IMG/VR virus record: IMGVR_UViG_3300037962_000349
Span: 1-24,249 of that record
Direction: 5' to 3' (one strand)
DNA: 24,249 nucleotides
Origin: a virus
Taxonomy: Duplodnaviria; Caudoviricetes
In this document: positions 1 through 24,249 of the stretch, piece by piece
Layout of the letters: each line of letters begins with the position of its first letter
Position numbering within the stretch: position 1 is the stretch's first letter
Notes under the pieces: model-generated
Databases searched by the model: none
What the model was told of the DNA's origin: nothing
Seen by the model: only the letters and a program-made list of their open reading frames with translations
Made by a program: the position numbers and the translations under genes

Positions 1-2
1 AA

Positions 3-719
3 CAAATTGATAGATTAGAACGACAACTAAGAATGGTAGGTGGTTATCCAGTAACTGATGACTCACAATCTCCAAACTCTTTTGTAACTGGTGCAGGTTT
101 ATCAGAATTAAATAGCACTATGTCTTTGATGATAAATGAATATAGAGAAATAATTAAACATGGTTTAATTGATATGGATGCAAAAAGATTAGAGCTAGAT
201 GTAGTTCTATCTTATCAACAAGGTATAACTAAAAAACCTATGGCAGGTTATTACGCAGGTGCAGCTTTTAGTGAGAATTATCAACCTCTTAAAGATATAG
301 GAGGTAATTTTACTACAAGACGTATCTACGGTGTTATGGCTGGTTTTGATGAACCACAGAAAATTGTTACAGGTTTACAACTTTTACAAGCTGGTGTTAT
401 AGATGTAGAAACATTACAAGATAATATTGACGGTCTAGAAAATATAGCAAAAGTACAAGAGCGTATTAGAAAAAACAAAGCAGAAGGTGTATTGTTTGAC
501 TCTATACTTGCAAGGTCGGCACAAGGTGACCCATCTGCAACTATGGCTGCAATAGCAATTTATGAAAATCCAAATGCTATTACAGAAATAATGAAACAAT
601 TCTATACACCTGAAGAACCACAGATGTCTCCTGAACAGGAAGCAATGATACAACAACAACTATTAGCACAAGGTGGAGGTCAAGGTGTTCCAACAATGGC
701 ACAGGCATTTGGAATTTAA
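3..719 (+). CDS. Probable portal protein, C-terminal part (5'-truncated by the window edge)
   Basis: The frame is open from position 3 (QIDRLERQLR-MVGGYP...), so the ORF begins before the window. It is largely helical and ends in a Q/P/G-rich tail (EQEAMIQQQLLAQGGGQG) as in podovirus portals, and it heads a morphogenesis module. Function is inferred. Confidence 0.6.
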   Translation, partial: QIDRLERQLRMVGGYPVTDDSQSPNSFVTGAGLSELNSTMSLMINEYREIIKHGLIDMDAKRLELDVVLSYQQGITKKPMAGYYAGAAFSENYQPLKDIGGNFTTRRIYGVMAGFDEPQKIVTGLQLLQAGVIDVETLQDNIDGLENIAKVQERIRKNKAEGVLFDSILARSAQGDPSATMAAIAIYENPNAITEIMKQFYTPEEPQMSPEQEAMIQQQLLAQGGGQGVPTMAQAFGI

Positions 720-720
720 A

Positions 721-885
721 ATGCAAGAGTATTACGAGAGTGAGTTCTGGGAAATGGTATATCAAGAATATGGTGTAGCAGACGAGATAGATATATTATC
801 TGAACAAGTTGTGCAAATTGTATATCCAAGACCAGGAGTAATTATATTATTTACTAACGAGGCAGACAGTTATGACCAAGAATAG
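721..885 (+). CDS. Small acidic hypothetical protein (54 aa, MQEYYESEFW...)
   Basis: ATG at 721 lies 1 nt after the portal stop (TAA-A-ATG), which is more plausible than the GTG at 673 inside the portal gene. Its 3' end overlaps the next ORF. Confidence 0.6.
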   Translation: MQEYYESEFWEMVYQEYGVADEIDILSEQVVQIVYPRPGVIILFTNEADSYDQE

Positions 886-1258
886 AAGAGGTGGCTACAG
901 ACAACCTTCTAAACCAGCAGCTGTAGCAACACCACAAGGTGGACAAAGAACAGATGGTGGAGCTGGAAGTAAAACACAACCTCTTAGAAGATTACCTGAT
1001 GCTGACTATGGTGATAATCAACAATTCGTAAATCAACAACAAGGTGCGCCATTACCTGTAGCATCACAAGTAGATGTTAATCCTAATGTTTTTGCACCAA
1101 CAGAAAGACCTAATGAGCCAATAACAGAAGGAGTACCAATAGGTGATGGGTCATCTGGTGTTAAACGAACAGATAACATAGATTTGATGTTACAAGCTAT
1201 GTATGACATAAATCCTTCTCCTATCATTATGGAGTTAATTAACAATAGGAATAGATAA
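872..1258 (+). CDS. Hypothetical virion-associated protein (128 aa, P/Q/G-rich, RGGYRQP...RTDGG motif)
   Basis: GAGG upstream and a TAATG overlap with the next gene. The N-terminal RGGYRxP...RTDGG motif resembles, from recollection only, a post-portal protein of actinobacterial podophages. Confidence 0.7.
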   Translation: MTKNRRGGYRQPSKPAAVATPQGGQRTDGGAGSKTQPLRRLPDADYGDNQQFVNQQQGAPLPVASQVDVNPNVFAPTERPNEPITEGVPIGDGSSGVKRTDNIDLMLQAMYDINPSPIIMELINNRNR

Positions 1259-4200
1259 TGGGCTTCCATCTATTCGATGAAAACGAAGAAAACGATTACT
1301 ACATAGGTAATAAACGTAACGATTTTCAAATAGGTCAATACAATACACAATTTTCTGTATTAGATGGTGTAACAGAAGAATTAGAAAAAGTAACAGAACA
1401 ACATCAATGGCCTGCAGATATATCAGTTCCTTATGTTTTAGCTGGTGGTACAGCAAATAGTCCTATAGCAAACGATATATCTAATAATTTTGCATTAAAC
1501 AAAGTTAAAACAGAATCACAAATCTGGAAAGAAATGCAAGAAAGATACCAATATGAGAACTTAGAAGACAATATGAAGATGAATCTTGGTACATTACTTA
1601 GAGGTGATGCACAAATAGGTGTTTGGTTGTTTGCTGGACTTGATGCATTATTTCAAACATATGGACCGTCAGGTAAATGGTCTGTAATTGCAAGTACTGT
1701 AAATGCTTTAGTACCAGGACAAGCTATGGTTGTTGGTAGGTCACAAGCATATTTAAGAGATTTAAGAGAATACGATAAATTATTACAACAAGGTTTTACA
1801 AAAGAAGCTGCACAAAAGAACTTACAAATAGATTTAAGTATGACTGAAGTAGAAAATATTGGTAAAGATACCAATCTTATTGGTGATATTAGAAAACATA
1901 TTGATATGATACGTGAAGCAAATCAAATGGGTGGAGAACCAGTCTTATGGAATATGATGAGACAAGTTATAAATGGTAAACCTGTTAACTTTGATAGAGC
2001 TACTAAAGTGACTTTAGAGTCTGTAAAAGCAGAAGATACACCTTATTACATAGATTTAATTAATAATTACGGTATGTCACCTGATGAAGCTAGAAAGTTT
2101 ATATATAACAAAATAGGTGAACCATTAAAAGGTTTTGATGATAATGGTCAAATACACTATACATCAGCATTTAAACCTAATCAGATAAATTTTTATGCAG
2201 GTAGAAGAAAATCAAACTTTAACTTTATGGGTTTAAATATGACACAAGATTTGTATAAACCAGAGTTTGAAGATAAAAACTATTTGCTTGAATATTCTCC
2301 TGGCAAAGTATATGCAGGTGAAATATATGAACCAGGTAGTAGAGCTTTTGATTTAATGTCTGGAACTATTGATGCTAGTTATCAATTACTACCAGAGTTA
2401 TTGGCTGGTAAAGGTATAAAAGGTGTACGTAATTTAAGAAAAGGTTTTAGACAAGTTAACCCTGCATTAGAAACAGCACAAACATTAGGTAGAAATAAAA
2501 AAACAGGTAAGTTAGCAAGCATAAACCCTGTAGCTATAAGAAAAGCTATACGAGATGCTGCTGATGGTGAGATTGACCCGTTTACAGGAAAAGGTGATTT
2601 TAGTAAAATTACTAATCCTAAGACAGGTAAATTTAAAGAACTTGATGATATTACACCTACATACAAAGATATTAGAAAAGCTGTTAAAAGAGAAAAAAAG
2701 AATCATACATTTTTTGGTGCAGTACCTAGATTTTTTTCATTAACTAAGAAACAAATACTTGACCAACCAATTATGGATGATTTTTTTAGAGCTGTTGATG
2801 ACACAACTATAGATGATTTAGATGTTATAGCTTTAAATCCTATATTAGGAAAACTACCTGGGCCTGTGCAAAAAAATCTTGCATTAGGAAAAGATGGTAA
2901 TGCAAGAGAAGTGTTTAGTGCAATGATGGATACAGGTTTAGAAATTAGTGAAAATGCAAATATCCGTATGTATAGACTAAGTGAAGACTTTGTAGACGGT
3001 ATGTTACCTGTAAAAGGTTCATTTGTTTTAAATAAAATGTTGCAACAAACTGCACGTAAAGGTACACAATTACAACAAAAAGGTGGTATATACGGTAAAA
3101 CAGTAGGTGGAGCATTGTCTGCTATAGGTAATGAACAAGCTGCATACAGAAGTATAGGTAGTTATTTAGGAGAAGCTTTAAGACCAGCAAGAGTTGCTGT
3201 AGATGAAGGTTTAGGTTATATACCTGGTCTTAGAGGTTTGTCTAGAAGTAGAGCTGCAAAACAACTTACAGGTGGTCCAGCAGTAGTTGATACTATGGAT
3301 GCAGCAGGTAATGTTTTAAAAGCACAAAAAATACTTGATGATATTGGTGGACCTAGATTAGAGTTTGAAAAATTCTTAGGATTTAGTTCTAATTTTAATT
3401 CTTCTTACAATCCATATTATAGAAAACTATTAGGTGTTATACCTGATATGGGAATACCTTTAAACAATGCATCAGTTGGTTATAGACAATTAGTAAGTCA
3501 TTTACAAATTAATGGATATAGTGGTGCAGAAATGTCACAAAGATTAAATAAATTTTTAGAAATAGATTTTGCAAATAAAAATGCTGTAAGAGATTTTGCT
3601 AAAGAACAAGCGGATATAGACGTAGCATTAGTTTTTAAACGTGGTGGAGAAAAAGGTTGGGAATATGTACAACAACATGCAGGCAAAATGTTTGAAGGTT
3701 TAGAAAAACAAAAAATATATGGTGCAGGTAGAAATAATAAAAACTTACCTAACGTTGGTGATGGTTATGAAATGTACAATATGAAAAACCCTGTAACAGG
3801 TGAGATGGTTGACATGCCTGTAATGACAGGTTCTATGTTTTCTGAAATGGCTGACAATATAGCACCACTTATGGATTACAAATTATTAAATAGAGCTATG
3901 TCAGGTATGTTTCAGGTTTATGATGATGCAGACGTATTAGGGATATTTAGTAGAAATGTTAAAAATGTATTTGATTACGGAAAATATCGATATAGAAAAC
4001 TTTTAAATACAGATGATGTATCTTTAGTTAATCCATTTGAAGATGGTGTAATTAGTGTAAAAAGATTAGAAGAAGATTATTTTAACAATTTAGCTAACTT
4101 CTATACAAGAAATGTTTTTAAACCATTAGTTTTGATGAGACTTGCATTTTTTACACGTGTATTTTTAGAAGAACAAGCACGTGTTGCAACAGCTGGGTTA

Positions 4201-7008
4201 GATGCATTTTATAATAATCCTTTTAAAACAATACAGTGGATAGCATCACATGACCCTAATTCAAAAATAGGCAAAGTATTGAATGCACTGCCTTTTAAAA
4301 AAGCAAAAGTTACAGATGGTGAACAATTATTAATGTCATTAGAAGCACAAGAAGCTGCAAGAATTATGAAATTTACAGACCTTATTGGTCCTGGTAGAAG
4401 ACAAAGAAATAAATACACAGAATATATAGCGTATTCTAAAAAAGAAATAGGAACTAAAAGATATGCAAAACATATGTTTTATGAATTAATGTCATTAAGA
4501 AATGACCCTATTGCACAACAAGTTGCAAAGCATGGATATGGTTCTGCTGAACTTACTAAATGGATGAACTCTACTGTAGGTAGACAAGCAAGAATGGATT
4601 TATTTAATGCTGGTGGTACAAGATGGCAACAAATATTAAAAAATAATGATTTTACAGACCAACACTTACAATATTTAGAATCAAGAATAAGAATTAAAAC
4701 TGGTGGCAATGTTACAGTTGGTAAAGATTTAATAAAACAACCTGATGGTAAATATAGATATGAATTACAAACATCTAACTTTGGTGATAAAAGAATACGT
4801 GCAGCTATAGCAGATGGTAAATTAGAAACACTTGATGGAGAAGTACTAGATTTTTATGAAAATCCTTTTAAAACAGTTAAAAGATTTAAACAAAAAAAAG
4901 TTACTGATGCTTTAGAAGAATATTATGGAGAAACAAGATTAGATGGTGGTTTTGTAAAAGTTCCTAGTTTGACAGATGAAGCAGATAATGCACCTAAAGG
5001 TTTATTACAAGCAACAGAAGATATTTTAAACGATGCTCAACAGGCTATATTTGATAGATTAATGACAAAACCTATAAATTATCTAAATAGGTCACCAGTA
5101 TTTAAACAATATAGATGGATGTATATTACAGACAAAATGAAAGAGTTGTCACCTAAATTACAAACACAGTTTATAAAAGAAGCTAAAGGTGCTGGCATCC
5201 CAACATCAGCATTACGAGAACTTACAGGTATGAAAGCTTTACATAAAAATGGAAAGATAGATAATTACAATGCAATTAACGCTGAAAGTAAAGCATTTGG
5301 ATTGTCTATGGTTAAAAATTTACTTTATGACACAAGACAAAAACATGCAGTATCAGATAAGTTATTAAACATATTTCCATTCGCAGAAGTATGGTTTGAA
5401 GTATTCCAAACATGGGGACAGTTACTTGCAGCTAACCCTACAGTATTAAGAAAAGCACATGTTAGTTTACGTGGTGGTGGTGCAGCAGATAGTTATGGTT
5501 CTAGTTCTGACGATGGATTTATTGTACCTGACCCAAGAAATCCAGAAGAAGATATGTTTGTTATGCCTTTTGGTGGTTGGATGACCAATGTTATTTATGG
5601 CGAAGATTCAGAAACTACAATATCTCCTAGAGGATATTTAGCAGGTGTTAACTTATTAGGACAAGGTTTTGTACCAGGTCCTAACCCTGTAGTTGGTTTT
5701 GCTGTAAATAGATTATTACCTGAAAATACAAGTAATCCTTATATAAATGATATATCAAATTATATAAAAGATAGTTTGTTTGGTGACTTTGGTCCACCAG
5801 AAGATGTGTCAGATGTAATAGCTGTAACTCCTGTATATAAAAAATTATTAGCAGCATTAGCATCAAATGATAGTTTTGATACTATAAATGAAAATTCTAA
5901 AGATATACATAAAATGCGTGCAAGTGCAACCATAGATGTTTTTAGATATGGTATGGCATCTGGACAAAACAATAAACTATACAAAGATGGTAAGTTAAGT
6001 GTTTATCTTAATAAATTGTATCCTAATCAATGGACTCCTGAGACTATTACACAAAGACAAATAGACAATGCTTTCTTAGAATATTCTAAAAATGCATCTA
6101 GAAATTTATTTGCAATGGAATTTTTATATCAATTTATTGGTCCTACTGGATTTAAACCAGAATTTTTTATGAAAGATGATGTAGGTAATTTATGGGGTAC
6201 AGCTGTATTGTATGAAGAATTTGTAAGGATACGAGAAAAACATGAAGGTAATGATATAGATACATACAATGAGTTTTTTGAATTGTATGGTATTGAACAT
6301 CCTTATATTTTAAGTCCTAAAACACAATCAGAAATAGGTAAACAACCTACAAGTGTAAGAGTAAAACAATATCAAGCAGAGAATAAAGAAATATTTGACC
6401 AATTAGAACTTAGTGGTTATTACTTAAATACCGATAATCCTAATGAAGAAAAAGATTGGAATGATATTGTAAGAGAAAAAAGTTTATTATCACCTGACCA
6501 ATACAGAAGAGCTGTTAATGACACAATAGGTTTCTTTAGATATAAAACATTTACAACTAATTTAGAAAAATTAGATATTGATTATAAAAAGAAAACACAA
6601 CTTAAAAGAGTATTTAGAGAAGGATTAAAAGAAGCATTACCTGGATTCCAAGCAGATGAATATGGTTTATTAACACCTGTTAGAACAGCAGATGTTTTTA
6701 GTGAAATGAGACGTAAATGGAGAAACATACCTGGTGTTATGGAAACAGAAGCAGGAAAAGGATTTGCAGAAATAATGCCTTTCTGGGAAGAAATGGAAAA
6801 ACTATCACAAGAATATTCACCTACTGCAACAAAAGACTGGTGGTTAAAGTCTGATGATACAAGAGCATTATCTATGAGAATATGGATGTATAATAAAGCA
6901 CAGCAGATTATAGCAGACAATCCAGAGTTTTGGAGTGTCTGGAACGGAGTTATGTTAAAGTTATATAGAGATGACTTTGAAGTATTGGATTATATAGATG
7001 GAGAATAA
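1258..7008 (+). CDS. Large probable internal virion (ejection) protein, 1916 aa
   Basis: 5.75-kb uninterrupted ORF coupled by TAATG at both ends, in the structural module. It has no tape-measure-like periodicity and no catalytic motif I could recognise. Function is inferred from size and context. Confidence 0.6.
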   Translation: MGFHLFDENEENDYYIGNKRNDFQIGQYNTQFSVLDGVTEELEKVTEQHQWPADISVPYVLAGGTANSPIANDISNNFALNKVKTESQIWKEMQERYQYENLEDNMKMNLGTLLRGDAQIGVWLFAGLDALFQTYGPSGKWSVIASTVNALVPGQAMVVGRSQAYLRDLREYDKLLQQGFTKEAAQKNLQIDLSMTEVENIGKDTNLIGDIRKHIDMIREANQMGGEPVLWNMMRQVINGKPVNFDRATKVTLESVKAEDTPYYIDLINNYGMSPDEARKFIYNKIGEPLKGFDDNGQIHYTSAFKPNQINFYAGRRKSNFNFMGLNMTQDLYKPEFEDKNYLLEYSPGKVYAGEIYEPGSRAFDLMSGTIDASYQLLPELLAGKGIKGVRNLRKGFRQVNPALETAQTLGRNKKTGKLASINPVAIRKAIRDAADGEIDPFTGKGDFSKITNPKTGKFKELDDITPTYKDIRKAVKREKKNHTFFGAVPRFFSLTKKQILDQPIMDDFFRAVDDTTIDDLDVIALNPILGKLPGPVQKNLALGKDGNAREVFSAMMDTGLEISENANIRMYRLSEDFVDGMLPVKGSFVLNKMLQQTARKGTQLQQKGGIYGKTVGGALSAIGNEQAAYRSIGSYLGEALRPARVAVDEGLGYIPGLRGLSRSRAAKQLTGGPAVVDTMDAAGNVLKAQKILDDIGGPRLEFEKFLGFSSNFNSSYNPYYRKLLGVIPDMGIPLNNASVGYRQLVSHLQINGYSGAEMSQRLNKFLEIDFANKNAVRDFAKEQADIDVALVFKRGGEKGWEYVQQHAGKMFEGLEKQKIYGAGRNNKNLPNVGDGYEMYNMKNPVTGEMVDMPVMTGSMFSEMADNIAPLMDYKLLNRAMSGMFQVYDDADVLGIFSRNVKNVFDYGKYRYRKLLNTDDVSLVNPFEDGVISVKRLEEDYFNNLANFYTRNVFKPLVLMRLAFFTRVFLEEQARVATAGLDAFYNNPFKTIQWIASHDPNSKIGKVLNALPFKKAKVTDGEQLLMSLEAQEAARIMKFTDLIGPGRRQRNKYTEYIAYSKKEIGTKRYAKHMFYELMSLRNDPIAQQVAKHGYGSAELTKWMNSTVGRQARMDLFNAGGTRWQQILKNNDFTDQHLQYLESRIRIKTGGNVTVGKDLIKQPDGKYRYELQTSNFGDKRIRAAIADGKLETLDGEVLDFYENPFKTVKRFKQKKVTDALEEYYGETRLDGGFVKVPSLTDEADNAPKGLLQATEDILNDAQQAIFDRLMTKPINYLNRSPVFKQYRWMYITDKMKELSPKLQTQFIKEAKGAGIPTSALRELTGMKALHKNGKIDNYNAINAESKAFGLSMVKNLLYDTRQKHAVSDKLLNIFPFAEVWFEVFQTWGQLLAANPTVLRKAHVSLRGGGAADSYGSSSDDGFIVPDPRNPEEDMFVMPFGGWMTNVIYGEDSETTISPRGYLAGVNLLGQGFVPGPNPVVGFAVNRLLPENTSNPYINDISNYIKDSLFGDFGPPEDVSDVIAVTPVYKKLLAALASNDSFDTINENSKDIHKMRASATIDVFRYGMASGQNNKLYKDGKLSVYLNKLYPNQWTPETITQRQIDNAFLEYSKNASRNLFAMEFLYQFIGPTGFKPEFFMKDDVGNLWGTAVLYEEFVRIREKHEGNDIDTYNEFFELYGIEHPYILSPKTQSEIGKQPTSVRVKQYQAENKEIFDQLELSGYYLNTDNPNEEKDWNDIVREKSLLSPDQYRRAVNDTIGFFRYKTFTTNLEKLDIDYKKKTQLKRVFREGLKEALPGFQADEYGLLTPVRTADVFSEMRRKWRNIPGVMETEAGKGFAEIMPFWEEMEKLSQEYSPTATKDWWLKSDDTRALSMRIWMYNKAQQIIADNPEFWSVWNGVMLKLYRDDFEVLDYIDGE

Positions 7009-8378
7009 TGGTACAGCCTGTAGCTAGAGGTATACAAGCACAAGAACAAGAAGAAAAAGTAAAAGCTTCTAAACAAGCTATTAGAGATTTTTTAATTACT
7101 TATCAATCTATGTTTCCAGAATTACAACTAACAGGTAATTTTAATATTAATAGTGCTATAAAATCTTTAGAAAATAATGTGTATTTTGCAGATAAACCAG
7201 AGGTAATAAAACAATTACAAGATGCTGCATTGCAAGGTGATATAGATTCTATTAAAAGTATATTTGATTCTACAGTACAACAAGTAGATTTTGCAGGTGT
7301 TGACTTACCTAGTATTGAAGGTGAACAAGGAATAACTTTACCACCAGAACAACAAGAAGCATTAGAAAACACATTAGTATCTTTTAACCGTGCATTACAA
7401 GACGGAACTATTGGTGCTATTGCACAACAATATGGTATGAATACTGTTGGTAAAGATAATGAAACAATTCTTGATGAGTTAAAAACATTTGTAATTAATA
7501 ATACATTTGCTATAGACCCACAGAGTGGTACTAGGTTAGTTCCAACAGGAGAAGGTCAATTACAAGTATCACAAGGATACTTTAATAATGTATTACATTC
7601 TCATATCTTGGCTATGAACTCTACATACAGTGAGAAAATAGCATTTCAAAAGTTTTTGATAGACCACAATATTGCAACTAAAGAAGATTTTGCAGGTACT
7701 TTAGGACAATATAGTGAAGTGCTAAGACAAAAAATAGAAGAAGTTATGTTATGGGCAGACCAAAATATAAATGCTGGTCCTGATTCTGCATTAAGAGCAG
7801 ACATAATGTCACAAGAACCAATTTTTTTTGCTGATGTTCAATATCAAGATATGGACATAAGTTTTGAAAGAAACTTATTTGCTTATGCAGTACAAGAAAT
7901 AGGCAGACAAAATATTGAGTTAGATAAATTAGAACTAGATAAAGCCTTAGAAGCAGAAGCTATAAAGTATATACCACCTTCTCCAGAAAATTTAGAAACT
8001 ATGGTTGATGCATATTTTGTAGCAAACATAGGTAGAAGTGCTACAGCTGGTGAATTAACTGAGTGGTCATCTGCACTAGCAAGTAGTTATGATGAAGGTT
8101 ATGCACAATATAAATCATTTCAATATGCATTAGATAATTTTGATTTGAAAGAAACTACAACAATAAATCCAGGTCAAGGTGGTGGTTTAGATGTAGGTAC
8201 ACAAGTTACTACAACTACCAACCTTAGTGAGTTGTCAAGTCAGTTACCATCATCACCACAAGAAATATTTGAAGGTAAGTTTGAAGATGCTATGGAAGAT
8301 GAAATGAGTGCATTTGAAAAAGGTAAAGCTATTAAGGATATGCAGAATAAACTTATGTCTGCACAGTTTGGAGCGTAA
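7008..8378 (+). CDS. Hypothetical protein, probable internal virion protein (456 aa, acidic, helical)
   Basis: GGAG RBS upstream, TAATG overlaps at both ends, A/Q/E-rich composition. Confidence 0.6.
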   Translation: MVQPVARGIQAQEQEEKVKASKQAIRDFLITYQSMFPELQLTGNFNINSAIKSLENNVYFADKPEVIKQLQDAALQGDIDSIKSIFDSTVQQVDFAGVDLPSIEGEQGITLPPEQQEALENTLVSFNRALQDGTIGAIAQQYGMNTVGKDNETILDELKTFVINNTFAIDPQSGTRLVPTGEGQLQVSQGYFNNVLHSHILAMNSTYSEKIAFQKFLIDHNIATKEDFAGTLGQYSEVLRQKIEEVMLWADQNINAGPDSALRADIMSQEPIFFADVQYQDMDISFERNLFAYAVQEIGRQNIELDKLELDKALEAEAIKYIPPSPENLETMVDAYFVANIGRSATAGELTEWSSALASSYDEGYAQYKSFQYALDNFDLKETTTINPGQGGGLDVGTQVTTTTNLSELSSQLPSSPQEIFEGKFEDAMEDEMSAFEKGKAIKDMQNKLMSAQFGA

Positions 8379-9211
8379 TGGAAGAAGATAAGATACAATA
8401 TACAACTCAAACTGGTGAAACACGTGTTGATGTTCCTAATAAAAAATTTGCAAGAATGGGACGTCAAGTTGAAAATGTGGCAAAAAAAACAACTATTGCA
8501 CCTAAAAACTATAGAAAAGTTAAAGGTGATACTATTTTAAAAATTACAGGATTAGAAAATTTTAAATCACGTTTTAATAAAAGTGTAGTAATAGATGTCG
8601 AGCCAGACCAGATATATTGGTTAAATGATAAAAATACAAAAATTTATGGTATGGAAAGTCCAAAGCTTGAACAAGAATTTGTAGATAATTTTCTTAAAAA
8701 TAAAATGGGTTCAGCTATAGATGAGTTAGCAACAAACCTAGGAGTTAAAAAAGATTTTGTACAAGATACTATTAGTAAATATAAAGTTAATCCTAATGTT
8801 CTTGGTGATGTTATAGGTAGAGCAGGTGGTGCATGGTTAGACCCTATATCTGAAATAGCAGAAGTTACATTAGGTAAAGTAGGTTTAGGTGATATTGCTA
8901 GTAAATGGATTAGAGGTGAAATGTTAGGTTTAGTTGCAGCAGCTATTGCTGGTACAGGTGCAGCTATCGGAGCTAAACAGGCACCTAAAATTAAAGAGGG
9001 TATGACAAAAATGATGTTACCTGGTTATCAACAATATATACCTCCAGCACAAGAAGTAGAAACTATTGATGCAGTTATTGAAGGTTTAGGTGTATTTAGT
9101 GATGCAACACAGTTTTTACCATCAGTTATGTTAGATGAAAAATTAAAAGAAAAAACTGGTAAATATGGTGGAGAGTGGATGAGAGCAGGAATAGATAGGT
9201 TATCTAGATGA
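8378..9211 (+). CDS. Hypothetical protein, possible membrane-interacting ejection protein (277 aa)
   Basis: Basic N-terminal half plus a Gly/Ala-rich hydrophobic segment (LGLVAAAIAGTGAAIGA). Coupled to its neighbours by TAATG and ATGA. Confidence 0.55.
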   Translation: MEEDKIQYTTQTGETRVDVPNKKFARMGRQVENVAKKTTIAPKNYRKVKGDTILKITGLENFKSRFNKSVVIDVEPDQIYWLNDKNTKIYGMESPKLEQEFVDNFLKNKMGSAIDELATNLGVKKDFVQDTISKYKVNPNVLGDVIGRAGGAWLDPISEIAEVTLGKVGLGDIASKWIRGEMLGLVAAAIAGTGAAIGAKQAPKIKEGMTKMMLPGYQQYIPPAQEVETIDAVIEGLGVFSDATQFLPSVMLDEKLKEKTGKYGGEWMRAGIDRLSR

Positions 9212-10452
9212 GTTATAAAGTTAAATCAGACCAATCAGCACAGTTAATGTATATCAAAGATACTAATGAGTACAAAATAGTTGTAGATGTAGGAGATGTT
9301 ATTTATGTATTTGATACACCTGCAAACTCTACAATATATCAATTAACAGATTTACAAGAAGTAGCTGGCCAAAGTGAACAACAAGTAAGAGCATCAGCAG
9401 GTATTTATGTAACAGATAATGATACGTTTATGTCAGGATTTTTTAATGATGATAGGTTAGTAAGTGTAGCTATAGATGTAAATCAAATAACACCTGCTAT
9501 TGCAGATGATGCACAAGATATACTTAAAACATTTTTTGATGCACAAGAATCTTTAAATAAAACATATGGTGCAAGAAATGCATTGTGGAAAGATGAAGAA
9601 TACTTAGCACAAATAGCAATACTTACACAACAACTTGATGGTGATATGGATGCTGCAGTTACATATTTTGCTAACACAGAAGAATACGGAAATATATTAA
9701 AAAGACTTCCTAATTCACAAGGTGGTATAGGTATATCACAAGATGAGATAGATGCAGAAGAAATGATTAAGACTGATTTTGTTGGATTTCAAAATCTTAA
9801 AAAAGAAAACATTGCATATATAAATGGATTAGTTGCTAAATCAGGTGGAGACATACCACCTACTGGTGTAGAGTACCTAGCTGATTTAATGACTAAAGGT
9901 ATTATGTCGCAACAAGAAGTTATAAGACAAGTTAGTGGTGCAACAGATGATTACTCACCATATAAGGATACTTTAAATGCAGGGTTTTTAGATGCTATTG
10001 CAGGTAAAGGTACTAAAACAAACGCTGGTATGGATGGGGTACAAGACTTATTAAATAAATATTTACCTAGTTATTTACACGATACATTTGATATAGCAGC
10101 AGAAGCAGGCAAAATTAGAAACGACCCTAACTATCAAAGTGTATTTGAAGATACATTAAAAGACCAAAGGTTTGCTTTATATCCTATGTACGATAAAAAT
10201 GTAAATTGGAATTTTATAGTAGCTTCTAAAAAACAAGTAGCTAAGAATGTACTTGGTGTAGAACTCAAAGAAAATGACCCTGCATTAGATTCTATTATTA
10301 GAATGAATGATACATCTAAAGAACAAGAATATTTAAGAAATATAGGATTGGAAAGAGATTATCAAAAAACTAAGAATGATTTACAAAAAGCAATGATGGG
10401 TGCATTTGGTAGTGGTGTTGTATCAAGCACAGCATATGTAGAGGGAAGATAA
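9208..10452 (+). CDS. Hypothetical protein, probable internal virion protein (414 aa)
   Basis: ATGA overlap upstream, TAATG downstream; long ORF within the coupled block. Confidence 0.55.
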   Translation: MSYKVKSDQSAQLMYIKDTNEYKIVVDVGDVIYVFDTPANSTIYQLTDLQEVAGQSEQQVRASAGIYVTDNDTFMSGFFNDDRLVSVAIDVNQITPAIADDAQDILKTFFDAQESLNKTYGARNALWKDEEYLAQIAILTQQLDGDMDAAVTYFANTEEYGNILKRLPNSQGGIGISQDEIDAEEMIKTDFVGFQNLKKENIAYINGLVAKSGGDIPPTGVEYLADLMTKGIMSQQEVIRQVSGATDDYSPYKDTLNAGFLDAIAGKGTKTNAGMDGVQDLLNKYLPSYLHDTFDIAAEAGKIRNDPNYQSVFEDTLKDQRFALYPMYDKNVNWNFIVASKKQVAKNVLGVELKENDPALDSIIRMNDTSKEQEYLRNIGLERDYQKTKNDLQKAMMGAFGSGVVSSTAYVEGR

Positions 10453-11402
10453 TGGTAAGAGTATATAGAAAAGATTTAGATACTTTTTATGAAGTATCTG
10501 AAGAAAGAGCTATAGAGTTAGAACAAGTAGGTTATTCTAGAGACCCTTCTGTAGCAGGTACAGATTTCGGTGGTAGTGACATGTCTGCAGTCCAAGAAAC
10601 ACAAAGACAAGAAACAGAAGGTTACCAAATAGGACAAGCAATGTTTGCATTTTTACCAGAGTCCGTACTAAATGCATTTGCAAAAGAATGGGTTAAATCA
10701 GGTGACCCAGATATAGCAATAGGTGCAACTAGAAATACATCTGAATGGAAAGAAAGTTTTGGTTATCTTAAAAGAGCTGATGGTAGTTTAATCATGGATG
10801 AAGTCAGTGCTTTATCTACTATTGCAACTTACAAACAAACATTAGGTGAAGTAGGAATACAGGATTTTACTGATTTTGAGGATGATTTTCAACAATTAGT
10901 TACATCTGAAGTATCAGGTGCAGAGTTTCAACAACGTATAGATATTGTATATTCTGGCATTCAAGACCAAATACCTGAAGTAGAAAGATTATTTAGAGAA
11001 CAATACAATATTAATGTTGACCAACCAACTATATTTGCTGCATTAATTAATCCTAAAATACAAGATAAAGTGTTAGCAGGAGATATAGCAACTATACAAC
11101 TACAAGCAGAGGCTACATCTAGAGGATTTAGTAGAACATTTGCACAGTTTGAAGCATTAAGAAAACAAGGTTTAACACAAGCATCAGCTAGACAGTTATA
11201 TAGTCAAGCAGGTGCTGCAATGCAATCTGCAGCAAATGTAGGAAGAAATTTACAATTAGAAACATTAGAAAAAGCAGCATTAGGTGATACAGCAGCTAAT
11301 AGAAGGTTGCAAAGAATACAAGCAGAAATACAATCACAAGGTGGATTGACATTAGGCGCTGCTAAAAAAGGTGACGAAGTTACTGGACTTATAGAGAATT
11401 AG
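10452..11402 (+). CDS. Hypothetical protein, probable internal virion protein (316 aa; A/Q-rich helical C-terminus)
   Basis: GAGGG RBS and TAATG overlap; last gene of the coupled block. Confidence 0.55.
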   Translation: MVRVYRKDLDTFYEVSEERAIELEQVGYSRDPSVAGTDFGGSDMSAVQETQRQETEGYQIGQAMFAFLPESVLNAFAKEWVKSGDPDIAIGATRNTSEWKESFGYLKRADGSLIMDEVSALSTIATYKQTLGEVGIQDFTDFEDDFQQLVTSEVSGAEFQQRIDIVYSGIQDQIPEVERLFREQYNINVDQPTIFAALINPKIQDKVLAGDIATIQLQAEATSRGFSRTFAQFEALRKQGLTQASARQLYSQAGAAMQSAANVGRNLQLETLEKAALGDTAANRRLQRIQAEIQSQGGLTLGAAKKGDEVTGLIEN

Positions 11403-11410
11403 TGTATAAT
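11403..11410 (+). promoter_or_regulatory. Putative -10 promoter element (TG-TATAAT) for the leader/scaffold/capsid transcript
   Basis: Perfect TATAAT at 11405-11410 at the very start of the largest intergenic gap. No clear -35 element at canonical spacing. Confidence 0.55.
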
Positions 11411-11416
11411 AAGTTT

Positions 11417-11605
11417 ATGCGTTGCGTGGTCCGCTTAAAGACCTGCAATCAGCTTTCAAAGCCTACGTAGAAAGCTTGTAATAAAATCGTAGAGTAATGG
11501 GTTTGTAGCTTATAGCTACCAGAGATACAAACCAAGTGGTAAGGTAGCACCGCGACAAGATTCCTATGGTCTTGTCTGACAGGTAAACACATAGAGGAGG
11601 TACTA
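11417..11605 (+). ncRNA. Putative structured RNA / 5' leader with five helices and tertiary pairings
   Basis: Stems read directly from the sequence: 11422-11431/11440-11448; AGCTTTC/GAAAGCT (11451-57/11470-76); GGTTTGTA/TACAAACC (11500-07/11526-33); GTGGT/ACCGC (11536-40/11549-53); GACAAGA/TCTTGTC (11554-60/11570-76). Visibly more GC-rich than the flanks, with no long + strand ORF. Confidence 0.65.
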
Positions 11606-12079
11606 ATGGAAAATGAATTTGATGCACCAGCAGAAAATGGTGTAAAACAAATGAGAGAAACTATTGATAGAAAAGATGAATCTATCAAAAAATTAGAGGC
11701 AGAGTTAGCTTCTTATAAGGAAAAAGAAATTGATTCGGTCTTTGGTCAGTTAGGTTTATCTACTGACAAAGGTTTCGGTAAAGCGTTAAAACAAGTGTAT
11801 GATGGCCCTGTAAATGCAGAAGCTATTTCACAGTTTGCTAAAGATGAGTATGGTTTTGAACCTGCTACTGAGGTAAAGGAAGAACCACAACCTGAACAAC
11901 AGCAAGTAGTTCAAGATGATGCTAGGTCTAGAGTGGCTGCACTTGATGCAAATTCACAGTCTGATGTACCATTAGGTGTTGAAGAGCAACTAGAGCAAAT
12001 CATTGCAAAGGGTAGTACAAAAGATTCTATCCGTGCAAGACTATACGCACAAGAGGCTCTTAAAGAACAACCTAAATAA
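11606..12079 (+). CDS. Probable capsid scaffolding protein (157 aa)
   Basis: Strong RBS GAGGAGGT (11594-11601), acidic, N-terminal coiled coil (KQMRETIDRKDESIKKLEAELASYKEKE), immediately upstream of the capsid gene. Confidence 0.7.
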   Translation: MENEFDAPAENGVKQMRETIDRKDESIKKLEAELASYKEKEIDSVFGQLGLSTDKGFGKALKQVYDGPVNAEAISQFAKDEYGFEPATEVKEEPQPEQQQVVQDDARSRVAALDANSQSDVPLGVEEQLEQIIAKGSTKDSIRARLYAQEALKEQPK

Positions 12080-12120
12080 TTACTTTAAGTACAAGCAACA
12101 ATTAAATACGGAGGTATAAA

Positions 12121-13242
12121 ATGGCAGCAATTTCGCTGACAAATGACTCGATATATTCTCAGAAAATTAATAACTTTTCTGGTGAATTATTTCGTGTTGG
12201 TGGTCAAAGAACACCATTTCTCTCTGCAACAGGTGGCTTGAACGGTGGTAAAGTCTTACAATCAACTTTCTGGCAAATCCAGGCAGCTGATAATGCAGTC
12301 GTTTCTTCTGAACCTACTAAAGGTCAAGAAGGCGCTCAACCTACAGAATACTTAGGTAGAGACAGGGTTGCATACACATCTGTTACTCAGGTTTTCCATA
12401 AAGGTGTAAAGATGACTTACACTGCAATGGCAACATATCAACATCAAAATCCATTTGATTTGAGCGCTAATATTATTAACGCTTCAGATGGTGATGGAAC
12501 AACAACAGCTGGTGATAAATTAGCATTAGCTGGTGGTAATCCAATCATTGATGAATTTGCAGAGCAAATGTCTTTGGCTCTCGAAAAAGTAGCAAGGGAA
12601 GTAGAATGGTTCGCATTTAACGGAACATTCGCTGACGGTGCAAACACTACACCAGGTAGTGGTACACGTGAAATGCGTGGACTATTAGAGTGGACTGGGT
12701 TAAATGCAAATGCAAATAACTCAACAGCTCCTACTGGCACAGGTGGTAACATCCACTATTGTGACTCTGGAGGAGACGACTCTACTGCAGCTCGTGACTT
12801 ATCATGGGATGCAATAGCAGAAGCAATGAAACGTCTATATGATGCTTCAGCGCCAATGATTAATCCTGTATTAGTAGTTACACCTAAGCAATTACTAGCT
12901 CTTAACAAAGAATTAGTTGGAGGTACTATTGGTTTAGCCGCAGCTATTCTTCCAAGAGATAGAAACGTTGCAGGTATCGACATTGATACTGTTGTAACAC
13001 CGTTTGGTTCTATCGGTATGATGGTCATTGACCCTAATATCATGCCATCTGAATCAGCGTTCATTCTTGACTTTGCTTTCATACAACCAGTTTTTACAAA
13101 TATCCCAGGATATGGAACTGTGTTCGTAAGAGACATTGACCAAGACGACTTTGCACGAGTTGGAAAAGCAATATACATGGAGATGGGATACGAATTTGGT
13201 CCTCCTTCATATCACTTGCAATTCTCAAAAGTTAAAAGTTAA
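12121..13242 (+). CDS. Major capsid protein (HK97 fold; SU10/DUF5309-like), 373 aa
   Basis: RBS GGAGGT. Motifs TPFLS, EG...R...TQVFHKGVKMTYTA, EKVAREVEWFAFNG, REMRGL and VVTPFGSIGM match my recollection of SU10-type MCPs. Visible enrichment of C-ending codons (TTC, AAC, ATC, GAC) suggests high expression. Followed by a hairpin. Confidence 0.85.
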   Translation: MAAISLTNDSIYSQKINNFSGELFRVGGQRTPFLSATGGLNGGKVLQSTFWQIQAADNAVVSSEPTKGQEGAQPTEYLGRDRVAYTSVTQVFHKGVKMTYTAMATYQHQNPFDLSANIINASDGDGTTTAGDKLALAGGNPIIDEFAEQMSLALEKVAREVEWFAFNGTFADGANTTPGSGTREMRGLLEWTGLNANANNSTAPTGTGGNIHYCDSGGDDSTAARDLSWDAIAEAMKRLYDASAPMINPVLVVTPKQLLALNKELVGGTIGLAAAILPRDRNVAGIDIDTVVTPFGSIGMMVIDPNIMPSESAFILDFAFIQPVFTNIPGYGTVFVRDIDQDDFARVGKAIYMEMGYEFGPPSYHLQFSKVKS

Positions 13243-13249
13243 AATTAAA

Positions 13250-13289
13250 CAGAACTTTGGGAGTAGCTCCACCTGCTCCCTTTGTTCTG
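13250..13289 (+). terminator. Hairpin after the capsid gene; probable leaky intrinsic terminator or mRNA-stabilising stem
   Basis: GGGAGTAG (13259-66) pairs with CTGCTCCC (13273-80) with one G-U pair, followed by an interrupted U-tract TTTGTTCT. An outer stem CAGAAC/GTTCTG (13250-55/13284-89) encloses it. Confidence 0.7.
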
Positions 13290-13311
13290 CTAATATGTAA
13301 AAAAGGAAACA

Positions 13312-13650
13312 ATGGCAAATAAATTAAAAAAGGTTACTTATACTGGTAGTGTTACTCAAAGTCCTGGTATTGCGACAGAGGGAATGTTACTAGGAGGATT
13401 GTTACCTAACGCAGCTTTTAATGGAACAAGCGTATCCGTACAATGGTCACCAGACCAAGATGGTGGGGGTACCTTTATTGATGTAAAAGAAACAGATGGT
13501 AGTGCAGTGTCTTACACAGTTGCTGCAAATACAGTTACAAGAGTAGACCCATCAGGTTTTGCATTTGCATCAACAGGTTCTATAAGGTTTGTATCAGGTT
13601 CAACAGAAGATACCAGTTCAGCAATAACAGTTTTATTACGAGATAGTTAG
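13312..13650 (+). CDS. Small beta-rich virion protein, possible capsid decoration protein (112 aa)
   Basis: AAGGA RBS, S/T/G/V-rich composition, first gene after the MCP. Confidence 0.5.
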   Translation: MANKLKKVTYTGSVTQSPGIATEGMLLGGLLPNAAFNGTSVSVQWSPDQDGGGTFIDVKETDGSAVSYTVAANTVTRVDPSGFAFASTGSIRFVSGSTEDTSSAITVLLRDS

Positions 13651-13658
13651 GAGCAACA

Positions 13659-13853
13659 ATGAGTATGCTCTTAATTCTCAAAGAGGGAAGAGCTTTAGAT
13701 ATAGATTCTAAAGGTTCTACTCCTATACAAGAATCATATCCTTTATCTGAAGCTATACCTGTAAGTGAAGTAAGAAGTGCTTTATTTAGTATGGCATTAT
13801 TAGGTCAAACACATTTTGCTAAGACTGTCAATGCAGAAGATAAGGTAGCCTAA
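13659..13853 (+). CDS. Hypothetical protein (64 aa)
   Basis: AGGAG RBS and TAATG coupling to the next gene. Confidence 0.65.
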   Translation: MSMLLILKEGRALDIDSKGSTPIQESYPLSEAIPVSEVRSALFSMALLGQTHFAKTVNAEDKVA

Positions 13854-14857
13854 TGAGTACAACAGTAGGTCAGTTAGTTGATAGAACGTTTAGAGAATAT
13901 TTAGAACCAGCAGATAATGTTGAATCATTTTCTATATTAGCTTCTGGTATATCTGATTCTGCAACATCTTTAACATTTGATGGTGATTATTTTACACAGG
14001 AAGAAGAAGATGCATTAGACGCAGGAACAATTATAGAAGTAGGTACAGAGTTAATGTATTCTACAAACCTAAATGCTACGAGTAATACTATTACTATTAA
14101 AAGAGGTGTAAGAGGCACAACTGCAGCAGCTCATTCTGCTGGAGATGAAATTAAAATAGCACCAGAATTTTTAAGAAAAAATGTATTTGATTCTATAGCT
14201 GACCAAATAGAAAATTTATATCCTACTTTGTTTGCTGTAGAAACAAGAACTATGACATCTGGTACAGGGTATGCATTGTTAGGTACACCAGATACTCCAG
14301 GAGATTTTAATTATTTAGTAGCACCTATAAAAGCTATATCACAATATACAGACTTTAGTTCTGGCTCAGACCAAACAGGTTTAAAGTATCAAGGTGTAGC
14401 TGTTGAAATGATTGATTTACCTAATCCTTTTACATATACAGATGATACTGGTGCATCTAGAACTATTACTTATACATCAGGACCTAGTGTTGTACATGCA
14501 ATACAATTTACTGGTATTAGTGCAGGTCATACAGTATATGTAACTTTTAAGAAAAAATTTATACCACCTACAGATGAGAGTACAACATTAGCATCTATTG
14601 GTTTAGAAACAGAATATGAACCAATTATTATGGCAGGTGTAGCAGCACATCTTGTAGCTGGCAAAGACATAAATAGAATTGATACACAATATATTACTGA
14701 CCAATTAGCTGCTGCAAACTTTCCAACAGGCAGTGGTAATTCTTTAAGAAACTCTTTATTACAATATCAACAGTTATTAATACAACAAGCTAGAAGTAAT
14801 TTAAGAGCAAAATATCCAGAACCAGTAGCGTTAAATAATATTACATATCCTACATAA
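13853..14857 (+). CDS. Probable head-tail adaptor (tail tubular protein A-like) with an inserted beta domain, 334 aa
   Basis: N-terminal helix (MSTTVGQLVDRTFREYL) and C-terminal helices (YEPIIMAGVAAHL...LLQYQQLLIQQAR) as in podovirus adaptors. Internal TITIKRGVRGTTAAAHSAGDEI domain. Lies directly before the nozzle-sized gene. Confidence 0.6.
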   Translation: MSTTVGQLVDRTFREYLEPADNVESFSILASGISDSATSLTFDGDYFTQEEEDALDAGTIIEVGTELMYSTNLNATSNTITIKRGVRGTTAAAHSAGDEIKIAPEFLRKNVFDSIADQIENLYPTLFAVETRTMTSGTGYALLGTPDTPGDFNYLVAPIKAISQYTDFSSGSDQTGLKYQGVAVEMIDLPNPFTYTDDTGASRTITYTSGPSVVHAIQFTGISAGHTVYVTFKKKFIPPTDESTTLASIGLETEYEPIIMAGVAAHLVAGKDINRIDTQYITDQLAAANFPTGSGNSLRNSLLQYQQLLIQQARSNLRAKYPEPVALNNITYPT

Positions 14858-16836
14858 TGCCAAGGTTAACTACACAAGCCGAAGTTTCTAATCCACAAAG
14901 AAAAGGATATGACTTTAGATTAGACAATCAATTATATAGAGCAGCTATAAGTCCTGACCAACAAATGATTATAGAATCATCAGATGTTGGTGCAGAAAAT
15001 GCTGTTAATGTAAAACAAAATGCAGAAGACTTTACATCTAATATTGGTAGAGTTTTTTCTAGAAATAATTTTTCTGCTGGTGAAGGTTTAGATACTGCAC
15101 ATAGAGCTAATGGTAAAGCTAATGATGTTAATAGATATTGGGATAGTAAAAATGTAGATGTATTTCACGATGATGAAACATCATACAATATTAGTTTATT
15201 ATTTAGCACAGAAGCAAAATCTATAAGTTTAAGTGGTACAAACAACTATATAGCTCAAACAGCTAATGGACATTTATATTTAACTGATAATACAACTATT
15301 TATAAATCTACAAACAATGGTTCTACTTGGGCAGCTGTATCTACAGGTTTGACAATTAATTATAACTTTACAGGTATAGCAGCTTTTAACAATGGTTTGT
15401 ATTTAACTACTGCTAATGGAACAAGTAACTCAGAGTTAATAAAATTTGATGGCACATCTTGGTCAGAAGAAACTACAGCACAAACATCTAGTGGTGGTCT
15501 TAATGGCGTATGGTTTGTAAAGAATAGATTGTTTATTACTGGTACAGATGCAACTGCAACAAGGATATGGTCTGTAAGTCCATTTGGTAAAACTTGGAGT
15601 AGTAGTGATTTAGCTGATGGAGATACAATAGTAAGTATAGAAAGTGAACACTCTGTATCAACTGTTATTGACGGAGGAGCTGTAGTTCTTGCAGGTGCTA
15701 CTGATAGTAATGTTTATTCTTTTAAATTAGTATCAGGTGCATATGTAAATAAAGGACAAACAAAAATACCTTTTGAAGAAATATATTCTATGGCTGCATC
15801 TGAAGGAATTATATTTTTAGGAACTAAAGAAGTAAATACAAATATTGGTAGATTTTATAAAGCTGAAGTAGCAGTAGCTGATGACTTGTATGTATTAGGT
15901 AACAGACAATTAATTAAACAATGGGACGTATCTGGTATTGATACTTCTCCAAGAGCTATGTTTGTATCAAGAGATAGTGTTTATGTTGGTATACATGAAA
16001 GTTCTACTGAGTGTAATTTATGGAGATATTATCTTCCTACTACAGGTTTAGCAAGAGATTTAGTGCAAACACATAGTTCTAACACAACTGCAAAAATAAA
16101 TACTATTACACAAAGTAATGGCAAGTTTGTAACAATACTTAGTGGTATAGATGTATATATTGAAACATCTACATTTGCATCTGAAGGTTATGTTATAACA
16201 TCACCAGCAGATTTTTTTACTGCAGAATCTAAACAGTTTGTTGGTGTAGAGATAGAAACAGAAAATTTATCTGGTTCTGATAGTGTAGAAGTATATTTAT
16301 CTAATAAATTTGAAGCTATAAATGACCCTGATGATAGTGATTGGTCATTAGAATTAAATCAATTATCTGGTATAGGTGGTGATGAACAACAGCTTACAAG
16401 AGTTGCAAGATATATAACTGCAAAAGTTGTGCTTAAAACTCCTACTAATGACTCAACACCAAAGTTTAAATCTATACAATTAAGAGCATTAGCTAGACCA
16501 GAATTAGTTGTTGTACAAATACCTGTCAATATATCTGATAGAGTAGAACGACCTTTTAGAAAACCAATTAAAGTTAAAAATTTAGGAGAAACTATTTATC
16601 AATCTCTTAAATTAAAAGAAGGTAGTTCTGTTGTATTAGAAATATACGACCCTGCAGAAACAATACGTGGTGTTGTAGAAAAAGTAAGTTATCCAATAAT
16701 AAGTAATCCAAACGTTGGCAGCGTAACACAGTATGCTATACTAACTGTCAGAGGAACGAGACAAGCCACGTTCGATTCAGTAACTTCTGGTAATATACTT
16801 GGGGTAAATGGATATGCTATAATGAGGTTTGGATAA
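14857..16836 (+). CDS. Probable tail nozzle (tail tubular protein B-like, beta-propeller), 659 aa
   Basis: Asp-box/BNR-like blades (YKSTNNGSTW, KFDGTSWS, PFGKTWS), beta-rich, and of the size and position expected for a podovirus nozzle. Confidence 0.65.
   Translation: MPRLTTQAEVSNPQRKGYDFRLDNQLYRAAISPDQQMIIESSDVGAENAVNVKQNAEDFTSNIGRVFSRNNFSAGEGLDTAHRANGKANDVNRYWDSKNVDVFHDDETSYNISLLFSTEAKSISLSGTNNYIAQTANGHLYLTDNTTIYKSTNNGSTWAAVSTGLTINYNFTGIAAFNNGLYLTTANGTSNSELIKFDGTSWSEETTAQTSSGGLNGVWFVKNRLFITGTDATATRIWSVSPFGKTWSSSDLADGDTIVSIESEHSVSTVIDGGAVVLAGATDSNVYSFKLVSGAYVNKGQTKIPFEEIYSMAASEGIIFLGTKEVNTNIGRFYKAEVAVADDLYVLGNRQLIKQWDVSGIDTSPRAMFVSRDSVYVGIHESSTECNLWRYYLPTTGLARDLVQTHSSNTTAKINTITQSNGKFVTILSGIDVYIETSTFASEGYVITSPADFFTAESKQFVGVEIETENLSGSDSVEVYLSNKFEAINDPDDSDWSLELNQLSGIGGDEQQLTRVARYITAKVVLKTPTNDSTPKFKSIQLRALARPELVVVQIPVNISDRVERPFRKPIKVKNLGETIYQSLKLKEGSSVVLEIYDPAETIRGVVEKVSYPIISNPNVGSVTQYAILTVRGTRQATFDSVTSGNILGVNGYAIMRFG
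16813..16823 (+). promoter_or_regulatory. Putative extended -10 promoter TATG-C-TATAAT for the fibre/receptor-binding module
   Basis: Perfect TRTGnTATAAT match in the last codons of the nozzle gene, about 38 nt upstream of ATG 16861. A second TATAAT lies at 16847-16852. Confidence 0.5.
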
Positions 16837-16860
16837 ATTTAATGTGTATAATGGAGATGT

Positions 16861-17433
16861 ATGACAGCACAAGAAAGTAATTTAGTAAACGCTTTTGAAA
16901 CTACCCTCGCTGCACAACTTGCAAGCGGTGGTACTTCGATGAATCTTACAGCAGACCCAGGTGTAGACTCACCTGCATATTTTGTAATAGACCCTGATAA
17001 TGATAGTTCTAGAGAAGTAGTTCTTTGGGCATCTGGTACTGACCATAGTAACGCTACAATAACAAGAGACATTGATAGCAAACATGGTACTGACCCAACT
17101 CATGCATCAGGTACTACTGTTAGATTAGCTGTAGTTAAACAACATTTTGAAGATGTACACGACAGAGTAGATACAATAATTAACTCAGCTGGTACTGCAG
17201 TTAATACATCTGGAATTGTAAAAGATGAAGATAATATGGCATCTAACTCTGCGTCACATCTAGCAACACAACAGTCAATAAAAGCATATGTTGATTCTAC
17301 TGGTTTAACATTGTTGGATGAAGATAACTTTGCTAGCGATTCAGCTACGCAACCACCTTCACAACAGTCTGTTAAAGCCTATATAGCAAATCAAGGGTTT
17401 GCTGATATTGGATTAATAATAGCACTAGGATAA
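16861..17433 (+). CDS. Short tail-fibre stem / proximal fibre protein (190 aa)
   Basis: GGAG RBS, N-terminal beta domain, two DEDN..S.SA....QQS.KAY fibre-type repeats, hydrophobic C-terminus IGLIIALG. Confidence 0.6.
   Translation: MTAQESNLVNAFETTLAAQLASGGTSMNLTADPGVDSPAYFVIDPDNDSSREVVLWASGTDHSNATITRDIDSKHGTDPTHASGTTVRLAVVKQHFEDVHDRVDTIINSAGTAVNTSGIVKDEDNMASNSASHLATQQSIKAYVDSTGLTLLDEDNFASDSATQPPSQQSVKAYIANQGFADIGLIIALG
17224..17388 (+). repeat. Two-copy intragenic repeat with 93-nt (31-aa) period
   Basis: DEDNMASNSASHLATQQSIKAYVD from 17224 versus DEDNFASDSATQPPSQQSVKAYIA from 17317. Confidence 0.85.
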
Positions 17434-17443
17434 GAGGAATAAT

Positions 17444-17776
17444 ATGGCAAATGTATTTAAGAACGCATATCACGATGGAACTACATCTCTTGCAGATTTA
17501 ATTCCTGCATTAGATGCTAACCATGAGGCAATAGTCTTAATGCTCAGAGCAACTAATGTAGACGGAACTAATGATGCAACAGTTGATGTAAGGGTCGTAG
17601 ATGGTTCTTCAGGAGATGCATATATTGCTAAGACTATGTCAGTGCCTGCTGATACTTCTTTAGATTTACTAGGTACATCTAAATTAGTTCTTATGGCAAC
17701 TGATAAAATACAAGTATTAGCATCAGCAGCATCAGATATAGAATTTTTTGCAAGTTATCTTGAAATAACAGATTAG
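17444..17776 (+). CDS. Small beta-sandwich protein, probable fibre adaptor/connector (110 aa, MANVFKN...YLEITD)
   Basis: GAGG RBS. From recollection, MANxFKN...NVDGT...VPADTSL...KLVL...D.I...LEI proteins commonly follow fibre genes ending in IALG in aquatic phages. Confidence 0.55.
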   Translation: MANVFKNAYHDGTTSLADLIPALDANHEAIVLMLRATNVDGTNDATVDVRVVDGSSGDAYIAKTMSVPADTSLDLLGTSKLVLMATDKIQVLASAASDIEFFASYLEITD

Positions 17777-17785
17777 GAGTAACCA

Positions 17786-18412
17786 ATGTCATTTGGATAT
17801 TTGGGAGATACTTCTACCAAGATAAAACAACAAATAAAAAATCAAGGTGTAATATCTGTTTCCGAGGCTTATGAATTAGAAAAAAAGGGACATCTTGGTG
17901 GTAGTTTAGAGCTTATTGAAGAACAAACTTATTCAAGTGCAGTTTCAGCAGTAGATTTTACTTCTATAAAAGGTGCTAAATATAATGTTCACTTTTTAAC
18001 TTGGGCAAATGTTGATTTTGCTTCAGAAGAACTACCTGCATTGAGATTTTTTGAAAGTGGAGTATTAGAAACTGCAAGTGTTTATCAATATGCTTTGCAA
18101 TCTTATGGTACAGCAGGTGGTTTCGCTGAAAACAAGAGTACAGGGGAAACTTATTGTTTGTTAGGTAACTTTACAAATGATGTTACTAATGGATATGCCT
18201 ACATTTATAATGCAAATGACAGTTCAAAATATACTTTTGTTACAAGTCAATCAATGGACGATGACCAAGATGCTAGTCCACAAAGTATTGGTTTATTTGG
18301 TGGAAGTGTTTTACCACAAACAAGTACAGTAGATGGAATTAGATTTACAGGAAGTGCTAGTACTAATTTTTCTTCATTTACTGTAAAACTCTATGGAGTA
18401 AAACAGATATGA
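17786..18412 (+). CDS. Putative receptor-binding domain paralog A1 (208 aa, with ~38-aa N-terminal extension)
   Basis: AGGAG RBS. Shared family motifs LELI, YNVHF, YQYA, YIYN, DGIRF, KLYGV. Confidence 0.7.
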   Translation: MSFGYLGDTSTKIKQQIKNQGVISVSEAYELEKKGHLGGSLELIEEQTYSSAVSAVDFTSIKGAKYNVHFLTWANVDFASEELPALRFFESGVLETASVYQYALQSYGTAGGFAENKSTGETYCLLGNFTNDVTNGYAYIYNANDSSKYTFVTSQSMDDDQDASPQSIGLFGGSVLPQTSTVDGIRFTGSASTNFSSFTVKLYGVKQI

Positions 18413-18924
18413 GTAACCTTAGATTATTAAATGAAACTACTATAACTTCAAATGTATCTTCTGTGAATGTAACAGATGTTTTTTCAGCAGATTTTGATAT
18501 TTACAAAATAGTTTTTAATGGAATTACAACAACAGACGCTACACCTTTACATTGTAAACTTATAAATTCAAGTGGAAGTGTTATAAGTTCTTCAGAATAT
18601 GATTATGCTTTTTTACTTATGAAAGGTGAAGCATCTTTTACAGAAAGCAACCAAACTAATGGTACAAATTGGAATAATTTTTTTGGTAATCCAGATGAAG
18701 CGCCAGAGCTAGTAAGTGGGGTTGCATATATATTCAATCCTTTTTCAAGTTCATCTTACACTTTCGCTATCAATCAAGTGGCAGTTGAAACAAGAAGATG
18801 GTATAAAGGTGTTCAAGTTTTTACAGAAACAACTTCAGTAACAGGATTTCAAGCATTTGAACTTAATTCACGACCAATTACTAGTGGTGTGTTTAGAACT
18901 TATGGATTGCGAGTTGATACATAA
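18409..18924 (+). CDS. Putative receptor-binding domain paralog B1 (171 aa)
   Basis: ATGA overlap. Motifs FDIYKI, YDYA, YIFNP, RTYGL. Confidence 0.7.
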   Translation: MSNLRLLNETTITSNVSSVNVTDVFSADFDIYKIVFNGITTTDATPLHCKLINSSGSVISSSEYDYAFLLMKGEASFTESNQTNGTNWNNFFGNPDEAPELVSGVAYIFNPFSSSSYTFAINQVAVETRRWYKGVQVFTETTSVTGFQAFELNSRPITSGVFRTYGLRVDT

Positions 18925-19427
18925 TGGGATTAGTACAAGTAGCAACAAATACAGTAACAAGTGCAGTAGCTAGTGTAACTTTGACAGGCATAGATAGTGA
19001 TGATGTCTATATGGTTGCTATGAGTGGTATGAAACCTGCATCTGATGCTCAATTATATGCAAGGGTAACAACAAGTGGAGTAGCTGATAGTGATAGTGAG
19101 TATGATTATGCAAACAAATATTTAAAAGCAGATACAAGTTTTGGTACTGACAGTTCAACAAATAATAATAGGTGGACACCAACTTCAACAATGGAAAATG
19201 CTTATAATGGTTACAGTATGATTATGTATCTTTATAATTTTAACAATTCTTCTGAATATAGTTTTATGACATCAGAAGAAGCACATATACAGGCTGGAAC
19301 AACAACAGTAAGAGGTTTACAAGGTGGTGGTGTTCATACAGTTGCTGAAGCAAATGATGGTATTAGTTTTCTTATGGGTAGTGGAAATATTGAAGCAGGA
19401 ACATTTACATTGTATAAGGTAGTGTAG
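18924..19427 (+). CDS. Putative receptor-binding domain paralog C1 (167 aa)
   Basis: TAATG overlap. Motifs DVYMV, YDYA, YLYN, DGISF, GTFTLYKV. Confidence 0.7.
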   Translation: MGLVQVATNTVTSAVASVTLTGIDSDDVYMVAMSGMKPASDAQLYARVTTSGVADSDSEYDYANKYLKADTSFGTDSSTNNNRWTPTSTMENAYNGYSMIMYLYNFNNSSEYSFMTSEEAHIQAGTTTVRGLQGGGVHTVAEANDGISFLMGSGNIEAGTFTLYKVV

Positions 19428-19431
19428 AGAT

Positions 19432-20070
19432 ATGAGTTATATACCAAAAGATGCAGTAACACAAGCCTTCAGAAGTAACAAAGGTGTGCTTACACCTAAT
19501 CAAATTATTGAATTAGATAATGAAAATAAATTTACTAAGTATGGACAACTAGAACTTTTGTTGACAAATGAATCTATAAGTAGTGCATCAACAGTGGATT
19601 TTTTAGCACTTGATGATTATGGAAATTTTGATGTTTTTTTTGTAACCTTTAATGACTTAAGTATTGCTAATGATAATAAAAGAATAGGCTTAGAACTTTT
19701 AAAAAATGGTGTTGCAAGTGGTACTGCTTATCATTCAGCAGGTAGAGTATTAACATCTGCTGCTAGTTATACCAATGGAAGTGGCACTTCTCTTCCTGGA
19801 TTAAGGATAACTGACAATATAGGGAGTGCTACAAATGAAAATACAAGTGGATATATATATATTTATAATGCTTTAAATAGTGCAAGGTGTACAACTATTA
19901 CTTATCACGCTACATTTATGACAAATGGTGGTGTGCCTGGTGTCGAATATGGTATTGGTGTTCACCCTACAGCAAGGTTTGATAATGGTTTAAGATTTCA
20001 CCCTGACATAAATGGTAGTTCTACTTTTACAGGTGGTGCTTTTACTTTATATGGAATAAGGAGTTTTTAA
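19432..20070 (+). CDS. Putative receptor-binding domain paralog A2 (212 aa, with ~38-aa N-terminal extension)
   Basis: Motifs LELL, FDVFF, YHSA, YIYN, NGLRF, FTLYGI. Its N-terminal extension resembles that of A1. Confidence 0.7.
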   Translation: MSYIPKDAVTQAFRSNKGVLTPNQIIELDNENKFTKYGQLELLLTNESISSASTVDFLALDDYGNFDVFFVTFNDLSIANDNKRIGLELLKNGVASGTAYHSAGRVLTSAASYTNGSGTSLPGLRITDNIGSATNENTSGYIYIYNALNSARCTTITYHATFMTNGGVPGVEYGIGVHPTARFDNGLRFHPDINGSSTFTGGAFTLYGIRSF

Positions 20071-20594
20071 TGGCTACAAATTTAGAGTTTATTACAAGTT
20101 TTGATATTACTGCTAGTCAAGAAGTTACAGATATAGATAATGTTTTTACAAGTAAATATAATATTTACCAAATTACTTTTGCAGATTTTTCCACAGTTGG
20201 CTCTTCTGATGAAACTATTAGTTTAAGAATAATTGATGATAGTGGAACACTTGATTCAGATAATGTTTATGATTATGCAGTTAATGAGCTAAGGTCTGAT
20301 ACAAGTTATGCTGATAATAAAAATGAAAATTTTGAAAGAATAGATAGGTTGATGAAAATAGATGAAAGTCCTGATGGTATGAGTTGTAATTTATATGTGT
20401 ATAATCCACAAATTAGTAGTGCATTTACATTTTTTACATGGCAAGGTGCAGGTAGATTTTCAGGTCAAAGTAGAGGTTTTAAAGGAATAGCAGCTCATAA
20501 GGTAGCAGAGGCAGTTAGAGGTATAAGAATATTTGGTACTGTTGGTAGTAGACCTTATGACACAGGAAAAATAGCAGTATATGGAGTTACATAA
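20070..20594 (+). CDS. Putative receptor-binding domain paralog B2 (174 aa)
   Basis: AGGAG RBS and TAATG overlap. Motifs YNIYQI, YDYA, YVYNP, RGIRI, AVYGV. Confidence 0.7.
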   Translation: MATNLEFITSFDITASQEVTDIDNVFTSKYNIYQITFADFSTVGSSDETISLRIIDDSGTLDSDNVYDYAVNELRSDTSYADNKNENFERIDRLMKIDESPDGMSCNLYVYNPQISSAFTFFTWQGAGRFSGQSRGFKGIAAHKVAEAVRGIRIFGTVGSRPYDTGKIAVYGVT

Positions 20595-21151
20595 TGTCAA
20601 GTAGTTTAGTTTTATTAGATGAATTTACTATATCTAGTGCATTAGCAAATGTCACTATAGGTGGTGGTAGTAGTGGTAGTAGTGGTTTAAATTATTCTAT
20701 TGATGGTACTTACAATGTTTATAAATTAACAGTAAATAATTTACAAGTTTCAGCAGATGATGTTCCAATAATGAGAGTTACTAAATCAGGCACTGCACAA
20801 AGTGATGCTGCTTATGATTCAGCAGGTACTTATTTAAAATCAGATGCTAGTTTTACTTCTTTTGGTTCACCAGACAATAACAAAATAGATTACATGACAA
20901 CTATTGAAAGTTCTGTAAGTGGTGGTAATGGAAATGGAATTTATTATTTATTTAATTTTCCTAATACAGGAGAGTTTAGTTTTGTAACAATAGAAGAAGC
21001 ACACTATCAACAAAATGATAATGCAGTAAGAGGTATCCAGGCAGGATTTGCACATACTGTTGCAAGTGCAAGTGATGGTGTATTTCTAGCATTAGACGCA
21101 GGAAATAATATGACAGCAGGAACATTTAAACTTTATGGACTCAACAAGTAA
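20594..21151 (+). CDS. Putative receptor-binding domain paralog C2 (185 aa)
   Basis: GGAG RBS and TAATG overlap. Motifs YNVYKL, YDSA, YLFN, DGVFL, GTFKLYGL. Confidence 0.7.
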   Translation: MSSSLVLLDEFTISSALANVTIGGGSSGSSGLNYSIDGTYNVYKLTVNNLQVSADDVPIMRVTKSGTAQSDAAYDSAGTYLKSDASFTSFGSPDNNKIDYMTTIESSVSGGNGNGIYYLFNFPNTGEFSFVTIEEAHYQQNDNAVRGIQAGFAHTVASASDGVFLALDAGNNMTAGTFKLYGLNK

Positions 21152-21177
21152 AATAGTATGGTAACATAGGAGATATT

Positions 21178-21480
21178 ATGGCAACAAAAGAAGAGCTACA
21201 AGCACAAGCAGACGCAGAGATAGAGGCAGCAAAGCCTCTTAATAAATCAGTTAATGGTGTTGTATCAGAATTTTCTGATGCAGAATATGCACAAGCAAAA
21301 ATTGATTTAGGAAATCAAAAATGGAATGACCAAGAGTTTGGTTACATTGCTGCAAGACAAGCTGCTTACGCAAGTATACCTGACCAACTGGACCAACAAT
21401 ATTGGGATTCAGTAAATGGTACAACTACTTGGAAAGATGCTATAGCAAAAGTTAAATCTGATAATCCAAAGCCTGAGTAA
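21178..21480 (+). CDS. Probable tail-fibre assembly chaperone-like protein (100 aa)
   Basis: AGGAG RBS. The C-terminal Y...R..AY.SI.DQLD..Y.D...W...I..VK...PKP motif is, from recollection, typical of small proteins following fibre genes in marine phages. Confidence 0.55.
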   Translation: MATKEELQAQADAEIEAAKPLNKSVNGVVSEFSDAEYAQAKIDLGNQKWNDQEFGYIAARQAAYASIPDQLDQQYWDSVNGTTTWKDAIAKVKSDNPKPE

Positions 21481-21483
21481 ATC

Positions 21484-21494
21484 TATGATATAAT
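21484..21494 (+). promoter_or_regulatory. Extended -10 promoter TATG-A-TATAAT, probably producing a leaderless mRNA
   Basis: Perfect TRTGnTATAAT filling a 20-nt intergenic gap. The next ATG (21501) is 6 nt downstream, with no Shine-Dalgarno sequence. Confidence 0.7.
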
Positions 21495-21500
21495 CCCTTG

Positions 21501-21626
21501 ATGGATTATGTAATCGGATTTATATTAGGATATTTTATTAAAAACTTTTTAACATGGTTAGATAAATTTGCTGTGCCTAATGTTCCAGATGAATACAAAG
21601 AAGATGATTGGGATTGGATAGTATGA
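21501..21626 (+). CDS. Small membrane protein, 41 aa (MDYVIGFILGYFIKNFLTWLDKFAVPNVPDEYKEDDWDWIV); not in the ORF track
   Basis: Translated by hand. Hydrophobic N-terminus and acidic/Trp tail; its TGA overlaps the next ATG (ATGA at 21623-21626). Confidence 0.7.
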   Translation: MDYVIGFILGYFIKNFLTWLDKFAVPNVPDEYKEDDWDWIV

Positions 21627-21808
21627 CAAACGGTAATGGTTATACAAACAAAGAGTTATTAAATATAATTATTGAAACTCAAGAAAAAACTAATGAACGG
21701 ATTGATTTACTACACGAAAAAGTAAATAGTAAAATTTCAAGACAAGAGTTAAGCGGTTGGCTTGTTGCAGGGTCTGCATTGGTGGTGTTGGTCAACGCCC
21801 TAATGTAG
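21623..21808 (+). CDS. Small coiled-coil protein with C-terminal transmembrane helix (61 aa), holin/hemolysin-like architecture
   Basis: Start reassigned from TTG 21608 to ATG 21623 because of the ATGA coupling. C-terminal hydrophobic segment WLVAGSALVVLVNALM. Confidence 0.6.
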   Translation: MTNGNGYTNKELLNIIIETQEKTNERIDLLHEKVNSKISRQELSGWLVAGSALVVLVNALM

Positions 21809-21818
21809 GAGGTAATAT

Positions 21819-23738
21819 GTGTTGCGGTCAAGGCTGTTGCAATGGTGGTTAATAACATGTTTAGTTATGCTGCCAATATCAGCATTAGCTAACGAAGAAG
21901 AACAAGAGAATACTACTACTACTACGATACCAGGAGAAGTAGAAGAAATAGAAACATTTGATGGTCCAGAAGAAACAACTACGACCACAATACCTGAAGA
22001 GACAGAAACTACTACAACTACTACTACAACTATTCCTGAATGGGAACAATCTACAGATATAGAATTGCCTGAAGATGAGTTAGATAGTCAAGGTAATGAA
22101 GTAGAAAATAACATACAGATAGATGACAAGCATAGTAATGGTAACTGGTCTTGTTGTGGTATGACTGACTTTCACATGAACTTACACTACTTTCAACATG
22201 GAAACGATAGTAATGATTACACATTTACATTACCTGAAACTACAACAGTAGATGAAGAAGAACTAGAGATAGATATATACGAAGTAGGTTTTAGGATTGG
22301 TGCATTAAATAATGATGGAACAGTTACATACATACATACTGATGAAACCTCACAAGTAAATGTTCTTGAAGGTCAAGACAATACAGATATACAAAATATG
22401 TTTGAAGATGTTGTTTACAATATTTATGACACTCTTGAAACCTTTATAGAAAGTTTTACAATAACAATAAATGATTGGTCGTTGCTTGATGATATATCAT
22501 TTAAATATATACAGCCAACAACTACTACTACAACTACTACCACATTACCTCCTCCACCAGAGCCTGAGCCTGAAGTTGCACCACCCGAACCTGAAACATT
22601 TGTTGTTGTTCTTGATGATGGTACTGAGGCTGAGTATGAACAGCATGAAATAGATGATGGTACTGTAGAGAGAGATAACGAACGTAAAAAGAATTACGAA
22701 ATATATGGTGTAGAATTAACTGACGAACAAATTGCAAGAGGAGATTTAGAACAATATGATATCGAAATCATTGATGATGAAAATATGGTTGAAGACGGAG
22801 AAGAGCTTTCTGATGATGTTGATATACCTGATGTTAATGAAGATAGATATGAAGATGAACCCGAATATCAAGAAGATGAAAAAGAAGATATTGATGACAA
22901 GGTTCGTGAATTTAATGACACAGTCCTCGAAGTTGAGGAATACTTAGATACTTTTGAAGAAATAGAAATTGTTATAATAGAAAATATTGAAGACATAATT
23001 ATAGAGGATATTATTGATGAGTTACACGAAGAGGATATACGAAGAGATGACAATGAAGAACCTAAAGTTCAACCATTGGAGGATATTACCGAGGAGATTG
23101 AGGAGATATTTGTTGAAGAGGTGGTTGAAGAAGAGGTTGAAGAATTAGAAGAAATCATAGAAATAGAGATAGAAGAAGATTTAACTGATGAAGAAATTGA
23201 AGAAACCATTGAAGTATATGTGCAAAAACTCGACACAGAAGAAGTTGTAGAAGTATTAGAAGAAGTTAATGATATAGGTGTACAAAACCTAGAACAAGCT
23301 ACAGAAGAAGTGCAAGAGATAGTTCAGGCTGTTGTAGAAGAGGCTATAGAAGAGATAGAAGAACTTACAGAAGAACAGGTTGAAGTAGTTGCAGAGGTGC
23401 TACAAGTACAAACAGAAGACGTAGAAATTATTGCAGAAGCTGTAAAAGAAGATGAAGTTGTTGCAGAAGCTGTAGAAGAATATGTAGAAAGAGCTGTACA
23501 AAATGCTGATGTAGAAAACTATACACTTGCTGATGTTGTTACAGAGGTACAATACGAAAACTTTTTAGAAAATCCTATAGAAACATTTGTAGATTTAGAT
23601 TTTGAAGGTATAACAATAGATAATATAGGTGATGACATGACGTCTGACCAGAAAGAAAAAGCACAAGAGGTGGTAGTCCCAGTTATTTTGACTAGAATAG
23701 CTACTATGGCCGCATTTGTGTTTAGGAAAACAATATGA
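21819..23738 (+). CDS. Exported, extremely acidic, Thr-tract-containing protein with probable C-terminal membrane anchor (639 aa)
   Basis: RBS AGGAGGT (21807-13) and GTG start. Sec-like signal peptide MLRSRLLQWWLITCLVMLPISALA|NEE; poly-Thr and Pro linkers; E/D-rich body; hydrophobic end VVVPVILTRIATMAAFVF followed by RK. Confidence 0.75.
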   Translation: MLRSRLLQWWLITCLVMLPISALANEEEQENTTTTTIPGEVEEIETFDGPEETTTTTIPEETETTTTTTTTIPEWEQSTDIELPEDELDSQGNEVENNIQIDDKHSNGNWSCCGMTDFHMNLHYFQHGNDSNDYTFTLPETTTVDEEELEIDIYEVGFRIGALNNDGTVTYIHTDETSQVNVLEGQDNTDIQNMFEDVVYNIYDTLETFIESFTITINDWSLLDDISFKYIQPTTTTTTTTTLPPPPEPEPEVAPPEPETFVVVLDDGTEAEYEQHEIDDGTVERDNERKKNYEIYGVELTDEQIARGDLEQYDIEIIDDENMVEDGEELSDDVDIPDVNEDRYEDEPEYQEDEKEDIDDKVREFNDTVLEVEEYLDTFEEIEIVIIENIEDIIIEDIIDELHEEDIRRDDNEEPKVQPLEDITEEIEEIFVEEVVEEEVEELEEIIEIEIEEDLTDEEIEETIEVYVQKLDTEEVVEVLEEVNDIGVQNLEQATEEVQEIVQAVVEEAIEEIEELTEEQVEVVAEVLQVQTEDVEIIAEAVKEDEVVAEAVEEYVERAVQNADVENYTLADVVTEVQYENFLENPIETFVDLDFEGITIDNIGDDMTSDQKEKAQEVVVPVILTRIATMAAFVFRKTI

Positions 23739-23917
23739 TAAAAAAATTATGGACATGGTTTGTAGAAGCAATTAAAGAAACGTTGAATCTTAGTTGGACT
23801 TTAGTAGGTTTAGTTATTGCTACTCTTACATTGACTGGTTCTGCTCAACAAATAACAGGTTTAGCAACTGTAATTACTTTAGTTGTTTGGTTATTGACAA
23901 TAGGTTTTAGAAAATAA
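23735..23917 (+). CDS. Two-TM small membrane protein (60 aa), possible holin or partner of the 639-aa protein
   Basis: AGGA RBS and ATGA overlap; two hydrophobic segments and a basic C-terminus (FRK). Confidence 0.7.
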   Translation: MIKKLWTWFVEAIKETLNLSWTLVGLVIATLTLTGSAQQITGLATVITLVVWLLTIGFRK

Positions 23918-24066
23918 AAGTTATTACACACTGTGGTCAGTGTAAACAAGCTCTTAAATTCTTTAAGAAATACAAAACTTGTGTTAATCTAGGGTGTACA
24001 CGTTATCAAGTTAAAGTTAGGAGATACAATGCCAATAGGAAAAAAAGGCAAGAAGAAGGCTTATAA
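23914..24066 (+). CDS. Possible small zinc-ribbon protein lacking a canonical start (IKVITHCGQCKQALKFFKKYKTCVNLGCTRYQVKVRRYNANRKKRQEEGL)
   Basis: CxxC and CxxxxC motifs in one open frame. An in-frame TAG lies at 23908-10, and only ATA or ATT are available as starts before the cysteines. Confidence 0.4.
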   Translation: MKVITHCGQCKQALKFFKKYKTCVNLGCTRYQVKVRRYNANRKKRQEEGL

Positions 24067-24085
24067 AGTCAAAAAAAGGAAGTAG
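24029..24085 (+). CDS. Tiny lysine-rich peptide, 18 aa (MPIGKKGKKKAYKVKKRK)
   Basis: AGGAG RBS at 24019-23, 5 nt before the ATG; stop lies 5 nt before the next ATG. Confidence 0.55.
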   Translation: MPIGKKGKKKAYKVKKRK

Positions 24086-24090
24086 TTCTT

Positions 24091-24249
24091 ATGGCACATG
24101 AAGCACGTAAGAAATCACTTCTTAAAAAACATAATTTAAAAGGGGTTAATAAACCTAAAAGAACACCTGGACACAAGACTAAATCACATATGGTTCTTGC
24201 ACAAGAAGGCCATAAGTTAAAGTTAATAAGGTTTGGTCAACAAGGTGTT
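24091..24249 (+). CDS. Basic hypothetical phage protein, 3'-truncated (MAHEARKKSLL...KPKRTPGHKTKSHMVLAQEGHKLKLIRFGQQGV)
   Basis: AAGGAAG upstream and open to the window end. The KPKRTP.H.TKSH...IRFGQQG motif is, from recollection, common in aquatic phages. Confidence 0.65.
   Translation, partial: MAHEARKKSLLKKHNLKGVNKPKRTPGHKTKSHMVLAQEGHKLKLIRFGQQGV

What the first reader, a model, noticed from the sequence alone, without database searches (positions are those of the whole stretch)
11417..11605. ~190-nt multi-helix RNA with a pseudoknot and complementary loops upstream of the scaffold-capsid operon
Seen: the largest non-coding gap in an otherwise overlap-packed window starts right after a TATAAT and is tiled by five stems (P1 11422-11448, P2 11451-11476, P3 11500-11533, P4 11536-11553, P5 11554-11576). 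The P2 loop CTACG (11463-67) is complementary to CGTAG (11488-92) across an A-rich linker TGTAATAAAAT, which is H-type pseudoknot geometry. The P3 loop GCTACC (11515-20) is exactly complementary to the P4 loop GGTAGC (11543-48), suggesting a kissing-loop pair. That pairing competes with an internal hairpin GTAGCT/AGCTAC (11505-10/11514-19). I do not recognise the RNA as a known riboswitch, ribozyme, tRNA or tmRNA. Inference: an undescribed cis-regulatory or structural RNA. Established precedent for loop-loop pairing in a phage RNA of this size is phi29 pRNA, offered as an analogy and not as homology.
Basis: partly seen in the sequence, partly recalled or inferred. Interest (0 to 1): 0.78.

Follow-up and report, generated by a model that had tools for sequence, protein, structure and literature searches.

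The report
Four-pseudoknot leader of phage head genes
The 190 bases in front of this uncultured marine phage's head-building genes carry the pairing pattern of four RNA pseudoknots in a row, kept in relatives by matched mutations and absent from the Rfam library, and the element likely sets how much head-scaffold protein is made.

Summary
The element is real and richer than reported. It is a conserved ~190-nt 5' leader of the scaffold-capsid genes, built from four consecutive H-type pseudoknots.

All four pseudoknot helices show compensatory changes (62-81 relatives; 20 of 50 pairs change on both sides). An RNA-first search found the leader in 188 loci: 182 precede the scaffold gene and 6 are cut by contig ends.

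Two of the knots share a capped module (a C before and N-G after each stem). It also recurs in strongly diverged leaders of distant clades. Metatranscriptome contigs begin at 11417-11434, a weak hint for the predicted start site.

The competing hairpin is not conserved and P4 is at most 3 bp. The pRNA analogy is not supported. Rfam has no match.

Best guess (0.4, untested): a protein-bound translational operator giving scaffold feedback. The close rival is a constitutive mRNA stabiliser or enhancer. The scan noted similar tandem-pseudoknot leaders before on other DNA.

The parts
10452..11402 (+). Upstream gene (316 aa, phrog_8424, unknown function); its last codons overlap the promoter's -35 region
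11384..11389 (+). -35-like hexamer (4 of 6 matches), 15 nt before the -10 box
   Evidence: best hexamer at spacer 15 in 47 of 58 distinct clade A promoters; function inferred
11405..11410 (+). -10 box TATAAT of the predicted late promoter
   Evidence: present in all 73 loci examined (selected on it, none failed); 7-10 nt before the first paired base in 81 of 81 leaders
11417..11417 (+). Predicted transcription start
   Evidence: 7 nt after the -10 box; RNA contigs of runs X3 and X17 (one study) end exactly here; weak hint
11419..11446 (+).
   Evidence: 81 of 81 paired; middle pair C-G in 76, U-A in 5, at least 4 changes on the scaffold tree; outer pair G-C to A-U in L216 (read by eye)
11450..11494 (+). 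PK-A: stem 11451-57/11470-76, pseudoknot helix 11463-67/11488-92; first copy of the capped module
   Evidence: A-U/G-C swap, at least 6 changes on the tree
11500..11548 (+). PK-B: stem 11500-07/11526-33 with likely extension 11509-10/11521-22; pseudoknot helix 11515-20/11543-48
   Evidence: three of six pseudoknot pairs covary across the two alignments
11536..11553 (+). Possible 3-bp P4 (11536-38/11551-53), unproven; C11553 is also the cap of PK-C
   Evidence: two invariant G-C pairs, middle pair 54 of 62, no compensatory change
11553..11596 (+). PK-C: stem 11554-60/11570-76, pseudoknot helix 11564-68/11590-94; second copy of the capped module; its final G is the first G of the SD
   Evidence: all 12 pairs 100% paired in 62 sequences, 8 with changes on both sides
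11596..11601 (+). Shine-Dalgarno GGAGGT
   Evidence: invariant in 62 of 62
11606..12079 (+). Putative head scaffold (157 aa, phrog_7813 unknown function); identity inferred from position before the capsid gene and an all-helical model with a 40-residue N-terminal helix
   Evidence: no fold match in PDB, no Pfam match at cut-off
12121..13242 (+). Major capsid protein (SU10_MCP, phrog_1328)
13259..13288 (+). Intrinsic-terminator-like hairpin with T tract after the capsid gene

Best explanation
The element is a conserved chain of four pseudoknot pairings that fills the predicted 5' leader of the scaffold-capsid mRNA, and it likely acts as a protein-bound translational operator through which free scaffold protein would damp its own synthesis.

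Shown: four helical pseudoknot pairings kept by compensatory change; fixed linkers of 2-5 nt between knots; strict placement between a -10 box and the scaffold start; two copies of a sequence-capped module, the second ending at -12 from the AUG and touching the SD.

Inferred: the 5' knot, starting 1-4 nt after the predicted start site, would shield the 5' end from RNase E/G-type decay. The two capped modules would be binding sites for a head protein. When scaffold is not tied up in proheads it would bind there and hinder 30S loading at the adjacent SD, keeping the scaffold-to-capsid ratio in range.

Not shown: folding in solution, any binding partner, any regulatory effect.
For: Structure: 50 pairs, 97.4% of cells paired, 20 pairs changed on both sides, 0 of 500 column shuffles as high, slid controls 31-44% paired. 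Independent changes on a scaffold tree: 4 (PK0), 6 (PK-A), 3 and 1 (PK-B), 3, 3 and 4 (PK-C; one truncated row adds one to each).

Linkage: of 223 RNA-first pattern hits, 188 are leaders; 182 have the scaffold gene downstream, 6 are cut by contig ends, none lies in another context. The model matches 1 of 65 genomes of the putative host order, and that match is on the phage-like contig.

Module: 2 hits in the whole window, both in the leader. Two per leader in 96 of 96 clade A loci; one in 49 of 70 clade B, 3 of 7 clade C and 2 of 6 high-GC loci; two in L299. One hit in about 1.81 Mb outside leaders. Invariant caps whose neighbouring stems change freely fit recognition by a factor (inference).

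Precedent: T4 gp32 binds a leader pseudoknot to repress its own translation (PMC3014915, passages). P22 scaffold autoregulation exists as titled papers (reference lists only; mechanism recalled). The scaffold-to-capsid ratio affects T7 assembly (PMC3185693, passages).
Against: There is no direct evidence that the scaffold binds RNA. The protein is acidic overall, has no known RNA-binding family and no fold match (model pLDDT 68.7, pTM 0.34).

No conserved alternative fold or SD-sequestering helix was found. At most one SD base could pair in PK-C, and in clades B and C the last knot ends further off (mostly -17 to -22). Unlike the gene 32 operator, there is no long unstructured A/U tract for cooperative fill-in.

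The invariant caps could be purely structural (bulged end pairs or triples). Unchecked scan notes report tandem knots directly before capsid genes too, which would point to a scaffold-independent role.
Confidence: 0.4

Rival explanations
1. Constitutive stabiliser and translation enhancer: the rigid knot chain leaves almost no single-stranded A/U-rich RNA between the 5' end and the SD, protecting the abundant head mRNA from RNase E/G and keeping the SD open, with no regulator protein.
For: Structure begins 7-10 nt after the -10 box in 81 of 81 leaders and tiles the leader with 2-5-nt linkers. RNase E/G is present in 20 of 21 genomes of the putative host order. Three consecutive pseudoknots in the TMV 3' UTR promote translation and replication (PMC4683447, passages). 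RNA contigs in 5 of 6 RNA runs reach to within 17 nt of the predicted 5' end.
Against: A single 5' hairpin would normally suffice (own knowledge), yet an overlap-packed genome keeps 190 nt. It does not by itself explain the sequence-invariant caps shared across diverged clades. An xrRNA-type 5'-3' block is disfavoured: RNase J was not found in 0 of 31 and 0 of 21 genomes searched, if the host guess is right.
Confidence: 0.3
2. Nascent-RNA antiterminator (HK022 put-like, recalled): the knots fold right after the promoter, bind RNA polymerase and let it pass the terminator after the capsid gene into the tail genes.
For: The element is promoter-proximal, and a terminator-like site lies at 13259-13280 with tail-type genes beyond it. 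Some RNA contigs lie beyond the terminator.
Against: The last knot is tied to the SD distance (-11 to -13 in 80 of 81), which antitermination does not require. No put-like Rfam match.
Confidence: 0.08
3. Discrete structural RNA (pRNA-like), processed from the leader and multimerising through loop-loop pairs for packaging or capsid assembly.
For: Similar size, link to head genes, many invariant loop bases. Covariation cannot tell intra- from intermolecular pairs.
Against: All four complementary pairs have intramolecular H-type geometry. No terminator lies after the element. Single RNA contigs bridge leader and ORFs (11417-12680, 11431-12627, 11417-12201), though a contig across genes does not prove one transcript.
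Confidence: 0.07
4. Small-molecule riboswitch with tandem pseudoknot aptamers, PK-C acting as the expression platform on the SD.
For: H-type pseudoknots next to an SD are typical of several riboswitch classes (own knowledge). Invariant unpaired bases are present.
Against: No Rfam match even at E up to 10 inside the element. The downstream gene is structural rather than metabolic. No conserved alternative fold was found, and the SD is barely overlapped.
Confidence: 0.05

Closest known systems
Phage T4/T2 gene 32 translational operator (PMC3014915, passages)
   Same: H-type pseudoknot in a phage 5' leader upstream of the RBS; the proposed mode of action (the gene's own product binds and represses)
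   Different: One knot 67 nt upstream followed by an unstructured A/U tract, and an ssDNA-binding protein. Here there are four knots, no long tract, and a head gene.
GP20-a (RF02991) and GP20-b (RF03003) motifs and six further GP20-upstream candidates (PMC10690425, section 2.5 read)
   Same: Conserved structured RNAs directly upstream of a phage gene; GP20 as a scaffold is recalled, the paper calls it unknown function
   Different: No Rfam match here; the downstream protein has no GP20 Pfam hit; those motifs are 72-107 nt and come from gut, soil and wastewater phages
TMV upstream pseudoknot domain (PMC4683447, passages)
   Same: Consecutive small pseudoknots in an untranslated region that serve translation and bind a protein (eEF1A)
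   Different: 3' UTR of a plant RNA virus with three knots; no homology implied
P22 scaffolding-protein autoregulation (titles seen in reference lists only; mechanism recalled)
   Same: Post-transcriptional feedback of a scaffold gene is the proposed logic
   Different: No multi-pseudoknot leader is known to me for P22; the original paper was not available
phi29 pRNA (recalled)
   Same: Size, phage head context, complementary loops
   Different: pRNA is a separate transcript pairing between molecules; here a leader with local H-type pairs and no 3' terminator

Membership tests
Any Rfam 15 family (riboswitches, ribozymes, tRNA, tmRNA, GP20-a/b) | Covariance-model match at gathering score | tested here: not met
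   0 matches in the window; no match inside the element at E up to 10 (one chance hit touches base 11417); 0 in 20 related loci
phi29 pRNA-like packaging RNA | Discrete transcript with its own 3' end | tested here: inconclusive
   No terminator-like site; contigs bridge into the ORF, but contigs cannot show RNA ends
phi29 pRNA-like packaging RNA | Loop-loop pairing that is intermolecular | not testable with these tools
   Geometry allows intramolecular H-type pairing for all four helices; needs native gels
HDV-like / theta ribozymes | Nested double pseudoknot with P3-L3 inside P1 and P1.1 | tested here: not met
   The covariation-supported topology is four simple knots in series; no Rfam match; family topology recalled
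T4 gene 32-type autogenous operator | Leader pseudoknot upstream of the RBS | tested here: met
   PK-C ends 11-13 nt before the AUG in 80 of 81 leaders
T4 gene 32-type autogenous operator | Unstructured A/U tract between knot and RBS | tested here: not met
   1 nt between PK-C and the SD
T4 gene 32-type autogenous operator | Repression by binding of the encoded protein | not testable with these tools
   No RNA-protein tool or assay available
GP20-upstream motifs | Downstream gene of the Phage GP20 family | tested here: not met
   No such Pfam hit for the window's scaffold or 4 distant homologues
xrRNA (exoribonuclease-resistant RNA) | A host 5'-3' exoribonuclease to block | tested here: inconclusive
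   RNase J not found in 31 and 21 genomes of the putative host order; genomes are incomplete and the host is inferred
Fremin 2023 viral candidate structured RNAs | Presence among the 8,495 IMG/VR candidates | tested here: inconclusive
   The alignment archives could not be searched; the tables seen hold no sequences

The most novel reading that the evidence does not exclude
A widespread, uncatalogued class of phage head-gene leaders built from a repeated, sequence-capped pseudoknot module that the scaffold protein reads as an RNA operator. It would be an ancient RNA-based counter of head-protein stoichiometry, shared by phage clades whose scaffolds are only about 20-35% identical.
Probability: 0.3. 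Interest if true: 0.85.

Novelty: new variant of a known kind. Interest (0 to 1): 0.63.

Why it matters
How tailed phages balance scaffold and capsid synthesis is known mainly from old P22 genetics, with no RNA structure attached as far as I found. This leader gives a compact, covariation-defined RNA and a candidate protein partner, so the question becomes testable with a reporter and a gel shift.

A natural chain of four H-type knots, with a repeated capped module that survives near-total sequence turnover, is also a new RNA fold target. It could mark late promoters and scaffold genes in uncultured actinophages.

Tried and rejected
Nested MFE against shuffles: not significant; uninformative for pseudoknots. 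RNAalifold picked the pseudoknot helices in place of P2/P3 and added invariant long-range pairs without covariation; not adopted.

In one search the second helix was a misregistered P4 of mine and was ignored. A 17-codon ORF starting at 11417: its ATG is kept in only 18 of 81 leaders; rejected.

blastn of the leader against annotated phages: no match. A loose 5' pattern gave 120 loci that are nearly all chance: 1 of the 99 tested matched the model. They served as negatives, where the module descriptor gave 17 hits in 422 kb, almost all in sequence of 57-70% GC, so it is not specific at high GC.

The broad scaffold alignment was too divergent for a locus search; narrower ones were used. Leader identity 0.82 against 0.63 at fourfold sites is noisy (range 0-1) and is given little weight. 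In the 81-leader MAFFT alignment the outer P2 pairs are misregistered for 16 rows; the per-sequence descriptor finds the stem in all.

The rigid chain test found 3 knots in 7 of 18 representative leaders, 2 in 7 and 1 in 4; only the 3-knot cases clearly beat shuffles. Lack of RNA cover upstream of 11417 is a weak hint only. Fold search: no match. Literature searches showed no description of this element in the listings returned; subscription journals are not covered, and the supplement of PMC5737381 was unreadable.

Full report
Setting. The window is a 32-33% GC virus record with all main genes on the + strand. The ORF at 12121-13242 is a major capsid protein (phrog_1328, SU10_MCP). Of the 24 annotated-phage records that match it, 22 are named for actinobacterial genera, at 24-30% identity. 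An 81% identical capsid gene lies on a contig of a genome titled Actinomycetota. That genome's order has 65 genomes of 0.6-1.1 Mb. With the 32.5% GC reported for Ca. Actinomarinales (PMC7771536, passages) this suggests that host group; this is my inference, and a binned phage contig is weak evidence. The 157-aa ORF at 11606 is called a scaffold from its position and an all-helical model; no database names it.

Observation. The nested MFE is unremarkable (z -0.49). Rfam has no match.

Relatives settle the structure. The scaffold query returned 74 loci; all 73 with upstream DNA carry the element, giving 62 distinct sequences. On a 50-pair model, 97.4% of cells pair and 20 pairs change on both sides; none of 500 shuffles reaches this and slid controls pair 31-44%. 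PK-A's pseudoknot helix swaps A-U for G-C in 16 sequences. PK-B's has G-C to C-G (2) and C-G to U-A (9).

A fourth knot, 11419-21 with 11432-34, was invariant in that set. It covaries once 13 loci of a sister clade are added: 81 of 81 distinct leaders pair, C-G in 76 and U-A in 5 (L084 and L216 were dropped by the extraction pattern). On a scaffold tree the pair states change at least 4 times in PK0, 6 in PK-A, 3 and 1 in PK-B, and 3, 3 and 4 in PK-C, where one truncated row adds one to each. A generic descriptor finds three non-overlapping knots (PK0 is too short for it) against 0 of 1000 shuffles and 1 of 504 other windows.

A repeated module. PK-A and PK-C share a pattern: C, stem 1, short loop, C, stem 2, 0-2 nt, stem 1 partner, N-G, loop of 7-16 nt, stem 2 partner, N-G. 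I derived the descriptor from these alignments, so its hits in clade A are partly by construction. It hits twice in the whole window, both in the leader, and twice in each of 96 of 96 clade A loci. It also hits leaders of distant scaffold clades (found through): 49 of 70 in clade B, 3 of 7 in clade C, 2 of 6 high-GC loci, and twice in L299. There was one hit in about 1.81 Mb outside leaders. It is not specific in GC-rich DNA (17 hits in 422 kb).

Distant clades. Clade B has its own three-knot leader: 32 of 46 extracted leaders were aligned; 96.4% of cells pair and 20 of 38 pairs change on both sides, although its second and third pseudoknot helices vary little. The clade A model finds L299 at 36.5 bits and only marginal scores (13-16 bits) at the right place in six other distant loci, out of 82 searched. 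By eye the 5' knot looks homologous across clades. Rfam has nothing in 20 representative loci.

Context and expression. Of the 223, 188 are leaders: 182 have the scaffold downstream, 6 are cut by contig ends, none lies elsewhere; 35 are chance hits (viral and metagenome rows overlap). Structure starts 7-10 nt after the -10 box, linkers are 2-5 nt, and PK-C ends 11-13 nt before the AUG in 80 of 81. Eighteen metatranscriptome runs hold part of the region; I laid 6. Their leftmost contigs start at 11417 (X3, X17, one study), 11431, 11433, 11434 and 11513, with no cover upstream, while two runs of unrecorded type do cover upstream. Contigs show neither strand nor true ends, so this is a weak hint for a late promoter and a leader joined to the head genes.

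Mechanism. Shown: the pairings, the placement and the repeated module. Inferred: function. I favour a translational operator bound by free scaffold (0.4). The reasons are that the element is tied to this one gene, its last module abuts the SD, its caps are invariant while the stems turn over, and precedent exists. T4 gp32 binds a leader pseudoknot (PMC3014915, passages). P22 scaffold autoregulation is in print (titles only; the paper was not held). Against this: no evidence of RNA binding by the scaffold, no conserved switch, and a larger knot-to-SD distance in other clades.

Rivals. A constitutive stabiliser or enhancer is nearly as likely (0.3). RNase E/G is in 20 of 21 putative host genomes. 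RNase J was not found in 31 and 21 genomes, which disfavours an xrRNA-style block of the kind that halts RNase J1 in vitro (PMC5760640, passages). Antitermination, a pRNA-like species and a riboswitch are each under 0.1.

Comparison and novelty. The element is not a member of any Rfam family. It works, at best guess, like the gene 32 operator but fails that operator's A/U-tract feature. It sits where GP20-a/b-type motifs sit (PMC10690425, section 2.5) but matches none in Rfam. Architecturally it recalls the TMV upstream pseudoknot domain (PMC4683447, passages). Eight literature searches showed no description. Passages of PMC5737381 and of the 2026 Minerva preprint do not mention it. The Fremin 2023 alignments could not be searched, so an automatic listing there is not excluded.

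Earlier scan notes. Look-ups by sequence and place returned nothing. A word search returned notes on other genomes describing three to six tandem pseudoknots before scaffold or capsid genes, one of them a four-knot marine leader of about 184 nt. These are unchecked, and I could not tell whether that one is this family. Verdict: real, uncatalogued, a new variant of phage cis-acting leader RNAs with an unusual architecture and untested function.

Noticed in passing
window 11384-11410; L227-L298: The -35-like hexamer sits 15 nt from the -10 box in 47 of 58 clade A promoters. A perfect TTGACA lies at spacer 15 in 20 of 44 and at 16 in 4 of 44 clade B promoters. It often overlaps the upstream gene's last Gly-Leu-Thr/Ile codons, so coding may explain part of it, but the short spacer also occurs in non-coding cases.
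   Followed up: partly
window 11606-12079 and P0135-P0197: Across 51 distant homologues of this acidic protein the best-kept stretches are basic: an N-terminal K-x-L-R-like motif and a central G-x-G-K-A motif in a predicted helix-turn-helix region. These are candidate RNA- or coat-binding sites.
   Followed up: no
window 1258-7008: A 1,916-aa ORF with no PHROG match, followed by three more unmatched ORFs and one of unknown function, probably internal virion proteins.
   Followed up: no
window 17786-21151: A run of about six similar 167-212-aa ORFs with related N-terminal sequence, apparently a paralogue array in the tail region.
   Followed up: no
window 21819-23738: A 639-aa extremely acidic, Thr/Glu-rich ORF with an N-terminal signal-like stretch and a hydrophobic C-terminus; no PHROG match.
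   Followed up: no
G001 order (handles G001-G065): These small genomes appear to lack RNase J while keeping RNase E/G, unlike Corynebacterium in the control set.
   Followed up: partly
L223 versus L222: L223's leader looks like L222's with one knot deleted, suggesting modular loss of units (read by eye).
   Followed up: no
window 13055-13145: Many diverged RNA contigs pile up on this capsid-gene stretch, showing that related phages are also present in the RNA libraries.
   Followed up: no

Follow-up and report, generated by a model that had tools for sequence, protein, structure and literature searches.

The window, i.e. the whole 24,249-nucleotide stretch of marine phage DNA analysed here, contains six consecutive genes for small related proteins downstream of a tail-fibre-like gene, which raises the question of why a phage would encode one domain six times and how the products assemble. 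The original prediction had read these genes as two A-B-C triplets (genes 1 to 3 and 4 to 6; Table 1), each building a heterotrimeric receptor-binding head. When local alignment scores were compared with those of 200 shuffles, the six proteins proved to be mutually homologous (15 of 15 pairs, z 8–36), in agreement with the claim that one domain is common to all, and the flanking 190-, 110- and 100-aa gene products were without homology to them in the same test (z < 3). The nearest paralogues had been said to lie three genes apart, and the reciprocal best phmmer matches agree: genes 3 and 6 (100 bits, 44% identity), genes 2 and 5 (57 bits, 28%) and genes 1 and 4 (42 bits, 31%, a thin lead over a runner-up at 39). 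From gene 1 to gene 6, the junctions are ATGA, TAATG, a 4-nt gap (19428-19431), TAATG and TAATG, the sole non-overlapping one falling between the triplets, as claimed.

Gene class also follows position for every gene in a tree built from the window and 41 loci (152 unique members of the family), where genes 1 and 4, 2 and 5, and 3 and 6 had been expected to group together. The B clade comprises 52 members (support 0.98) and the C clade 50 (support 0.85); the A genes number 49, plus one divergent A gene placed in between. Residues fixed by class include opposite charges (A E42 and B R; A K148 and C E), together with B K171 and C E155. The class-diagnostic residues are common to both triplets, and the variable loops of A also occur in B and C.

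Table 1. Features of the cassette and its flanks (positions in the window)
Feature	Coordinates	Strand	Description
190-aa tail-fibre-like protein	16861..17433	+	hydrophobic C-terminal 'IGLIIALG'; likely proximal fibre
110-aa 'hub' protein	17444..17776	+	candidate fibre-to-heads adaptor
A1 (gene 1)	17786..18412	+	208 aa; docking peptide + beta-sandwich head domain; clade A
A1 N-terminal peptide	17786..17899	+	~38 aa with two short helices predicted; likely slot-1 docking tag
B1 (gene 2)	18409..18924	+	171 aa; head domain only; clade B; ATGA overlap with A1
C1 (gene 3)	18924..19427	+	167 aa; head domain only; clade C; TAATG overlap with B1
A2 (gene 4)	19432..20070	+	212 aa; docking peptide + head domain; clade A
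A2 N-terminal peptide	19432..19545	+	likely docking tag, slot 2; differs from A1 type, 30% identity
B2 (gene 5)	20070..20594	+	174 aa; head domain only; clade B
C2 (gene 6)	20594..21151	+	185 aa; head domain only; clade C
100-aa protein closing the cassette	21178..21480	+	likely fibre-tip chaperone or cap; phrog_9114, function unknown, E 3e-12

The predicted A-B-C order and copy numbers in threes recur in the relatives. Of the 205 neighbour pairs in 62 non-redundant related loci, 204 were A-B, B-C or C-A, and the 28 arrays closed at both ends comprised 23 ABCABC, three ABC, one ABC followed by a peptide–Gly-rich gene, and one broken array; copy numbers were six, six and three in three virus records with a completeness of 90% or more. 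Within triplets, 141 of 165 junctions overlap, as do 10 of 39 C-A junctions, a contrast whose Fisher p of 9e-13 is inflated by the relatedness of the loci to one another. The gap between triplets is thus a tendency and not a rule, and we no longer take the non-overlapping middle junction to prove a triplet boundary.

The head domain belongs to an unnamed lectin-like beta-sandwich family of about 32,000 clusters. The AlphaFold2 model of A1 (pLDDT 84) consists of 11 strands starting at residue 41. None of the six proteins matched Pfam or PHROG, a PDB sequence search with the six-gene profile returned nothing at E up to 1, and tblastn of gene 3 against annotated phages found no match; in the ESM Atlas, gene 3 matched unnamed viral clusters. 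Foldseek against the PDB gave generic lectin-like and spike-protein matches only (TM ≤0.35). In a list of 50 fold matches, the top ones were GH32 C-terminal and galectin-type sandwiches (Z 6–8.1, up to 127 aligned positions); the head of lactococcal phage 1358 was absent from these 50, which does not exclude it. From such generic matches (Z ≤8.1), sugar binding by the heads is likely, and none of the six proteins showed a catalytic domain. The globular head of C1q, to which the triplets had been likened, serves only as a conceptual analogy, with three paralogous jelly-roll-like domains (gC1q A/B/C) per head; the C1q/TNF fold matches (Z 5.6–5.9; for 5hzf, Z 5.9, rmsd 3.2, 102 aligned) are weak and generic, C1q, collagen NC1, BclA, BAFF and APRIL (Z 5.4–5.9) being level with many unrelated sandwiches among the 50 listed and below the top ones. 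There is no sequence match to C1q, and the cassette genes have no collagen stalk.

The same domain ends ordinary phage fibres. It lies at the C-terminus in 66 of 71 longer single-domain homologues, a homologous C-terminal domain is found on the fibre proteins HTVC026P gp55 (E 1e-28) and HTVC034P gp39 (E 4e-16), and the BFVD structures that match in fold (TM up to 0.76 by query length) include fibre proteins with collagen or Stf repeats. These homologies point to a fibre-head ancestry.

Only the A genes carry an N-terminal peptide of ~38 aa. This peptide likely docks the head on the tail, since some relatives have it joined to a glycine-rich domain that stands in for an entire triplet. Indeed, glycine-rich proteins bearing an A1-related peptide occupy slot 1 of loci L190/191 and L201/202, triplet 2 of L056/057 is replaced by an A2-type peptide fused with a Gly_rich_2 domain (PF21722, E 1e-5), and L193/199 have an A2-type peptide on a similar glycine-rich protein; one small partner gene accompanies these replacements. 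In three close relatives, the A1 peptide shows 87–92% identity and the A1 head 37–45%.

Among the flanking genes, the one for the 190-aa protein matches PHROG tail and tail-fibre families (E 4e-9 to 2e-6), and a C-terminal motif resembling its own is found upstream of the hub gene in relatives. The hub lies directly 5' of A1 in most relatives, and its homologues in pelagiphages are annotated 'virion structural protein'; no solved relative was found, and the ESM Atlas gave nothing usable. It co-varies with the A1 peptide (r 0.84 in a first set of genomes, 0.64 in a second), although in the second set it also tracks B1 and C1. We dropped the idea that the A2 peptide binds the hub, the correlation between the two falling from 0.62 to 0.11 in the second set. 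The C-terminal half of the 100-aa protein matches small genes downstream of single fibre genes in pelagiphages; this protein co-varies with triplet 2 only, which adjacency may explain. As a hint only, contigs being unable to rank genes, summed contig depth in run X9 was high over the hub, the peptides and the gene ends, and low inside the heads. In RNA runs, only 0.06–0.15 of the sequence words were present.

Order, tree, copy number, co-variation within triplets (see below) and the occurrence of the domain at the end of ordinary fibres strongly support two A-B-C units at a fibre tip. The locus holds two copies of an ordered three-gene cassette of one beta-sandwich head domain, and we consider it probable that each A-B-C set forms a pseudo-symmetric, sugar-binding head carried by the A peptide. 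We infer a 1:1:1 heterotrimer: a mixed trimer would present one docking peptide per head, and a homotrimer three. With one peptide, a normally three-fold head would fit a one-peptide socket, the very socket that a glycine-rich adhesin would occupy instead in relatives. Two sockets, for A1-type and A2-type peptides, would then be filled by two independently exchanged heads, the first socket being most likely the hub and the second uncertain, and the phage would thereby gain two separately swappable host-recognition tips.

The co-variation of the genes bears on whether the two heads exchange subunits. In 22 genomes, genes of the same triplet co-vary (Mantel r 0.38–0.77), by contrast with genes of different triplets (r -0.24 to 0.17); the same was observed in the second, independent set, 14 genomes chosen by their hub gene (0.47–0.78 and -0.12 to 0.03, respectively). 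Since C1 and A2 are adjacent, yet uncorrelated in both sets, physical proximity alone does not explain the co-variation within triplets. Note that the signal may stem from the transfer of entire triplets, or from a handful of divergent genomes, and not from co-evolution of interfaces. The independence of the two triplets argues for two cognate heads rather than for the free 2x2x2 mixing also envisaged in the original prediction, which would yield up to eight head types per phage. We regard such mixing as doubtful: most genes keep their triplet position, and paralogues of the same class are no closer within a genome (32/30/36% for A/B/C) than between genomes (32/29/36%), an observation that also led us to reject gene conversion between the triplets of one genome. 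Single-gene swaps between genomes may nevertheless leave room for it. Single subunits are exchanged beside partners only 32–50% alike (e.g. B1 90% identical, A1 38%, C1 49%), so that subunits are not strictly paired with cognate partners; the closest relative occupies the opposite triplet position for 9 of 44 A heads, 3 of 44 B and 4 of 44 C; and, as noted above, the class-diagnostic residues do not distinguish the triplets.

Cultured pelagiphages provide a second lineage of triplets. HTVC019P (AGE60622-24), HTVC010P (AGE60300-02) and HTVC034P (gp37-35) encode ordered trios of the head-domain family, annotated only as hypothetical proteins, that match the pan-class profile at E 1e-16 to 1e-22. 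Among 80 pelagiphage-type loci, all 46 closed runs of short genes come in threes (44 of three, one of six, one of 3+fibre+3). As in the cassette, a chaperone-like gene follows (Phage_tail_APC, PF16778), but each of the three proteins has its own ~22-aa N-terminus. The pelagiphage genes form their own clade (support 0.99), being 48–53% alike between classes and 17–21% alike to A/B/C, a placement that makes this triplication an independent one.

These arrays also weigh on a reading in which A, B and C are each homotrimeric and stack as A3, B3 and C3 in fixed order, with A3 on the tail. An ordered chain would also account for fixed order and co-variation, the single-gene fibres ended by homologous domains are presumably homotrimers, and tandem chains do exist among the long homologues (30 with two domains vs 10 with three, and never more than three among 111 chains). 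This excess of two-domain chains fits equally well with a single-chain pseudo-trimer and with homotrimer beads along a fibre. The model of a natural three-domain chain, P0273, favours neither arrangement: its domains are confident (pLDDT 79) but pTM is 0.51, and the structures matching it in fold covered one domain or a portion of two (galectin tandem 5glt, rmsd 6.3 over 214 aligned positions), C1q matches across three domains being absent from the 50 listed. However, B and C have neither a linker nor an extra peptide for chaining, a chain should tolerate two or four links whereas closed arrays come in threes in two independent lineages, and the A peptide recurs on a glycine-rich domain; we therefore judge the stacked arrangement unlikely. 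Still more improbable is that A alone forms the virion head, B and C being paralogue-derived assembly factors or monomeric accessory lectins: the restriction of the peptide to A and the single partner gene of the glycine-rich replacements would suit it, but B and C vary as much as A among close phages (25–58% identity to those of the window, for a hub 94–98% identical) and share its variable loops, as expected of exposed receptor-binding faces, and a separate chaperone-like gene lies 3' of the cassette.

The preferred reading, a mixed A-B-C head, has precedents, since published work already describes heterotrimers encoded by three consecutive genes in phages and in a virophage. ORF60-ORF61-ORF62 of mycobacteriophage Jabs form a 1:1:1 heterotrimer by cryo-EM, proposed to be a carbohydrate-receptor-binding module (bioRxiv 10.64898/2026.07.24.740622); they resemble the cassette in being three consecutive genes for a similar beta-sandwich, but all three chains anchor to Dit in a siphophage baseplate, the head is likened to that of lactococcal phage 1358, and one triplet is described. 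At the tail tip of mycobacteriophage Mysterious, cryo-EM resolved a heterotrimer of the consecutive beta-sandwich proteins gp35/gp36/gp37 (PMC13252515, preprint); there, six trimers make a structural bowl clamped by baseplate proteins, and the accessible portion of the preprint describes neither a single docking peptide nor a twin swappable cassette. In the virophage DSLV2, three consecutive, lineage-conserved paralogous tail genes encode proteins that co-purify as a heterotrimer binding bacterial LPS (PMC12724248), although with a T4 gp37-like needle fold and not the beta-sandwich of the cassette. Three consecutive paralogous tail-module genes kept as a set, a feature of such heads, are also what we found here. 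Literature searches, largely of openly accessible papers, returned no paper on the head-domain family or on pelagiphage virion structure.

If this reading is correct, phages of two dominant bacterial groups of the ocean, the cultured pelagiphage HTVC010P among them, would likely recognise their hosts through such a mixed head, and a family devoid of any Pfam, PHROG or PDB entry would gain a function. The reading would also offer a testable reason for heterotrimeric heads, namely that one peptide per head makes a trimeric lectin interchangeable with other adhesins; with the cultured pelagiphage triplets, experiments are feasible now. We propose more tentatively, as a possibility we rather doubt, that this fibre-head lectin family repeatedly broke three-fold symmetry by gene triplication to yield a one-peptide, three-face plug, and that marine phages of Ca. 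Actinomarina and SAR11 carry one or two plugs, exchange triplets and subunits, and may mix subunits combinatorially within one infection. Proteins for sialic-acid removal are said to be encoded in the variable region of the AG-919-G14 phage contig (Lopez-Perez 2020, PMC7771536), a statement that the figure text ties neither to specified genes nor to the cassette. A phage contig within a Ca. Actinomarina single-cell genome carries the same cassette as the window; Ca. Actinomarina is the likely host, and the variable glycan of its envelope the likely ligand.

The original prediction had the six genes as paralogues forming two A-B-C triplets, with closest relatives three genes apart. Sequence comparison confirmed that all six are paralogous: genes 1 and 4, 2 and 5, and 3 and 6 are reciprocal best hits (only narrowly for 1-4, at 42 bits versus 39), the stop/start overlaps within the triplets and the gap between them are as described, and a tree of 152 unique full-length members, left from 181 full-length hits after removal of duplicates, splits A, B and C by position. 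Gene order was compared across 62 loci (three scans gave 78 with hits, 16 of them duplicates), using class profiles made from the first 41; the loci added afterwards are the only out-of-sample ones. Neighbouring pairs were AB (83), BC (82), CA (39) and, in a broken locus, AA (1). As anticipated, relatives carry these genes in threes and in A-B-C order: 26 of the 28 arrays closed on both sides read ABCABC (23) or ABC (3), the others being one ABC followed by an A peptide joined to another domain, and the broken one. The three ABC-only arrays come from phages that are nearly identical to one another; their A gene has no long peptide and lies behind a different fibre gene. Single-triplet phages (locus L029) lack the hub, the 110-aa gene preceding A1 in the window, and have a short, different A N-terminus and a preceding 133-aa fibre-like gene, which indicates a second mode of head attachment.

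Features of the cassette and its surroundings, in the window and in related loci
Feature	Location	Strand	Product or match
Hub gene	window 17444..17776		110 aa
Six head genes	window 17786..21151	+	
Closing gene	window 21178..21480		100 aa
Stretch identical to a contig in two runs	window 19482-21195		1,714 bases
Stretch of mixed identity to L172 and L179/L042	window 17444-21480		
Acidic protein gene	window 21819-23738		639 aa
Single-triplet cassette	L029:4481-6833		
Ferredoxin gene	L056:9325-9573		4Fe-4S; PF13459, E 3e-15

A scan selected on the hub gene gave 54 loci: ABCABC in 20 (one of them carrying an additional, separate fibre-head gene), a six-gene array whose third member is ambiguous in one, ABC plus a peptide-glycine-rich protein in four (two distinct), a peptide-glycine-rich slot 1 with no heads in four (two distinct) and another protein behind the hub in four. 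The contig ended inside the array in four and at or just after the hub in three; the fetched flank held no head gene in 14, all with distant hubs. One locus, L019, has two closing-gene copies downstream of C2 and an unusually divergent second triplet.

Triplets appear to be inherited as units. In 22 complete arrays, the pairwise identities of two genes are correlated when both belong to one triplet (Spearman-Mantel r 0.38-0.77, p 0.002) and uncorrelated for genes of different triplets (r -0.24 to 0.17, adjacent C1-A2 pair included), and an independent set (n=14) gave r 0.47-0.78 (p at most 0.004) and -0.12 to 0.03, respectively. The genes of a triplet therefore diverge together or are transferred together, which falls short of proof of contact. 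Single genes are also swapped between genomes: in 11 genome pairs at least one subunit is >62% identical, and several of these pairs share one subunit only (76-90%). That subunits of the two triplets mix freely, as had been suggested, we consider improbable. In four close relatives the hubs are 94-98% identical to the window's and the heads only 23-58%, and three of the four retain both A peptides at 86-100% identity; it is thus the heads that are hypervariable.

The A peptide, an extension of ~38 aa, occurs on A genes only, in two types, one per slot (67% identity within and 30% between types). It co-varies with the hub for A1 in both sets (0.84, n=21; 0.64, n=14), these genes being adjacent, and for A2 in the first set only (0.62, then 0.11). 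At loci L056/057 the whole second triplet is replaced by a fusion of the slot-2 peptide with a Gly_rich_2 domain and, behind it, a 121-aa partner; L193/199 have a similar replacement, and L190/191 and L201/202 have one in slot 1. Glycine-rich domains of this kind are probably monomeric adhesins. Polyglycine domains are mentioned as candidate host binders in the Jabs paper (bioRxiv 10.64898/2026.07.24.740622). In L056 a ferredoxin gene directly follows the tail-tip cassette.

The A1 head was confidently predicted by AlphaFold2 (pLDDT 84) as an 11-strand beta-sandwich starting at residue 41. Among the solved structures listed, all matches were generic: the best was a GH32 C-terminal sandwich (Z 8.1, rmsd 3.5, 127 aligned), followed by the HFTV1 tail fibre (Z 6.3), galectins and CBMs (Z ~6) and C1q/TNF (Z 5.4-5.9). 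Predicted viral structures matched much better, including fibre proteins with collagen or Stf repeats. The termini and an NSSxY(T/S)F loop are conserved; in A, B and C alike, the loops at 122-132 and 160-168 are variable. At E up to 0.001, the domain profile matches 31,983 clusters. The 111 longer homologues comprise 71 with a single head domain (C-terminal in 66), 30 with two, 10 with three and none with more; one three-domain chain, when folded, gave confident domains in an ambiguous packing (pTM 0.51). The long proteins P0257, P0274-P0282 and their relatives carry two head domains and then a different C-terminal region of ~240 aa, which may serve as an unrelated third domain that makes up the set of three.

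Ordered trios of the head domain also occur in the cultured pelagiphages HTVC019P, HTVC010P and HTVC034P; in HTVC034P and HTVC026P the domain also tips a single long fibre. Across 80 pelagiphage-type loci found with the middle gene, leaving out 32 runs that touched a contig end, all 46 closed short-gene runs were threes or two threes, and the 17 closed singletons were long fibre genes; three apparent short singletons proved to be fibre genes with non-ATG starts. The pelagiphage trio genes form a separate clade (support 0.99), so that triplication arose at least twice. Five of these loci (L106, L128, L160, L167, L168) have further triplets, which bear different sets of N-terminal peptides; two triplets per phage thus occur in this lineage also.

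That both origins arrived at three is the strongest indirect evidence for a single trimer in which each position is taken by a different chain, and the A-B-C sets probably do form heterotrimers. Heterotrimers from three consecutive genes are already known: they were identified by cryo-EM for Jabs (preprint, bioRxiv 10.64898/2026.07.24.740622) and Mysterious (preprint, PMC13252515) and by co-purification for DSLV2 (PMC12724248). The window cassette would work like these, a likeness of kind that does not imply homology. Our literature search found no paper on this head-domain family, on docking through one peptide in a slot that can take a glycine-rich domain instead, on independently varying twin cassettes or on repeated triplication.

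A GTDB scan matched one contig only, of phage origin, in a single-cell assembly of Ca. Actinomarina (L083). All six matches of that genome sit on this contig, in the order hub-ABCABC-100-aa gene and preceded by tape-measure-like genes. The A1 peptide there belongs to the same type as the window's, which makes Actinomarina the window's likely host. According to PMC7771536, the contig is that of a phage carrying a variable island, and its Actinomarina host has one major envelope-diversifying island.

The window represents the structural arm of a phage of low GC content (~33%). It contains large ORFs of internal-virion-like type, a gene for the major capsid protein (PF17236, E 6e-42) and tail genes, then a 190-aa fibre-like gene, the hub, the six genes and the closing gene. 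No tail-tube or tape-measure gene was recognised within the window, which suggests a short tail, and the cassette seems to be common to long- and short-tailed phages. The six-gene array is real and not an assembly artefact, since the stretch is present in sequencing runs of several marine studies, the identical 1,714-base contig was found in two runs from different studies, and IMG/VR locus L001 encodes identical six proteins. The hub is 100% identical to that of L172 but 94% to that of L179, whose six heads match the window's exactly, and the closing gene, too, differs there; this may reflect recombination at both cassette borders or a mixed assembly. Downstream lies the gene of an extremely acidic (Glu/Asp) 639-aa protein that begins like a signal peptide and has a hydrophobic C-terminus; its Thr run is of other length in L042, a near-identical locus (648 aa). 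It may be a host-surface or exclusion protein.
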